Assembly: GCA_003598975.1 (NCBI GenBank)
Contig: QZIJ01000131.1
Location: forward strand, 23,360-87,359
Direction of reading: 5' to 3'
From: Anaerolineaceae bacterium
Lineage (GTDB): Bacteria; Chloroflexota; Anaerolineae; Anaerolineales; Villigracilaceae
DNA: 64,000 nucleotides
The notes under the pieces are model-generated. The model was given only the letters and a program-made list of their open reading frames with translations. It was not told where the DNA came from and did not search any database. Of this stretch, positions 1-64,000 are shown one piece after another (position 1 is the stretch's first letter; the number at the start of each line of letters is the position of its first letter). The position numbers were made by a program, and so were the translations under genes.

Positions 1-1
1 C

Positions 2-517
2 AAAGCCATGGCCGACTTTCCCTTCACCCTCGACATCAGTCACATGGACGAGCCTGCTGCGCTTCAGTCATTGGACTTTTACGAAGGGCCTGTGGTTGCC
101 ACGCACGGAAATTGCCTCGCGCTCCTGCCCAACTACGCCACCAATCGCCAGTACTCTGACCGCGTTCTGCGCGGACTCATCCAGCGCGGGGGCGTGGTCG
201 GACTTGTTCCGTATAACGCTTTCCTCAAGGTGGGATGGTTGCGCACCAGCGGAAGCCGCCGCGAGGAAGTTTCCCTTGCCAATCTTGCCGACCACATTGA
301 CCATGTCTGCCAGTTGGCAGGGGACACTCGTCACGCGGGTATCGGCTCCGATTTCGACGGTGGATTTGGGTTACAATCTGTCCCGCCAGAAATAGACACA
401 ATTGCCGACCTTCACAAACTGACCGATTTCCTCCAGCCACGCGGCTACTCAGACTCTGACATCGAGTCCATTCTCGGCGGTAACTGGCTCCGTTATTTGC
501 AGGAGAATCTGCCCTGA
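2..517 (+). CDS. Membrane dipeptidase (peptidase M19 family), 5'-truncated by window edge
   Basis: LDISH, ATHGN, NRQ, GIGSDFDG and ILGGNW motifs; frame is open to the window start. Confidence 0.85.
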   Translation, partial: KAMADFPFTLDISHMDEPAALQSLDFYEGPVVATHGNCLALLPNYATNRQYSDRVLRGLIQRGGVVGLVPYNAFLKVGWLRTSGSRREEVSLANLADHIDHVCQLAGDTRHAGIGSDFDGGFGLQSVPPEIDTIADLHKLTDFLQPRGYSDSDIESILGGNWLRYLQENLP

Positions 518-1011
518 TGACTTCTTCTAAACCCAACCGCTCCCCTCTGCCTGATGTTTCTTCACAAGACCCGCCCTCACGCACGCGCGTCCGCTTTGGG
601 CTGATCATCATCGTGCTGGGATTCTTCATCCTGATTATCGGTGCAAAGCCTGCCTGGTTTGGCTGGGACAATAGTCCCACCGTCGGTTTTATTCAAGTCT
701 CCATTCTGCTGGTGGGGCTGGGCATCCTTTGCCTCGGTGGATATGTGGGATTGCTTGCCCTGTGGAAGGGACGCGAACGATCCATCGCCGCAGACATCGG
801 GATGCGGCTGGTTGCCACGGGATACGTTGTCTCCGTCTTCGCGGGTATGGCGGATTTGTTTGGGATGGGAACACAAGTTGGTCCCGATGGAGCATTCTTT
901 GGTCCGCTTCAATCGCGGGGTATCATTGTTGGGCAGGTCATTATCGCGATTGGATTTTTGCTTTTGATCCCGTTCCGCAAGAAATCAGGTGAAGAAGAAA
1001 AACTCCCGTGA
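517..1011 (+). CDS. Hypothetical membrane protein (about 4 TM helices)
   Basis: TGATG overlap with upstream stop; four hydrophobic segments. Confidence 0.75.
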   Translation: MTSSKPNRSPLPDVSSQDPPSRTRVRFGLIIIVLGFFILIIGAKPAWFGWDNSPTVGFIQVSILLVGLGILCLGGYVGLLALWKGRERSIAADIGMRLVATGYVVSVFAGMADLFGMGTQVGPDGAFFGPLQSRGIIVGQVIIAIGFLLLIPFRKKSGEEEKLP

Positions 1012-1030
1012 CAAGCGGGAGATTTTCTTT
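1000..1030 (+). terminator. Probable intrinsic terminator
   Basis: CTCCCG-TGACAAG-CGGGAG hairpin followed by ATTTTCTTT. Confidence 0.55.
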
Positions 1031-1036
1031 GAAAAC

Positions 1037-1058
1037 AAAAACCGCCTCATAGGCGGTT
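1037..1058 (-). terminator. Probable terminator after tRNA-Glu
   Basis: AACCGCCT-CAT-AGGCGGTT hairpin with a T-run on the minus strand. Confidence 0.6.
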
Positions 1059-1064
1059 AGTTTG

Positions 1065-1137
1065 TGCCCCCACGGGGATTCGAACCCCGGTCGTAGCCTT
1101 GAAAGGGCTGCGTCCTAGTCCACTAGACGATGGGGGC
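1065..1137 (-). tRNA. tRNA-Glu (anticodon TTC); CCA not encoded
   Basis: Reverse complement GCCCCCATCGTCTAGTGGACTAGGAC...CT-TTC-AA...GGTTCGAATCC...TGGGGGCA folds as a cloverleaf. Confidence 0.95.
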
Positions 1138-1225
1138 ATTTTGCTGCGGCGACATGAAGCCGCCCACACTAAAGCGGGCGGGATTTTATCATCCACACCC
1201 TTAAACGGTCAAGCGATTTTACAAA

Positions 1226-1771
1226 TCAACTTTGCGCTTTGACGCGTTGTCCCTGCAGGGCAAGGATATCCACCTGTGTGCGGTTGAACAACATGCCCGG
1301 GCTTTCGACGCGCAGGGTGGGGATAAGCACGGCTGTCAATGTGGCATCAAAGATGGGGACAAAATCGCGCGAACCCTCTGCCATGAGTGCGGAGAAATCG
1401 AATCGACCTGGATACTCCACCTTCCCCTCGATCTCGTAGACCTGGGTGGTCACCCGCACGGGATACTCGGTGACGGAGGCAAATCCGCCGCGCACCACCG
1501 CTTGTGGACCGAGATCTTCGCGGCGGGCGAGGGCAATGGCAAACACCTGCCGTTTGAACATGCGGATCACTTCATAATGATCCACCAGTTTGGTGGGCAT
1601 GTGGATGCGCGCCAGGCGGGCATCCAATACCTCCATGTAGGAGTGGGTGGGATCGTTCATCAATCCCATGACGCCGTTGGTGGAGACGGTCACTTTGCCG
1701 ACCACACGGTAACTCGATGTGAGAATGTCGGCGGGCAGGAAGCGGTGCGTGCGGGGGGCAGTGTCCATCAT
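1226..1771 (-). CDS. Hypothetical protein with two internally repeated beta-rich halves (DUF6812-like)
   Basis: Two similar segments (DILTSSYRVVGKV / RVTTQVYEIEGKV); native codon usage; GAGGAG RBS. Confidence 0.7.
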   Translation of the reverse strand: MMDTAPRTHRFLPADILTSSYRVVGKVTVSTNGVMGLMNDPTHSYMEVLDARLARIHMPTKLVDHYEVIRMFKRQVFAIALARREDLGPQAVVRGGFASVTEYPVRVTTQVYEIEGKVEYPGRFDFSALMAEGSRDFVPIFDATLTAVLIPTLRVESPGMLFNRTQVDILALQGQRVKAQS

Positions 1772-1788
1772 ACGCGGCGAACTCCTCG

Positions 1789-2091
1789 TCAGGTTTGGTC
1801 GGGGCTGGGACGCGAGGACTCAGGCCGAGGTCGGGCGCGAGGCGAAACACGCTTACGCACGGTGGGGCGTCCTGCGTTTGGGTTGAGGAGCATGGTCAGC
1901 CACGAGATGGCTTTTTGATCATACTCGCGTCGTCCGCACACGTCACATATCCAGGCGGGGAAGTTCGGCACGGTAAGAAGTTCCTCGTTCAGCCACGTGA
2001 AGTAGGTGATAAAACGCATGTGCATGTGACCCGAACCGCATTCAGTGCATGGAAATGGCTCAGGCAGGGGGGGAGTGGTTTCTTCGATCAT
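1789..2091 (-). CDS. YgiT-type zinc finger protein
   Basis: CTECG...VPNFPAWICDVCG; start moved to ATG 2091, downstream of TATAAT and AAGGA. Confidence 0.8.
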   Translation of the reverse strand: MIEETTPPLPEPFPCTECGSGHMHMRFITYFTWLNEELLTVPNFPAWICDVCGRREYDQKAISWLTMLLNPNAGRPTVRKRVSPRARPRPESSRPSPDQT

Positions 2092-2196
2092 GCAGTCCTT
2101 TGGATGCCTATTATACCCAGTTGCGGGGGAATGCGGTTTGCAATTCTGTGTACGGGGTTGTTGTAAATTCCAAGCCGCATTCCACACAGGATGGGG

Positions 2197-3687
2197 CTAT
2201 GCTTTGAAGATCAAATCGAGATATTTCTTCAGCATATCACTCACCAGCCCGCGCATTGGGATGGTGGACGCCATCCCATAGACCGGGGCCATTGTCCCTT
2301 TTTCTTCGGGGTGCGCCTTGACATGTTCCACCGCCTCGCGCAGGTCGGCGACGAATCGCTCCGCGACGCCGGGCTGGGTGTGCCGCAGCGTGACGCACAG
2401 GTGGACGCAGGTCGGTTTGTGCAGTCCGTTCAGGCTCCACTTTTTGTGAGACATGAAATCGAGCACCTTGTACACGTCAATCGAATCGGACGCGAACGCC
2501 ACCACGAAGAGCGGGTCGCCCAACACGCGCAACTCGGGGATTTGGCGGATCCCTTCCTTGACCTTCGCGGCGGTTTCCAAAATCCGCTTCGTCGCGTCGA
2601 GATAACCTTGCTCGCCGATGGAAGTCAACGCGGCCCAGCACGCGGCGGAGAGCGCACCGGGACGACTGCCCGCGAACGTGGGCGAGAAGTACAGTCCGCC
2701 CGGCCAATCACTGGCAGTGTAATACTGGTAATGCAGTAAATCCAGCCCGCGGTACAGGACGACCGAGGTCCCTTTCGCCGCGTAGCCGTACTTGTGCGTA
2801 TCCGCAGACATAGAGGTGACTCCCGCCAAACGGAAATCGAACTTCGGGACGGGGTAGCCGAGCCGTTCCGCCCACGGAAGGACGAATCCGCCGAGACACG
2901 CGTCCGTGTGGAAGCCGATTCCGTGCTGGCGCGCCAACTCGGATAGTTCCTCGATCGGGTCGATCGCGCCGTGCGGGAAAGAGGGCGCGGAGCCGACGAT
3001 GACGATTGTGTTCTTGTTGATGGCCTTTTTCGCGGCGGACACGTCCGCGTGGAAATTTTCGTCAACGGGGATGTGGACGGTCTTGATGTTGAAATATTGA
3101 CTGGCCTTGTCGAACGCGGCGTGCGCGGTGATGGGGACGATCATCTCTGGCTGGGTGATGCCCTTCGTGGCACGCGCCCAATCGCGGTAGGTCTTCATTG
3201 CCAGCATGATGCTTTCCGTCCCGCCCGAGGTGACCGTGCCGTGGACATCCCGCTCGCTGAGCGAAGTCGAAGCACCGTCGCCGCCCAGCATGTGGGTGGT
3301 CATTGCCACGATCTCGGCTTCGAACTTTGTCGCACTCGGCCACACGTCCGCATGGAGGGGATTGGCTTGCGAATTGATGGCGTAGACTTGATTCAAAAAT
3401 TCGATGTGCTCCGTGTCCCCGTGATAGACCGCGCCCGAGACGAAACCGTCCTTCCAGGTTTCCTCCTCGTGGTCGCGCATGGCTTGCATGTCGCGCAAAA
3501 TTTCTGCGCGGGCGCGTCCCATTTCGGGAATGCGCGTGAACGCGGGGAATTTTCCCTTGTACGGCTTGACGGAACTTTCCAGTCCATCCATCATGCTGTC
3601 GTATTCTTTTTCGATTTTTTTACTCACGCCAGGGACGGCTTTGATGACTTTTTCGGCTTGTTTGAAGAAGAGGTCTTTGAGGGACAT
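2197..3687 (-). CDS. PLP-dependent lyase/decarboxylase, sphingosine-1-phosphate lyase-like
   Basis: [38 protein letters not shown] (PLP Lys), GSRPG motifs. Confidence 0.85.
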
Positions 3688-3705
3688 GGATTACTTCACT
3701 TTCTC

Positions 3706-3856
3706 AACCCCGTAGGGGTGGAAGGATTGTAGATTGGGATGTTGTACGGTCATAACCCCGAAGGGGTGGCATTCCCCCCGCGCACATCATGTCATCCTTT
3801 GGGATTACATCATCCGCGCTTTCCGCCAGTTACAATCATTCCATCCCTTCGGGATT
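3706..3856. repeat. REPIN-like composite palindrome (CCCCGnAGGGGTG type)
   Basis: Two AACCCCG(T/A)AGGGGTG units followed by two inverted degenerate copies (CATCCTTTGGGATT, CATCCCTTCGGGATT). Confidence 0.7.
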
Positions 3857-5424
3857 TACACGCGATTCAACCGTGCGAAAATCTTTTTGTTGCTCTCGTA
3901 GAGTGCCACGAATTCCGCAAACATTTCATCGTAGAGTTTGCGGTTGGCGGGATTTGGCTGGTACGTCTTTGCGACGGGCACATACTTGCCGATGTCCTCG
4001 TATTGGATGAATCCCAGCGCCGCGGAGGCGAGCAGCGCCGCGCCGCGCACGTTGACTTCGATGGGGTCCTTCATCTGGCGGATGGGACGGTCCATCACAT
4101 CCGCCATGATCTGGCACCAGATGTCGGATTTCGCACCGCCGCCGACCATGTTCACCGCCTCGGCGCGTCGACCGTTGAACTGCTCCACGTATTTCAACAG
4201 CCAGCGCGAGTTGAAGGCCACGCCCTCGAACACAGAGCGGACCATATCTCCACGCGACGAGGACAGGGACAGGTTGAAGAATCCGCCGCGCGCGTAACGG
4301 TCGTCAATGGGAGCGCGCTCGCCGTAGAGCCACGGCAGGAATAGGACGCGTCCACTGCCCGCGGGGGTGTGCGCGACCACCTCGTCGAAGAGGCGATAGG
4401 CGTTCTTGGGCTTCTCGCCATCGCCAAGCGCGTCCTTGTGGAAGAGTACGTTGTCGCGCAGGAAGGTCAGGCAGACGCCAGCACATTCCTGTGCGTTGGT
4501 CTGCAAATATCGTCCGGGGATGGCGGACGGAAGCGAAGCCAGCCCGTGGAAGATGTCGGTCTTTTTGAACGGGACGTGGCAGGTCAGCCACGAGGATGTC
4601 CCGATGTAGACGTGCGACTCGAAGTCCCGCACCGCGCCCGAACCGATGGAGGCGGAGTGGATGTCTGGTGAGCCGACCACCACTTTGACATCCTCGCGCA
4701 GTCCCCAGGCGCGCGCCACGTCAGCGTGGAGGGGGCCGAGGATCGAGTTGGCCGCTTGAAGGTCGGGAAGTTTCGAGCGGTCGAGTCCCGCGAGGCGGAT
4801 GAGTCCGTCGTCGTATTTCACGTTCGAGATGTCGCGGTTGTCGGTCAGCCAGTGGAGCGTGATCGAGTCGAACGAGGCGGCCATCCGTCCCGTCAGGCGG
4901 AATCCGATGTAGTCAATCGGCTCGAGGAATTTGTGTGTGCGTTGGTAGATTTCGGGATGGACGTGTTTGAGGTATAGGATGTGGGCAATTGGGTCTTTCC
5001 CCGAGACGGCGGGCGCGCCGGCCGTGAGACGGATCCAGCGGAGGAGTTTGCCCGGCGCGTAGCCTGAGAGCGGACCGCCCGCCATCTGGTGAATGTACGG
5101 CGCGCCGCGCGAGTCCATCCAGATGACCGCGTTGCCGATGGCGTTCCCGTCCGCGTCCACCGCCACCGTCCCCGACCATTGACCTGTGGAGGAGATGGCA
5201 ACGATGTCCTCGGCCGGGACAAGGCCGCGGGCGAGCAGTCGTTTGGCGGCTTTGTCCACCGCCTGCCACCATTCGTCGGGAACTTGTTCCGCGCCGCCGT
5301 CTTCGAAGAGCAGGAGGCGCACCTCCTCGAACTCACCGCCCAGCAATTCCCCCTGAGTGGAAAACAAAGCGACTTTCGGCCCCGATGTTCCCAAATCAAT
5401 CGCGAGAATGAATTTGTCGGTCAT
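3856..5424 (-). CDS. FGGY-family carbohydrate kinase (xylulokinase-like)
   Basis: LAIDLGTSGPK, YIGTSSW, GERAP, GGGAKS; ATG 5424 follows AGGAGG. Confidence 0.9.
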   Translation of the reverse strand: MTDKFILAIDLGTSGPKVALFSTQGELLGGEFEEVRLLLFEDGGAEQVPDEWWQAVDKAAKRLLARGLVPAEDIVAISSTGQWSGTVAVDADGNAIGNAVIWMDSRGAPYIHQMAGGPLSGYAPGKLLRWIRLTAGAPAVSGKDPIAHILYLKHVHPEIYQRTHKFLEPIDYIGFRLTGRMAASFDSITLHWLTDNRDISNVKYDDGLIRLAGLDRSKLPDLQAANSILGPLHADVARAWGLREDVKVVVGSPDIHSASIGSGAVRDFESHVYIGTSSWLTCHVPFKKTDIFHGLASLPSAIPGRYLQTNAQECAGVCLTFLRDNVLFHKDALGDGEKPKNAYRLFDEVVAHTPAGSGRVLFLPWLYGERAPIDDRYARGGFFNLSLSSSRGDMVRSVFEGVAFNSRWLLKYVEQFNGRRAEAVNMVGGGAKSDIWCQIMADVMDRPIRQMKDPIEVNVRGAALLASAALGFIQYEDIGKYVPVAKTYQPNPANRKLYDEMFAEFVALYESNKKIFARLNRV

Positions 5425-5458
5425 GCCTGCCTCCTGTCGCCATTTTACTCCAACAAAA

Positions 5459-5488
5459 TCAGACCGCGTTTTGGGGAACGCGGTCTGA
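5459..5488 (-). terminator. Intrinsic terminator
   Basis: 12-bp stem TCAGACCGCGTT/AACGCGGTCTGA followed by TTTTG on the minus strand. Confidence 0.65.
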
Positions 5489-5519
5489 GTGTGAAGGTGT
5501 CGGTTGAAAATTGCGCGAG

Positions 5520-5672
5520 TTATAAGTGACGCAAAGCAAACACTACGGACGCGGCCCACGCCAGCACTTTGAATTCTCCATTTGCCAACGTCGCTTCGAT
5601 TTTGGTGCGCGTCAGGAAGATCATCTTTTGTTCTTCGAGGTCGTCCGCGTCCTGTATGTTAATGTAGCGTTG
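5520..5672 (-). pseudogene. Probable 3' remnant of a NUDIX hydrolase gene
   Basis: Translates as QRYINIQDADDLEEQKMIFLTRTKIEATLANGEFKVLAWAASVVFALRHL*, resembling NUDIX C-termini; no Nudix box; followed by a terminator. Confidence 0.5.
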
Positions 5673-6320
5673 TTAGCGAAAACTTTCGATCATTTCTAAA
5701 TAAACCTGTGTCAGCCTGTCGTGATTCCTGCCATTAGAAGTCCCGAAGAACATGTACGCCTTGCCATCTGCACCTATTCTGGCGTACCAATCCTCGAAGG
5801 TTGATGAATTCGTGGAAAAGATAACAAAACGCCAGGTCAATCCATTAAATGTTTTGGTGCCTTCGGAGATGATTTCCTTGAGGTTTCCCTTCTCTCTCTG
5901 GCTAGCAAGCGTGTCATCGATCAACGCCCTTTCACTGCGAACGGTATTGTAAACCGTGATGAGAACCCATGTATTAGCTTCATTTGCACTTTGGAATACC
6001 GTATATGCCTGCTCTTCGAGAAGCAGCCAATTCGATGGATACTGAATGGAGTAATTCCACTGAGCGTTCGTATAGGCCAACATAGACGGTGTGGGCACCA
6101 GTGTGTGCGTGGGCAGACGCGTCAATGTCGGTGTCAGGGTTGGTTTGGGAGTTTTGCTCGGCTGTGGCGTGAGGGTGGGAGCTTGAAAAGTTTGCGTTTG
6201 GGCGATGCTGACTGCAGATTCGGTTGCTTGTGCATTGAGGTCTGCTTGAGTGGGGCCACAGGCAACCAGATTGATGCAAACTACCAAGAACAGCAGTACG
6301 TTTCCTGTTTTCTTTTGCAT
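5673..6320 (-). CDS. Lipoprotein with PT-rich linker and PsbP/Mog1-like domain
   Basis: Lipobox LVAC; TPTLT repeats; YSIQYPSNW; ends MIESFR; visibly AT-richer than its neighbours. Confidence 0.75.
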   Translation of the reverse strand: MQKKTGNVLLFLVVCINLVACGPTQADLNAQATESAVSIAQTQTFQAPTLTPQPSKTPKPTLTPTLTRLPTHTLVPTPSMLAYTNAQWNYSIQYPSNWLLLEEQAYTVFQSANEANTWVLITVYNTVRSERALIDDTLASQREKGNLKEIISEGTKTFNGLTWRFVIFSTNSSTFEDWYARIGADGKAYMFFGTSNGRNHDRLTQVYLEMIESFR

Positions 6321-6520
6321 CTTGATTTTCCTTTTTACATCTGCCACCCAACTCTTGTTTATTCCGATAGATTCTTTGCCTCAATGTCTTGAGTTGAGCA
6401 CCATATTCAATATACAGTGTGGGAATCTGGGAAAGCAAGTGCCATTTGACATAATCATCTTGGGCAATAATACCCAACCTCAATAAATTAAGGTGGTGAT
6501 CCAGTGTAAGTGATAATCTT

Positions 6521-6580
6521 CGTAGGGCGGGATGGAATCCCGTCGATTTCCGAGTATGCGAAATGCCATTCCGTACCACA
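6521..6580. repeat. Degenerate GTAG-type REP doublet
   Basis: GTAGGGCGGGATGGAATCCCG ... GCGAAATGCCATTCCGTACCAC. Confidence 0.45.
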
Positions 6581-6608
6581 TCACTTACTTGTATACCATT
6601 ACCAATTA

Positions 6609-6640
6609 CAACAGGCCGCGCCTCCTTGACGCGGCCTGTT
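6609..6640 (-). terminator. Terminator-like hairpin (copy 2)
   Basis: AACAGGCCGCG-CCTCCTTGA-CGCGGCCTGTT. Confidence 0.6.
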
Positions 6641-6658
6641 GTATCGAACAAACCAGAT

Positions 6659-6844
6659 TTATCGAGATTTTCTTTTTGCTCGTGGCAGTGCAATGACAAT
6701 CAAAACAACGAGCGCCAATGGTCCGAATAAGATTCCGTAAAGTTCAAATACCTGTTTCATCATGCCAGGGAACATGAAGAATAGAACCATGCCAATTACA
6801 ACAAGAATAACAAGATTTCTTACAAAGTCTTTGATGAATTGCAT
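6659..6844 (-). CDS. Small 2-TM membrane protein (61 aa)
   Basis: AAGGAG RBS; two hydrophobic helices; basic C-terminus. Confidence 0.7.
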   Translation of the reverse strand: MQFIKDFVRNLVILVVIGMVLFFMFPGMMKQVFELYGILFGPLALVVLIVIALPRAKRKSR

Positions 6845-6864
6845 GTTGGGCTCCTTCAGGTTTT

Positions 6865-6897
6865 CAAAACAGGCCGCGCCTCACCGACGCGGCCTGA
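6865..6897 (-). terminator. sdh operon terminator (copy 1 of the duplicated hairpin)
   Basis: CAGGCCGCG stem followed by TTTT on the minus strand. Confidence 0.65.
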
Positions 6898-6929
6898 CTG
6901 ATTACTGAAAACTGATCACCGATTACTGG

Positions 6930-7637
6930 CTACTCGATCTTCCCCGTAATCGTCGCTATCTTCAACTCGCCGATTAACTTCGTGATGGGAATCTCACGTG
7001 GACAAGCCAGGGTGCAGTTGAAGGCGGTGTGACAGCGCGCCAGTCCGCTCGTCTCGCTGACGATTTCCATGCGTTCGCTCGCAGCCTCGTCGCGGCTGTC
7101 AAAGATGAAGCGGTGGGCGGTCACCAGCGCGGCGGGACCGAGATAATCGTCACTGGCCCAGAACGACGGGCAGGAGGTGGTACAACACGCGCACAAAATA
7201 CATTTGGTGCCCTCGTCGAAGATGGCGCGTTGCTCGGGACTTTGCAGGCGCTCCTTCCCGTCCGCGGGAAGAGGCGAGTCATTGATGAACCACGGCAGGA
7301 CCTTTTTGTAATTCTCGAAGAACGGTTCCATGTCCACGATCAGGTCTTTGATGATCTTCATGCCGAGGATGGGCTCGACGGTGATGTTCGTTCCAATATC
7401 GCGCACCAAAACCTTGCAGGCCAGATAATTTCGCCCATTGATGCGCAGCGCGTCCGAGCCGCACACGCCGTGCGCGCACGAACGACGGAAGGAGAGCGTG
7501 CCGTCGTTGTAGCCCTTCACCTTTTCGAGCAGGTCGAGCACGCGGTCGGTCTCTTCGCCTTCGAGGGTGTAGGTTTCGTAGTGGAAGGTCGAGTCCACTT
7601 CGGGGTTGTAGCGGAAAATTTTTAGTGTGATCTGCAT
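6930..7637 (-). CDS. sdhB: Succinate dehydrogenase iron-sulfur subunit
   Basis: SCAHGVCGSD, CILCACCTTSCP and CHTAFNCTLACP Fe-S motifs. Confidence 0.95.
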   Translation of the reverse strand: MQITLKIFRYNPEVDSTFHYETYTLEGEETDRVLDLLEKVKGYNDGTLSFRRSCAHGVCGSDALRINGRNYLACKVLVRDIGTNITVEPILGMKIIKDLIVDMEPFFENYKKVLPWFINDSPLPADGKERLQSPEQRAIFDEGTKCILCACCTTSCPSFWASDDYLGPAALVTAHRFIFDSRDEAASERMEIVSETSGLARCHTAFNCTLACPREIPITKLIGELKIATITGKIE

Positions 7638-7653
7638 GAACGTCTCCTGTTTG

Positions 7654-7740
7654 TACACGGATGACACGGAAGGCAGGGATTCTCACGGATTATTTTTAAT
7701 TCTTTCCGTGTTCATCCGTAAAATCTGTGAAATCCGTGTA
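7654..7740. repeat. Palindromic repeat of CACGGAT/ATCCGTG units
   Basis: TACACGGATGACACGGA ... TCCGTG...ATCTGTGAAATCCGTGTA; same family at 10399, 13739 and 34533. Confidence 0.7.
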
Positions 7741-7757
7741 CCGATCTCATCGCCTCA

Positions 7758-9551
7758 CTAATAAACGCGCGCCTTCGGCTGATACTTCGTGATGGTCACG
7801 GGCTTGTAGTCAATGGCCGTCTTGCCATCCTTCCACCACGCGAGCGTATGCTTGAGCCAGTTCACATCGTCGCGGTTCGGGAAATCCTCGCGCGAATGTC
7901 CGCCGCGCGATTCCTGTCGGTTCAACGCGCACTCGGCCACCACTTCCGCGATCTCGAGCATACAGCCAAGTTCCCAGGCGTTGAGCATTTCGGTGTTGAA
8001 GATTTTGCCCGTGTCCGTCACTTTGACTTGCTTGTAGCGCTCCCTCAACTCGCGGACTTTTTCGATGGCAATCTTCATCCCCTTTTCGGAGCGATAAATG
8101 CCGACCTCGTCGAACATGACTTTCTTCATTTCGACGGCGATATCGAACGCGTTCTCTTTGCCTGACCCATTGCGGAGCGCCTCAAACGCGGACCTGGTAG
8201 CGGCTTCCGCGTCGACGGGCAGTTTCCCAAATTCGGCCTGGTTCGCGTACTCCGCGGCTTTGAGTCCCGCGTACTTCCCGAAGACCACCAAATCGAGCAG
8301 GGAATTCGTCCCGAGGCGGTTCGCCCCGTGGACGGAGACGCACGCGCACTCACCCGCCGCGTACAGTCCAGGCATGACCGTGTTCTTATCGTCAATGACC
8401 ACTTCGCCGTATTTATTTGTCGGGATGCCGCCCATCGTGTAATGTGCGGTCGGCTGGATCGGCATCATCTGCGTCACAGGGTCAATGCCGAGGTAGACGC
8501 GGTTGAAGTCCACGATATCGGGTAGTTTTGCCAGCAATTGCTCACCAGTGATGGTGTATGGTGTCCCGTCAATGTTGGTGCGCCCGTCTAGCGCGGCATA
8601 CTTGACGATGCTCTCAGGCCGCGCGTCCAGCCAGACATAGTTCTTGCCGTCCACGCCGCGTCCCTCGCGGATTTCCGTATAAATGGCGCGGCTGATGACG
8701 TCGCGCGAGGCCAGGTCTTTCACCGTCGGCGCGTACTTGGGCATGAAGCGTTCGCCCTGTCCGTTGATGAGGATGCCGCCCTCGCCGCGCACGCCCTCGG
8801 TGATGAGGATGCCGAGTTTATAAATGCCCGTCGGATGGAACTGGAAGAATTCCATATCCTCCATAGGAATGCCGCGCCGCATGGCAATCGCGATCCCGTC
8901 GCCAGTGTAGGCGTAGGCATTGGACGTCACCTCGAAGATGCGGCCATGTCCGCCCGTGGCGATGATGACCGACTTGGCGTGGAAGGTGTGCAGTTCGCCG
9001 TCCGCGAGATTGACGGCCACCACGCCGACGGCTTTTCCGTCCACGATGAGCAAGTCAAGGACTTGATACTCATCGAAGAAATTGACTTTGTTTTTGAGAC
9101 ACTGCTGGTACAGCGTTTGCAAGATCATGTGTCCCGTGCGGTCGGCGGCGTGGGCCGCGCGTCGGACGGGTTTCCCTGTCTCGTTGTTGGTGTGACCGCC
9201 GAATGGTCGCTGGGAAATCTTGCCGTCGGGGGTACGGTCGAAGGGCAGTCCCATGTGCTCCAGTTCCAGCACAGCCTGGGGCGCTTCCTCGCACATGAAC
9301 TCGATGGCATCCTGGTCGCCCAAATAATCCGAGCCTTTGACCGTGTCGTAGGTGTGCCACTCGGGACGGTCTTCCTCGATGTTGCCGAGCGCCGCGCCGA
9401 TGCCGCCTTGCGCCGCGCCTGTGTGCGAACGCGTGGGATACAGTTTGCTGATGACCGCCGTTTTGGCGGTGCGCGAGGCGTAGAGCCCAGCCATCAGTCC
9501 CGCGCCGCCCGCTCCGACAACTACCACGTCAAATTGATGAATGTTTGCCAT
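7758..9551 (-). CDS. sdhA: Succinate dehydrogenase flavoprotein subunit
   Basis: [16 protein letters not shown] (covalent FAD His), QFHPTG, HGANRLG. Confidence 0.97.
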
Positions 9552-9564
9552 GTAACGATAACTC

Positions 9565-9996
9565 CTACGCAGTCCAAATGACGTACACGCCGATGCCGAT
9601 CATCGCCAGCATAAAGACGATGCTGATGAAGCGGACAATGCTTCGCCCGCGCGGGCTGACGATGTAATCATCCGCGATGACGACCAGTCCATGCACGCCG
9701 TGAGCAGTCGCGACCAGTACCAGCGCGCTGGCGACGAATCTCCAGAACGGAGTGGCCCACGGAGCCAGGTCAGGGACGTCCGTGCTGAGGACGTGGGTGT
9801 TGTTGGGCATGAAGCCCCAGCGTAACACGTCGGCCAGGTTCATCTGGTTGCGCGCGCCCATCACCAGCGCGCCGATGATGGCGAAGAGGATCAGCGCGTA
9901 CATGGCCAGCGCCGAAAGCCGCGTGAAAATCCACATCAGCATTTCGAAGTTGAGTCCGCGTTTCGTCAGGGGAAGGGATTTTGATTTGGTCGCCAT
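9565..9996 (-). CDS. sdhD: Succinate dehydrogenase membrane anchor subunit
   Basis: WIFTRLS...HGVHGL...DY pattern; position in operon; GGAGG RBS. Confidence 0.8.
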
Positions 9997-9997
9997 G

Positions 9998-10372
9998 TCA
10001 ACCTCCCAGCGCCGTGGTGATGATGACAAAAACTGCCAGCCCATAAATGGGGATGAAGACCGCCCACTCCACCCAAACGGCCTCCCGCAAATGTTCGAGC
10101 AGTTTCGGCCACAGGTCCAGGATGGTGATGCGGAGTCCGTTAATTGCATGAAACAGGACGAAGAAGAAGATCACGATCTGGAATGCCCAGTGCTCATAGA
10201 TGTTGTTGAAAAAACTCCCGATCTCGCCGCCCACAAACGAGGCCAGGATATGGACGGTGATGAAGATCGCCATCCCCAGCCCGCCGAGGCGGTGCAGGAC
10301 GAAGGTCAGCATGGGGCCCTGACCTTTGTATTTCAAACCTGTTGTCAGACTGACATTTCTTTTCAGGCCCAT
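9998..10372 (-). CDS. sdhC: Succinate dehydrogenase cytochrome b subunit
   Basis: LHRLGG...FHAINGLR...D motifs; AAGGAGG RBS. Confidence 0.85.
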   Translation of the reverse strand: MGLKRNVSLTTGLKYKGQGPMLTFVLHRLGGLGMAIFITVHILASFVGGEIGSFFNNIYEHWAFQIVIFFFVLFHAINGLRITILDLWPKLLEHLREAVWVEWAVFIPIYGLAVFVIITTALGG

Positions 10373-10398
10373 CGAGGCCTCCTTACAATTGGGAATTC

Positions 10399-10486
10399 AC
10401 CACAGATGAACACAGATAAAAGGGATTTGGGAGATTCTCTTCAGTTTATCGAAGTAAATCAAGTTCATCCGCGTTTATCTGTGGTT
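10399..10486. repeat. Palindromic repeat of ACAGAT/ATCTGT units
   Basis: ACCACAGATGAACACAGATAAA ... TTCATCCGCGTTTATCTGTGGT. Confidence 0.7.
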
Positions 10487-10710
10487 GAAACGCATTTCAC
10501 ACGCATTAAGGGGAGATGGCCTATTATCTCACCCAACTTTCTCTGAATAAAAGTGACAATACTCATGGGTTATTCGTTTCAGACTTCCTCTAATAAAGAA
10601 GGGATTGAACCGTATAATCCATCGGGTAAAATCGAAGCCAGCCAATTCTAATCGAAACTATACCGTGTTGAGTAGAACAAGTACAGATTTGTTCTACCGT
10701 TGGAGGTAGC

Positions 10711-11205
10711 ATGTCCGAACCCATCAGCCGCAGGGACTTCATGAAAGCCAGCGTCTATTTCGTGGGGGGGATTGTCGGCGCGGCGGTCGGCATCCCTGCT
10801 GTCGGTTATTTGATCGAGCCCGCCCTGGGTGGCGGAGGAAAAGAGGCGTGGATCCCCATCGGAAAAATGGAAGACATGCCCGAGATCGGAAAACCGTACC
10901 CGTTTTCGTTCACCCGCGTCCAGGTTAACGGATGGGAGCGCACCGCCACCAGTAAAGGCGGATTCGTCATCCGCAAGTCGGAAAATCCCGAAGATATCCT
11001 CATCCTGGACAGCCGATGCACGCATCTCGGCTGTACCGTCAACTGGAAGGAGGACGAGCGCGTCTTCCTTTGTCCGTGCCACGACGCGAGTTTCGACGCG
11101 GAGGGAGCGGTGATAGACGGCCCCCCGCCGCGTCCCCTGGACCGACACGCGGAATTCCGCGTCACCGAGGACGGCATCCTCGAAATCTTCTACTCGGAGG
11201 CTTAA
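10711..11205 (+). CDS. Rieske 2Fe-2S subunit of a menaquinol:cytochrome c reductase
   Basis: Tat signal SRRDF; CTHLGC and CPCH; GPPPRPL. Confidence 0.92.
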   Translation: MSEPISRRDFMKASVYFVGGIVGAAVGIPAVGYLIEPALGGGGKEAWIPIGKMEDMPEIGKPYPFSFTRVQVNGWERTATSKGGFVIRKSENPEDILILDSRCTHLGCTVNWKEDERVFLCPCHDASFDAEGAVIDGPPPRPLDRHAEFRVTEDGILEIFYSEA

Positions 11206-11208
11206 GCC

Positions 11209-11868
11209 ATGTGGAAAAAAATCTTCGCCTGGCTGGATGAACGCCTCGGCCTGAACGACCTGCAAAAGAATCTGCTCGAACGCCCCGAACCCAAAGGCAA
11301 CTGGTGGAACACGCTTGGCTCGGCCAGCCTGTTCCTGTTCATTTTGCAGGGCGCGACGGGCATCTTCCTGACGGTTTACTATACCCCCTCGCCCGACCAC
11401 GCCTACGACAGCATCACCTACATCATGAACGATGTGGCCTTCGGTTGGCTGATTCGCGGCATCCATCACTGGGGTGCGACGCTGATGGTGCTGGTGGTCT
11501 TCATCCACATGCTGCGCGTCTTTGTCACCGCTTCGTACAAGTACCCGCGTGAACTGACGTGGATCATCGGCATCGGACTGCTGATTGCCACACTCGGCAT
11601 GGGATTCACGGGCTACCTGCTTCCGTGGAACCAGCGGGCTTTTTGGGCCACCACGGTCGGAACGGAGATCGCGGGCGCGGTGCCGTTCATCGGTGAGTTC
11701 ATCCTGAAAGCCCTGCGCGGCGGTACGGATTTGAGCGCGCTGACCCTGCAACGCTTCTTCTCGGGTCACATCTGGATGCTGCCCCTCGTTCTCGCGGGAC
11801 TGATCGGCGCGCATCTCTATTTGATCATCCGTCACGGCGAATCGCACTGGCCGACGAAGGAAGACTAG
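11209..11868 (+). CDS. Cytochrome b6-type (split cyt b N-terminal) subunit
   Basis: WLDERLG, GWLIRGIHHW, HMLRV, FTGYLLPW, four heme-b His. Confidence 0.93.
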   Translation: MWKKIFAWLDERLGLNDLQKNLLERPEPKGNWWNTLGSASLFLFILQGATGIFLTVYYTPSPDHAYDSITYIMNDVAFGWLIRGIHHWGATLMVLVVFIHMLRVFVTASYKYPRELTWIIGIGLLIATLGMGFTGYLLPWNQRAFWATTVGTEIAGAVPFIGEFILKALRGGTDLSALTLQRFFSGHIWMLPLVLAGLIGAHLYLIIRHGESHWPTKED

Positions 11869-11877
11869 GAGCAGGCC

Positions 11878-13293
11878 ATGAACGAAGACACCAAAAAGAA
11901 AGTCAACGAACGCTATCAGCGTGAACTGAACAAGGGCGAATTCTTCTGGCCCGACAGCATCTTCAAGGATGCCATCGTCGCGCTGGGACTCACCATCCTG
12001 CTGATTCTGCTCGCCACTTTCGTGGGTGTGGCGGGTGAGCCCAAGGCCGACCCGTCGGACACATCCTATGTCCCGCGCCCCGAATGGTATTTCCTCTTCC
12101 TTTTCAAATTCCTCGCACTCTACGGACAGATTCCCGTCATTGGCAAGATCGAATGGCTGGCCGCGGTGCTGGTCCCCAGCATCGGAATCGGACTGATTCT
12201 GTTCCTGCCCTTGCTCGATAAAAATCCTGATCGTCATTACACCAAACGGACGATGTCTCTGGGAGTGATGACCATCCTGGTCGTGGACATTGTCATCCTG
12301 ACGTTGATCTCCAACATCCCCACTGTCGCACCCGACGACGCCACGCTTCTTATCAAACTTTCGGCTTGGCTCCAACCCTACGCGGGACTGGTCATCCCAG
12401 GCGTTGCAATGGCCGCCTTGATTGCTTTGGCGTATTTTGCCAAGAATACCTCGTGGCAGGTAATGGCATGGATCACGGGAATCAGTTCGGTATTGATCAT
12501 CGCCCTGACCGTTGCCATCATGGCCTTTGCGCCCAAAGTGGAAGCCACTGAAACTGAGGTCGCCGAAACCCTCGTGGACCAGATCGTCGCGGGACAGGAT
12601 TTGTATTCCATCCACTGCGTGGAATGTCATGGCGACGACGGCAAGGTGACCGTCATCGAAGGCGTGGAGGGATTGGAAGGCAAGGAAGTCAGTCCCATCA
12701 ACAGCCGCGACGTGCTGTACACCGTCAACGATGCCTCGATGGCTGAGATCATTGCCTACGGACGTCCCGACTCGGGGATGAATCCATTCGGGAAGATGTA
12801 TAACCCCGAAGGTCTGAGCAAGAGCGAGATGGACAACATCGTCATCTTCATGCGTTACACGTGGGATGACCGCTTTGAAGCGCCTCAAATCCCCGAGTTG
12901 TTCCCGCCGCTTGCGGATGGCGAAGTGCCTTCGTATGATGTCCACATTGCGCCTATCGTCAAGCGCTACTGCATCTCCTGTCACCGCGCGGGCAAGGACA
13001 ACAACAACTACCTGATGACCACCTACGAGGAGATTCTGACCACAGGCGATAACGTGGACAGCAACATCATCGCGGGCGACGAGAACTCCTACCTGTTGCA
13101 GGTCATCCAGGAGCACGAGATCCTGGATGAGAACGGTGAGGTCATTATTGGCGTCATGCCACCCAAGAGCGTGCTCAAGCCGAACGTGGTGGATGTCTTC
13201 CTTCGCTGGATCATGAACGGCATGCCGCTCACCGCCGAGGACGCGGCCGCGTTGTTCACGCCGCCCACTCTTGAAGTCACACCGATGCCGTAG
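11878..13293 (+). CDS. Cytochrome b subunit IV fused to a diheme cytochrome c
   Basis: PEWYFL motif; CVECH and CISCH heme-c motifs; extra TM helices. Confidence 0.88.
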   Translation: MNEDTKKKVNERYQRELNKGEFFWPDSIFKDAIVALGLTILLILLATFVGVAGEPKADPSDTSYVPRPEWYFLFLFKFLALYGQIPVIGKIEWLAAVLVPSIGIGLILFLPLLDKNPDRHYTKRTMSLGVMTILVVDIVILTLISNIPTVAPDDATLLIKLSAWLQPYAGLVIPGVAMAALIALAYFAKNTSWQVMAWITGISSVLIIALTVAIMAFAPKVEATETEVAETLVDQIVAGQDLYSIHCVECHGDDGKVTVIEGVEGLEGKEVSPINSRDVLYTVNDASMAEIIAYGRPDSGMNPFGKMYNPEGLSKSEMDNIVIFMRYTWDDRFEAPQIPELFPPLADGEVPSYDVHIAPIVKRYCISCHRAGKDNNNYLMTTYEEILTTGDNVDSNIIAGDENSYLLQVIQEHEILDENGEVIIGVMPPKSVLKPNVVDVFLRWIMNGMPLTAEDAAALFTPPTLEVTPMP

Positions 13294-13312
13294 GAAAACG
13301 AAAAACGTAAAA

Positions 13313-13340
13313 GGCGCTCTCGAAATGAGAGCGCTTTTTT
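13313..13340 (+). terminator. Intrinsic terminator of the Rieske/cyt b operon
   Basis: GGCGCTCTC-GAAAT-GAGAGCGC followed by TTTTTT. Confidence 0.7.
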
Positions 13341-13397
13341 ATCTGTAAAATAAGCAGGTACAATACGCCCATTATCTCAATCGTGAATGGAGAACCC

Positions 13398-13733
13398 ATG
13401 AAAACCCCAAGCGGACTTGAATACATCGAAATCGAAGCAGGCACGAGCACACAGGCTATGGCTGGCAAGACCGTCAGCGTGCATTACACGGGCAAGTTCC
13501 AGGATGGAAAAGTGTTCGATAGTTCCATCTCGCGTGGCGAGCCGATTACTTTCCAACTTGGCGCGGGACGCGTCATCAAAGGCTGGGATGAAGGCATCGC
13601 CCTGATGAAGGTCGGCGGCAAAGCACAACTGGTCATTCCCCCCGATCTGGCCTACGGCGAACGCGGCGCGGGCGGAGTCATCCCGCCGAATGCCACGCTC
13701 GTGTTCGATGTGGAATTGGTTGATGTGAAGTAA
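13398..13733 (+). CDS. FKBP-type peptidyl-prolyl isomerase
   Basis: [34 protein letters not shown]. Confidence 0.95.
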
Positions 13734-13738
13734 GACCG

Positions 13739-13810
13739 AACCACAGATGAACACGGATGAAATGGATTTGGATGCATTTCATCAAGGTTTATCTGCGCTC
13801 ATCTGCGGTA
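13739..13810. repeat. Palindromic repeat of ACAGAT/ATCTGC units
   Basis: AACCACAGATGAACACGGATGAA ... TTTATCTGCGCTCATCTGCGGT, near-identical start to 10399. Confidence 0.7.
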
Positions 13811-13825
13811 AATTCCATGTAAACA

Positions 13826-13858
13826 AAAAGTCGGGACTTGCTGAAAGTCCCGACTTTT
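13826..13858. terminator. Bidirectional terminator
   Basis: AAAAGTCGGGACTT-GCTGA-AAGTCCCGACTTTT between convergent genes. Confidence 0.7.
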
Positions 13859-13874
13859 CTGTCTGCGTGATTCT

Positions 13875-14846
13875 TCATACTGTAATAATATTCTTTGCCC
13901 ATTCGCGTTCGGCGCGATACCACTCGACAAGTTTCCCCATCCCCTCGCGTAATCCCACTTGTGGCTGCCATCCGAGCAGTTGACGGGCCTTCGAGACGTC
14001 TGCCCAGTTCTGGAACATGTCTGCCAGATTGGGCGGGCCATGCTTGACTTCGGCCTGTTTGCCCACTACTTCTTCGGTCAACTCGATCAGGTCGTTGATG
14101 GTGATGGTCTCGTGGCCGCCAAGGTTGATGATCTCGTAACCCAGCGGTTTCAAGGCGGCGATGGTACCGCGCGCGATATCGTCCACGAAGGTGAAGCCGC
14201 GAGACTGCTTCCCATCGCCGTTGACCAGCACGGGACGTCCCTCGCTGACCCATTGCACGAAACGAAACATCGCCAGGTCGGGGCGGCCCGCTGGCCCGTA
14301 GACGGTGAAATAGCGGACGACGCTCACGTCTATGCCGTAGAGATAATGATAGGAATGCGCAAGGACTTCCGCTCCCTTTTTGCTGGCCGCGTAGGGCTGG
14401 AGCGGTTCACTGCTCGAGGAGGTTTCAGGTGTGGGGTAGGGCGGATTCGCGCCGTAAATGCTCGAGGTGGACGCCAGCAGGAATTTTTTGCATTCCGTCT
14501 GGCGGCAAAGTTCGAGCATGTTGAGCGTGCCCATCACGTTCGATTCGAGGAAGACCCAGGGGTTGTCCACGCTGAAGCGGACGCCCGCGCGGGCGGCGAG
14601 GTTGATGACCGCGTCGAAACGGCGACCCGCCAGACGGTCCAGCACGGAGCGCTCCGAGATGTCCGCGCGGACAAAGTCGAATCCATCCAATGCCTGAAGT
14701 TGTTTGAGTCGGAAGTCCTTGATGCGGACATCGTACGCGTCGTTCAAGTTGTCCACGCCAACGACGGTGTGACCCTGCTCGATGAGCATATGCGAAGTTC
14801 GCGCGCCGATAAATCCTGCCGCGCCAGTGACCAGATAATTTGACAT
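13875..14846 (-). CDS. NAD-dependent nucleotide-sugar epimerase (UDP-glucuronate 4-epimerase-like)
   Basis: TGAAGFIG, LAARAGVR, ASTSSIYG, YAASK, FTVYGPAGRPD. Confidence 0.9.
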   Translation of the reverse strand: MSNYLVTGAAGFIGARTSHMLIEQGHTVVGVDNLNDAYDVRIKDFRLKQLQALDGFDFVRADISERSVLDRLAGRRFDAVINLAARAGVRFSVDNPWVFLESNVMGTLNMLELCRQTECKKFLLASTSSIYGANPPYPTPETSSSSEPLQPYAASKKGAEVLAHSYHYLYGIDVSVVRYFTVYGPAGRPDLAMFRFVQWVSEGRPVLVNGDGKQSRGFTFVDDIARGTIAALKPLGYEIINLGGHETITINDLIELTEEVVGKQAEVKHGPPNLADMFQNWADVSKARQLLGWQPQVGLREGMGKLVEWYRAEREWAKNIITV

Positions 14847-16168
14847 TACAGCCTCACCACTTTTTCATTGCCCTTCGCGATCCTGCCCGTCGCGTTACGC
14901 GTGTCGAAGACGAACTTCGCCTCTTGGATGATCGCGGCGTAATCGTAGGCTTTGTGGTTGGTGACGATCACCACCGCGTCCGCCTCTTTAACGGCTTTCA
15001 TCATATCTTTGACGCTATCCATCTGCCAGCCGTCATATTCGTGATGGATGTGCGGAATGTATGGATCGTGATAGTCTACCTGCGCGCCCTTTTTCTTCAG
15101 CAGGCCGATCACATCCAGAGCGGGGGATTCGCGCACATCGTCAATGTCAGGCTTGTAGGCCGCGCCGAGAACGAGTACGCGGCATCCCTGTAGCGGCCTG
15201 CCGCGGTCGTTCATCGCTTCGAGCAGGCGACTGACTACGTAACGCGGCATGTTGGTGTTGATCTCGTCCGCCAGTCCAATGAAGCGCGCGTTGTAATTGA
15301 GGGCTTTCATCTTCCACGAGAGATAAAGCGGATCAATGGGGATGCAATGCCCACCCAGCCCAGGCCCGGGTGTGAACTTCATGAAGCCAAAGGGCTTGGT
15401 GGCCGCGGCGTCTATCACTTCCCACACGTCCACGCCGAGACGTTCGCACATGATCGCCAGTTCGTTGACGAGGCCGATGTTGATCATGCGGAAGGTGTTC
15501 TCCAGCAGTTTCGCCATTTCCGCCGCTTCCGCGGAGGAGACGTGGTGAACCGTTTTGATGGCGCCTTCATACCAGGCGGTTGCCACTTCGCCACAAGCCT
15601 CGGTGATGCCGCCCATCACTTTGGGTGTGTTGATGGTGGTGTAATCCTCGCGGCCCGGGTCCACGCGCTCGGGCGAGAATGCCAGGAACCAGTCCTTGCC
15701 GACCGTCAGTCCATGCTCGGCACCGAGTTTCGGCAGGAGAACTTCCCGCGTCGTGCCTGGATAGGTGGTGGACTCCAACACGATGACCATGCCTTTGTGC
15801 ATGTACTTCGATAGTTCCTCCGTCGCGGCCATGATGAACGACATGTCGGGGTCGCCCGTCTTGCGCAGCGGAGTCGGCACGCAGATGCTGACGGCATCCA
15901 TGTCCTTCAGCACGGAGAAATCCGTTGTGGCCTTCAAGTGTCCCGATTTGACAAGTTTCGCAACCGCCTCGGTCTTCACGTCGGGGATGTACGACTCGCT
16001 CTTGTTGAGCAAATCCACTTTGCGCGTGTCGGGGTCAATGCCTGTCACTTTGAATCCTGCCTCGCCGAACACAACCGCCAGCGGTAAACCGACATAGCCG
16101 AGTCCCAGAATGGCGATCTCGGCGGATTTGTCTTGCAGTTTTTTGATGAGGGTGTCTTTAGTGGTCAT
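14846..16168 (-). CDS. Nucleotide sugar dehydrogenase (UDP-N-acetylhexosamine 6-dehydrogenase type)
   Basis: GLGYVGLP, ICVPTP, ESTTYPG, SPERVDPG, GGHCIPID. Confidence 0.92.
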   Translation of the reverse strand: MTTKDTLIKKLQDKSAEIAILGLGYVGLPLAVVFGEAGFKVTGIDPDTRKVDLLNKSESYIPDVKTEAVAKLVKSGHLKATTDFSVLKDMDAVSICVPTPLRKTGDPDMSFIMAATEELSKYMHKGMVIVLESTTYPGTTREVLLPKLGAEHGLTVGKDWFLAFSPERVDPGREDYTTINTPKVMGGITEACGEVATAWYEGAIKTVHHVSSAEAAEMAKLLENTFRMINIGLVNELAIMCERLGVDVWEVIDAAATKPFGFMKFTPGPGLGGHCIPIDPLYLSWKMKALNYNARFIGLADEINTNMPRYVVSRLLEAMNDRGRPLQGCRVLVLGAAYKPDIDDVRESPALDVIGLLKKKGAQVDYHDPYIPHIHHEYDGWQMDSVKDMMKAVKEADAVVIVTNHKAYDYAAIIQEAKFVFDTRNATGRIAKGNEKVVRL

Positions 16169-16175
16169 TTTTTCT

Positions 16176-16226
16176 CCCACTCACCCCTGCGACCTCTCCC
16201 ATTGGGAGAAAGGACGGGGGTGAGGG
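16176..16226. repeat. CTCACCCC/GGGGTGAG cruciform repeat
   Basis: CTCACCCC...CTCTCCC-ATT-GGGAGA...GGGGTGAG. Confidence 0.6.
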
Positions 16227-16233
16227 CGTAAAA

Positions 16234-16869
16234 TTAAAACATACTCAACTGCTTCGGCTCTTCTTTTGGTTCTTCTTTCACCGCGACAGACGCAGACCTT
16301 GCCAACTCTTTCCGCGCCACATCCAGCAATTGCGGCAATTTGGCAAAATCGGCCAGGATGGTGGTCTTAAGTTGCGGCTGATGCAAAGCCGCGGCGGGAT
16401 GGAACATGGCAATCACAAACCGATTCCCGATCTTTCGCATCTGTCCGTGTATCTGGCTGATCTTCGCACCCGGCATGAACTTGCCCATCGAGAAACGTCC
16501 GAGCGTGACGATGATGCTCGGGTTGAGTGCCTCGATCTGGCGTTCCAGATAAACATTGCAGGCCGCCAGTTCCTCGGGCATCGGGTCGCGGTTTTCGGGC
16601 GGACGGCACTTGACGACGTTCCCAATCCACACGTCGGAACGCGTCACGCCCGCCTGCGCCAGCAACTGGTCGAGGAATTGACCTGCCGCGCCCACGAACG
16701 GACGTCCCTGCTCATTTTCGTTCATGCCCGGCCCCTCGCCGATGAACATGATCTCGCTGTTGGCGGGTCCCTCGCCTGGCACAGACTTCTTGCGCGTCTT
16801 GTGCAAAACACAACTCGTGCAGACCGAGACCTCGTCCGCGATCTGTTTCAACGTTTCTTCCGCACTCAT
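16234..16869 (-). CDS. Uracil-DNA glycosylase family 4
   Basis: CxxC, GEGPG, GRPFVG, VKCRPP, HPAA. Confidence 0.92.
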   Translation of the reverse strand: MSAEETLKQIADEVSVCTSCVLHKTRKKSVPGEGPANSEIMFIGEGPGMNENEQGRPFVGAAGQFLDQLLAQAGVTRSDVWIGNVVKCRPPENRDPMPEELAACNVYLERQIEALNPSIIVTLGRFSMGKFMPGAKISQIHGQMRKIGNRFVIAMFHPAAALHQPQLKTTILADFAKLPQLLDVARKELARSASVAVKEEPKEEPKQLSMF

Positions 16870-17336
16870 TCCACCTCCGCGAATTTCAAACCTTCCAGAT
16901 TTTCCATCGTCATCAGCACCGCGTCCTCGCCGTTGTCGCGATAATACATTGGGCGGCGCCCCACTTCGATAAAACCGATGTCGCAATAGATTTTCTGCGC
17001 GATCACATGCCGTGCGCGCACTTCCAGCAATGCCTTCTTTGCCCCCTCCTCGCGCGCCGACACCAGCGATTTGACCAGCATCTTCTTCGCGAACCCGCGC
17101 CGCCGAAATTTGGGATGCGTGGCAATCGTGGCGATGTGCGCCTCGTCCACGATCACCCACAGCACCAGCATCGAAGCCAATTGTCTGTCTACCGTAGTCA
17201 CCCAACAGCGTGAGGCCGAATTTTCCGTCACCTCGTATTTGAAGGAACGCTCCGTCCACGGCAGCGTGAACGAACTGCGGTCTATTTCCACAACTGCGGG
17301 AATATCCTCCACTGTCATCCTTCGAATCTCGATCAT
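16866..17336 (-). CDS. rimI: Ribosomal-protein-alanine N-acetyltransferase
   Basis: EAHIATIA, RRRG, LEVR, RPMYY...EDA; follows tsaB. Confidence 0.88.
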   Translation of the reverse strand: MIEIRRMTVEDIPAVVEIDRSSFTLPWTERSFKYEVTENSASRCWVTTVDRQLASMLVLWVIVDEAHIATIATHPKFRRRGFAKKMLVKSLVSAREEGAKKALLEVRARHVIAQKIYCDIGFIEVGRRPMYYRDNGEDAVLMTMENLEGLKFAEVE

Positions 17337-17998
17337 GGCGGGCCTCCTTCGACGTGCAGATAAATGGGCGCGAGCGACGCGGTCTCGTCCACATGGCCGG
17401 CCTGCCAGCGGTTCCACGCCAGTTCAGCCAATAAAGCGGGACGCCGCACCGACTGCGCGGGCGACGCCAGCAAAATATTCTTTCGCTTGCGCGACAATCG
17501 TTGACGTTCCTCCGCGGTCAACTCGCCGACCACCAGCGTGGGATGATGGATGGACTCCGCGAGTTTGTCTGTCGTCGTCGCTTCGATCTGACCCTCGGCC
17601 GTCCACCCGTTTTCGGAGGCTTTGTACCAGCCGATGGCGATCCGTCCGCGCCCAGCCTGGATGACAGCCGCCAGCGGAATCTCCTGCACGGGCACGGCCG
17701 CCGCGACTGCGTCCAGTGTGGGGATGCCAATCAGCGGCAGATGACGCGCGAGGGCGAGTCCCTTCACGAAGGCCAATCCCACGCGCAGGCTGGTGAATGA
17801 GCCCGGGCCGAGGGCCACCGCCAAAGCGGAGAGGCCGCCCATTGTCAGCCCGACGCGACTCAAAAGTCCAGAAAGAGCCGGGGCCAGTTCCACGGTGTGG
17901 CGCGCGCGCGAAGTCCAGGTCAATTCCGCCGCGACGGTCGCGCCGTCATACAGTGCGAGTCCCAACTGGGCAGTGGAAGTATCAACTGCGAGAAGCAT
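17333..17998 (-). CDS. tsaB: tRNA t6A biosynthesis protein TsaB
   Basis: LAVDTST, GPGSFTSLRVG, PIYL. Confidence 0.93.
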   Translation of the reverse strand: MLLAVDTSTAQLGLALYDGATVAAELTWTSRARHTVELAPALSGLLSRVGLTMGGLSALAVALGPGSFTSLRVGLAFVKGLALARHLPLIGIPTLDAVAAAVPVQEIPLAAVIQAGRGRIAIGWYKASENGWTAEGQIEATTTDKLAESIHHPTLVVGELTAEERQRLSRKRKNILLASPAQSVRRPALLAELAWNRWQAGHVDETASLAPIYLHVEGGPP

Positions 17999-18495
17999 CA
18001 CGCAACTCCAAACATGGATTGGCGCAATTCGGATACGAGCGCGTCGTAGCGTTTGCCGTGCGCCACGACGCGCATCTGACGATGCTCCTCGCTAACGTGT
18101 TCGAGCGAGATCCACAAATTTTCGCGCGGCAGAATCTTTTGCAGGCGCTCCGCCCATTCGATGAGGAGCGGGCCTGCGTTGAGCATGGTGACGAGGTCGA
18201 GTTCCTCGCCCTCGGGTGCAGAGTCGACGCGGTAGGCGTCCATGTGGAAGAATTGTGTATTGTCCGCGCGGCGGTAGACGTTGACCAGAACGAACGTGGG
18301 ACTCGAAACCAAATCGAGCGCGCCCCATCCCTGCGCCATGCCCTGCACGAGCGTGGTTTTGCCTGCTCCGAGATCACCCTGTAAACAGATGAGATCGCCC
18401 GCCTGCAACAACCCACCCAGACGTATTCCGATGCGCCGCGTCTGTTCGGGGCTTTTGCTCACGAAGTCGAGGGTGTGTTCATCGAGGATGGGCAT
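17998..18495 (-). CDS. tsaE: tRNA t6A biosynthesis ATPase TsaE
   Basis: GDLGAGKT, SPTF, HMDAYR, IEW. Confidence 0.95.
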   Translation of the reverse strand: MPILDEHTLDFVSKSPEQTRRIGIRLGGLLQAGDLICLQGDLGAGKTTLVQGMAQGWGALDLVSSPTFVLVNVYRRADNTQFFHMDAYRVDSAPEGEELDLVTMLNAGPLLIEWAERLQKILPRENLWISLEHVSEEHRQMRVVAHGKRYDALVSELRQSMFGVA

Positions 18496-18534
18496 GGGCG
18501 GAATTATACCCCTTTGGGAATTTCGTATCGTAAA

Positions 18535-18603
18535 CGTAGGGGCAACCTACTTGTCTGCCCTAGGCGAACACAAAACGGGCGAACACACAGGTTCGCCCCT
18601 ACG
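18535..18603. repeat. GTAG-type REP doublet (REPIN)
   Basis: GTAGGGGCAACC...GCCC and GGGCGAAC...GGTTCGCCCCTAC inverted pair. Confidence 0.75.
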
Positions 18604-19741
18604 TGATTACCGGTTCCGCACGAAGCCCCACCTGCGAGCCGATAAAGCGCGCCACCAGCCGCGCCGATTCGGGACGCGCCGCCGCCAGGCAATTCGCGGC
18701 GAAGAGTTCGCGTTCCTCGGGATTTTGTAGCCATTTTTCGAGTGTCCGCACCACGCGGTCGGAGCGCGGCGCCCAAACGCCCACGCGTTCCTTTTGGACG
18801 AAGGTGACATTGCCGTCCTCCTGCCCGGGCAGGCGCGCGTTCAAAATGATGGGAAGCCCCGCGATGAGCGCCTCGGCAATCGTCCCCGGGCCAGCCTTGG
18901 TGATGACCACGTCGGCGGCGCGCATGAAATCGGGCAGGTCGCGCGTGAAACCGTAAATGTGCGCGGGGATTTTCCACTTGTGCGCGTCGAGTTTCGCTTT
19001 CAGGCGTTCGTTCCGTCCCGCCACGACGACCAGCCCGAGGTCCAGCCCCGACGCGTCGATGGCTTCGGCGTTCGCGAAGATTGGCCCCATCCCGTCCCCT
19101 CCGCCGATGAGCAGGACGATCATCTTGTCCTGCGACCAGCCCAGTTTTTCACGCAGGGCGTGTTTATCGCCAGGAGGCGCGCAATAACGGTCCGAGACGG
19201 GTTGTCCGACCACGAAAACTTTTTCGGGCGGCATGTGATTAGCGATGGCGCGCTCGCGCGCGTATTCGGTGGGGACGAGAATCAGGTCGGCGCGGTTGTC
19301 GAACCAGAGCGCGTGCGTTGTGACGGGGTCAGTGATGACCGAGATAAAGCGGCGATCGCGGTTCCTTCCCAACGCCCACAGACCGACCGAGTTGGCCGCC
19401 AGATGCGTTGTGACGATCACGTCGCTGGGATGATTCTTGAGCAGTTTCTTTGCGGCGGGTGTCGCGTAGGGACGGAACGCGCTCGTGATCATGCGCGCCC
19501 GCGTCCGTCCGTCGGTGGCGTAAAACCCCGCTCCCCATAATTGCGGCGCTTTGACCATCTGCGGATAGAGTTCGGGCATTTTGTTGAACGGGATGGGCGC
19601 GTATTCTTTGAAGAAGTCTACCATTTCGGTGGTGACGGAATCGCCGAACTCGAGTCCGAGCGCTTCGATGATGGCTTCGCTCGCGGAGCGATGACCTCCT
19701 CCCGTATCGGAAAAGAGGACGAGAACGTGAGGCTTTTTCAT
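18599..19741 (-). CDS. MGDG synthase / UgtP-like glycosyltransferase (GT28)
   Basis: DTGGGH, GGGDG, ITKAGPGT, GQEDGN. Confidence 0.9.
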   Translation of the reverse strand: MKKPHVLVLFSDTGGGHRSASEAIIEALGLEFGDSVTTEMVDFFKEYAPIPFNKMPELYPQMVKAPQLWGAGFYATDGRTRARMITSAFRPYATPAAKKLLKNHPSDVIVTTHLAANSVGLWALGRNRDRRFISVITDPVTTHALWFDNRADLILVPTEYARERAIANHMPPEKVFVVGQPVSDRYCAPPGDKHALREKLGWSQDKMIVLLIGGGDGMGPIFANAEAIDASGLDLGLVVVAGRNERLKAKLDAHKWKIPAHIYGFTRDLPDFMRAADVVITKAGPGTIAEALIAGLPIILNARLPGQEDGNVTFVQKERVGVWAPRSDRVVRTLEKWLQNPEERELFAANCLAAARPESARLVARFIGSQVGLRAEPVIT

Positions 19742-19965
19742 GACTTGGGATTCGCTTCTTTTTCTGGACCTTCGGTCGGGTTCGCGTGGACGATGGACTT
19801 GGCGCGGCGCATCAATTCGCGGCGCGTCAGCATGACGCGGCGTCCGCACCCGAGGCATTCCAGCCCGATGTCCGCGCCGAGACGCGTCACCCTCCATTCG
19901 GACGATCCGCACGGATGCAATTTCCTCATGCGGACGGTGTCTTTGAGTTGCAGGTCTGGAAGCAT
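19738..19965 (-). CDS. DUF951 family protein
   Basis: RKLHPCG...RLGADIGLECLGCGR. Confidence 0.88.
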   Translation of the reverse strand: MLPDLQLKDTVRMRKLHPCGSSEWRVTRLGADIGLECLGCGRRVMLTRRELMRRAKSIVHANPTEGPEKEANPKS

Positions 19966-20077
19966 GAGGAGATTATACCCGCCCCGAAATGTTTATACTG
20001 CACTCGGTCAAAAATTGCGCTTTTTTAGAAGGCGGAAAGCACAATTTTTGACCGTGAGTATTCTATGATAAACTACG

Positions 20078-20110
20078 AGAAATCGGGTTTCTTCAAGAAA
20101 CCCGATTTCT
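20078..20110. repeat. AGAAAnCGGGTTTCT double palindrome
   Basis: AGAAATCGGGTTTCT-TCA-AGAAACCCGATTTCT; relative at 44956-44990. Confidence 0.65.
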
Positions 20111-20121
20111 GGAGAGCACCA

Positions 20122-20670
20122 ATGTCCCGTGAATTCTACGAAATCGAAATCGCTGGAATCAAACGCGAACTGCGCCTGTTCGAGATCAAGCCCGGACTGC
20201 GGATCGCCATTCTGAACATCCTCGGCGATACGGAACTCGTCCAGGCTTGCGCGCGGGAACTGGGAGCGAAACTCAACGGCACGAAATTCGACGTGCTGGT
20301 GACCGCGGAGGCCAAGTCCATTCCGCTGGCGTACGCGCTCGCGGTGGAGATGAACAAGCCCTACATCGTCCTGCGGAAAACGTACAAGCCCTACATGGGC
20401 GACGCGTTGAAAGCCGGGACGTTGTCCATTACCACCGGCCAACCCCAGATCCTCGTGTTGGACGAGAAAGACCGCGATTTCATGAAGGGTAAAAAAGTCT
20501 TGCTGGTGGACGATGTCATCAGCACGGGTTCCACCCTGCAGGGCATGAAGATGGTGATCGGGAAGGCTGGGGCAGAGGTGGTTGGCGAAGCGGCCATCCT
20601 CACCGAAGGGGACCGCTCCCAGTGGATGGATATCGTCTCGCTGGGGCATTTGCCGTTGTTTACGGAGTAG
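20122..20670 (+). CDS. Purine (adenine) phosphoribosyltransferase family protein
   Basis: PRPP-binding motif VLLVDDVISTGST; EAKSIP, LRK. Confidence 0.88.
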   Translation: MSREFYEIEIAGIKRELRLFEIKPGLRIAILNILGDTELVQACARELGAKLNGTKFDVLVTAEAKSIPLAYALAVEMNKPYIVLRKTYKPYMGDALKAGTLSITTGQPQILVLDEKDRDFMKGKKVLLVDDVISTGSTLQGMKMVIGKAGAEVVGEAAILTEGDRSQWMDIVSLGHLPLFTE

Positions 20671-20764
20671 GTGGGCAGGTAGGCAAGTAGACAGGTAAAC
20701 AAAGAGCCTTCCAAATTTGGGAGGCTCTTTTGACTCGTGTACTTGTTTACGTGTCTTCTTGTGT
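20667..20764. repeat. Degenerate 8-mer tandem arms (GTAnACAn) flanking a bidirectional terminator
   Basis: GTAGGCAAGTAGACAGGTAAACAA, hairpin AAAGAGCC...GGCTCTTTT, then inverted CTCGTGTACTTGTTTACGTGTC. Confidence 0.6.
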
Positions 20765-21004
20765 GCTTTCAACCATTTTTCTTTTTTGTTCATGGGGCAA
20801 TTTTTTGATAACCCGTTCCCGTTTCATTGCCTCTGCTCGCGAGGATAGTTCCTCCACATAAACCAATCTCACCGGGCGACGCGTGCGGGTGTATTTTGCG
20901 CCTCGCCCGGCGTTGTGCTGTCTCTCGCGGCGTGGCGGATCGGTCGTCCAGCCGGTGTAGAACGTCCCGTCAGCGCATTCGAGGATGTAGCAGTAAAAAG
21001 CCAT
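20747..21004 (-). CDS. Small GIY-YIG nuclease (UPF0213/YhbQ-like)
   Basis: YCYIL...FYTGWT...RERQHN.G.GAKYT...E...A.KRE..IKK. Confidence 0.88.
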   Translation of the reverse strand: MAFYCYILECADGTFYTGWTTDPPRRERQHNAGRGAKYTRTRRPVRLVYVEELSSRAEAMKRERVIKKLPHEQKRKMVESTQEDT

Positions 21005-21014
21005 GCTTCGTAAG

Positions 21015-21103
21015 GTGGTCGAGTAGGCGGCAGGTCTCGATACGGGTTTCGGTACGCTTCACTACTCAACCCTACTCGACTATCGCCGCCGTACCGAGAC
21101 CAC
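21015..21103. repeat. Triple-nested GGTCGAGTAG/CGTATCGAGACC palindromic element
   Basis: Outer unit 21015-21103, middle unit 21033-21081, inner unit 21045-21071. Confidence 0.8.
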
Positions 21104-21119
21104 GATTTCTGTTCACAAC

Positions 21120-22124
21120 TTATTCGTCGCGTTTGGAATTGCCGAGGGAGCCGAAGAACGATTGCTTTAGCCGCGCGCCAAACGAGGAATTGTCGGAGGT
21201 TTTTCCTTTTTCCATCCACCCAGGCGGACGATACGCTTCCAGGTGACGGTCAATCAGCCAATCGAGGGCCTTCTCCTGTGCCGCGCGGATTTTCTTCTCC
21301 AGTTCGTCGCCTTGCTCATTTTGGATGTCTTCGCGCAGTCCGCGCAGGGACGCGATGTACGCGTCCAGCAGGCGGACGAGGTTGTCGCGGTTCGCCAAAG
21401 CCGAGGCGCTCAACCCGTCCGCTTGGTTGCGGTCGAAGGTGGCCGCGACCGGCATGGCGTAGGACCGACTCGCCAGGTTGATGGCGTCCTTCCAGCCGGG
21501 TTTATCCATCGTCAGGTCCACGAGCGAAACCGCCAGCAGTTTGGGCAGGGTCAGCATGGTGGAGAGTAATCCGTCCGCTTCGATGGCATCCGAAAGGACA
21601 GGGTTCGCACCGAGCAGGAGCACGAAGTCCGTGGCGACGCGTACCGCTTTTTCCGACAGGCCCGCCGAAGGACAGACTAGACAGGTGGTGTCCGCAAAAA
21701 GTTCGGCGTGTGCGCCGTCGAGACCGCCGCCGGTTTCGAGCAGGTGTGCGGGATTGATGGCGGGATAAAGCCCGAGATAACTGCGTCCCGCGGGGAGGAG
21801 TTCGCGTGCCCACGCCTCACCCTGACGTTTGGCGGGAGAGGCGTCCAGAACGATCGCGTCCTCTTTCAGGTCTGCGCGGATGAATTCGAGCGTGGCACGC
21901 ACCTCGTTCAGTGGAACGGCCAGCACAACCACGTCCGACCCTTCCACCGAGGCGGGCAGGTTGTACTCGATTCTGTCCACTGCGTCGGCCTTCTGTGCGG
22001 CGCGGGCGGCGTCGGGGTCCTTGTCATGTCCCACGCGTTTGATCTTGTCCTTGTGCGCGGCCAGCGCCAGCCCGATCGAGCCGCCGATCTGTCCGAGACC
22101 GATGATGGTTACTTGAACTGCCAT
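21120..22124 (-). CDS. Prephenate dehydrogenase-like (TyrA family) protein
   Basis: IIGLGQIGGSIGLAL Rossmann motif, LAVP, D..xK; canonical HP motif not seen. Confidence 0.75.
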   Translation of the reverse strand: MAVQVTIIGLGQIGGSIGLALAAHKDKIKRVGHDKDPDAARAAQKADAVDRIEYNLPASVEGSDVVVLAVPLNEVRATLEFIRADLKEDAIVLDASPAKRQGEAWARELLPAGRSYLGLYPAINPAHLLETGGGLDGAHAELFADTTCLVCPSAGLSEKAVRVATDFVLLLGANPVLSDAIEADGLLSTMLTLPKLLAVSLVDLTMDKPGWKDAINLASRSYAMPVAATFDRNQADGLSASALANRDNLVRLLDAYIASLRGLREDIQNEQGDELEKKIRAAQEKALDWLIDRHLEAYRPPGWMEKGKTSDNSSFGARLKQSFFGSLGNSKRDE

Positions 22125-22197
22125 GTGTCACCTTTTTGTTGAAATGTGAATGCGCAGATTATACTTCCCTCGAGCGCGCGAGTGTTTGAAAACTCAA

Positions 22198-22268
22198 ACA
22201 CAAAGTCACCAAGGCACCAAGTCACAAAGATTTTTCCTTTGAGTCTTCGAGACTTTGAGCTTTTGTGC
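22198..22268. repeat. CACAAAG/CTTTGTG 8-mer palindromic repeat
   Basis: ACACAAAGTCACCAAGGCACCAAGTCACAAAG ... CTTTGAGTCTTCGAGACTTTGAG; same family at 49815 and 56124. Confidence 0.7.
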
Positions 22269-22282
22269 TTAAATCTCACGTC

Positions 22283-22411
22283 GGTTCAGACATTTTTCGG
22301 GGAATGGGGTGAAGAGCGCAATCCCATCCGAATGACCGCCCTGAGAATCGGGAGAGCCAGGGACGCCGACCCTGGCTCTCTTTGAAAGGAGGAGAAGAGA
22401 AATCACCTTAC
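22283..22411 (-). ncRNA. Candidate small RNA with anti-Shine-Dalgarno motif
   Basis: TGA-TAACAT extended -10, then CTTCTCCTCCTTTC, a perfect 11-bp hairpin and a long imperfect hairpin; no credible ORF. Confidence 0.45.
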
Positions 22412-22590
22412 ATCGTCATGTTATCATCACCGCGCGAAACGTACTTGACGGCAAACCTACGCCTGCCCTACGATTGTCCGACATCTTGCAAAATTGTCAA
22501 CTATTCTGGTCATTTATTGTCCATTGGGTCGAAAATCCCCTTGTTTCTTGGGCGAAAAGACATGATATAGTTGACGCGACAGGAGCGAAC

Positions 22591-23115
22591 ATGGCGACTC
22601 ACTCTCCTTTCCATCTTGGACTGCTCAGACACACGCCTCTCGGGGACCTGTGGGTGGCTGTCTCCGAAAACGGCCTGGTTGCCATCGAATGGGTGGACGA
22701 AGACCCTGCCATCGAAGCGTACCTGACCAAACGATTCAAGCGCCCCTCCCTCCTTGATGCGGACAAAGCCTCCGTCCCGCTTCACCAACTGGACGAATAC
22801 CTGCGTGGCCGACGAAAGGCCTTCACCTTCCCGATCGATTGGGGATTGCTTCGTCCCTTCCAGCGCGAGGTCTTGCAGATCGTGTACGCCATCCCCTACG
22901 GCGAGACGCGCTCCTATGGTGAGATCGCCCACCAGATGGGACGTTTACGCGCTGCCCGCGCCGTCGGACGCGCCAACGCCACCAATCCCATGCCGCTGGT
23001 GATCCCCTGTCACCGCGTCATCGGCATGGACGGCAAACTCCACGGCTACGGCGGCGGCGAGGGATTGAAAACGAAAGAGTGGTTACTCAAAATGGAAGGC
23101 GCATTCATCGCATGA
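22591..23115 (+). CDS. ogt: Methylated-DNA-protein-cysteine S-methyltransferase
   Basis: IPYGETRSY, RAVGRA, PCHRV active site; AGGAG RBS. Confidence 0.92.
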   Translation: MATHSPFHLGLLRHTPLGDLWVAVSENGLVAIEWVDEDPAIEAYLTKRFKRPSLLDADKASVPLHQLDEYLRGRRKAFTFPIDWGLLRPFQREVLQIVYAIPYGETRSYGEIAHQMGRLRAARAVGRANATNPMPLVIPCHRVIGMDGKLHGYGGGEGLKTKEWLLKMEGAFIA

Positions 23116-23966
23116 CACTCCGCTCCACAATTCGCTCACTCATCTACCAAACCGAAAAACAAATTCAACGCGGTCGCTTTGCAAGAACCCAGGTTTCTGA
23201 AGGTTGGCCGATCCTGCTTGGCATCTCCTTTCCAAAAAGCGGCACGCACCTGCTCGACCAGATTTTGCTCGGCTTTTCCAAGGTCGCGCCGTACGCGAAA
23301 CGCGTCCACTCGTTTTACGCCGAATACGAAGGCGAGACGGGACGCAAACGCGCCCCCGAACAGGCATTGACCTGGCTGGATTCACTTCATCCGCTGGACG
23401 TGGCCTCGGCGCATCTCTTCGCGCGACCTGAAGCCGCCTCGCGCGTGACTGGGGGAGGATTCGTTCCCTACTTCATTTTCCGCGACCCGCGCGATGTGGT
23501 CGTCTCGCACGTCTTCTACGTGACAGAAATGGAAGCGCGCCACGTCCACCACGATTACTACCAATCCCTGCCTGATTTCGACGCGCGACTTAAAGTCAGC
23601 ATTCTGGGACGGCCTGATTCTGAAATTGAATTTCCCAATATCGCCGCGCGTTTTGCTCCCTATCTCGGCTGGCTCGATCATCCCGAAGTGTTGACCATCC
23701 ACTTCGAAGACCTCATCCATGAGCGCATCGCCACGCTGACGCGCATCATGGAACATCTCCTCGTCCGCGCGCCGATCCCCGCGCCGCGCGAAAAAATCCT
23801 TGACGCGTTGGAGTCATCCATCAACCCAACCAAGTCTCCCACTTTCCGTTCGGGAAAAACGGGCGAGTGGAAGAAATATTTCAAGGATGAGCACAAACGC
23901 ACATTTAAGGATGCCGCGGGGGATTTATTGATAAGATTGGGATATGAAAAAACCAACGATTGGTAG
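23112..23966 (+). CDS. PAPS-dependent sulfotransferase
   Basis: SFPKSGT (5'-PSB), RDPRDVVVS (3'-PB), FRSGKTGEWK. Confidence 0.88.
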   Translation: MTLRSTIRSLIYQTEKQIQRGRFARTQVSEGWPILLGISFPKSGTHLLDQILLGFSKVAPYAKRVHSFYAEYEGETGRKRAPEQALTWLDSLHPLDVASAHLFARPEAASRVTGGGFVPYFIFRDPRDVVVSHVFYVTEMEARHVHHDYYQSLPDFDARLKVSILGRPDSEIEFPNIAARFAPYLGWLDHPEVLTIHFEDLIHERIATLTRIMEHLLVRAPIPAPREKILDALESSINPTKSPTFRSGKTGEWKKYFKDEHKRTFKDAAGDLLIRLGYEKTNDW

Positions 23967-24009
23967 GGGCGGGGTCATCCCGCCCAGGGCGACGGGACGT
24001 CGCCCCTAC
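23963..24009. repeat. GTAG-type REP doublet
   Basis: GTAGGGGCGGGGTCATCCCGCCC-A-GGGCGACGGGACGTCGCCCCTAC. Confidence 0.75.
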
Positions 24010-24016
24010 ACCGCCC

Positions 24017-24946
24017 ATGAACTGCTCCCTTGTCATCCGCGCCTATAACGAAGCCCAGCATCTCCCGCGTCTGCTAGAGGGACTCGCACATCAGACCGTC
24101 AAGGATGTGGAAGTCATTCTCGTGGACTCGGGTTCCACTGACTCCACTATTGCCATTGCAGAATCGTTTGGCGCGCGGGTGGTGAGAATCCATCCCGAAG
24201 AATTCACCTTCGGACGGTCGCTCAACTTTGGGGTCCGCGCAGCGACGCGGGAATTGGTCGTCATCGCCAGCGCGCACGTGTACCCCGTCTATCCCGATTG
24301 GATCGAGTCGCTCCTGCGTCCGTTCGAGGATGAGAAGGTCGCGCTCACGTACGGGAAACAGCGCGGGCCAGAGACGGCGAAATTCTCCGAACAGCAGATC
24401 TATCATCAATGGTATCCCGACCACAGTACGCCGCGCCAACCGACCGCGTTCTGCAACAACGCCAATGCCGCCATCCGAAAAAGTTTGTGGGAGAAGAATC
24501 CCTACGATGAATCGCTGACGGGACTCGAAGATCTGGCTTGGGCAAAGTGGGCGAAGGAGCAGGGACACGAGATCGCGTACGCGGCGGATGCTGAGATCGT
24601 CCACATTCACAATGAGACGCCGCGCGGCGTGTTCAACCGCTATCGCCGTGAGGCGATGGCCTTCAAGCGGATTCATCCTGAGTCGCACTTCAACCTGTAT
24701 GATTTCATCCGCCTGACTTCGATGAATATCGTCAGTGACATTTACCATGCCGCCCGCGAGCGAGTGCTGGCGAAAAACATTGCTTCGATTTGCTGGTTTC
24801 GCACCATGCAATTCCACGGGACGCGCATGGGCTACCGCGAGTCGGGGCTGGTCACGCCGCAGTTGCGCGAGACGTTTTATTACGCGCGGGAGATGAAGAA
24901 AAAAGAGGGGAAGAAGAGGGATGTGGAGCCGATTCAGTACAATTAA
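24017..24946 (+). CDS. Glycosyltransferase family 2 (rhamnosyltransferase-like)
   Basis: VIRAYNE, VDSGSTD, FTFGRSLN, LED. Confidence 0.88.
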   Translation: MNCSLVIRAYNEAQHLPRLLEGLAHQTVKDVEVILVDSGSTDSTIAIAESFGARVVRIHPEEFTFGRSLNFGVRAATRELVVIASAHVYPVYPDWIESLLRPFEDEKVALTYGKQRGPETAKFSEQQIYHQWYPDHSTPRQPTAFCNNANAAIRKSLWEKNPYDESLTGLEDLAWAKWAKEQGHEIAYAADAEIVHIHNETPRGVFNRYRREAMAFKRIHPESHFNLYDFIRLTSMNIVSDIYHAARERVLAKNIASICWFRTMQFHGTRMGYRESGLVTPQLRETFYYAREMKKKEGKKRDVEPIQYN

Positions 24947-25947
24947 CGTGTCTGCGGGCAGGCGGCGGGAACGCGCGGATGCGTTGGCAGGCCGAATGCT
25001 TCGTAGACGGGAACGCCGTCCCATTCGGTGGGGAGGGGGAGGCCAAGCGCGTAGGAAGCCGTGGCCGCCGTATCGGTGGTCTGAACGAACGATGTCAGCG
25101 GGCCGGGAATCACGCCCGGGCCGTTGACGATCCACGGGATGGTCATATCTTCGGGCAATTCAGTTCCATGCGATTTTTCGTGTCCGCCGTGGTCGGCAGT
25201 GATGATGATGAGCGTGCTGGCGCGCAACCCGCTTTCATCCAGCGAGGCCAGAATCTGCCCCAGCATCTTGTCGTCCTCGCGATAGTTGTACATTTGGACG
25301 CCGCCCATCCAGCCCCATTCATGACCCGCGTAATCTCCGCTGGGGAAGTGGAGGAACATCAGACCAAAGCCCTGCTGGATTTCCGCAACGGCTAGATTGG
25401 CGACGGTCTGATCGGCCTCCTTAAAAATGAAAACGTCTGTGCTTTCGGGGCGGACGATCTGCCGCAGTTTTTCCTTGCCCACAATCATCACTGTCCGCAG
25501 GCCCGCGGTGTGCGCGATGGTAAAAAGGTTCACGCCGAGGGCATAGCCATTTTCGGGGACGTACTCATTCCAGAAGACGGCGTGTTTGGCGGGGCATAAT
25601 CCGCTCAGCATCGACGCGTGCGAGGGCAGGGTGGTGCTCGGGATGATCGTCTGTGCGTTGAGCGAGTAGGCGCTTTCCTGCATCAGCGCGGTCAGGTTGG
25701 TCATCGGTGCCTTGCCGATCGCGTCGGGACGCAGGCCGTCGTAACTGATGATGAGGACGCGTTCCGCGAGCGGACGCGGCGTGGGCGTGACGGTGAACGC
25801 CGCGGTCGGTGGGACAGGTGTCGCGCTGGGTGTCTCGCTCGCGGGGACCGATGTCTGTGTCGCGGCCTCGATGGGCGTTGACGCAGTCCCCGGCGCGCAG
25901 GCTACCAGTAAGAATGCAACAAATAAAAGAGTGCGAATGGATTTCAT
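24943..25947 (-). CDS. Alkaline phosphatase superfamily (NPP-type) lipoprotein
   Basis: Lipobox LVAC; ISYDGLRPD, TLPSHASM (Thr nucleophile), D.AGH, TADHGG. Confidence 0.85.
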   Translation of the reverse strand: MKSIRTLLFVAFLLVACAPGTASTPIEAATQTSVPASETPSATPVPPTAAFTVTPTPRPLAERVLIISYDGLRPDAIGKAPMTNLTALMQESAYSLNAQTIIPSTTLPSHASMLSGLCPAKHAVFWNEYVPENGYALGVNLFTIAHTAGLRTVMIVGKEKLRQIVRPESTDVFIFKEADQTVANLAVAEIQQGFGLMFLHFPSGDYAGHEWGWMGGVQMYNYREDDKMLGQILASLDESGLRASTLIIITADHGGHEKSHGTELPEDMTIPWIVNGPGVIPGPLTSFVQTTDTAATASYALGLPLPTEWDGVPVYEAFGLPTHPRVPAACPQTR

Positions 25948-25966
25948 GCTTTTCCTAAAATTATAA

Positions 25967-25992
25967 GGGCGGACATGCAGGTCCGCCCCAAC
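25967..25992. repeat. Single REP (GTTG variant)
   Basis: Reverse complement GTTGGGGCGGACCTGCATGTCCGCCC, near-identical to 48866. Confidence 0.65.
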
Positions 25993-25999
25993 CAGATTT

Positions 26000-27652
26000 T
26001 CACTTCAACATTGGCATTTTAATGCCATGACGTTTCGCGGCGGCAATCGCCTCTTCATACCCCGCGTCCGCGTGACGGACGACACCCATGCCCGGGTCGG
26101 TTGTGAGAACGCGCTCGAGACGCCGCGCGGCTTCGGGAGTCCCGTCGGCCACGATGACCTGCCCCGCGTGCTGGGAATATCCCATGCCCACGCCGCCGCC
26201 GTGATGGAATGACACCCACGTCGCGCCGCCGACCGCGTTGATGAGCGCATTGAGAATCGCCCAGTCGGAAATCGCGTCCGAGCCATCTTTCATCGCTTCG
26301 GTTTCGCGATTCGGCGAAGCGACCGAGCCTGAGTCCAAATGGTCGCGGCCGATCACGATGGGGGCTTTCACTTTTCCCGTCGCCACCAACTCGTTGAATT
26401 TCAATCCCGCCTTGGCGCGTTCGCCGTAACCGAGCCAGCAGATGCGCGACGGCAATCCCTGGAACGGGACTTTCTCGCGCGCCATCTTCAACCAGCGATG
26501 AAGATGAGCGTCATCGGGGAACAATTCCATGATGGCCTGGTCGGTGGTGTAAATGTCTTCCTTGTCGCCGGACAAAGCGACCCAACGGAAGGGACCTTTC
26601 CCCTCGCAAAATAGCGGACGAATGTACGCGGGCACAAATCCTGGAAACTCGAACGCGTCGGTCACGCCATAGTTGTAAGCCTGCTGACGGATATTGTTGC
26701 CATAGTCGAACACTTCTGCACCCGCGCGTTGGAAAGCCAGCATCGCCTCAACGTGTTTCGCCATCGAGGCCATCGCCATCTTTTTGTATCGTTCGGGATC
26801 GGACTTCCGCAACTCGTCCGCCGCGACCACGGACAGCCCCGACGGCACGTACATCAACGCCTCATGCGCGGACGTCTGGTCGGTCACCACGTCTGGGACG
26901 ATTCCCCTCGCTGACAGTTCCGCATAAATATCCGCCGCGTTGCCGATCAACCCGATCGAGCATGACGTTTTACGTTTTACGTTTTCCTCCACCAGCGTCA
27001 TCGCCTCTTCGAGATTGTCCACCACCGTGTCCACGTAGCCGATGGCGCGACGTCGCTCTGCGCGTTCGGGGTCCACTTCCACGATGAGACCCACGCCCTC
27101 GTTCATGGTGATCGAAAGCGGCTGCGCGCCGCCCATCCCGCCAAGACCAGCGGTGAGGACGAATTTACCCTTCAACGAGACCCAGCCTTTTAATTTCGCA
27201 AGCGCACCGAAGGTCTCGTACGTGCCCTGCAAGATTCCCTGCGTGCCGATGTAGATCCACGAGCCTGCCGTCATCTGGCCGTACATGATGAGTCCCTTTT
27301 TGGCGAGTTCGTCGAAGTGTTCCCACGTGGCCCAATGCGGGACGAGGTTCGAGTTGGCGATCAGCACCCGCGGCGCGTCCTTGTGACTTTTGAACACCAC
27401 CACTGGCTTGCCCGATTGCACGAGCAGGGTTTCATCCTCCTCGAGATTTTTCAGCGATTCAAGAATCGCGTCGAACGATTCCCAGTTACGCGCGGCTTGT
27501 CCACGCCCGCCGTAGACAACGAGGTCTTGTGGCCTCTCTGCCACTTCAGGATCGAGGTTGTTTTGGATCATCCGATAGGCGGCTTCGGACAGCCAGTTCT
27601 TGCAGGTGAGTTCAACGCCCCTCGGGGCGCGGACGGTTCGAGGTCCAGGCAT
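26000..27652 (-). CDS. hutU: Urocanate hydratase
   Basis: [40 protein letters not shown]. Confidence 0.97.
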
Positions 27653-27720
27653 GATGCGGCTCCTTGTCAACAAAATTCTCCCGGCAATTATAGCCGGGAG
27701 AAACTTGATTTGGTTCCTGA

Positions 27721-28533
27721 TCAGGGATTCAGAAGTTCGATGGAATGGATAACCTCCTCAAAGATTGAAATGATATTGGAGGTTCCCTCGTTTTCATTTG
27801 CGCTTAGAGTTATGGCGACTGCATATTTGTCCGTATGAAAGTATGCAGTTTGTCGATAAAACTTTGAATGCATTTCGAGGCGGGAGATGGATATACTCAT
27901 AAATGTCTTCACGACTCCATAAAGAACACCGGAAGGATTCTCCCTTACCTCTGTTACGGTTACACGAGACGAACAACTCATGGGATATACGTTGATGGTT
28001 TGGCATTTCGTTTTGTCGGCGGTGGCTGACTTGTCCATGATCGTTGCCAATGACAGTGATCTGCTTTCTTGGCTAATGGTTATGGCGGCTTCAACGCCGT
28101 TTTGACTATCGACCGCCACCATGCGAAAATCATCGCCTTCCTTGACACTTTTTTCAAATCCTTTGAGGGAATCGGCCTCCATCGGATGCGTTTGCATGGC
28201 TTTCTGCAGTGTGCTGGTAGGATTTCCTGTTACAAGGTTTACCACCAACCAGGAGCCCGAAAATATCAATTGATATCCACCCTCCGTATCAACAAAGCGC
28301 GTGGAACCATCATCCATCAACTCGGTATACGCTTCTGGAATCGGCGTCGGTGTTGCGGTAGGGGATGGTGTGAGAGTCTGAGTGGGAGTCGGTGTTAGAG
28401 TTGGCGTGGGGGTGCTTGTGTGTGTCGGTGTGGTTGTCGGAGGGGAAAGCAGTCTAGATACGCTCGCGCATGATGAAAGAGTGATGGTCAACACGGTGAG
28501 CATAACAAGCGATTTCCAGGATTTGGATTTCAT
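27721..28533 (-). CDS. PT-rich lipoprotein (paralog of 28693-29487)
   Basis: Lipobox LSSC; (TP)n linker; GAGG RBS. Confidence 0.75.
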
Positions 28534-28639
28534 GTCACACCTCGCTTCCCACCGTATTATCGCGCTTAAAAACGCCGAGTCAAGCGAATTGCCAGCGATG
28601 CACAGAAAATGTCAGTCGGCCGGTTTTTTCTCGTAATAA

Positions 28640-28674
28640 CAACAGGCCTGCTTGGGCAACAAGCGGGCCTGTTT
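28640..28674. terminator. Terminator hairpin between the lipoprotein genes
   Basis: AACAGGCCTGCTTG...CAAGCGGGCCTGTT. Confidence 0.55.
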
Positions 28675-28692
28675 TCAGCATGGTTGTGTTGC

Positions 28693-29487
28693 TCAGTCGA
28701 GTATTTGTATGGACTCTGCAATCGATTCCAAGATGGGGTTGAGTTCATCACGGAAATCTGTGGGAGTCGCAAGTTGGACCAAAACCACCTTGCCTGCCAC
28801 CTGGAATACGAGATATTTGGAATAGGCTGTAACTCTCATCCCGGTGGCTGTCACAGCGGTTTGTTCGGTCTCGACGATCCCGATCTCCACACCGGACTTA
28901 CTTTCCAGCACATTCGCACTGCTGGTCAGAACCTTGGCTCCATTTTTCTCCATGCTGTCTTCAAGCATGGCGGTGATGAAGGGAATCGGCATGGTGGACA
29001 TGAGTTTGTCCTCCACGGCGGTGATGGTGATATTGGTGGTGAAACCGCTTTGAATATACTTTGGATTTTCGTTGAGCGCCACCAGGCGAATGGCATCGGA
29101 ATCTATCTTTTGAATCGCCGCGATCGCCTCGGAAAGTTCGGGGTTCGTCCCCGCGAGTTTATCGGCCATCGCGAAGAAGTCATCCGTGGTCAGCGGGATG
29201 ACGATCCATCCTTTGGGCAGGGTCATCCGATAGTGGTTGTCGTAATCTGTGACAACGACGGTCTCGTCCGTCTGTGTTTCAAATTCCACCCCGGTGGGAA
29301 GCGGGGTCGGAGTCGGCGTGAAGGTTGGGGTGGGAGTAACGGTAGGTGTGGGAGTGGGACTGGGCGTGTTGGTTGGAGTTGGCGTATCGGTTGCAAAAAT
29401 TGCCGCAATCGGTCCCCCGGCCTGACAGGCCAGAATGAACAAGAGCAGGGTGAGCATGGAAATAATGAACAGGAATTTTGATTTCAT
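28693..29487 (-). CDS. PT-rich lipoprotein
   Basis: Lipobox ILAC; (TP)n linker; GGAG RBS. Confidence 0.8.
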   Translation of the reverse strand: MKSKFLFIISMLTLLLFILACQAGGPIAAIFATDTPTPTNTPSPTPTPTVTPTPTFTPTPTPLPTGVEFETQTDETVVVTDYDNHYRMTLPKGWIVIPLTTDDFFAMADKLAGTNPELSEAIAAIQKIDSDAIRLVALNENPKYIQSGFTTNITITAVEDKLMSTMPIPFITAMLEDSMEKNGAKVLTSSANVLESKSGVEIGIVETEQTAVTATGMRVTAYSKYLVFQVAGKVVLVQLATPTDFRDELNPILESIAESIQILD

Positions 29488-29559
29488 GGTTTATCTCCCG
29501 ATCTCACTGAAAACGAAAAAATAAAGGCCATCGATTCTTCGATGGCCCTCAAAGCAATC

Positions 29560-29964
29560 TTATGCAGGATTCATCAACTGCTCGAAGTTCGTTCCTCTCA
29601 GACGCTTGACCAGTTCCTCCTGCGCGTCGCACCAGACCGGGCGGAGGGGGCAATCGTGGTCGAAGTTGCAGGTACTATTCTCACCGACGCACTCGTTCAG
29701 TTGAATCGGCCCGTCAATGGCTTCGATCACCTCGAGCAGGGTGATTTCCTTCGGTTCGCGGGCCAAGGTCACGCCGCCGCGAGCGCCGCGCGAGGTGTGG
29801 AGCAGTCCCGCAATGGACAGTTGTGAGATGATCTTGGCGAGGAAGGAGGGCGGGATGTTCTGTTCCTTGGCCACCGTGCTGGTGGCGGCTCGCTGGCTGT
29901 TTCCCATGCGGGAGAGATATAAAACTGCACGGACGGCATAGTCGGCTTGGCGGGTGATCTGCAT
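29560..29964 (-). CDS. Rrf2 family transcriptional regulator (three Cys, probably Fe-S)
   Basis: DYAVRA, FLAKI, RGARGG, ITLLEVIEAIDG, C-x6-C-x5-C. Confidence 0.92.
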   Translation of the reverse strand: MQITRQADYAVRAVLYLSRMGNSQRAATSTVAKEQNIPPSFLAKIISQLSIAGLLHTSRGARGGVTLAREPKEITLLEVIEAIDGPIQLNECVGENSTCNFDHDCPLRPVWCDAQEELVKRLRGTNFEQLMNPA

Positions 29965-30088
29965 GGTTCGTTCCTCTCTGGCAATCCAGATAATAATTAT
30001 CTGCTTTTGTACATTTTATTGTGAAACCCGTACCTGTGCAAGTGATGGAGGTCACAGACTAAATATGACCTTTTACTCCGATATAAAC

Positions 30089-30123
30089 AAAGTGACAGTC
30101 ACTTCGAAAGTGACTGTCACTTT
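30089..30123. repeat. Perfect double palindrome (may act as a terminator)
   Basis: AAAGTGACAGTCACTT-CGA-AAGTGACTGTCACTTT; each arm is itself palindromic. Confidence 0.6.
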
Positions 30124-30141
30124 GCACACAGCGAAAGGCGC

Positions 30142-30993
30142 CTATCGAGTCAGCGTCAGGTTGCCAGCGCCAATGTTAATGAGGATGGTCAGGGTGGGGC
30201 CTTCGCCTTCCTGGGTGTAGACCTCGCCGCTCTGCGACCAGCCCGGGCCGGAACTCACGTTGGCCGCGCCGCTGTCCACGGTGACCACCGCGTGGACGCC
30301 CTCGGGGATGACGAGGATCATGTTGCAGAGTCCCACCTCAATGGTGGCGGTAGCGGAGCGCTGCAGTTCACCGGAGAAATCGAGGGTGTAGTCGCCCGCC
30401 CCGCCCGAAAAGTTGAGCGTGCCGAAGTTGGCGTTCGCCAGCCCGATCAATTTGACGGTGGATGCGCCCGTCTCGTAGCGTAGGATCGACATCTCCGCCT
30501 TGTTCGGCGAGGCAAACGACAGGTTCACGGTGGCCGCGCCGTCCTTGACCGTCAGGCCGGTCAGCGCGAGGCCGCCGAACTCGAAGTCGCCGGTGTACGC
30601 GCCCGATTCGATGGTCAGGTCCATCGGCGTGGAGCCCAGTTTGAAGTCCCAGCGGTTCGTCAGGTCGCCGAAGTTCGGGAAGGTGTTGAACTTCCCTTCG
30701 CCAGCCTGGATGCTGACGCTGTCGCCGTCGGTCTTGATGACGGGTTTGATCTTGCTGTAGTTGTACGTCGCCTCGCCCTCGACGAGTGAGTCGGTCGCAC
30801 CTGCGGACAGGTTCATCTCGCCCGCGCCGAAGGACAACGTCAGCCGCGCCTTTCCAGACGACGGGACGAGCACGTTGACCTCGTCCGTCACCTCGGGTTC
30901 GGGGGTGGCGCGCTCGGGCAGTTGAAATCCAAATCCACAAGCCGTGGTGATGAGAAAAACGGCCAATAGAATGGGGATGATTTTCTTATTCAT
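30142..30993 (-). CDS. Toast-rack (DUF2154/LiaG-like) lipoprotein
   Basis: Lipobox TTAC; repeated GAGxxxL beta motifs. Confidence 0.8.
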   Translation of the reverse strand: MNKKIIPILLAVFLITTACGFGFQLPERATPEPEVTDEVNVLVPSSGKARLTLSFGAGEMNLSAGATDSLVEGEATYNYSKIKPVIKTDGDSVSIQAGEGKFNTFPNFGDLTNRWDFKLGSTPMDLTIESGAYTGDFEFGGLALTGLTVKDGAATVNLSFASPNKAEMSILRYETGASTVKLIGLANANFGTLNFSGGAGDYTLDFSGELQRSATATIEVGLCNMILVIPEGVHAVVTVDSGAANVSSGPGWSQSGEVYTQEGEGPTLTILINIGAGNLTLTR

Positions 30994-31056
30994 GGGAAAC
31001 TCCTCAGAAAGTTGATTCTGAGGAGTTATACGGGAATAAATACAACAAGTTGCACT

Positions 31057-32466
31057 TTACGTTTTACGTTTTACGTTTTCATCCACCTTCAACGCCGCCT
31101 TCAACGCCTGCTCCACCGAGCGAACCTCTACCACTTCGATCCCCTTCGGATACGTCTCGCCCTTGCGAATCGCCTTCGGGACGATGGCCGTCTTGAATCC
31201 GAGTTTCTGCGCCTCGCGCAAGCGCGGCACCATCTGCCCGGGCATGCGTAACTCACCTGCCAAACCGATCTCGCCGATCAACACCGCGTCCGCGCGGACG
31301 GGCACATCCCGCCACGAAGACGCAATCGCCGCGGCTATGGCCAAATCCGCGGCTGGCTCCTCGATCTGGATTCCGCCAACCACGTTGACGAAAATATCCT
31401 GCTCGCCGAGTTTGAGTCCCACGCGGCGCGTCAACACCGCGGTGATGAGCAGGACGCGGTTGAAGTCCACGCCGTTGGGAGTGCGCCGCGCGTTGCCGAA
31501 TTGCGTCGGCGAAGTCAGTCCCTGAATTTCAACGAGAATCGGACGCGTGCCTTCCATCGTCACCGCGATGGCCGAGCCTGCGGCGTTGATCATCCGTTCC
31601 GCGAGGAAGGCCTCCGATGGATTCGTCACCTCGATCAGCCCGCCCTCGCGCATCTCGAATACGCCCACCTCCGAGGTCGCGCCGAAGCGGTTCTTCACCG
31701 ACCGCAGCAGACGATACGCCTGGAAACGGTCGCCTTCGAGATACAGCACCGTGTCCACGATATGCTCCAGCACGCGCGGTCCCGCGATGTTGCCTTCCTT
31801 CGTCACGTGGCCGATGATAAACACCGTGATGCCCGAAGACTTCGCCAACTCGCGCAACTGCGAGGCACACTCGCGCACCTGCGAAACCGATCCCGCGCTT
31901 GAATCTAACTCGGACAGATACGTTGTCTGGATCGAGTCGACGATTAACAAATCGGGCTTGACCTCGCGCACATGATTCAGAATGATTTCGAGATTCGTCT
32001 CGGTGACGAGGAACAGCGGTTCGGGCATGGACCCCTGGCCGTTTCCTGCCAACCGAGCGGCGCGCATCTTGATCTGTCTCTCCGACTCCTCGCCCGACGC
32101 GTACAGCACCCGTTGCGTCTTCCCCATCTCCATTGCCATCTGCAACATCAGCGTGGACTTGCCGATGCCCGGGTCGCCGCCCACGAGGATGATCGAGCCA
32201 GGGACGATGCCCCCGCCCAGCACGCGCGCGAACTCCGCGATGGGCAGATGGATGCGGTCCTCCGCGTCCCCGCTGACCTCCGCGATGGGCCGCGGCTGCG
32301 AACGTCCTGTCAACCCGCGGACGGCGTTTTTCTTCGCCACAGGCTCCTCGTGGACAACTTCCTCCACCATCGAGTTGAAATTGCCGCACTGCGGGCATTT
32401 GCCCATGTAGGTCGCGGAGACGCGTCCACATTGCTGACAGACGAAACGGGTTTGGGTTTTAGCCAT
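31057..32466 (-). CDS. radA: DNA repair protein RadA/Sms
   Basis: C4 zinc finger, GDPGIGKST, KNRFG, GEIGLAGE. Confidence 0.97.
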   Translation of the reverse strand: MAKTQTRFVCQQCGRVSATYMGKCPQCGNFNSMVEEVVHEEPVAKKNAVRGLTGRSQPRPIAEVSGDAEDRIHLPIAEFARVLGGGIVPGSIILVGGDPGIGKSTLMLQMAMEMGKTQRVLYASGEESERQIKMRAARLAGNGQGSMPEPLFLVTETNLEIILNHVREVKPDLLIVDSIQTTYLSELDSSAGSVSQVRECASQLRELAKSSGITVFIIGHVTKEGNIAGPRVLEHIVDTVLYLEGDRFQAYRLLRSVKNRFGATSEVGVFEMREGGLIEVTNPSEAFLAERMINAAGSAIAVTMEGTRPILVEIQGLTSPTQFGNARRTPNGVDFNRVLLITAVLTRRVGLKLGEQDIFVNVVGGIQIEEPAADLAIAAAIASSWRDVPVRADAVLIGEIGLAGELRMPGQMVPRLREAQKLGFKTAIVPKAIRKGETYPKGIEVVEVRSVEQALKAALKVDENVKRKT

Positions 32467-32808
32467 TTATGCCTTTCCTCGGTGTTCCTCGCACGGACAC
32501 AACGCGCGCAAATAATTCCAGTTGTAAATACCGTAATCGTGTCCATCCTCCCAGACGATGGCGATGGCGTACGAGCCGACGGCGTTGACGTTCACCAGCC
32601 GCGTCTCGGCAGACTCGGGCAGATCCGCTTGAAAGACGGACGCATCAGGCTCGGACTTCATGTTTTCGTGCCCGCCGCGGCAGGACGCGCACGGACAGGC
32701 CGCGCGCAACAGCCCGAAGGGGTATACGCTGACGTGTCCGTCGGACCAGGTGATGGTCAATTCGCGTTTGGTTTTGTTGGCGGTGAGACTGGTTGGTTTT
32801 TCGTTCAT
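32467..32808 (-). CDS. DUF971 / GBBH-like N-terminal domain protein
   Basis: W.DGH...LRAACPCASC...VGSYA...W.DGH..GIY. Confidence 0.88.
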   Translation of the reverse strand: MNEKPTSLTANKTKRELTITWSDGHVSVYPFGLLRAACPCASCRGGHENMKSEPDASVFQADLPESAETRLVNVNAVGSYAIAIVWEDGHDYGIYNWNYLRALCPCEEHRGKA

Positions 32809-32821
32809 GGTTCCTCGGAGA

Positions 32822-32877
32822 GGGTGCGTCGCACCTTACCATGAGGATTTCTCCTCACTGTCAGGTGCGACGCACTC
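32822..32877. repeat. GTGCGTCGCACCT/AGGTGCGACGCAC inverted doublet
   Basis: 13-bp self-palindromic inverted arms around a TGAGGA/TCCTCA hairpin. Confidence 0.65.
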
Positions 32878-32884
32878 GCGTGAT

Positions 32885-33370
32885 TCACTGCGGCGGCGGG
32901 ACAACCGCCAGAAAATTCGCGGCGGCCCACCCCGCGCGGGACTCGTCATATGGTGCGACGATGTACCACCAGATGTATCCGTTGGCTTCCTGCGGCCCGT
33001 CGCGGACTTGGAAAACCTCCGCGTCCTCGCCAAGGAAAAGTTGTTCACTCGTCAACCCGGGCGCGGAACGCAGGCGCAGGCCGTCGCCGCCAGTGCCGTT
33101 GATCTGAACATAGCCGCCGATCACGATCACGTCTGCGGGGAGGGTGGGCGTGCTAGCCAGCGGGTCGAGAGTTGGCGCGGGCGTGGCGAGGGGCGTGGAC
33201 GTTGAGGCGGGGATCAAGGTCAAATAGGCGGGGGCCAGCCCGGGGTTCGATGGAGGCGGGGATGCGCGGAATCCGAACCAGGCCAGCGCGATCACGCTCA
33301 GCAGGCAGGCGAGTCCCGTCGAGGAGAAGATGACGGTCGGGGTGAGGAGGCGGCGGAGGCTGAGGTTCAT
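32885..33370 (-). CDS. Membrane-anchored SH3b-like domain protein
   Basis: N-terminal TM, PT linker, GLRLRSAPG...DGP...W...GWAA. Confidence 0.75.
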   Translation of the reverse strand: MNLSLRRLLTPTVIFSSTGLACLLSVIALAWFGFRASPPPSNPGLAPAYLTLIPASTSTPLATPAPTLDPLASTPTLPADVIVIGGYVQINGTGGDGLRLRSAPGLTSEQLFLGEDAEVFQVRDGPQEANGYIWWYIVAPYDESRAGWAAANFLAVVPPPQ

Positions 33371-33380
33371 GGTAACCACC

Positions 33381-33521
33381 CGTCATTGCGAGCGATGGTC
33401 GAGTAGCGTTTTTTGCGTATCGAGACCGAGCGAAGCAATCCCCACGTTTGAGGCGATTGCTTCGCCGCCTCGGTCTCGATATGCCTTCGGCCTACTCGAC
33501 CAGCGGCGTTTCGCAATGACG
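33381..33521. repeat. GTCATTGCGAG...CGCAATGAC palindrome with a GGTCGAGTAG unit nested in each arm
   Basis: Nested units at 33397-33427 and 33472-33501. Confidence 0.8.
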
Positions 33522-33535
33522 AACGAGTGCAAGAA

Positions 33536-34474
33536 TTATATCTTGGAAAGCAGGTGCAACGCGTTGGGCGGGACGAGCAGGCGCAGGGCGCGCGGCTGGA
33601 TGGTGATGAGGGCGTCGCGGGTTTCGGGACGCGGCTCGCCGTCGGTCTGGACGAGGAACGGGGACTCGGCGGTGACGCGCAGGGTGCGAAAAGGGATGCG
33701 GCGCGCGTGTTCTGAACTGAGATGGTGGCCGCGCCAAAGTTCGTAGGCGCGCATCAGGGCGTCGGCGAGGCTGTTGCCAGAGAGCAGCCAGAGGTCGAAT
33801 TCGCCATCGTCCATGTGAGCGTCGGGAGAGAGGACGGCGTGTCCGCCCATGTAACGGCGGATGTTATTGGCGACCGCGACCATGAAGTGACCTTCCACTT
33901 CATGGTTATCGGCCCACAGCCGCAGGTTGACGCCGCTCCAGACGGTCGCGTTGCGGACGGTGGTGACGAAGTATTCAGGGAAGGCGAAGAATTTTTCCAC
34001 GCGGATACGCGGCTCGAGCGCGTGGATGGTCATGGCGTCGAGACCCATGCCCGCCCAGAGGAGGAAGGGTTGACCGTTGCAGATGCCCACGTCCACCGCG
34101 CGGATGGGCGCGTCGGCGAGCGTGCGCGCATTTTGTTTGAGCGCCCACCAGCGCGTCCAGAAAAAGACGGGCAGGCCAAGTTCGAGCGCGAGGACGTTGG
34201 CTGTGCCGCTGGGCAGGATGCCGAGCGCGGTCTCCGTGCCGACCAGTCCTGCTGCGGCCTGGCCGATGGTCCCATCGCCGCCTGAAGCGAAGACCGCATC
34301 GTAGTTTTCGAGCGCGGCCTGTTTGGCTGATTCGGTGGCGTGCGCGCCATTTTTGGTGGCGATGATCTCCGTTGTCCAGCCTGAATCGGCGAGGGTCTTC
34401 GTCACAGAACGCAGAAATGGTTTGACGGGGAACCGACCCGCAACGGGGTTGTAGAGGAGGATGGCGCGTCGCAT
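33536..34474 (-). CDS. Diacylglycerol/sphingosine kinase family lipid kinase (YegS-like)
   Basis: NPVAG, GGDGT, PSGTAN, QTDGE. Confidence 0.9.
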   Translation of the reverse strand: MRRAILLYNPVAGRFPVKPFLRSVTKTLADSGWTTEIIATKNGAHATESAKQAALENYDAVFASGGDGTIGQAAAGLVGTETALGILPSGTANVLALELGLPVFFWTRWWALKQNARTLADAPIRAVDVGICNGQPFLLWAGMGLDAMTIHALEPRIRVEKFFAFPEYFVTTVRNATVWSGVNLRLWADNHEVEGHFMVAVANNIRRYMGGHAVLSPDAHMDDGEFDLWLLSGNSLADALMRAYELWRGHHLSSEHARRIPFRTLRVTAESPFLVQTDGEPRPETRDALITIQPRALRLLVPPNALHLLSKI

Positions 34475-34636
34475 GGGATGATTATAACTGGGTGGGGAGT
34501 ATTGCGTGTTGTGTAACTTTCGTATACGTATTTCGCAGATTTTTTAAATTTTCCTGTGCAAATCCGTCAACTCCGTGTAATCCGTGTACAAATGAAATCG
34601 GAGCACGGCGAAAACGGGGGTGATATAATTCCCTCA

Positions 34637-35704
34637 ATGAACGAAGGCGACCTGCTCAATCAGCGTTATCAACTGCTCGAAAGCCTCGGCTCTGGGGGCA
34701 TGGCCGAAGTCTATCGCGCCCGCGACCTGATGCTGGAGCGTTCGGTTGCCATCAAAGTTTTGCGCGCTGATTATTCGAGTGACAAGGAATTTCAGGAACG
34801 CTTCCGCCAGGAGGCGCGCGCCGCCGCCAACCTTTCGCATCCCAATATCGTCACTGTCCACGATTTCGGTTTCGATCAGGGACAACTTTTTATCGTCATG
34901 GAACACGTCCCCGGCACGGATTTGAAATCCCTGCTTCGCAAACGCGGACGCTTCACTGTCGAGGAAGCCATCCCCATCATGGTGCAGGCCTGCGCGGGCA
35001 TCGGTTACGCCCACCGCGCGGGACTCGTTCACTGCGACGTGAAGCCGCACAACCTGCTCATCACGCCCGACCTGCGCCTCAAAGTGACCGATTTCGGCAT
35101 CGCCCGCGCCCTTTCCACCATCCGCCCGGGTGACCGCGACGATGTGGTTTGGGGCTCGCCGCAATACTTCGCACCCGAACAGGCCAAAGGTCAGGCGCCC
35201 TCGCCCGCCTCGGACGTCTACTCCCTCGGCATCGTCCTGTACGAAATGCTGACAGGTACGCTTCCCTTCCACGCCACCACCGCCGACGAACTGGCGCGTA
35301 TGCACATCCACGCCCAGCCGCATCCGCTCAGCGAATACCTGCCCGATGTGCCGATTTTGCTCGAGCAGATCGAGGCGAAGGTTCTGTCGAAGGAACCTTC
35401 CGCGCGTTACCGTACTGCCGACCAACTTGGACGCGTCCTTCAACGCTTTGGGACCGTACGCGAGCCAATCATCCCTCCGCAACTCGCGTTGACGCCCGAA
35501 GCGGTCAACAACTTCGAGGAAACCCCGCCTCCCCCTGTCTACGTCCCTCTCCCGGACCCTGTGCCGGTCGCGGCTTACGAGGAGTCGCCGTCTCTGCAGT
35601 TGGACATTGACTGGGGCACGCTTGTACTGGGTCTGCTCGCGCTGATCGCCATTGGCGGACTGATTCCCCTCTGGATCGCGGCCTACTTCGCGTGGAATCC
35701 ATGA
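34637..35704 (+). CDS. Hanks-type Ser/Thr protein kinase with a single C-terminal TM (no PASTA)
   Basis: GSGGMAEV, AIK, HCDVKPHN, DFG, APE, SDVYS. Confidence 0.93.
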   Translation: MNEGDLLNQRYQLLESLGSGGMAEVYRARDLMLERSVAIKVLRADYSSDKEFQERFRQEARAAANLSHPNIVTVHDFGFDQGQLFIVMEHVPGTDLKSLLRKRGRFTVEEAIPIMVQACAGIGYAHRAGLVHCDVKPHNLLITPDLRLKVTDFGIARALSTIRPGDRDDVVWGSPQYFAPEQAKGQAPSPASDVYSLGIVLYEMLTGTLPFHATTADELARMHIHAQPHPLSEYLPDVPILLEQIEAKVLSKEPSARYRTADQLGRVLQRFGTVREPIIPPQLALTPEAVNNFEETPPPPVYVPLPDPVPVAAYEESPSLQLDIDWGTLVLGLLALIAIGGLIPLWIAAYFAWNP

Positions 35705-36372
35705 TCAATTTTCTCATCGCCCCCTCGATCCTCTCTGCCGATTTCACCCGCCTCGGTGCGGACCTTGCCGCCTGCGAATCTGCCGGCGCGGACTGGATCC
35801 ACGTGGATGTGATGGACGGTCATTTCGTCCCCAATCTGACGATGGGTCCGTTCGTTGTGGGGGCCTGCCGCCGCGCCACGAAACTTCCGCTGGACGTTCA
35901 CCTAATGATCGAAGAACCTGAACGTCACATTGAGGCGTTTGCCAAAGCGGGCGCGACGAATATCACTGTGCATGTGGAAACCTGTCCGCATTTGCATCGG
36001 ACGATCCAGCAGATTCACGCGCTGGGATGCAAAGCCGGCGTGACGTTAAATCCGTCCACACCCGCGTCGGCAATTGAGCCTGTTCTCGCTCTTGCCGATC
36101 TTGTTTTGGTGCTAACTGTGAACCCAGGCTTTTCGGGACAGAAATTCCTCCCCGAAGTATTGCCGAAAATTCGTCAGTTACGCGGCATGTTGGACTCGGT
36201 CAACCCGTCCGCACGGCTGGAGGTGGATGGCGGCCTTTCGTCCGCGACCCTGCCCGAGGTCCAGAAGAGAGGCGCTGATGTTTTCGTCTCGGGCAGTTTT
36301 GTCTTCGGTCATCCGCAGGGGATCGAAGCGGGCGTCCGCGAGTTACGCGAGTGCGTCGCACCAAATGGTTAG
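35701..36372 (+). CDS. rpe: Ribulose-phosphate 3-epimerase
   Basis: APSILSAD, HVDVMDGHFVPN, DVHLM, VNPGF, VDGG. Confidence 0.95.
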   Translation: MINFLIAPSILSADFTRLGADLAACESAGADWIHVDVMDGHFVPNLTMGPFVVGACRRATKLPLDVHLMIEEPERHIEAFAKAGATNITVHVETCPHLHRTIQQIHALGCKAGVTLNPSTPASAIEPVLALADLVLVLTVNPGFSGQKFLPEVLPKIRQLRGMLDSVNPSARLEVDGGLSSATLPEVQKRGADVFVSGSFVFGHPQGIEAGVRELRECVAPNG

Positions 36373-36450
36373 GATTGTCTCATCGAAGCAGGTGCGACGG
36401 TTAAACAAAAACCACGGCCGAAGCCGTGATTCTTGAAGGTGAGACAATCG

Positions 36451-36630
36451 CTAGGCCGATTTGGCCGCAGTGCGGATGCACTTGGTGCAGAGCACTTTTT
36501 GAACCTTGCGGCCGTTTTCGATGAGCGTCACCTTTTGCAGGTTCGGGAGGAACTTGCGGTTGGTGGCGCGCATGGAGAACGAGCGATTATGGCCGAAAGT
36601 GGTGGTCTTGCCGCAGTGAGCGCATTTCAT
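36451..36630 (-). CDS. rpmB: 50S ribosomal protein L28 (59 aa; below the ORF-track cutoff)
   Basis: MKCAHCGKTTTFGHNRSFSMRATNRKFLPNLQ...VLCTKCIRT; AAAGGA RBS. Confidence 0.93.
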   Translation of the reverse strand: MKCAHCGKTTTFGHNRSFSMRATNRKFLPNLQKVTLIENGRKVQKVLCTKCIRTAAKSA

Positions 36631-36755
36631 GGGTTTCGTTCCTTTCCAGTTTCACAATAACGCCTGCGCAGTCCTTTCGCGCAAGCGCCGCATTGTACCA
36701 CAAATCGCAACCATCTTCAACACAATCTGTTAATTAAGGCAGTAAAGGAAAGACT

Positions 36756-37112
36756 ATGGGCAAAGAGAATACCACCTACGGAAGCATTCACATCTCGCCG
36801 AATGCCATTGCTTCGATCGCCTACCGCGCCACGCTTGAATCCTATGGGGTGGTGGGACTGGCGCCGCGCAACCTGGCGGAGGGCCTGGCGCACAGCATCA
36901 CCCATGAACCGACACGCGGTGTCTCCGTCCATTTTGACGGCGAACTCATTGACATTGACATCCACGTCATCATCGAATACGGGACGCGCATCACCTCGGT
37001 GGCGAACAGCGTCGCCAACACGGTCCGCTTTCACGTGGAGAAGGCACTTGGGCTGAAGGTCAACGAGATCAACGTCCACGTGGCGGGACTGCGCGTCAGC
37101 GATATTGACTAA
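36756..37112 (+). CDS. Asp23/Gls24 family protein (YloU-like)
   Basis: ESYGVVGLA, IEYG, INVHV; lies between rpmB and DAK2. Confidence 0.9.
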   Translation: MGKENTTYGSIHISPNAIASIAYRATLESYGVVGLAPRNLAEGLAHSITHEPTRGVSVHFDGELIDIDIHVIIEYGTRITSVANSVANTVRFHVEKALGLKVNEINVHVAGLRVSDID

Positions 37113-37115
37113 TAC

Positions 37116-37176
37116 AGACCCTAAAGGTCTATCGAAAAATCAGTTTCCCTTTTGGGCAAAGAGACCTTTAGGGTCT
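37116..37176. repeat. AGACCCTAAAGGTCT inverted doublet
   Basis: AGACCCTAAAGGTCT ... AGACCTTTAGGGTCT, exact 15-bp inverted repeat. Confidence 0.7.
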
Positions 37177-37193
37177 TTACTTGAGGAGCATTC

Positions 37194-38876
37194 ATGAGTT
37201 TAGGTTCATCCGACATCCAGGCCAAACACCTGCGCGACCTGCGTAATAATCCCATTGACGGGTTGGTGCTGAAGGAACTCGTCATGGCGGGGTTGACGTG
37301 GCTTCGCACCAACCAGCAGACGGTCAACGCGCTGAACGTTTTTCCCGTCCCAGACGGCGACACAGGCACAAATATGACGCTGACGATGCAATCGGCCTGG
37401 AACGAGATCGCGGAATTGGGGACGCGCAGTGTGGGCGAGATGGCCGCGGCGGTGGCCAAGGGCGCGTTGATGGGAGCACGCGGCAACTCGGGTGTGATTC
37501 TCTCGCAGTTGTGGCGCGGATTCTCGCGCGGCCTGCACGGCGCGGATATTCTGGATGGCCCGACACTCGTGAAGGGATTTGTGGAGGCGCGCGATACGGC
37601 CTACAAGGGTGTCGTCCGTCCCGTAGAGGGGACGATTCTCACCGTCTCGAAGGATATCGCGATCGCGGCCGAGTTCGCGCTGACCGAGACGCAGGATCCG
37701 ATCGAGATTTTGGAGCGCGTCATTCCCGCCGCGGATGTGTCGGTGCAGAACACGCCCGAACTGCTTCCCGTTCTCAAACAGGCGGGAGTGGTGGACTCAG
37801 GCGGCAAGGGACTGTTCTTCATCTTCGAGGGAATGCTCCGCTATTTCAACGGCGAGCCGCTCGACGTACCGACCGTGAGCGTCCAGCCGATGTCGGCGAT
37901 GAATCTTCAAGAGGCGATGGAGTCGGTCGAGGAGGGGCAGGATTACGAAGTGGTCGTGGATTTCTTCCCCGACGGCACGCTCGACCTGCAAAGTTTTTAT
38001 GGAAAACTCGAAACGATGGGCACGTCCATTCAGGTGGGCGAGGGCGAGGGCATGTACCGCATGCACATCCACGTGCCGCTCGACAAACGCTACGAGCCGA
38101 TTGATTACATCATGGGCATCGGCACCATCACCAAAGTGGCGATGGAAAACCTGCTCGCCCAGATGGACGACATTCAAAAAGCGAAGAACGAAAAACTTGA
38201 ATTCCAGTCCGTGGAGCCGGGGCAGATCGCCGTGGTGGTCGTCTCACCGGGGCGCGGGCTGAGCCGCATCTTCGCGTCGCTCGGAGTGACCGCGGTCGTG
38301 GAGGGCGGGCAGACAATGAACCCGTCCACGCAGGAGATTCTAGCGGCGTTCGAAAACCTGCCGACCGACAAGGTCATCATCCTGCCGAATAACAAAAATA
38401 TCATCCTCGCCGCCAACCAGGCCAAAGAGGTGACGGTGAAACAGGTCGCGGTCGTGCCGAGCAAAACCATTCCGCAGGGACTCTCTGCCATGCTCGCTCA
38501 CAACCCGGACGGGGAGGTGGACGCGGTCGCCGAGAAGATGTCCAAGTCCCTCGCCTCCGTGCGGACGGGCGAGATCACCGTCGCCACGCGCACCGTGGAG
38601 ATAGACGGCGTGAACGTGGAGGCGGGGCAGGTCATCGCCTTACTGGATGGCAAACTCGTCCTTTCTTCATCCACGATTCAAAATGCCGTGATGGGCTTTC
38701 TCGAGAAAGCCGAAGCCGAAAAGCACGAACTCATCACCTTCTACTATGGCGAAGACTTGAACCGTAACGAGGCCAACCGCATCGCGGATGTGGTACGCGA
38801 GAAATATTCCACGCAGGAGATCGAAGTGCAGGATGGCGGCCAACCGCATTATCCGTTCTTGATTTCCGTGGAGTAG
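37194..38876 (+). CDS. DAK2 domain fatty acid kinase subunit A (FakA/YloV)
   Basis: NVFPVPDGDTG, GARGNSG, GGQTMNPS, ILPNNKNI, GGQPHY. Confidence 0.92.
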   Translation: MSLGSSDIQAKHLRDLRNNPIDGLVLKELVMAGLTWLRTNQQTVNALNVFPVPDGDTGTNMTLTMQSAWNEIAELGTRSVGEMAAAVAKGALMGARGNSGVILSQLWRGFSRGLHGADILDGPTLVKGFVEARDTAYKGVVRPVEGTILTVSKDIAIAAEFALTETQDPIEILERVIPAADVSVQNTPELLPVLKQAGVVDSGGKGLFFIFEGMLRYFNGEPLDVPTVSVQPMSAMNLQEAMESVEEGQDYEVVVDFFPDGTLDLQSFYGKLETMGTSIQVGEGEGMYRMHIHVPLDKRYEPIDYIMGIGTITKVAMENLLAQMDDIQKAKNEKLEFQSVEPGQIAVVVVSPGRGLSRIFASLGVTAVVEGGQTMNPSTQEILAAFENLPTDKVIILPNNKNIILAANQAKEVTVKQVAVVPSKTIPQGLSAMLAHNPDGEVDAVAEKMSKSLASVRTGEITVATRTVEIDGVNVEAGQVIALLDGKLVLSSSTIQNAVMGFLEKAEAEKHELITFYYGEDLNRNEANRIADVVREKYSTQEIEVQDGGQPHYPFLISVE

Positions 38877-38893
38877 TATCTTTTTCTAAACTC

Positions 38894-38926
38894 AACCTCT
38901 CCCAGTTAGGGAGAGGTTTTTTATTT
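38894..38926 (+). terminator. Intrinsic terminator
   Basis: AACCTCTCCC-AGTTA-GGGAGAGGTT followed by TTTTATTT. Confidence 0.75.
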
Positions 38927-39076
38927 GGAACGCGTGTCGAAAAGTCGAAAATTCCTGCTTGTAATTTATATGGGTATTCTGTACAATGATTTTGCGCGGG
39001 GAGATAAGGCCAAACCTTGTACGGCGGAGCATTATTCTCAACATCGCGCAATTCTCCGCCACAATTTGGAGGAGAA

Positions 39077-40786
39077 ATGAAAAAGATTGCTTTCGTCAGT
39101 TGGGTGATTGTGTTTGTAATTCTGTTAATTTCATGTGAAACGCGAGTTTCCACAGATACGGCGGCTGCGCCAACACTTACTCCAAAATCGGACACTGCTG
39201 GCAACAAGGTTGATCCAGGGGAGGAGATTGGCGGTATGCTGTTGACCACAGGTCAGGGCGGAAAAATCCCTGAGATTTGGGAATTTTGCGATCCGTATGT
39301 GACTGGGGCTGGGGTCACCATAAGGGAGTGTCAGGTACCTGCTTTGCAGAGAATCCTAATCGGATACGGCGCTCCCGGAAACACTTTGGATGAATTGGAC
39401 TCATATTGGTCAACTACGTCATGGGAACTTTACCTCGATAATCAGCCCGTTAACCTGACCGCGTTCGGCACATTCGACCAAGCGGGCGACTCTAATGGTT
39501 CAGTGCTTCGCTTGTGGAATGTGGTACTGATGAATCCCGCGCCCGGTCTTCATACACTACGTTCTGTTTCCATCGAAAAAGGCGAACTTTTTGATAATAC
39601 TTGGAACTTCACAGTCGCATCTCCCGCCACAATGGAAATTCCAGCAGGATCTGAAACATTGCCCTTCACTGGGACGAGTGACGCGTTCACCACATTGGAG
39701 GAGTTCCATAGCCTGATGACATCTTCTGTCACCAACGGCGATATCGACTCGTTCTGGGAAACCGTGAGCGCGACTGGGCAAATGCCCCTGATCTTCGGAG
39801 ACAACATTGCCGTCTTCCTCTATCGTGGTCAGGCCGAAAACGTAGAATGCCGCGGCGATTTTGCGACCCCGTACATACGTCAGGGCGAAACCAATATTTG
39901 GGCGTTCATTAAATTGTTTGAACCTGACGCGCGTGTTGAATACACGATTTGGTTGGATTCCAATCAACCGATCCTGGACTCACTGAATCCCATCACCGAA
40001 ACGGGTGGACTTGGGACAAATTCGGTTGTGCAAATGCCTGAATATGCAATTCCCCTATTTACCTTGCCTCGTGACAATATTGCCCATGGAGTCCTCGGAG
40101 AGAATATAACCATCACAAGCCAGCGTCTTGGATACAACGTTAACTACCGCGTTTATACGCCTGTTGGATATGAAACGCTCGAAAGCTTGCCGGTGATCTA
40201 TGTTACCGATGGGCAGGATTTCATCAACCCAGAAATGGGAGCGATGATAAACGTATTGGATAATTTAATTGCGGATGGCCGCGTTGAGCCGATCATAGCG
40301 GTTTTCGTTGATACGCGCGATCCAAGTACCGGCGTAAACCGCCGCGAAGAAGAATTTGTTGGAGCCAGCATCGCAGACTGCCCATTCTGCGATTTTGTTG
40401 CCCTAGAACTTGTGCCAGTGATTGATACCGACTACAAAACAGTAGCATCACCCAATGCCCGGGCAATCCTCGGTTTTTCACTGGGAGGAAACTTGACTGC
40501 TCATATAGGATTGAAACGCGCTGACGTATTCCAGAATATGGCGATTCTATCGCCGTATATTTCCGCAGAGTGGATTTTCGACAGCTATCAAGAAACGAGT
40601 CCCTTGCCGATCAAAATCTTTCTCGGCCACGGAACCTACGATAACCAGGCTGCTTCAATTCGCCTGCGCGATACTTTAGAAGCAAAGGGGTATCCCTTGT
40701 TGTATGTCGAGACACACGCAGGTCATTCTTTTGGCAATGTCCGGGGGATGTTGGACGATATGCTCATCTATTTCTTTGGCAAATAA
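39077..40786 (+). CDS. Lipoprotein: unknown N-terminal domain plus Fes/IroE-like alpha/beta esterase
   Basis: Lipobox LISC; VYTPVGY, YVTDG, GFSLGG nucleophile elbow, GHS; GGAGG RBS. Confidence 0.82.
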   Translation: MKKIAFVSWVIVFVILLISCETRVSTDTAAAPTLTPKSDTAGNKVDPGEEIGGMLLTTGQGGKIPEIWEFCDPYVTGAGVTIRECQVPALQRILIGYGAPGNTLDELDSYWSTTSWELYLDNQPVNLTAFGTFDQAGDSNGSVLRLWNVVLMNPAPGLHTLRSVSIEKGELFDNTWNFTVASPATMEIPAGSETLPFTGTSDAFTTLEEFHSLMTSSVTNGDIDSFWETVSATGQMPLIFGDNIAVFLYRGQAENVECRGDFATPYIRQGETNIWAFIKLFEPDARVEYTIWLDSNQPILDSLNPITETGGLGTNSVVQMPEYAIPLFTLPRDNIAHGVLGENITITSQRLGYNVNYRVYTPVGYETLESLPVIYVTDGQDFINPEMGAMINVLDNLIADGRVEPIIAVFVDTRDPSTGVNRREEEFVGASIADCPFCDFVALELVPVIDTDYKTVASPNARAILGFSLGGNLTAHIGLKRADVFQNMAILSPYISAEWIFDSYQETSPLPIKIFLGHGTYDNQAASIRLRDTLEAKGYPLLYVETHAGHSFGNVRGMLDDMLIYFFGK

Positions 40787-40812
40787 CAAAAAAACGTCAC
40801 TCGGAGTATCCC

Positions 40813-41340
40813 ATGAAAAAAAACGTATTCGTCAGCTGGTTGGTTCTGTTGGCCGTCTTGACGGCCTCGTGTCAATTTTCTGGGGCGAAGATCAAACCGG
40901 GCGATAAGATCGGGGACATGGAGTTCATCAACGAATGGGAAAATTGTCAGGCTCCAAATATTTTGCATGAACTGTGTACCGAGCAGGAGGTGGTATTCGA
41001 CGGCACGTGTACCGTCCCCGCCTCGCAGACGAAATTCTGGGTGTCCACAGGCTGGATGGAGGGTTCACAGGAAGCCATGGAACTGAGTTGGAAAGATTCC
41101 GAGTGGAGCATGACCTTCGATGGCCACGAAGTTGACTTATGGTCATTCGGTACTTTCGATATGGATTGGACCGACCCAACGGGAAAAGTGAAAGATGTGC
41201 AAAAGGCGCGCATCTGGAATGTGTGTGTCTCCAATCCCGTTCCGGGCAAACATATGGTTGTTTACAAGTTCACCCTGAAAAATGGCGTGTTTCGCGGCGA
41301 TCACGAATTGATCTTCAATTTCACGGTGTTGGCGCCTTAA
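40813..41340 (+). CDS. Lipoprotein homologous to the N-terminal domain of the upstream esterase
   Basis: Lipobox TASC; shared PG..IG.M, C.VP, FGTFD and WNV...NP.PG.H motifs. Confidence 0.75.
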   Translation: MKKNVFVSWLVLLAVLTASCQFSGAKIKPGDKIGDMEFINEWENCQAPNILHELCTEQEVVFDGTCTVPASQTKFWVSTGWMEGSQEAMELSWKDSEWSMTFDGHEVDLWSFGTFDMDWTDPTGKVKDVQKARIWNVCVSNPVPGKHMVVYKFTLKNGVFRGDHELIFNFTVLAP

Positions 41341-41418
41341 ATTCCACAGCCAGCGAAGATTTTCGGCGGAGATTCACCCCTCCGCCGAATTCTTTAATCC
41401 CTGCTATACTCGCCCCTT

Positions 41419-42294
41419 ATGAAACTCGGCATCGTCACCGATTCGACCTCCGACCTGCCTGCCGACTTGATCGAACGCTTCGGTATCGAAGTTGTCCCCT
41501 CGATCCTTGTTATCGAAGGGAAACAATATGCCGATGGCGAGGGCATCAGCCGCAACGACTTCTACGCGCGCCTGCCCGCCATGATAAAGTTTCCGACCAC
41601 CGCCGCGCCGTCCATCGGCGAATTTTCGGCGCGTTATCAAAAACTGTTCGCCCTCGGTTGCGACCACATTCTTTCGATTCACGCGGCCTCGCAACTGACC
41701 GCCATCTGCAACATCGCGCGTCAGGCCGCGGCGGACTTTCCGAACCGCGTCACGATCGTGGACAGCGGCTCGCTCTCGCTGGGACTCGGATTCCAGGTGC
41801 TGGCCGCGGCCGAATCCGCCGAGTCGGGTGCGGACACTTCGACTTCGCTCAGTGCAAGCCTCGAAGCGGCCCTCGCTTCGATAGCCGATACCCGCCGACG
41901 GCTCCACGTCTCCGCCGCGCTCGATACGATGGACTTCCTCCGCCGCAGTGGACGCGTTCCCGCGGCCATCACCATCCTCGGCGGCATGTTGAACATCAAA
42001 CCAATGGTCGAACTGACCGACGGTGTGCTCAAACCCGTTGGCGTCGTGCGGACAACAGGTCAGGCCGACGAGCGGATGGCAGCATTTCTCAGAGCGGGCC
42101 TGCCTCTGGAACGTCTCGCCATCCTGCACACGGGAGCGGAACATCGCGCCCGCAATTTTCTCACCCGCCTCATGGACGAGTCGCGCCGTGAACTGCCGCG
42201 CGACATCCTTATGGTCAACGTGACCACCGTCATCGGCGCGCACGTCGGCCCGAACGGACTGGGATTTGCATCGGTGAGATCGGCGACACAATAA
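41419..42294 (+). CDS. DegV family fatty-acid-binding protein (FakB)
   Basis: IVTDSTSDLP, PTTAAPS, DSG.LS.G, L.RSGR, IKP, GAHVGP. Confidence 0.93.
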   Translation: MKLGIVTDSTSDLPADLIERFGIEVVPSILVIEGKQYADGEGISRNDFYARLPAMIKFPTTAAPSIGEFSARYQKLFALGCDHILSIHAASQLTAICNIARQAAADFPNRVTIVDSGSLSLGLGFQVLAAAESAESGADTSTSLSASLEAALASIADTRRRLHVSAALDTMDFLRRSGRVPAAITILGGMLNIKPMVELTDGVLKPVGVVRTTGQADERMAAFLRAGLPLERLAILHTGAEHRARNFLTRLMDESRRELPRDILMVNVTTVIGAHVGPNGLGFASVRSATQ

Positions 42295-42309
42295 ACCAGG
42301 AGACCAGAC

Positions 42310-43179
42310 ATGCCATCCCGACGTGCCCTCCTCTACATGCCCGGTGATGACTGGAAGAAAATCACCAAGTCCCTCACCCTCGGTGTGGATTGCATCTGCA
42401 TGGACATGGAAGACGGCGTGGCCGTCAACCGCAAGGCCGAGGCGCGCACCACGATTGCGAGGGCTTTGCAGGAATTGGACTTCGGCAAAAGTGAAAAACT
42501 GGCGCGCATCAACTCGGTTGGCTCGGGTTGGGAGAGAGATGATATTGACGCGGTTCTCCCGTTTCATCCCGATGGGATCGTGATTCCCAAAATCGAATCT
42601 CTCGACCAGATTGAATGGGGAAGCAAAATCATCGAATCTGCCGAACTAAAATTTGGATGGCGAATCAGTTCCGTCCGCATGTTGGTGGGCGTGGAGACTG
42701 CCAAAGGGATTTTGAATCTCAAAGAGATCGCCTCGCACCCGCGGCTGGACGGCATCATCTTCGGTGGCGAGGACTTCGCCGCATCCATCGGCGCAAGGCG
42801 GACGCGGGATGCATCCGAGTTGCTGTACGCGCGTCAGGCGGTGGTCACTGCTTGCGCGGCGTATGGACTGCAGGCCATTGACATCGTCTATATTGATTTC
42901 AAAGACGCGGACGGTCTGCGCGCGGAAGCGGAGCAGGGAGCAGGATTCGGCTTCAGCGGGAAACAAGTCATTCACCCGAACCAGGTCCAGGTCACGCAGG
43001 AAGCGTTCACTCCGTCCGACGCGGCCATCGCGGAGGCGCGTCGAATCGTCGAGACGTTCGAAGCCAGTCAAAAAGAGGGGAAGGGCGCGTTTGCGTTGGA
43101 TGGAAAAATGATCGACATGCCGCTATTGAAGAACGCACAGAAAGTTTTGGAGCGGGCGCGGGCCGCGGGGAACCTCTGA
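42310..43179 (+). CDS. CitE/HpcH family CoA-ester lyase
   Basis: RRALLYMPG, DMEDGV, RIN, GGED, GKQVIHP, MID. Confidence 0.9.
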   Translation: MPSRRALLYMPGDDWKKITKSLTLGVDCICMDMEDGVAVNRKAEARTTIARALQELDFGKSEKLARINSVGSGWERDDIDAVLPFHPDGIVIPKIESLDQIEWGSKIIESAELKFGWRISSVRMLVGVETAKGILNLKEIASHPRLDGIIFGGEDFAASIGARRTRDASELLYARQAVVTACAAYGLQAIDIVYIDFKDADGLRAEAEQGAGFGFSGKQVIHPNQVQVTQEAFTPSDAAIAEARRIVETFEASQKEGKGAFALDGKMIDMPLLKNAQKVLERARAAGNL

Positions 43180-43811
43180 TGGATGCCGAACCCACACAAT
43201 GGGAAAAAATTTTTCAACAAGACGGGCACGTCTTTCCTGAGCCGCGCCTGCAGGTGATGCAATTTGCGGAGGGACTTCTCCAGCGCGGATTGACATCCGT
43301 TCTCGATCTCGGTTGCGGGAACGGACGACACACTGTCCACATGGCGCAAAAGGGGTTGTGCGTCTTCGGCATGGACAACGCCCCCACCGCGTTGCGCCTG
43401 ACGCGTGAATGGCTTGGGCGGGAACGTCTCGCCGCGGGTCTGGTTTTATCGGATATGCGGCGCGCCCTGCCGTTTGCCAGCGACGCGTTCGATGCGGTGT
43501 TGTCCACGCAGGTGATTCATCATGCCGTGCTTGCCACTGTGCTTGGCACCGCACGCGAGATCGAGCGCGTTGTACGAAAGGGCGGGATAATCATGATTAG
43601 CGTCCCCCTGCGCAAAGCCATTGAGGAGGATTCGAACGAACACGAGGAGATTGAGCCGGACACCTTCGTCCCCACCAGCGGCACGGAAAAAGGACTGCCG
43701 CATCATCTTTTTACCCCCGATGAATTAAGCAGCATTTTTCCGCAATTCCGCGTGACCGATCTACAAGTCTCTGGCGAACGTGTCATGGTTTTGCAAGCCA
43801 TCAAAAAATAA
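43179..43811 (+). CDS. Class I SAM-dependent methyltransferase
   Basis: VLDLGCGNGRH, SDM..LP, FDAV. Confidence 0.88.
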   Translation: MDAEPTQWEKIFQQDGHVFPEPRLQVMQFAEGLLQRGLTSVLDLGCGNGRHTVHMAQKGLCVFGMDNAPTALRLTREWLGRERLAAGLVLSDMRRALPFASDAFDAVLSTQVIHHAVLATVLGTAREIERVVRKGGIIMISVPLRKAIEEDSNEHEEIEPDTFVPTSGTEKGLPHHLFTPDELSSIFPQFRVTDLQVSGERVMVLQAIKK

Positions 43812-43820
43812 CGAGTTCAC

Positions 43821-44954
43821 ATGCCCACCATCCAAGTCATCGCCGTTCGCAACGCGCGCGAAAAGCGAATCTTTCTCACCTTCCCGTGGCGCATCTACAA
43901 AAACGATCCGCTCTGGGTTCCGCCGCTTCTGCCCGACCGAATCAAGGCCACCGACTCCGCGCAGGGAATATTCTTCAAGGATGGCGAGGCGGAATTTTTC
44001 ATCGCCTGGAAAGACGGCCAGCCTGCGGGGACTCTCGCGCTCGCGGAGGAGAAAGCGCGCACGCGTCATCGCGGCTACGCAGAGTGCATGTATGGATTTG
44101 TGGAATGCGTGGACGATTACCACGTGTTCGCGGCCATATTCGATCACGCGGGACGTTGGGCTGGGTCGCGCGGCATGAAGGCGCTCTACGGCCCATACAA
44201 TCTCGACCGTGAAGACAGCCGTGGCATCCTCATCGAAGGCTGGGATCGCCCCCCCGCCATCTATCTGGCGCATCACCCGCCGTACTACAAAGAATTCTTC
44301 GAGCGTTACGGGTTCCAAAAAGATGACGACGACGGTGTGGCCTATGCCATTGACATCAACTTAGAGAATCCCCGCATCCAAAAACTTTCGCGCGTCGCGC
44401 AGCGCGTGCGCGAGAAGCATCCCGAATTCAGCGTGCGCGGCGCGAACCTTGCCGACAAGGACGCGGAACTCGACCGCATCGTCTATTTGCAGAATGCTGG
44501 GCTGGCACACTTCGCTGGGCACGTGCCTTACACCCGCGCCGATATCGAATCCATCATCGGGCCCCTGCTCGACCTGGTGGACCTCGAACTCGTCCTTTTC
44601 GCCGAAGTGGACGGAGAGCCTGCGGGCTTTTTTCCTGGTGTTCCCAACTTCAACGAGATCCTGATTCACGTCAACGGTCTGCGCTATCCCTGGGATTATC
44701 TGCGCGCCTTCCTCCATCGTAACGACACGCCGAAATGTCTCTCGATCAAGAGCATTGTCGTCCCGCCCGAATATTGGGACACGGGACTCTCGCTCCTGCT
44801 CTTCGGCGAGATGGCGAAACGCGCCGCCGCGAAGGGCTACCTTTGGGCGGACTTGTCGCTGACGGGTGAGTACAATGAGGATACGCGTCCGCTTGCCGTC
44901 CACGCGGGGGCGCAAGTATATAAGAAGTATCGGTTCTATCGCAAGGAACTGTGA
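43821..44954 (+). CDS. Tandem-GNAT acyltransferase (YghO / bacterial ceramide synthase-like)
   Basis: F.TFPWRIY..DPLWVPPL, GF.E, GP.N, HHPPYY, E.N, K.YR.Y pattern. Confidence 0.6.
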   Translation: MPTIQVIAVRNAREKRIFLTFPWRIYKNDPLWVPPLLPDRIKATDSAQGIFFKDGEAEFFIAWKDGQPAGTLALAEEKARTRHRGYAECMYGFVECVDDYHVFAAIFDHAGRWAGSRGMKALYGPYNLDREDSRGILIEGWDRPPAIYLAHHPPYYKEFFERYGFQKDDDDGVAYAIDINLENPRIQKLSRVAQRVREKHPEFSVRGANLADKDAELDRIVYLQNAGLAHFAGHVPYTRADIESIIGPLLDLVDLELVLFAEVDGEPAGFFPGVPNFNEILIHVNGLRYPWDYLRAFLHRNDTPKCLSIKSIVVPPEYWDTGLSLLLFGEMAKRAAAKGYLWADLSLTGEYNEDTRPLAVHAGAQVYKKYRFYRKEL

Positions 44955-44955
44955 T

Positions 44956-44990
44956 CAGAACCCAGGTTTCTGCGAGGAACCCGGGTTCTG
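44956..44990. repeat. AGAACCCAGGTTTCT double palindrome
   Basis: CAGAACCCAGGTTTCT-GCG-AGGAACCCGGGTTCTG; relative of 20078. Confidence 0.6.
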
Positions 44991-45006
44991 GAAGAAGGAG
45001 AATCAC

Positions 45007-45783
45007 ATGGGCAGACTGACCGGCAAGATTGCCATCATCACCGGCGCGACATCGGGAATCGGAAAAGCCACTGCGCTTCTTTTCGCGAACGAGGGCGCGG
45101 ACCTGGTCATCACGGGGCGGCGCGCGGAGTTGGGTCAACGCGTCGAGACGGATGCCTGCGCGAGGGGAGTCCGATGCGTGTTTGTGGAGGCAGATCAAAC
45201 TAAAGCGGAGGATTGTCAGCGCGTGGTGGACGTCGCCTTGCGCGAGTTCGGTCATATTGACATCCTGTTCAACAACGCAGGGATCGTCACCAGCGGGACA
45301 GCCGTGACAACTTCCGAGGAGGTCTGGAACGATACGCTGGCGTTGAATGTGACCGCGGTGTGGCGCATGTCGAAACTGGTCATCCCGCAGATGAAGAAGC
45401 AGGGGCGCGGCGTAATAATCAACAATGGCTCGGATTGGTCGGTGGTGGCGGGCAGGGACGCGTTCCCGTACGTGGTAAGCAAGGGCGCGGTGGGATTGAT
45501 GACGAAGGCGATAGCGCTCGATTTTGCGCGCGATGGAATCCGCGTGAACGCCGTCTGCCCCGGTGACACGTTTGTGGACAGGTGGCTGGAGAAGGGCTAC
45601 TTCGAGCAGTCGGACCCGGTGACGCGCGAGGAAGCGATGAAGGAATCGAGCGCGTACATCCCGATGGGACGCTTCGGCCAGCCCGAGGAGATCGCGCAGG
45701 CCGTGTTGTTTCTGGCGTCGGACGATTCTTCGTTCGTGACGGGTCATCTGCTGCTGGTGGATGGGGGAAATACGGCGCAGTGA
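45007..45783 (+). CDS. SDR family oxidoreductase
   Basis: [21 protein letters not shown]; AAGGAG RBS. Confidence 0.92.
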
Positions 45784-45852
45784 TGTAAGGATATAATCGC
45801 ATTGATTGAAAGGTTCAAACTATTTATCGTTTTTTACCAAGGAGAACAAAAA

Positions 45853-46221
45853 ATGAAATCCACCTACACCACTATTGATGAATATATTGTCACATTCCCC
45901 AAAGATATTCAAGTCGTTCTGCAAAAGATTCGCGCCACCATCCGCAAGGCCGCGCCGCAGGCGGAGGAGGCTATCAGTTACCAAATGCCGACCTTCAAAC
46001 TGCATGGCAACTTGGTCCATTTTGCGGCGTTCAAGAGTCACATCGGGTTTTATCCCGTGCCGAGTGGAATCGAGAAATTCAAGAAGGAACTTTCAGCATA
46101 CAAGGGCGCCAAAGGCTCGGTGCAATTTCCGCTGGATCGTCCCATTCCATATGCGTTGATTGCGAAGATCGTCAAGTTTCGAGTGATGGAAAATCTGGAA
46201 AAGGCAAAAACGCGTTCGTAG
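45853..46221 (+). CDS. DUF1801 (YdhG-like) protein
   Basis: TIDEYI, ISYQMP, HIGFYP, KGSVQFP. Confidence 0.88.
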   Translation: MKSTYTTIDEYIVTFPKDIQVVLQKIRATIRKAAPQAEEAISYQMPTFKLHGNLVHFAAFKSHIGFYPVPSGIEKFKKELSAYKGAKGSVQFPLDRPIPYALIAKIVKFRVMENLEKAKTRS

Positions 46222-46238
46222 CACAGGATGCAACTGGC

Positions 46239-46571
46239 ATGTCAAACTACAGGCTCAATGATGAATATGGCCCCAGCGATTGGTCTGCATCCAAACTGGT
46301 GGGTATCCTGCTGACCATGTTCGGCGCGGGCGTGATTCTGTGGACGGTGGTGGAGATCTTCCAACTGTTCACGCACGGGAGCGCATTCCTCGTCCTCGAT
46401 GAAATTGTCCCCGCGCGGATCGAACTCGTGGAAAATGGTCTGCTCCTGCCGCGCGAAGTCTTGATCTACGGCCTGCCCATCTGGGCGTTTTCGGTCACTT
46501 CGAAGATCGGGGTGATGCTGTTGAAGAACGGGTTGGAGTATGTGGAGAGGCCGAGGAAAGTGGGAAAGTAG
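46239..46571 (+). CDS. Hypothetical 2-TM membrane protein
   Basis: Two hydrophobic segments; native codon usage. Confidence 0.65.
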   Translation: MSNYRLNDEYGPSDWSASKLVGILLTMFGAGVILWTVVEIFQLFTHGSAFLVLDEIVPARIELVENGLLLPREVLIYGLPIWAFSVTSKIGVMLLKNGLEYVERPRKVGK

Positions 46572-46659
46572 TTATTCACGCCCATTCCTTTCCCACGCCA
46601 CGGGGTTATACGATAAAATCCGACCCAATCAGTAGCATTTCCTCGCCAAAGGAATCCCC

Positions 46660-48864
46660 ATGACTCAAAACACGCGCGCCACATTCGATTCCAAAACCCT
46701 CGTCCCCGGCCTCATCGCGGGACTGATCGTCGGCATCATCGTCGTCACCATCAGCATCTCGCTCGGCTCGTTCATCTTTTCGGGTGAACTCGCTCAATTC
46801 GCGCCGCGCGGTATGGGGCTTTTGCTCTTCAGCGGACTCGTGATGGGACTCACCGTCGCGGGTCTCAGTTCTCTCCCAGGCGCGGCCATCGGACCTCAAG
46901 ACGGACCCTCCGCGCTACTGGCCGTCGCGGCGGCGGGAGTCGCTTCGGGCCTCGCGGGCGTGTCGAATCCGGAGATCGCGTATCACACCGTCGTGACGGG
47001 TGTATTGCTCTCCACGCTTGCCACGGGCGCGGTCTTCTTTTTCATCGGCCAATTCAAACTCGGCAACCTCGTGCGCTACATTCCCTATCCCGTCATCGGC
47101 GGCTTCCTCGCTGGCACGGGTTGGCTCATCACGCGCGGCACGCTCGAAGGCATGGCGGGGCAATCCCTCAGCCTCGCCGCGCTCCCCTCGCTCGTCACGC
47201 CCGACGCGCTTTTTCGCTGGCTGCCTGGCGCGCTCTTCGCGACCGCCGTCCTGCTCATCCTCCGCAAATTCAATCACTTCCTCATCTGGCCTGGCATCGT
47301 CCTCGGCGGCATCTCCATTTTTTACGGACTGATTTTTTTACGCGGGATGACCTTCGACGAGGCGCGCGCCGCGGGACAATTTATGCAACCCTTCGGCTCG
47401 GGTGGACTCTGGCAACCCTTCCTCCCATCTCATTTCGCGGACGTGGACTGGGCCGCGCTTTCAGGAGCGTTGGACTCGCTCGCGATCATCCCGCTCGTCA
47501 GCCTGATCGCGTTCCTGCTCAACGCCTCCGCGCTGGAACTGGTCGCCAAACGCGACATTGACCTGAACCGCGAACTGCGCGTGGCGGGACTCTCCAACAT
47601 CCTCGCGGGACTCGGCGGCGGGGTGGCGGGCTATCACCTGCTCGGCGCGACCGCCCTGGCCTTTCGCATGGGCGCGCAGACGCGCATCGTCAGCCTCGTC
47701 TCCGCGCTGGTGTGCGGACTCGTCCTCGTGGCGGGCGGGTCGTTCATCAGTTTCCTGCCCGTCGCGTTCCTCAACGGCATGTTGCTCATGCTCGGCCTCT
47801 CCTTTCTCGTGGATTGGCTCTACGACGCGCGTCCCAAACTCCCTGTCGCGGATTACGCGCTGGTCTGGGTGATTCTCTTCGTCATCGGTTCGGTGGGATT
47901 TCTCGAAGGCGTCATTGCGGGCGTGGCGATTTCGATTTTGCTGTTCGTGTTCAAGTATGCGAACGTCAACACCGTGCGTGATTCGCTCAACGGGCAGATG
48001 TATCACAGCAAGGTGGAACGTCCCGCCATTCAGCGCGAGACGTTAAACCGCCTTGGTGAATCGATCCACGTTTTTCGTTTGCAGGGATTCATTTTCTTCG
48101 GCACATCCAACAGTATCCTCAGCCGCGTGCGCGAAATTCTTGAAGACCAAACCAACAGGGAAAATTTCATCGTGCTGGATTTCCACCGCGTCCACAACCT
48201 GGATTCGTCGGCGGTTTCGTCGTTCGTCCGCATGAGACAGTTGGCCGACCTGCACGATATCTACCTCGTGTTGACGCAGGTCTCGCCGCTGATGCGCCGC
48301 CAGATGGAGCAGGGCGGATTCGTCGGCGACCAGCGCGTGCAATTCTTTCCCTCGCTGGATCACGGGATGGAGTGGTGCGAGAACATGCTGTTGATGAAGT
48401 ACGAGGCTTCCACGCAGTTTATTTCCACGAGTTTGGAATCGCAATTGAAGCGCAGTTTCCCGCATCCAGAGTTGGTGGAGTCGCTCATGGGTTTCCTCGA
48501 ACGCGTCGAAGCGGAGGCCGCCCAAACGTTGATGCGACGCGGCGAGGCGTCCGACGCGATGTACTTCGTTGAGTCGGGACGTCTCAACATCGAGTTGACC
48601 ACGCCCGATGGGGAGGTCATCCGTCTGCGAAGCATCCGCAGTGGGACGGTGATCGGCGAGATGGGCCTGTATCTCCACCAGCCGCGCACTGCCGATGTGG
48701 TGACACTGCAACCGAGTGTGTTGTATCGCCTGGACGCCGATGCGCTGATGCGGATGGAGGCCGAACAGCCCCAGACCGCCGCCGCCCTGCACGAGTGGAT
48801 CGCGCTGATGCTGGCCGAGAGGCTCTCGGATAACAACCGCGCCATCGAGGCGTTGCTGGATTAA
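46660..48864 (+). CDS. SulP family anion transporter with STAS and cNMP-binding domains
   Basis: Multiple TMs, IPYPVIGGF, LNRELR, LQGFIFFG, LDSS, IGEMG...RTAD. Confidence 0.9.
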   Translation: MTQNTRATFDSKTLVPGLIAGLIVGIIVVTISISLGSFIFSGELAQFAPRGMGLLLFSGLVMGLTVAGLSSLPGAAIGPQDGPSALLAVAAAGVASGLAGVSNPEIAYHTVVTGVLLSTLATGAVFFFIGQFKLGNLVRYIPYPVIGGFLAGTGWLITRGTLEGMAGQSLSLAALPSLVTPDALFRWLPGALFATAVLLILRKFNHFLIWPGIVLGGISIFYGLIFLRGMTFDEARAAGQFMQPFGSGGLWQPFLPSHFADVDWAALSGALDSLAIIPLVSLIAFLLNASALELVAKRDIDLNRELRVAGLSNILAGLGGGVAGYHLLGATALAFRMGAQTRIVSLVSALVCGLVLVAGGSFISFLPVAFLNGMLLMLGLSFLVDWLYDARPKLPVADYALVWVILFVIGSVGFLEGVIAGVAISILLFVFKYANVNTVRDSLNGQMYHSKVERPAIQRETLNRLGESIHVFRLQGFIFFGTSNSILSRVREILEDQTNRENFIVLDFHRVHNLDSSAVSSFVRMRQLADLHDIYLVLTQVSPLMRRQMEQGGFVGDQRVQFFPSLDHGMEWCENMLLMKYEASTQFISTSLESQLKRSFPHPELVESLMGFLERVEAEAAQTLMRRGEASDAMYFVESGRLNIELTTPDGEVIRLRSIRSGTVIGEMGLYLHQPRTADVVTLQPSVLYRLDADALMRMEAEQPQTAAALHEWIALMLAERLSDNNRAIEALLD

Positions 48865-48865
48865 T

Positions 48866-48942
48866 GTTGGGGCGGACCTATGTGTCCGCCCTTTTGTATT
48901 TCGCCCTGGAAAAAAATAAAGGGCAGACACGAGGTCTGCCCC
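48866..48942. repeat. REP doublet (GTTG variant) between convergent genes
   Basis: GTTGGGGCGGACCTATGTGTCCGCCC ... GGGCAGACACGAGGTCTGCCCC. Confidence 0.7.
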
Positions 48943-48948
48943 GAAAAT

Positions 48949-49803
48949 TTACCAATCGTTCGTTTTTTCGTAGCCGAGTCTCACCAGTAAATCCCCCGCC
49001 ACTTCCTTGAACAATTTTTTGTGCTCGTCCGAAAAATATTCGCGCCACCCGCCCGTCTTGCCCGAGCGGAAGGTGTGACTCTTCTTCGGCTGGATCGCGT
49101 CCACGAGAACAGACAGGGCTTGCGCGCGCGGCGTGGGGATGCGGTAACCCGTCTTCTCCACTTCATCGAGCATGGACGCGAGCGTAACGTCGCGATCGTT
49201 CACCAGGTCTTCGAAGCGGATGCACATCACGTTTTTCTGCGCCAGCCATTGGAACACGCCCTCATATCTCTGCCTGACGCTGACCATGTACAATCCGTCG
49301 CGGTCTACGCCGGTGATGGCGACTTTGAGTCGCTCGCCGAAATCGGGTAGCGTGTTGTAGAAGTCGTGCATGCTGTGCTCTTCGTGCATGTCGGTCGCGA
49401 AGAAGACCTGTGAGACGAGCAGGTCGCGCGGGTCGCGGTAAATGAAATAGTTGACGCGCCCGCTCTGAGTCAGGAAGGAGGCGTTCTCGGGGGTGGCGTC
49501 CACGTATCCCCAGCCGATGACACCCGAGGGGAGAGTCCGAAGGTCGGACAAAACACGGTCCGCCGCTCTCCGTCCACCGTCTTTGTTGACCGTCCGAATT
49601 GGATTGGCTTCCACGTAACGATAGGGCATGATGTGCGTGAAGCCGTTGAGGACCTGCAACAGCAAATGCGATCCGCTCTTCGGTTTGGCGTTTCCGAAAA
49701 TGGGCGGCGCGTCGTTAAAAGTGAATCGCTTCCAACGCGCGATGGCTTGCGCGGTTTTTCCAAGAGGGCGGAGTGTGCGGCGAATGGTCTGCGAAACAGT
49801 CAT
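48949..49803 (-). CDS. PAPS-dependent sulfotransferase (paralog of 23112-23966)
   Basis: PKSGSH, RDPRD, FRSGKTG.W, same C-terminus LGYEKTNDW. Confidence 0.88.
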   Translation of the reverse strand: MTVSQTIRRTLRPLGKTAQAIARWKRFTFNDAPPIFGNAKPKSGSHLLLQVLNGFTHIMPYRYVEANPIRTVNKDGGRRAADRVLSDLRTLPSGVIGWGYVDATPENASFLTQSGRVNYFIYRDPRDLLVSQVFFATDMHEEHSMHDFYNTLPDFGERLKVAITGVDRDGLYMVSVRQRYEGVFQWLAQKNVMCIRFEDLVNDRDVTLASMLDEVEKTGYRIPTPRAQALSVLVDAIQPKKSHTFRSGKTGGWREYFSDEHKKLFKEVAGDLLVRLGYEKTNDW

Positions 49804-49814
49804 GTCCTAAATTT

Positions 49815-49866
49815 ACCACAAAGGGACACAAAGAATCCTTCGTGTCCCTTTGTGTCCTTCGTAGTA
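49815..49866. repeat. CACAAAG/CTTTGTG palindromic repeat
   Basis: ACCACAAAGGGACACAAAG...CTTCGTGTCCCTTTGTG. Confidence 0.65.
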
Positions 49867-49871
49867 AAAAA

Positions 49872-50753
49872 TTATTCATCGTTGACGCGGCGGAGTTTTT
49901 TCAGCGATGACTTCTCGCTGTCGTAGACGCGCTTCACGCCATCGCCCAACGCGGCCTCAGTGACACGGATGTATTTGACGAGGCGTTCGAAGCCGCCAGG
50001 TTCTACGGACGCGGCCTGGTCACTGCCCCACATGGCGCGGTCGAGCGTGAGATGACGCTCCACCATGCAGGCGCCGAGCGAGACGGCCACCGCCGAGGGG
50101 ACGAGTCCCACTTCGTGTCCAGAATATCCAATCGGGTTGTTCGGAAATTCTTTGCGAAGCGTTTCGATCATTTTAAGATTCAACTCTTCAGGCTCGCACG
50201 GGTACGTGCTGGTGCAGTGCATGATGACGAGGTCCTCATCGCCCACAGCTTTCGCGCCTTTGTGGATCTGCTCCATGGTGGACATGCCCGTGGAGATGAT
50301 GATCGGCTTGCCCGTCTTGCGCGCGTACTTGAGCAGCGCGTGATCGGTGAGCGATGCGGACGGCACTTTGTAGGCGGGCGTGTCGAACTGCTCCATGAAA
50401 TCCACGGCGGGTTCATCCCACACAGAGACCATCCAGGCAATGCCCTTCTCTTTGCAGTGACGGTCAATCTCGCGGTATTGCGCCTCGTCGAACTCGACCT
50501 TGTAGCGATACTCGATGTAGGGGATGTAGCCCCACGGCGTCTCGCGCATTTGACTCTTCTGCGCCTCGGGCGTGGACACATCAGGCGTTCGCTTCTGGAA
50601 CTTGACCGCGTCCGCGCCCGCGTGCACCGCGGCGTTGATCATCTCTTTGGCGATGTTCAAGTCGCCGTTGTGGTTGATCCCGATCTCCGCGATGACGTAG
50701 ACAGGATGCCCGTCACCGACCATTCGATTTCCGAGTTTAATTTCTCGTGCCAT
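49872..50753 (-). CDS. neuB: Nonulosonic acid (Neu/KDN-type) synthase, short form without SAF domain
   Basis: IAEIGINHNG, VKFQ, STGM, HCTSTYP, GYSGHE, ERH.TLD. Confidence 0.88.
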   Translation of the reverse strand: MAREIKLGNRMVGDGHPVYVIAEIGINHNGDLNIAKEMINAAVHAGADAVKFQKRTPDVSTPEAQKSQMRETPWGYIPYIEYRYKVEFDEAQYREIDRHCKEKGIAWMVSVWDEPAVDFMEQFDTPAYKVPSASLTDHALLKYARKTGKPIIISTGMSTMEQIHKGAKAVGDEDLVIMHCTSTYPCEPEELNLKMIETLRKEFPNNPIGYSGHEVGLVPSAVAVSLGACMVERHLTLDRAMWGSDQAASVEPGGFERLVKYIRVTEAALGDGVKRVYDSEKSSLKKLRRVNDE

Positions 50754-51138
50754 GTTTTTTCCTTTGCAGATATATTGTCTGATATATTGCCATCTTTGAC
50801 CTCTCATTTTGGTGCTTCCGCAGCATAGTACTGAATAACAAAAAGAACATAGATAAAGTAAACACCCCCAAGCTCATAATAACTGTTCCGTTTGTATCCA
50901 TGTAAGATCCAAGCAGGAGTGTGAAAGCTCCAATCAGGTTTAAGACAATTACAAGCCCCGCAAAGAAATATGACCCTAATGTAGAAAGTTGAAAGTAATT
51001 AAGCATCTCAACTTCTTCCTGATGATTCTTACACGCAATACCATATTCCAAATTAACAGCACATTCTATGCACAAACCTTTTTGGCAGTATTTGCAAATG
51101 CCAACAGCGGGAACGTCAAGGTGATTGAAGCAATTCAT
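50737..51138 (-). CDS. AT-rich hypothetical: B-box-like Zn finger plus 2 TM
   Basis: MNCFNH...AVGICKYCQKGLCIEC; AAGGAG RBS. Confidence 0.65.
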   Translation of the reverse strand: MNCFNHLDVPAVGICKYCQKGLCIECAVNLEYGIACKNHQEEVEMLNYFQLSTLGSYFFAGLVIVLNLIGAFTLLLGSYMDTNGTVIMSLGVFTLSMFFLLFSTMLRKHQNERSKMAIYQTIYLQRKKHGTRN

Positions 51139-51151
51139 TCGAGACTCCTTC

Positions 51152-52378
51152 CTATTTTGCAACCAAGTTTTTCAAAACTAACTCACACACTTCACGCACC
51201 GCGCCGTGACCGCCCGCGCGGGACAGCACATGATCGGCGGCTTGCAGAACTTCGGGGTACGCATCCGAGACCGCCACCGCCCAGCCAGCAATTTCAAAAC
51301 ACGGCAGGTCGTTCAAATCGTTGCCGATATATACCACATTGGCCGCGTCCACTTTCTTTTTGGCCAGCAACTTTTTCAGCGCCTCGCCCTTGCCGCGGAT
51401 GTCTATCCCGTGGATGGCTTCCACGCCCATCTTTTCGGCTCGCGCTCGGACAACTGGATTTGGCTCCGACGACAGGATTATTACTTCGACGCCGCGCTCG
51501 CGCAAAGTGCGGATGTGCATCGAATCGGACCGTGAAGCGACCACCGTTTCGAGTCCCTCCTCGCTCGTCCAGACGCGGTTGTCGGTGATGACGCCGTCGA
51601 AGTCGGAGACGATCATCTTGACGTTCGCGGGCATCGGACGGCGGGCGCGTCCCGCCCAAACCATGTCCAGTCCGCCCGTGGCGACGAGATGCTCGTAGCG
51701 CGCCCAGTCTTGCAGGTTGTCAATGTCCACGGTGAAGACCGAGTCGATGATGAGCGGATAAATATTTTTCCCGCTCATCGAGCCATTGAGAATAGTCGCG
51801 GCGCGGATCGCGTCAATGTGACCCGCCTGCCAGTAGACAGGTGGAAGGATCTGCCGCGGCGCGTTGTACGGTTCGTCAATGCCTTCCACGTCGAGCAGGT
51901 TTTTCATCGGGCTGTTTTCATCGGTGAGACGCCACATCTTGTGCGGATTCTGTCCCGCCGAGACGACGCCGCGCACGCTATCCGCGTCGGGATGCGCCAG
52001 CAGAATTTCGATGGCCTTGTCCACCAGCCCGCGCGGGCGGATGGGCGAGGTTGGGCGCAACTGCACGACCACATCGGGACGATAGCCTTCGTTTTCGTCC
52101 AGCCATTTCAGCGCGTGGACGAAAACGGGCAAGTCGGTGGTGTTATCTTGCGCGTGTTCGGCGGGACGCAGGAACGGCGTCTCCGCGCCGAACTGACGCG
52201 CGACTGCCGCGATCTCCTCATCATCTGTTGAGACAATGACGCGCGTCACGGACGCGGCCTGTTTCGCCGCGGCAATGCTCCACGCAATGAGCGGATAACC
52301 CGCGAAGTTGCGGATATTCTTGCGCGGGATGCCTTTCGAGCCTCCACGCGCGGGGATGAGGGCTAATACTTCTGTCAT
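51152..52378 (-). CDS. neuA: Acylneuraminate cytidylyltransferase fused to a KdsC-type HAD phosphatase
   Basis: IPARGGSKGIPRKN, STD, PTSP; C-terminal DFDGVITD, GND.ND, GG.GAVRE. Confidence 0.9.
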   Translation of the reverse strand: MTEVLALIPARGGSKGIPRKNIRNFAGYPLIAWSIAAAKQAASVTRVIVSTDDEEIAAVARQFGAETPFLRPAEHAQDNTTDLPVFVHALKWLDENEGYRPDVVVQLRPTSPIRPRGLVDKAIEILLAHPDADSVRGVVSAGQNPHKMWRLTDENSPMKNLLDVEGIDEPYNAPRQILPPVYWQAGHIDAIRAATILNGSMSGKNIYPLIIDSVFTVDIDNLQDWARYEHLVATGGLDMVWAGRARRPMPANVKMIVSDFDGVITDNRVWTSEEGLETVVASRSDSMHIRTLRERGVEVIILSSEPNPVVRARAEKMGVEAIHGIDIRGKGEALKKLLAKKKVDAANVVYIGNDLNDLPCFEIAGWAVAVSDAYPEVLQAADHVLSRAGGHGAVREVCELVLKNLVAK

Positions 52379-52454
52379 AAGTTCTGGTAGACAGGTAACG
52401 GATTAGTTTCTGGCTGTTTTGTATTCATTCTTAGGCGCGTATTCCTCTAGAATC

Positions 52455-53513
52455 TCAGGGAGCAAGAAGTCCTTGTAAATCTCGTTGAATTGCCAACATA
52501 TACTCAGTTGCTTTGTCTGGTGGGAAGTACTTGTTTAGAATATTTTGAGCGTCACTTTGTTGTCCTGCCAGCAGATAGTAGGCTGCAAGTCTGTAGACTG
52601 CATTTACTGCTATCCGATAATCCCAATTTTTCGTTGCATACTGCCAATATTTGTTTTCAGAGTCTGTATCAGTGGCAAAATAAAAGGGGATGCTTGGATT
52701 ATGTTCTGTGAATTGATTGAGAAAATCCAAACCTTCATTGATATTGGCAGAAAGCATTTCTTTGAATTTGTAAGTTGCAAGAACATAACCTGATTTATTA
52801 GGTTGATACTCGTAAACAATTGTTGGCCAAACTTCACAATATGCACAAAACCCCGACCAAACTCTATGCACTGCTACATATTCATAAGTTCCATCCCCGT
52901 TTAGGTCGGTAAAGTTTCCGACCCAATGGCTTCCAATATCCATGATCTTTATTAGTTCATCGCCAGCCTCATAAACAATAGTACTTACGCAGCAATTCCC
53001 GCCACCCCAAGCAATAATGACGATATCGGGCTTTCCTCTTCCGGTTAAATCAACCCCAGTCTCTTTTCTTAAGTAAGCGGGGTAACCCATAATTTCAATT
53101 TGTTTGTTGCCATTCGATGAAATTGTGACAGAGCAAGGTGACATAATTTCAAATTGTGGGTCAATGTTACACCATTTTCTCAATACATATTTGCCCACAT
53201 ATAATTCATGGAAAGTAGAATCTTGTCTCTGAGCAATAGGAGTTAATGGCAAACAATCTATGTGTGGAACGCATGTGGGCCATACTACAATTTCAGGAGT
53301 TGGATAACCGTAAAGGGTTTCAGGAGTTGGCGTATACCAAGGGGTTGGAGTTATTGTTGAAGTGCTATCTAAGATTGGAAATGGCGTATACGTTGGCCAA
53401 GGAGTATAGGTAGGCGCAATCTGAGGCGGTTCCGCGACTTTGCCCGCGATAAATCCCAGCAGAATCACTGCAATCAGAGCCAAAAGAATTAAGAAGCTAT
53501 TTGCTTTTTGCAT
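52455..53513 (-). CDS. AT-rich secreted/membrane-anchored hypothetical protein with PT linker
   Basis: N-terminal hydrophobic helix, PTYTP repeats, DLTG.GKPD and DLNGDG motifs, GGGNCC; AAGGAGG RBS. Confidence 0.7.
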   Translation of the reverse strand: MQKANSFLILLALIAVILLGFIAGKVAEPPQIAPTYTPWPTYTPFPILDSTSTITPTPWYTPTPETLYGYPTPEIVVWPTCVPHIDCLPLTPIAQRQDSTFHELYVGKYVLRKWCNIDPQFEIMSPCSVTISSNGNKQIEIMGYPAYLRKETGVDLTGRGKPDIVIIAWGGGNCCVSTIVYEAGDELIKIMDIGSHWVGNFTDLNGDGTYEYVAVHRVWSGFCAYCEVWPTIVYEYQPNKSGYVLATYKFKEMLSANINEGLDFLNQFTEHNPSIPFYFATDTDSENKYWQYATKNWDYRIAVNAVYRLAAYYLLAGQQSDAQNILNKYFPPDKATEYMLAIQRDLQGLLAP

Positions 53514-53537
53514 TTCGTCCTCCTTAAAAGCAAACGG

Positions 53538-53619
53538 ATTTACATGTAAACAAGTTCCACGCGCACCCCTCCAACTTATTTACCTGTCTACGTGTGTACT
53601 TGCGTACGTGTCTACCTAC
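53538..53619. repeat. 8-mer tandem array (GTAnACAn family)
   Basis: TTTACCTGTCTACGTGTGTACTTGCGTACGTGTCTACC; same family as 20667-20764. Confidence 0.6.
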
Positions 53620-54443
53620 CACGCCGTCCACCCGCCGTCCACAACAACATTATTCCCCGTCATGTACGAAGACGCGTCCGAAGCGAGGAACAGCAGCGCG
53701 CCGTTCATCTCGTCTTTCTTCGCCATGCGACCGAGGATGGTTTTGGCGGAATAATTGGTGACGAAATATTCTTCGTGGTTGTTGAACACACCGCCTGGAG
53801 TCAACGCGTTGACGCGGATCTCCGTCCCCGCGTAATAGGCGGCGAGATATTTGGTGAAACCCATCACGCCCGCTTTTGTGACAGTGTAGTAGACGGGCTT
53901 GAACGCGACGCGCTTTCCGTCTTTTATGTAAATCCGCTGGTCGGGACCGTTCAACCCGTAGGTGGAACAGATGTTGATGATACTTCCCTTTTTGCCCTGT
54001 GCGATCATTTGCTTGACGCAGGCCTGCGTGACGAGGAAAGTTCCCGTCAGGTTGACGTTCAGCGCCGCGTTCCACTGTTCGAGCGGATAGTCCTCGAACG
54101 CGCCTGGCGCGATTCCCTTCGCGGCCGCGTCGGGATCGAACTTCGGATCGAGGGCCGCGGAGTTGACGAGGATGTCCACCCGCCCAAACGTCAAGACGAC
54201 CGATGCGACCATTGCATCCACCGAGTCGGGGCTGGTGATGTCGGTGGCGATTCCGAGCGCGCGGTAGCCCGCGGCAATCAGGTCGTCGGCGACTTTTTTG
54301 GCCGCGTCCGCGTTCAGGTCAACAACCGCAACGGACGCGCCCGCTTCTGCCAGCGTGCGGCAAAATTCCTTGCCGAGCAATCCCACACCGCCAGTGACGA
54401 TGGCGACGCGATCGCTCAAATCGAATTTTTCTTGGATGGTCAT
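53616..54443 (-). CDS. SDR oxidoreductase (PtmA-like type found in nonulosonate loci)
   Basis: TGGVGLLG, PDQRIY, Y.VTK, NALTPGGV, TG.N.VVDGGW. Confidence 0.85.
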   Translation of the reverse strand: MTIQEKFDLSDRVAIVTGGVGLLGKEFCRTLAEAGASVAVVDLNADAAKKVADDLIAAGYRALGIATDITSPDSVDAMVASVVLTFGRVDILVNSAALDPKFDPDAAAKGIAPGAFEDYPLEQWNAALNVNLTGTFLVTQACVKQMIAQGKKGSIINICSTYGLNGPDQRIYIKDGKRVAFKPVYYTVTKAGVMGFTKYLAAYYAGTEIRVNALTPGGVFNNHEEYFVTNYSAKTILGRMAKKDEMNGALLFLASDASSYMTGNNVVVDGGWTAW

Positions 54444-54459
54444 ATACACTCCACGTTCT

Positions 54460-54559
54460 CGTCATTGCGAGACGGTGTTCTCACGAAGTGGTCGAAGCAA
54501 TCTCCTCCACGGCGCGGGGATTGCCTCGATGCTCACTCCGTTCGCTACTCGCAATGACG
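54460..54559. repeat. GTCATTGCGAG...CTCGCAATGAC palindrome without a nested GGTCGAGTAG unit
   Basis: GTCATTGCGAG..CGAAGCAATC..GATTGCCTCG..CTCGCAATGAC. Confidence 0.8.
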
Positions 54560-54566
54560 GACACAA

Positions 54567-56117
54567 CTATGGTGGCGGCGCGTAGTAAACCGCGTCACCG
54601 CCAGATTTCATGATGAGATACAGGCCGTCGGTCAACAGCGCAATGTCATTCGCGTCTTTAACGTCCACATCGAACAGCGCCAAAATGGCATTGCCCGAAA
54701 GTACATCGTTGTGGACGATCTCCACACCCGCGTCAAAATTATCCCAGGCGAGACCCGTGACTGGATCAACTCGCTGTGGCAACACACGGCAGCCGCGTCC
54801 CGTGTAGAGATAGACCGCGCCTGGCTCGTTGGTGTAGATGGCGAGGCCGTCCAGCGTGGCGAGATAATCCATCACTTCCGAATCGTACCACTTGAACGAC
54901 GCGAATCCCGTCCCGCCTTTGGACAACTCCGTCACGGTTCGCGCCTGACCGAGGGCGGATATGCTAAAGATGAGCGCTGCCAACCCGACCACGATTGCCT
55001 GCCCCACACGCGGCCGGCGATTCCAAACCCACCCCCCCGCATTGACGAGCAGCAGCAGCAACGGCAAATAAACAGGCGCGAGGATTCTCACTTTCAGCGG
55101 CGTGCTGGCGTCGAAGAGGCTGATCGAGAACAGCACCGAGGCGAGATAGCCGAAAATGTACAAGCCATTGGTGAACCCGACCACCTCGGGCATGGGTGTG
55201 GATGGTTTGAAGAATCGTTGAAGTCCATTGACCAGAATCCATAAAAGAATTGCCAGCAAAATTACAACAATAATCCAGATAAAAATCTCTGGCATTTTGA
55301 ACAACTCACGCCGCCATTCTTCAATTGGGATCAAAAACTCGGAGAATGTGCGAAGTCCCTGCTCCAGCGTTTCAGGCGTGACCGGATGCCAGACCATCGT
55401 GCGGTTGGTGGCGTTCCCTGCCACGAGCCGGTTGCGGATACTCCACGCAATAACGAGGGGCATGAAACTTGCCAGGAAGATGGCAACGCTGGCGATTCGT
55501 TTTTTCCACGTGTCGTTCAGGAGGATGAGTGCAACCACAAACGTGGCGACGAGTGCGAGGCCAGAATAACGCGTCAGATAGGCGAGGGAGGTGAGAATGC
55601 CAGCCGCAATTAACCAAATAGGTTTGTTCGTTTCAAAATAAAAAGCAAAAACCAAAAAGGCGATCAGGCTGAAAAACAAAAACAACGGCTCGCTCATCGC
55701 CACCGCGTGGACGCGCAAGAGCGAATCGTTGGCGACGAACAACGCGGCCAGAATAATTCCCGCCACGGACGATTTTGTCATGCGCCAGCCGAGCAACCCC
55801 AGCAACGCCGCGTTGACTCCGAACAGCAGCGTGTTAAGCAGGCGTGCGCCATTAATGGGGTCGGCGCCCGTTATGCCAATGAATGCCAGTGTTCCAGAAA
55901 ACGCGGGAGGAAAGTGGGTGACGGGTTTATTCGTCTCGAGCCAGGCTGCGCGATAGCCCTCTCCCGCCAAGAGACTGCGCGCACCAGCAATGTACGCAAC
56001 GGAATCGTCGGAGAGTCCGAGGCCGTCGGGAGTCGCTTTGAAGATGAGAAGCGCCCCGAGGATGGCGATCAGGCCCAACGTCAAGTATGAAGCGAGTGAG
56101 GAGCGACGGGAGGTCAT
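54567..56117 (-). CDS. GT-C fold (GT39/ArnT-like) lipid-carrier-dependent glycosyltransferase
   Basis: DDSVAY...ARSL, HFPP, MSEPLF, LTRY.G; many TM helices. Confidence 0.8.
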   Translation of the reverse strand: MTSRRSSLASYLTLGLIAILGALLIFKATPDGLGLSDDSVAYIAGARSLLAGEGYRAAWLETNKPVTHFPPAFSGTLAFIGITGADPINGARLLNTLLFGVNAALLGLLGWRMTKSSVAGIILAALFVANDSLLRVHAVAMSEPLFLFFSLIAFLVFAFYFETNKPIWLIAAGILTSLAYLTRYSGLALVATFVVALILLNDTWKKRIASVAIFLASFMPLVIAWSIRNRLVAGNATNRTMVWHPVTPETLEQGLRTFSEFLIPIEEWRRELFKMPEIFIWIIVVILLAILLWILVNGLQRFFKPSTPMPEVVGFTNGLYIFGYLASVLFSISLFDASTPLKVRILAPVYLPLLLLLVNAGGWVWNRRPRVGQAIVVGLAALIFSISALGQARTVTELSKGGTGFASFKWYDSEVMDYLATLDGLAIYTNEPGAVYLYTGRGCRVLPQRVDPVTGLAWDNFDAGVEIVHNDVLSGNAILALFDVDVKDANDIALLTDGLYLIMKSGGDAVYYAPPP

Positions 56118-56123
56118 AAGAAA

Positions 56124-56198
56124 AACACAAAGGCACTAAGGCACAAAGTCACCAAGTTTTTCATCTTTGTGTCTTCGCGCCTTTGTGCCTTCGTGTTC
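56124..56198. repeat. CACAAAG/CTTTGTG palindromic repeat
   Basis: AACACAAAGGCACTAAGGCACAAAGTCACCAAG...CTTTGTGTCTTCGCGCCTTTGTGCCTTCGTGTT. Confidence 0.7.
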
Positions 56199-56206
56199 AA
56201 GTCACA

Positions 56207-57931
56207 TTACTGCGGCAAGATGTAGCCCTGCTTTTCGAGATAGGCCACGATCTTGCGGGCGTTGTCTTCGGGCGAGGCGCCGTAGCCCTGGATGGTGATC
56301 TCGGGTTCGATCGGCGGCTCGTACGGATCGTCGACGCCGGTGAAGCCCATCGGCTTGCCGTCGGTCATGGCCTGACGCGCTTTAGCGTAGAGGCCCTTCA
56401 CGTCGCGTTGTTCGCAGACTTCGACGGGCGTGTCCATGTAGACTTCCACGAAATTCTCGCCGACCATCTTGCGGGCTTCGGCGCGCGTGGCGCGGTACGG
56501 ACTGATGGCCGCGCAGATGACGGTGCCGCCCGCGTGCGCGATCTCGCCCGCGACAAATCCGATGCGGATGATGTTGGTGTCGCGGTCTTCCTTGCTGAAG
56601 CCGAGACCTTTGGAAAGATGCGTGCGGACCACGTCGCCGTCGAGGATGGCAACTTCGCGTCCACGCTCAAGAAGAAGCGATGTGACCACTTGCGCTGTCG
56701 CGGATTTTCCCGAACCGCTCAAGCCGGTGAACCAAATGCAGAAGCCCTGCTTGTGCCGCGGCGGATACATCTCGCGCAGAATCTCGGCGGTCTCGGGACG
56801 GGTGAACCACTCAGGGAGCAGTTTGCCCTTGGCGAGATATTCGTCGCGCACCTGCGTGCCGGAGATGTTGAGGGTCTTGGCGCCCTTCGGCACATCCTTC
56901 TCTTCCACATAGCGGTCTTCGTCGGGGAGGTAGACGAGCATCTCGAAGGGAATCATCTTGACGCCCAACTCGGCCTCGTACTTGGTCATCACTTCCTGCG
57001 CGTCATACGGACCGTAGAACGGCTTGCCCGTGGAATCATTGCCGGGTCCCGCGTGGTCGCGGCCAACGATGAAGTGGTTCACGCCGTGGTTGCGTCGGAT
57101 GATGGCGTGGAGCAACGCTTCCTTCGGTCCCGCCATGCGCATTGCCAACGGGAGCAGGCTGAGCAGGGTGCTCTTCTTATCGTAGTAGTTATCTACCAGC
57201 GCCTTGTACGTGCGGACGCGGGTGTAGTGGTCCACGTCGCCTGGCTTGGTCATGCCGACAACGGGATGGACGAGTAGCGAGCCTTTCACCTGCGCGGCGG
57301 CGCGCTTGGTCAGTTCTTCGTGGATGCGATGGAGCGGGTTGCGCGTCTGGAATGCGACCACGTTGTCGTGTCCCATTTCTTCCAGCAGGGCGCGCACTTC
57401 GGCAGGAGTCTGGCGCAGATTGACGAAGTCATAATACTTCGGCATGTTGACGACCTTCATCGGGCCGCTGATGCAGACCTTGTTCCAGCGCGCCATCTCG
57501 GAGACCATCGGGTGCTTCGGGTCGGTGGAACCGTAGGCCAGCGCGGCTTCGGTATCCGCGTCCCAGTGGAAGACCTCGTCCAGTTGCATGATGGCGATGG
57601 TGTCGTTGTTGGCGTTGCGCAACACGATCTCCTCGCCAACGGCGGGCAGTTCCTTCGGGTCCGCTGTCAGCGTGATGGGAAGCGGGAAGAGCGTCCCATC
57701 GGCGAGGCGCATTTCGTGCAGGACGCGCTCGTAGTCGGCCTTGCCCATGAACGTGGTCAGGGGCGAGAATCCGCCCGAAGCGATCAACTCCAGGTCGCAC
57801 AAGTTGCGCATGGTGATCTTGATCGAGGGCAGGGAGGAGGTGCGGGCGAGGAGTTCCTCGCGCTCTTTCCCTTCGACGACCAGGTTCACCAGTTTGCCGC
57901 CGTAGGGAGGGATCAGTTTTGCTTTTGCCAT
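56207..57931 (-). CDS. sat: Bifunctional sulfate adenylyltransferase / adenylylsulfate kinase (PAPS synthase)
   Basis: AFQTRNPLH, VGRDHAG; APS kinase GLSGSGKS, LDGD, DVKGLY, FTGVDDPYE. Confidence 0.95.
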   Translation of the reverse strand: MAKAKLIPPYGGKLVNLVVEGKEREELLARTSSLPSIKITMRNLCDLELIASGGFSPLTTFMGKADYERVLHEMRLADGTLFPLPITLTADPKELPAVGEEIVLRNANNDTIAIMQLDEVFHWDADTEAALAYGSTDPKHPMVSEMARWNKVCISGPMKVVNMPKYYDFVNLRQTPAEVRALLEEMGHDNVVAFQTRNPLHRIHEELTKRAAAQVKGSLLVHPVVGMTKPGDVDHYTRVRTYKALVDNYYDKKSTLLSLLPLAMRMAGPKEALLHAIIRRNHGVNHFIVGRDHAGPGNDSTGKPFYGPYDAQEVMTKYEAELGVKMIPFEMLVYLPDEDRYVEEKDVPKGAKTLNISGTQVRDEYLAKGKLLPEWFTRPETAEILREMYPPRHKQGFCIWFTGLSGSGKSATAQVVTSLLLERGREVAILDGDVVRTHLSKGLGFSKEDRDTNIIRIGFVAGEIAHAGGTVICAAISPYRATRAEARKMVGENFVEVYMDTPVEVCEQRDVKGLYAKARQAMTDGKPMGFTGVDDPYEPPIEPEITIQGYGASPEDNARKIVAYLEKQGYILPQ

Positions 57932-57955
57932 GATTGTGTTTCTCCGTGATTTATT

Positions 57956-58016
57956 CGTTGGGGCACAGCAGTGGGTCTCCCGTCAAAATCCGTTCGGGTA
58001 ACGCTGTGCCCCTACG
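57956..58016. repeat. REP-like inverted pair
   Basis: CGTTGGGGCACAGC ... GCTGTGCCCCTACG. Confidence 0.65.
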
Positions 58017-58073
58017 TGGTTTTCAAATGCCCGCAAATTATACTTCAAAATTCAGTTAATGAATTTTGGATTT

Positions 58074-60071
58074 CTATTCCCCGCAAAAAACGGTCTCGAT
58101 CACCTGCACGACCGATTCGGACAGCCCCTCCAGGCCTCTCAGCCTCTGGCAGACCTGGCTGGCGACATACGCGTCCGAGCGGATGATCGGGGACAGCGCC
58201 TCGAGACGCGTCACCTGCCCCTCGTGCGCGTACGCCTCGAGGAACGGCATCCACTCGATCAGGTCCCCCGCCTCCACTCCCTGACTTTGGGCCTGCTCGC
58301 CAATGCTGATGATCTCTCCCCACTCCCCACGTTGACGCGCCAGCGCGGCCTTTTGGTAGTAGTAGCACCATCCGTGCGCGGGCTCCTCCCCGAAATAAAT
58401 CGCGGGCGGGATGTGGAACGACTCGTCCGTGCGAATATGCTCGGTTTCGGAATACGCGGCAATGGCGCGCACCTCCGCGTTTTCGTAACGCGAGAGGTCG
58501 GAACGGAACCCGTCAATGATTTGGACGCAGGAATTCAGCGTCGGCTGGGTGACGATCAAAATGTTGCGATAATTCTTGTACGTGCGGATCGAGCGGCGAT
58601 TGTCGAATTCCTGTCGCTCGCGGGCAATCACTTTGACAATCGTTTCGTCATTGAGAATCGCGGCGTGGATGCCTGGCTGGACGAAATCGGGATTTGTCCC
58701 TTCGGGGTAGTAGATGAGATTCGCGGGACCCCAGACGAAGTAGTCCTCCTCCGTCCCGCCGATGGGGTAGTGCGCCACCAGTGTTGTCCCCTCATCGAAT
58801 TGCGGCGCGCGCCAACTGACCTGCCACCAGAACTCGCGCGCGGCCTGCGTCTCCTGCGCCGCGCGGACGTTGTTCGCGAAATGCGTCAGCGCGGAGAGGC
58901 CGACAATCAATGACAGGAACACCAGCCTGACGGTCTTCTTATTCAGCGAGTAGGCGAACGCGACCAGCATCATCGCCGCGCCCGCCGAAGCCACGAGCGT
59001 GTAGCGCGAATACTGTGGAAAGACGATGTGACGGTTGACCAAAATGACAGGAAGGATCCCCGCTAGGATAGACGCGGCTCCCAGCCAGAAGGCTTCGACG
59101 CGCCAATCCGTCGCCTCATCCTGTGCGGAGTCGTCGGAGGCGCGGGCGACCATCCACGCCAGCGCGGCCATTGTCAGCGCGAACGCGAATCCGATCAACG
59201 CGTGGGAGAGACGCATGTCGAAGGCGAGGCGTGTCAGCGGGACGCCGTACGCGAGGATGAGAACGTTTAGAAAATCCTGCACGAGGTGGACGAGCCACCA
59301 GAGTCCCGTCGCGAGCGGGGAAAGAGTCAGTTGGTCGAATTGCGCTCCGAGGTCCGTAGCGCCGCGTTCGCTCTCGAAGAGGAACATCCGCCAGAAGAGG
59401 AATCCAATCGGTACGAGGAGCGAGGGATATGCCCATCGGACGGCAGTCCAGCCCTTCTGAAGGAGCAAGCCGCCGCGCCGCGCTGCCAGCAGAAAAACAC
59501 TGCTCCAGCGAATCGCCTCGAAGCCGATGTACCATTCCATCTGGCCGAGATAGAACCAGCCAAGCAAAACGGAGAGCGCGTGCAACATCCACTTTGTCGC
59601 GCGCCTTTCGGCGAGACACGCGCGGACTGTCAATGCCAACGAAGCCAGCGCCGCAGCCAATCCCGCGAAGTGACTTTGATAATCAATGGCGTTGGTCTGT
59701 GAAAGAAAACCAGGGTAGAGCAAAAAGAGGAGCGCCATGAGCGTGGACGCGGTGCGCTGGCGCGGCCATAGATTTTTCGTCAGGTCATAAAACGCGAACG
59801 CGCTCAGCACGCGGAATGCGAACGCGCTCAAGTGATAGTAAATTGGGTTTGCGCCGAAAAGCAAATAGGCGGGGATCATTACCAGCGCGCGCAGGGGACG
59901 GTCCACCGCAAAAATGTCTCGAAAAACGCCCGCGCCTTTCACACCCGCGGCGTACATCAAATACCAATCGTCGTTGGTGTAGCCGATCTGTCCGATCAAT
60001 GGCAAATAGATCGCGGCGGCAAACGCGAGCAGGATGGTGGCGGGGTGGGTGAGGAATTTTTTCCAGCGCAT
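58074..60071 (-). CDS. Multi-pass membrane protein, probably a GT-C glycosyltransferase
   Basis: DDWY, DRP, LYPGF, SRY pattern; C-terminal soluble domain with WCYYY.KA. Confidence 0.65.
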   Translation of the reverse strand: MRWKKFLTHPATILLAFAAAIYLPLIGQIGYTNDDWYLMYAAGVKGAGVFRDIFAVDRPLRALVMIPAYLLFGANPIYYHLSAFAFRVLSAFAFYDLTKNLWPRQRTASTLMALLFLLYPGFLSQTNAIDYQSHFAGLAAALASLALTVRACLAERRATKWMLHALSVLLGWFYLGQMEWYIGFEAIRWSSVFLLAARRGGLLLQKGWTAVRWAYPSLLVPIGFLFWRMFLFESERGATDLGAQFDQLTLSPLATGLWWLVHLVQDFLNVLILAYGVPLTRLAFDMRLSHALIGFAFALTMAALAWMVARASDDSAQDEATDWRVEAFWLGAASILAGILPVILVNRHIVFPQYSRYTLVASAGAAMMLVAFAYSLNKKTVRLVFLSLIVGLSALTHFANNVRAAQETQAAREFWWQVSWRAPQFDEGTTLVAHYPIGGTEEDYFVWGPANLIYYPEGTNPDFVQPGIHAAILNDETIVKVIARERQEFDNRRSIRTYKNYRNILIVTQPTLNSCVQIIDGFRSDLSRYENAEVRAIAAYSETEHIRTDESFHIPPAIYFGEEPAHGWCYYYQKAALARQRGEWGEIISIGEQAQSQGVEAGDLIEWMPFLEAYAHEGQVTRLEALSPIIRSDAYVASQVCQRLRGLEGLSESVVQVIETVFCGE

Positions 60072-60083
60072 AAAAAATCTCTG

Positions 60084-60198
60084 TCCGTCATTGCGAGGAG
60101 CGGTTTTTGCGACGAAGCAATCTACGCACACTGAGAGATTGCTTCGCTCGGTCTCGATACGGACTTCGTCCTACTCGACCTTCGCTCGCAATGACGGA
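60084..60198. repeat. GTCATTGCGAG palindrome with one nested GGTCTCGATAC/CTACTCGACC unit
   Basis: Nested unit at 60150-60180 in the right arm only. Confidence 0.8.
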
Positions 60199-60201
60199 AC
60201 G

Positions 60202-61227
60202 TTACTGAAATTTTACAACCCGACCATCGCGCTGGGACTCGTGTGCGGCCAGCGCGAGACGCAAGGCGAGGATGCCATCCTCGAGACGGCAGATCGGTTC
60301 CGCCTTCCCCGCGGTGGTCTCGATGAAGTGACGCGTCTGCGCCACGAAGAGTTGGTTCCGCTCGAAGCCCTCGGGCGGCCCGAACGTCTCGAGGATGGGC
60401 GCGGGCGGATTGTCGCTGAATGAGCCAAAAGCGGTGGGCAGTTTGTGGAAGTGCAGGATGCCGTCGGCATTATCCCAACGGAGAGTCCCGTCCGTGCCGA
60501 CGATCTCCAGCCGATGCGTAGGCGGCCGCTGAACGTAATTCAAATGTACGCCACCGATCGCTCTGCTGACAAATTTCAGCCCGATCTCGGCCACGTCTTC
60601 CACGTCCAAGTCCAGCGATGAGACGTGTCCGTTGAATGACCAGAGCGAATCCACTTCGCCGATGAGGTAGCGCAGGTAATCCAGCGGATGTGTGAGCGTG
60701 CGGATGACGCCTCCGCCCAGGTCCGCGCGGGCCGCGTAACTCTGACGGTAATCCTCCCACGGATGCCACTGCGGCACGTACTCGCCCCAGTGCGCGTGGA
60801 CGGTGAGAACTTGTCCGAGCGCGCCTTGCTGAATCAGTTCACGCGCTTTGTTGAGTGTGGGATGATAGCGAAACTGAAAGCCGACGAGAATTTTGCTCCC
60901 GCTTTTTTCGGCGGCCTTTTGCAAAACATCCAATTGGTCGAGTGAATCGGACACGGGCTTTTCAAGCAGGATGGCGCAACCTGCTTGCGCAGCAGGGATG
61001 GCGACATCCAGATGCAACGCAGTCGGGTTGGCGACGATGACGGCATCGGGTTTGTGCTTCGTCAACGCGGCGTGGATATCGGTTTCCACGGGGTAGCCCG
61101 CCAACTCGTCCGCGGGAAGTGTGGCGCGGTGACTGCGGAGCAGGACGATGTCCCTCTCGCCGAGGGCGATCAGGTTGCGGAAATGTCGGCGTCCAATGGA
61201 GCCAAGTCCAGCGATGAGGAATTTCAT
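60202..61227 (-). CDS. Gfo/Idh/MocA family oxidoreductase
   Basis: GLGSIGRRH, EKP, GFQFRYHP, WHPWEDYR.SY, GGG. Confidence 0.9.
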   Translation of the reverse strand: MKFLIAGLGSIGRRHFRNLIALGERDIVLLRSHRATLPADELAGYPVETDIHAALTKHKPDAVIVANPTALHLDVAIPAAQAGCAILLEKPVSDSLDQLDVLQKAAEKSGSKILVGFQFRYHPTLNKARELIQQGALGQVLTVHAHWGEYVPQWHPWEDYRQSYAARADLGGGVIRTLTHPLDYLRYLIGEVDSLWSFNGHVSSLDLDVEDVAEIGLKFVSRAIGGVHLNYVQRPPTHRLEIVGTDGTLRWDNADGILHFHKLPTAFGSFSDNPPAPILETFGPPEGFERNQLFVAQTRHFIETTAGKAEPICRLEDGILALRLALAAHESQRDGRVVKFQ

Positions 61228-62141
61228 GCAAGTTCCTTGTGATAGGTCAACTGTTCGTTGGTCAACTCGAAGCCGAGGCCGCGATAGATCTCGATGGCCT
61301 TTTCGTCGTCTCCCCAGTATTCGAGCGTGATCGTGCGCGTGCCATGTCCGCGCAGCCAGTTCATCACGGCAAGAGCGAGGAAGCGTTGATGGCCGTTATG
61401 GCGAAATTCTTTGATCAGTCCAGGCGCGTCGAGAAGGTCGGAGACGCCGCGCTGGTCGGTCTTGCCAGCAGGTTTCGCGGCGCAGATGCCGAGCAGTTTT
61501 TCGTGGTCGTCGAACAGCAGGTGGATTCCTTCTTCGCCATAATAATCCGCGTAGCGATCCGCACTGGTGACGTTTTGATGGTGGCCGACCTGGTCTTTGT
61601 AACACTCGTTCAACGCCTGGACGAGGATTTGCGGATCCCCCAATTCGGGATAGCGGCGCAACGAAAAGCCAGCGGGGATTTCTGCCTGCGGAAGATCGGT
61701 GACTGGCGCGGACATCACGCCCGATGTGCCAGCCACTTTAAATCCGTGATGATGGAGGAAGGCGAGCGACGCGGCGTTGTGTCCATTGGCGTAAACCAGA
61801 ATCTTTCTGGAGTGACTTTTCGCGTCCGCGCGGGACAGGACGAGTGCCAGCAACTGATTGCCGAGTCCCTGCCTGCGCTGGTTGGGATGCACCACAACGT
61901 AGATCGTGGAGGGTGTTTCCGTGCGAGGGAGAACCTGCCCGTACCCGACGAGTTTTCCGTCCAGTTCTGAGACCCATACATTTTCAGCGGGATTAAAATT
62001 TGGCCACTCCGTCATCGAGCGGAGGAACTCCTCGGACGTTTCCTCGCCGTCGCGGTCAATGGACTCGATCTCGGTCAACATCAGGGACAGGGACGACAGG
62101 TCAGAATCGGGGTTGTAGTGGCGGATGGTGAAGTTAGTCAT
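61224..62141 (-). CDS. Tandem GNAT N-acetyltransferase
   Basis: VHPNQRRQGLG, FL..HGF, IYRGLGF; AGGAG RBS. Confidence 0.82.
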   Translation of the reverse strand: MTNFTIRHYNPDSDLSSLSLMLTEIESIDRDGEETSEEFLRSMTEWPNFNPAENVWVSELDGKLVGYGQVLPRTETPSTIYVVVHPNQRRQGLGNQLLALVLSRADAKSHSRKILVYANGHNAASLAFLHHHGFKVAGTSGVMSAPVTDLPQAEIPAGFSLRRYPELGDPQILVQALNECYKDQVGHHQNVTSADRYADYYGEEGIHLLFDDHEKLLGICAAKPAGKTDQRGVSDLLDAPGLIKEFRHNGHQRFLALAVMNWLRGHGTRTITLEYWGDDEKAIEIYRGLGFELTNEQLTYHKELA

Positions 62142-62173
62142 GAAAGTCTCCTGCAATCTACAATAACACAATT

Positions 62174-63700
62174 CTACCTTTTGCTTTTCTCGAACGGTGC
62201 GTTCACTTTCGAAATGGTGTCGAGCAGTTCCTCTTTCATCCGCTTGCCGAACGCGGGCAGGGACGGATACAGATCGTCCATTTCTTCGATGTCCGATTCG
62301 AGGTCGTAGAGTTCGAAAGAGTCTTCAGTTTCGTAGCCTGTGTAGTAAGTGAGTTTGTGGTACCCCTGCCGCAACGCAAACGATGCTTTTTTAAGAGGCG
62401 TAAACGCCGAATTGAGTTTCGCTTCCACCACGTAGGTGCTTCGTTGGAAGTCTTCCTCGCCGCCGAGGCCGGGGAGGATGTTCCCTTCCGCCCACGAGGG
62501 GGTGGGTTTGCCTGTCAGGTTCAGGAGGGTGGGGAGAAGGTCCACGGCGTTGGTGGGCGCGTGGATGTCGCGGCGGGAGGTCTGTCCCGGCGCGGAGACC
62601 ATCAACGGCACATGCACTACCGGGTCATAGAGAAGCGGGGTGGTGTGGGCTTTTTCGCCGCGTTCGAACATCTCGCCGTGGTCCGAGGTGACGATCACGT
62701 AACTGTTCTCGAATACGCCCGAATCTTCCAGCAAGTTCAGCAGTTTGCCGAATTCCCAATCAGTAGCCGCGATGTACTCGTCGTACGAACGGCGCTGGCT
62801 CGTCAATTCTGCATTGGAAAGGCCCTCGGACAAACGATGGACAGGTTTTTTGAGTGGACGGTAATCATCGATGAATTTTTTGAAGAATTTGGCGTTGGCC
62901 CGATAGGGACCGTGCGGGGGATAGACGTGCAGGTAGGCGAGAGAGGAGGGCGGCAGGTCGGTGACCAGGGAACCCAATCCAGCGAACAACTCCTCCAGCC
63001 GAAAATGGACGGGATACTCGACCGTGTCTGGTATGCCTTTGGGATAATCCGCCGAGGGGATTTGCGCGCTCTCGCGGTAGTCAATCAGTCTCTGCAAGGG
63101 ACCGAGCATCAGCGAGACGGGCGATTCGTTCATCTTGAACACAAAATCGTCCAATGCCCGCGCCGCCATGTTCTGGTCGTTGGGAAAATGGCTGTTCAGG
63201 ACGAGGTCCACTTCGCTGAACGCGCCCGAAGACAGGAGCGTTTCGATGTCGTTGCGGAATTGTGTGACGATGAAATTGGCCCATGTGTTTTGTGCAAAGG
63301 CCAGTCGGTGATAGCCGTTTCCGAATTGACGGAAGAGGTTGTCCTCCACCCTGTCCCGACGGATGATGCCGCTGTGATTGATGGCTCGATGCGTCCACGG
63401 ATAGGTTCCCGTCAGTAGCGACGCGACGCCGGGGATGGTGTAATTCCCGCTGGAATAATGGGAGTGATAGACGGTGGCGCGCTCTGCGAAACGCTCGAGG
63501 TTTGGCGACGTGGAACGCGGATAGCCATACAGCGACAGGTTCCGCGCGCTCATCGCGTCAAACACAAGGATGATGATGTTGGGACGTTCATCCTGCGGCT
63601 GAAAGGTCCGCTCCGCCCACGAAACCACACTGGGAAAAAACACGGCGGGAACAGCCGCCCCGGCCAACTTCAGAAAATCACGGCGATTCAAATTCGACAT
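62174..63700 (-). CDS. Tat-exported sulfatase-like hydrolase/transferase
   Basis: RRDFLK; PNIIILVFD; T.P..ASLLTG; PH.PY; TSDHGE; ELYDL..D..E. Confidence 0.85.
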   Translation of the reverse strand: MSNLNRRDFLKLAGAAVPAVFFPSVVSWAERTFQPQDERPNIIILVFDAMSARNLSLYGYPRSTSPNLERFAERATVYHSHYSSGNYTIPGVASLLTGTYPWTHRAINHSGIIRRDRVEDNLFRQFGNGYHRLAFAQNTWANFIVTQFRNDIETLLSSGAFSEVDLVLNSHFPNDQNMAARALDDFVFKMNESPVSLMLGPLQRLIDYRESAQIPSADYPKGIPDTVEYPVHFRLEELFAGLGSLVTDLPPSSLAYLHVYPPHGPYRANAKFFKKFIDDYRPLKKPVHRLSEGLSNAELTSQRRSYDEYIAATDWEFGKLLNLLEDSGVFENSYVIVTSDHGEMFERGEKAHTTPLLYDPVVHVPLMVSAPGQTSRRDIHAPTNAVDLLPTLLNLTGKPTPSWAEGNILPGLGGEEDFQRSTYVVEAKLNSAFTPLKKASFALRQGYHKLTYYTGYETEDSFELYDLESDIEEMDDLYPSLPAFGKRMKEELLDTISKVNAPFEKSKR

Positions 63701-63706
63701 GGCGGC

Positions 63707-64000
63707 CTAAAATAAATTCCGAACCAATACTGTCAAAAGCGAGAGGGCAGAAAGCGGGACAAAGATGTAGAGAAAGATCGTCAGGCGGTCTCCCAACTCT
63801 TCCAGAATCCGTCCCAGCCATTTGATTTTGTCCAGCAGAAAGACGAGCGCGAGAATCGGCAGGGCGATCAGTGGAGTCCATTTTGCCAGGGCGTAGGGAA
63901 AAGCGGCATCCGCCTGAATCTGCCAATCGAAATAGGCCAGGTATCCCAGCCCAAGGATCACCAGCAACATTCCCCGCGTCACGAACCGATTCCGAAACCA
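63707..64000 (-). CDS. Membrane protein, 5'-truncated by window edge
   Basis: Frame open to the window end; three hydrophobic segments. Confidence 0.6.
   Translation of the reverse strand, partial: WFRNRFVTRGMLLVILGLGYLAYFDWQIQADAAFPYALAKWTPLIALPILALVFLLDKIKWLGRILEELGDRLTIFLYIFVPLSALSLLTVLVRNLF

What the first reader, a model, noticed from the sequence alone, without database searches (positions are those of the whole stretch)
20747..21103. Three-layer nested palindrome directly upstream of a small GIY-YIG nuclease: candidate nuclease-associated repeat system
Seen: about 10 bp upstream of the GIY-YIG start codon (21004), three copies of one unit are nested, each in the loop of the previous one. 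The outer unit is GTGGTCGAGTAG...CGTACCGAGACCAC (21015-21103). The middle unit is inverted, GGTCTCGATACG...CTACTCGACT (21033-21081). The inner unit is GGTTTCGGTACG-CTTCA-CTACTCAACC (21045-21071). The same unit recurs at 33397, 33472 and 60150. Known: REP/REPIN elements are spread by a flanking RAYT HUH nuclease. Inference: this unit inserts preferentially into hairpin loops, and the adjacent stand-alone GIY-YIG protein could be its cognate nuclease, a RAYT-like arrangement built on a different fold. UPF0213 GIY-YIG genes are widespread, so one adjacency could be chance.
Basis: partly seen in the sequence, partly recalled or inferred. Interest (0 to 1): 0.8.

Follow-up and report, generated by a model that had tools for sequence, protein, structure and literature searches.

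The report
Nested hairpins, wrong nuclease next door
A three-layer "Russian-doll" DNA hairpin has landed beside an ordinary, vertically inherited nuclease gene, while the hairpin family's likely partner is a different small GIY-YIG nuclease that sits between these hairpins in related bacteria, a variant of the recently described Ssn nuclease/hairpin system.

Summary
The nested palindrome is real (21015-21103). Its unit "U" (GGTYGAGTAG-variable hairpin-CGTAYCGARACC) has 40 exact matches in this genome and 0 in the reversed control. The adjacent gene is probably a bystander. It is a UPF0213-type GIY-YIG next to prephenate dehydrogenase and/or phosphoribosyltransferase in 45 of 48 orthologous loci. 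U flanks only 2 of those 48, and most congeners have an empty spacer.

A different GIY-YIG clade ("T3") has U beside 32 of 33 loci, on both sides in 26, and the pairing extends to Actinomycetota. T3 is missing from this 84%-complete assembly but present in a close congener.

Nesting is systematic. 23 of 59 U units lie inside other hairpins, and all 20 inside two other families share the host's polarity. The three-layer composite recurs (6 copies, 4 of 121 genomes), so it likely arrived pre-assembled.

T3 likely cuts the folded single strand and seeds spread; this is untested. The system is a new variant of Ssn/NTS. This scan has noted hairpin-flanked non-Ssn GIY-YIG genes before on other DNA.

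The parts
21015..21103 (+). Three-layer composite of U hairpins; outer unit on +. An insertion into the spacer between the prephenate dehydrogenase and GIY-YIG genes.
   Evidence: Sequence; same composite at G000:C13 and in 3 other genomes; filled in G122 and G124, empty in 10 congeners; filled and empty forms in public contigs
21033..21081 (-). Middle U unit, inverted relative to the outer; its variable slot is exactly the inner unit
   Evidence: intact left arm in congeners
21045..21071 (-). Inner minimal U unit. Its loop is a GCGAAGC-type mini-hairpin in congeners, changed by one base in the window.
   Evidence: mini-hairpin stability from PMC13037366 (passages)
20747..21004 (-). 85-aa stand-alone GIY-YIG of the UPF0213/Slx1-like, vertically inherited type (clade W); probably a bystander
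   Evidence: PF01541; PDB 1ywl E 9.8e-21 and 1zg2 E 1.5e-19; synteny 45 of 48, U 2 of 48
21120..22124 (-). Prephenate dehydrogenase family gene directly upstream in the same orientation; its stop is 5-7 nt from the GIY-YIG start in the closest empty alleles
20065..20670 (+). Adenine phosphoribosyltransferase, the convergent conserved neighbour
   Evidence: NF005592 above cut-off; synteny
33382..33520 (.). Inverted doublet of S-family hairpins (GTCATTGCGAG...GAAGCAATC), each holding a U unit in its loop (U at 33397-33427 + and 33472-33501 -)
60137..60195 (-). S-family hairpin holding a U unit (60150-60180) in its loop, same polarity

Best explanation
The element is a three-layer composite of a dispersed hairpin (U) that likely arrived pre-assembled in the spacer upstream of a syntenic UPF0213-type GIY-YIG gene, which is probably a bystander, while U's likely partner is a separate small GIY-YIG clade (T3) that it flanks in other genomes. 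Shown: the insertion, the recurrence of the composite, the tight U-T3 linkage, U nesting in other hairpins with fixed polarity, and fast turnover of U sites between close species. Inferred: U folds as single-stranded DNA, with a stem, tandem sheared G.A pairs, a bulge and a freely exchangeable inner hairpin. T3 would recognise and nick the folded strand as SsnA does its NTS hairpin. Host repair (microhomology or template switching) would then copy hairpin modules into new sites, often into the variable slot of another hairpin, which builds the Russian dolls. U copies persist, or hitch-hike inside S and C hairpins, after T3 is lost.
For: Clade specificity within 300 bp: W 2 of 48 loci with U, T3 32 of 33 (26 both sides), T2 0 of 19 (13 have C hairpins); Ssn-like clade 0 of 30 (26 have S hairpins). 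W, T2 and T3 are separate starred clades. W loci share neighbours in 982 of 1128 pairs, T3 in 91 of 528 (T3 loci were shorter). All 31 T3-positive genomes of 121 carry U (median 18); the 90 T3-negative ones have median 1 and 38 have none. G124, one of two congeners sharing the filled site, has 75 matches and a T3 gene with U doublets 5' and a U 3'. Across phyla, U flanks T3 relatives in 29 of 30 Chloroflexota and 4 of 5 Actinomycetota loci, and hairpin type is clustered on the protein tree (U: 6 changes against shuffled mean 29). The stem co-varies (C-G 169, T-A 123 of 313), and the insert ends pair in 281 of 313 against 114 shuffled. Empty alleles exist, and 41 of 48 alignable U sites of G124/G122 lack a full U in G000.
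Against: There is no biochemistry; every mechanistic step is inferred from Ssn by analogy. No T3 gene was found in G000 (84% complete). 24 of 90 T3-negative genomes still have 10 or more copies, including single-contig G046 (25 copies, only W and UvrC) and G111 (48 copies). No clean single-unit insertion with a target duplication was found; only one microhomology junction was seen (L329). The window's geometry resembles T3 loci: antisense and 12 nt from the ATG, against antisense in 28 of 31 and 19-35 nt in 27 of 31. The composite is conserved across three species (3 substitutions in 89 against 18-24% at four-fold sites). Genomes are related, so the p-values overstate.
Confidence: 0.65

Rival explanations
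1. T3 and U travel together as a cassette and T3 binds U (for example for autoregulation or control of recombination, as for Neisseria SsnA), but U spreads through host repair or by hitch-hiking inside S and C hairpins, not through T3 cutting.
For: Many U-rich genomes lack T3. T3-negative genomes with T2 or the Ssn-like gene have more U (median 8.5, n=32) than those with neither (median 0, n=58). 20 of 59 U in G000 lie inside S or C hairpins. Mobilisation has not been shown even for Ssn in the parts of PMC11893778 that I read.
Against: 36 of 59 U in G000 are free-standing. U reaches high copy number in genomes lacking T2 and the Ssn-like gene too, and all T3-positive genomes have U.
Confidence: 0.2
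2. The window's W-clade nuclease is, or in this lineage is being recruited as, the cognate enzyme of U; the conserved hairpin upstream would be its binding or autoregulatory site.
For: Geometry like T3 loci. The composite is retained and conserved in G000, G122 and G124. G000 has no T3, and single-contig G046 has 25 copies with only W and UvrC. Catalytic Y, R, H and E positions are present.
Against: U is near 2 of 48 W loci and never on both sides. 22 of 47 W-only genomes have no U. G093 has 36 copies without W. G124, which shares the filled site, has its own T3. The same spacer holds an S hairpin in G118. Arms are also conserved at retained sites beside ordinary genes. W lacks the Q-(I/V)-x-(G/N)-(W/G)-S-R-x-K stretch shared by T2, T3 and the Ssn-like protein.
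Confidence: 0.07
3. U is a classical GTAG REP mobilised by a RAYT/Y1 HUH transposase.
For: U contains GTAG and forms inverted doublets (8 such clusters). G000 has three Y1_Tnp matches.
Against: None of the three Y1 loci has a U arm within about 1.5 kb. GTAG is internal to the U stem, whereas REP GTAG is an unpaired terminal tag (PMC3733652, parts 1-2). Genes bracketed by U in U-rich genomes looked by eye like unrelated host genes, apart from T3.
Confidence: 0.04

Closest known systems
Ssn nucleases (SsnA, CDD cd10448) with NTS/SRM hairpins; Chenal et al. 2025, PMC11893778 (read: parts 1-2 of 11, section 10, passages; no supplements)
   Same: A small single-domain GIY-YIG gene bracketed by copies of a dispersed, oriented, imperfect hairpin; gene presence tracks repeat abundance; each homologue has its own hairpin. 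The T3/U pair has this layout.
   Different: T3 and W are separate from the Ssn-like protein of this genome (long branch). U does not match the SRM motif (0 of 59). The text has no hit for cd10456, UPF0213 or Chloroflex-. I saw no account of nesting in the parts read. The window's own gene lacks the layout.
REP/REPIN/BIME repeats with RAYT (Y1 HUH) transposases; Di Nocera et al. 2013, PMC3733652 (read: parts 1-2 of 8 and passages; Figure 1 consensus sequences not visible)
   Same: Dispersed short hairpins, single or in inverted doublets, mostly intergenic, fast turnover; the paper notes some REPs inserted within other palindromes.
   Different: No RAYT is linked to U; GTAG is internal, not a terminal tag; the partner has a GIY-YIG fold. 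I could not compare U with the 24 GTAG consensus sequences directly.
Stand-alone prokaryotic Slx1-like / UPF0213 GIY-YIG proteins (PDB 1ywl, 1zg2; Dunin-Horkawicz et al. 2006, PMC1564403, passages)
   Same: The window's protein is closest to these and is syntenic and mostly single-copy, consistent with the vertical descent that paper describes.
   Different: T2 and T3 also hit these structures (T3) but are patchy, lie in varied neighbourhoods and are hairpin-flanked.

Membership tests
Ssn/NTS system | Small single-domain GIY-YIG protein with catalytic residues | tested here: met
   W 85 aa and T3 about 95 aa, PF01541 only substantial domain; conserved Y, R, H, E columns
Ssn/NTS system | Gene flanked by its hairpin, often on both sides (window gene, clade W) | tested here: not met
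   2 of 48 loci, 0 on both sides
Ssn/NTS system | Gene flanked by its hairpin, often on both sides (clade T3) | tested here: met
   32 of 33 loci, 26 on both sides; 29 of 30 Chloroflexota and 4 of 5 Actinomycetota loci
Ssn/NTS system | Hairpin fits the SRM degenerate motif | tested here: not met
   0 of 59 U units; also 0 of 146 S units, so the motif is narrow
Ssn/NTS system | Protein belongs to CDD cd10448 / the Ssn clade | tested here: inconclusive
   No CDD available. W and T3 separate from the Ssn-like L002 in the tree, but L002 is a long branch and its cd10448 label is my recall
Ssn/NTS system | Site-specific cleavage of ssDNA only | not testable with these tools
   Needs purified protein
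REP/REPIN-RAYT | Y1 HUH transposase gene flanked by the repeat | tested here: not met
   0 of 3 Y1 loci in G000 have U arms
REP/REPIN-RAYT | Unpaired terminal GTAG tag | tested here: not met
   GTAG lies inside the stem, behind a co-varying GGTY/RACC helix
REP/REPIN-RAYT | Dispersed singlets and inverted doublets | tested here: met
   44 clusters (a few loose false positives), 8 strict inverted doublets
UPF0213 / stand-alone Slx1-like GIY-YIG | Similarity to 1ywl/1zg2 and vertical, syntenic inheritance (window gene) | tested here: met
   E 9.8e-21 and 1.5e-19; a strong hit in 107 of 121 genomes; synteny 45 of 48

The most novel reading that the evidence does not exclude
Anaerolineales host an ecosystem of at least three small GIY-YIG nucleases, each with its own ssDNA hairpin (U/T3, C/T2, S/Ssn-like). 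Their hairpins share an exchangeable inner slot, so modules are copied into one another with fixed polarity and composite Russian dolls then spread as units, letting one family's hairpin hitch-hike on another family's enzyme. A fourth hairpin that inserts at the exact CGTA^TCGA bond of U may mark the nick site. This would be a GIY-YIG-driven, target-duplication-free mode of modular DNA mobility not described in the papers I found.
Probability: 0.35. Interest if true: 0.75.

Novelty: new variant of a known kind. Interest (0 to 1): 0.5.

Why it matters
It corrects a tempting false adjacency and points to the right enzyme. T3 is a roughly 95-aa candidate site-specific ssDNA nuclease outside the described SRM specificity, with a defined, structured target and a predicted cut site, so it can be tested directly and may be useful as a tool. 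Three clade-specific nuclease/hairpin pairs in one bacterial family, with polarised nesting, offer a clean system for an open question: how short palindromic repeats without a RAYT arise and spread.

Tried and rejected
- Window gene as cognate nuclease: rejected.
- RAYT link: none.
- Structured RNA: Rfam gave only three weak sub-threshold hits, none on the composite.
- Thermodynamic significance of the fold: not found.
- Another U-bracketed nuclease in U-rich genomes: 13 stretches between close U clusters were read by eye from translations and showed assorted host genes, no nuclease. No profile scan was run on them.
- T3 or a remnant in G000: none. The G124 T3 locus aligns with G000 on one flank only.
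- Target-site duplications: no convincing one for single U units. An imperfect 8-nt direct repeat around the composite in G122/G124 is ambiguous with stem extension.
- The GIY four-fold count was off frame and was redone.
- Literature: no paper held GIY-YIG + 'repetitive extragenic palindromic' + flanked or YhbQ + GIY-YIG; only Chenal et al. held Ssn + GIY-YIG + hairpin + single-stranded since 2025; the arm sequences appeared only in unrelated papers, by listing; searches gave nothing closer. Figures, supplements and most subscription papers were not seen, so absence from print is not shown.
- Sequence look-up in the scan's earlier findings found nothing.

Full report
1. Observation. Define unit U as left arm GGTYGAGTAG, a variable self-complementary insert, and right arm CGTAYCGARACC. 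The outer U is on + (21015-21103); the middle (21033-21081) and inner (21045-21071) are on -. The inner unit is exactly the insert of the middle one. The GIY-YIG ORF (20747-21004, -, 85 aa) starts 10 nt away. It lies between a prephenate dehydrogenase gene and a convergent adenine phosphoribosyltransferase gene. The window is G000:C19, a 3.94-Mb, 84%-complete assembly; close relatives of its repeat-linked proteins are titled Anaerolineales. G000 has 40 exact U matches and 0 in the reversed control; 83 of 121 genomes of the family carry U.

2. The neighbour is probably the wrong nuclease. G000 has three small GIY-YIG genes plus UvrC: the window gene (clade W), L003 (clade T2) and L002 (Ssn-like, a label from my recall). 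L003 and L002 are each bracketed on both sides by their own hairpin families, C and S. W matches the UPF0213 structures 1ywl and 1zg2 and has a strong hit in 107 of 121 genomes. I examined 48 of these loci: the top 30 hits including the window, plus 18 that I chose, many from U-rich genomes. 45 keep the dehydrogenase and/or phosphoribosyltransferase neighbour. U lies within 300 bp of 2 of 48 (the window and one downstream copy), never on both sides. A random 260-bp segment of G000 has U in its flanks 0.7% of the time, an underestimate for gene ends. Among genomes with W but no T3, T2 or Ssn-like gene, 22 of 47 have no U. G093 has 36 copies and only UvrC.

3. The likely partner. Searching with L003 exposed a third clade, T3. 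U flanks 32 of 33 T3 loci, 26 on both sides; T2 loci have U in 0 of 19 and C in 13. Ssn-like loci have U in 0 of 30 examined (of 55 matches) and S in 26. W, T2 and T3 are distinct starred clades, and W and T3 share 41% identity. The nearest upstream U is antisense in 28 of 31 T3 loci and 19-35 nt from the ATG in 27 of 31. T3 occurs in 31 of 121 genomes, all of which carry U (median 18). The other 90 have median 1, 38 with none but 24 with ten or more (kin are not independent). T3 neighbourhoods vary (91 of 528 pairs share a neighbour, against 982 of 1128 for W; T3 loci were shorter). In the 80 best of 566 GTDB relatives (some Chloroflexota rows probably duplicate the family loci), U flanks 29 of 30 Chloroflexota and 4 of 5 Actinomycetota genes. 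It flanks 0 of 16 cyanobacterial and 0 of 10 Bacteroidota genes, which mostly carry shorter relatives with the same YGAG...CGAR core. With looser patterns, 79 rows (one truncated row dropped) split into U 40, C 25, a Bacteroidota type 9, none 5. Hairpin type is clustered on the tree (U: 6 changes against shuffled mean 29; FastTree, modest support). T3 is not in the G000 assembly. G124, one of the two closest congeners, has 75 U matches and a T3 gene preceded by three U doublets and followed by a U.

4. History of this site. Of 12 congener loci, G122 and G124 carry the same composite at the same position and 10 do not; in G118 the same spacer holds an S hairpin instead. Public contigs at roughly 87-94% identity join 21006 directly to 21120 with 5 letters between in runs X1, X2 and X12 (X7 shows the same two-piece layout). 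X6 and X9 are filled. With the family-wide empty state as outgroup, this is a gain. The composite differs by 3 substitutions in 89 nt from G122/G124, against 18-24% at four-fold sites of the flanking genes, so it is under selection or gene conversion. Arms are also kept at retained sites beside ordinary genes. Turnover is otherwise fast: of 60 U loci fetched from G124 (55) and G122 (5), 12 had no alignable orthologue, and 41 of the other 48 lack a full U in G000. Seven of those hold a C or S hairpin instead.

5. Nesting. The three-layer composite occurs 6 times in 4 of 121 genomes from three genera: twice in G000, twice in G072 (one about 200 bp upstream of a T3 gene), and once each at an orthologous site in G035 and G060. 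Two-layer versions occur too. It therefore likely moves pre-assembled. In G000, 23 of 59 loosely matched U units sit inside a host hairpin (14 S, 6 C, 3 U). All 20 in S or C have the host's polarity, and S and C units cover 0.27% of the genome. The three families share inner inserts and loops, and orthologous U copies can differ only in the insert (L326). So 'exchange of a slot' describes the pattern better than 'insertion into a loop'. A fourth, near-perfect hairpin interrupts U at the same bond, CGTA^YCGA, in 11 distinct instances, including the G124 copy of this very composite.

6. Structure (inferred). Over 313 distinct units from the genome and fetched loci, the base before GAG pairs with the base after CGA (C-G 169, T-A 123, other 21). 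Insert ends pair in 281 (shuffled mean 114, maximum 138), and C-GAA-G is the commonest loop (36) (related sequences are counted separately). YGAG facing CGAR is the pyrimidine-GA-purine arrangement that forms tandem sheared G.A pairs in DNA hairpins (PMC10085684, passages). GCGAAGC is an exceptionally stable DNA mini-hairpin, and the RNA form of its close variant GCGAAAGC is much weaker than the DNA form (PMC13037366, passages). Both features work on one strand only, which would explain the fixed polarity and points to ssDNA. The fourth family's insertion bond is the predicted bulge beside the G.A pairs.

7. Mechanism. Most likely (0.65), T3 recognises and nicks folded U in ssDNA, as SsnA does NTS (PMC11893778), and host repair copies modules to new sites. 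The one readable junction (L329/C62, a 39-nt insertion inside a gene, sharing 6 terminal letters with the empty site) fits microhomology rather than cut-and-paste with duplication. None of these steps is shown. U can persist without T3 (G046, G111), and T3-negative genomes with T2 or the Ssn-like gene hold more U (median 8.5 against 0), which fits hitch-hiking. The rivals are T3 binding without mobilising (0.2), recruitment of W (0.07; the window's geometry and conservation are the points in its favour) and RAYT (0.04).

8. Comparison and verdict. The T3/U pair works like Ssn/NTS in layout but fails the SRM test and lies on another branch, so it is not filed as Ssn. It is not a RAYT/REP system. 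My paper searches found no description of U, T3 or polarised nesting; figures and supplements were not seen. Earlier unchecked notes of this scan describe similar non-Ssn GIY-YIG/hairpin pairs and nested hairpins in other genomes; the first of these look-ups led me to the Ssn paper. Verdict: real feature, wrong neighbour, new variant of a known kind; interest 0.5.

Noticed in passing
L280 (G124 orthologue of window 21015-21103); L372; G000:C149 site aligned to L369: A fourth hairpin family (CACYTGCA...TGCRGTG, near-perfect inverted repeat) is inserted at the same CGTA^YCGA bond of U's right arm in 11 distinct instances, and at GTCA^TTGC of the S family; no target duplication is evident. None was found in the window itself.
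   Followed up: partly
L002 (G000:C53:11786-12079) and L003 (G000:C10:20425-20733): Two other small GIY-YIG genes in this genome are bracketed on both sides by their own hairpin families, S (about 146 units) and C (about 95 units, with some chance matches); these are the genome's real nuclease/hairpin cassettes.
   Followed up: yes
L309 (G124:C129:113433-113645): T3 gene preceded by three tandem inverted U doublets and followed by one U: a BIME-like array and a good candidate for biochemistry.
   Followed up: partly
G000:C21:33798-34474 and L266 (G084:C59): A Nudix-like gene (my reading of the translation) has U copies on both sides in two genera, with different inserts; ordinary genes can also be bracketed by U.
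   Followed up: partly
window 20684-20761: Between the convergent phosphoribosyltransferase and GIY-YIG genes lies a 19-bp inverted repeat around a 15-bp terminator-like hairpin; related stretches occur elsewhere in congeners, probably another repeat family.
   Followed up: no
L290 (G118): The same dehydrogenase/GIY-YIG spacer holds an S-family hairpin instead of U; seven other orthologous sites also swap hairpin family between G124/G122 and G000, which suggests landing hot spots.
   Followed up: partly
G093 and G062: All 36 listed U matches in G093 are the T-A variant and all 33 in G062 the C-G variant, which suggests expansion from a founder or homogenisation within a genome.
   Followed up: no
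L363, L324 (G124): U doublets nested inside longer inverted-repeat elements of about 210-240 bp; L363 has a possible 7-8-nt duplication against the empty G000 site.
   Followed up: no
L007 (G000:C51:19209-19547) and L005 (G000:C20): Y1/RAYT-like genes; L007 is flanked by long inverted repeats unrelated to U.
   Followed up: no
L326/G000:C122, L329/G000:C62, L220, L221: U units and composites also sit inside open reading frames, apparently without breaking them.
   Followed up: partly
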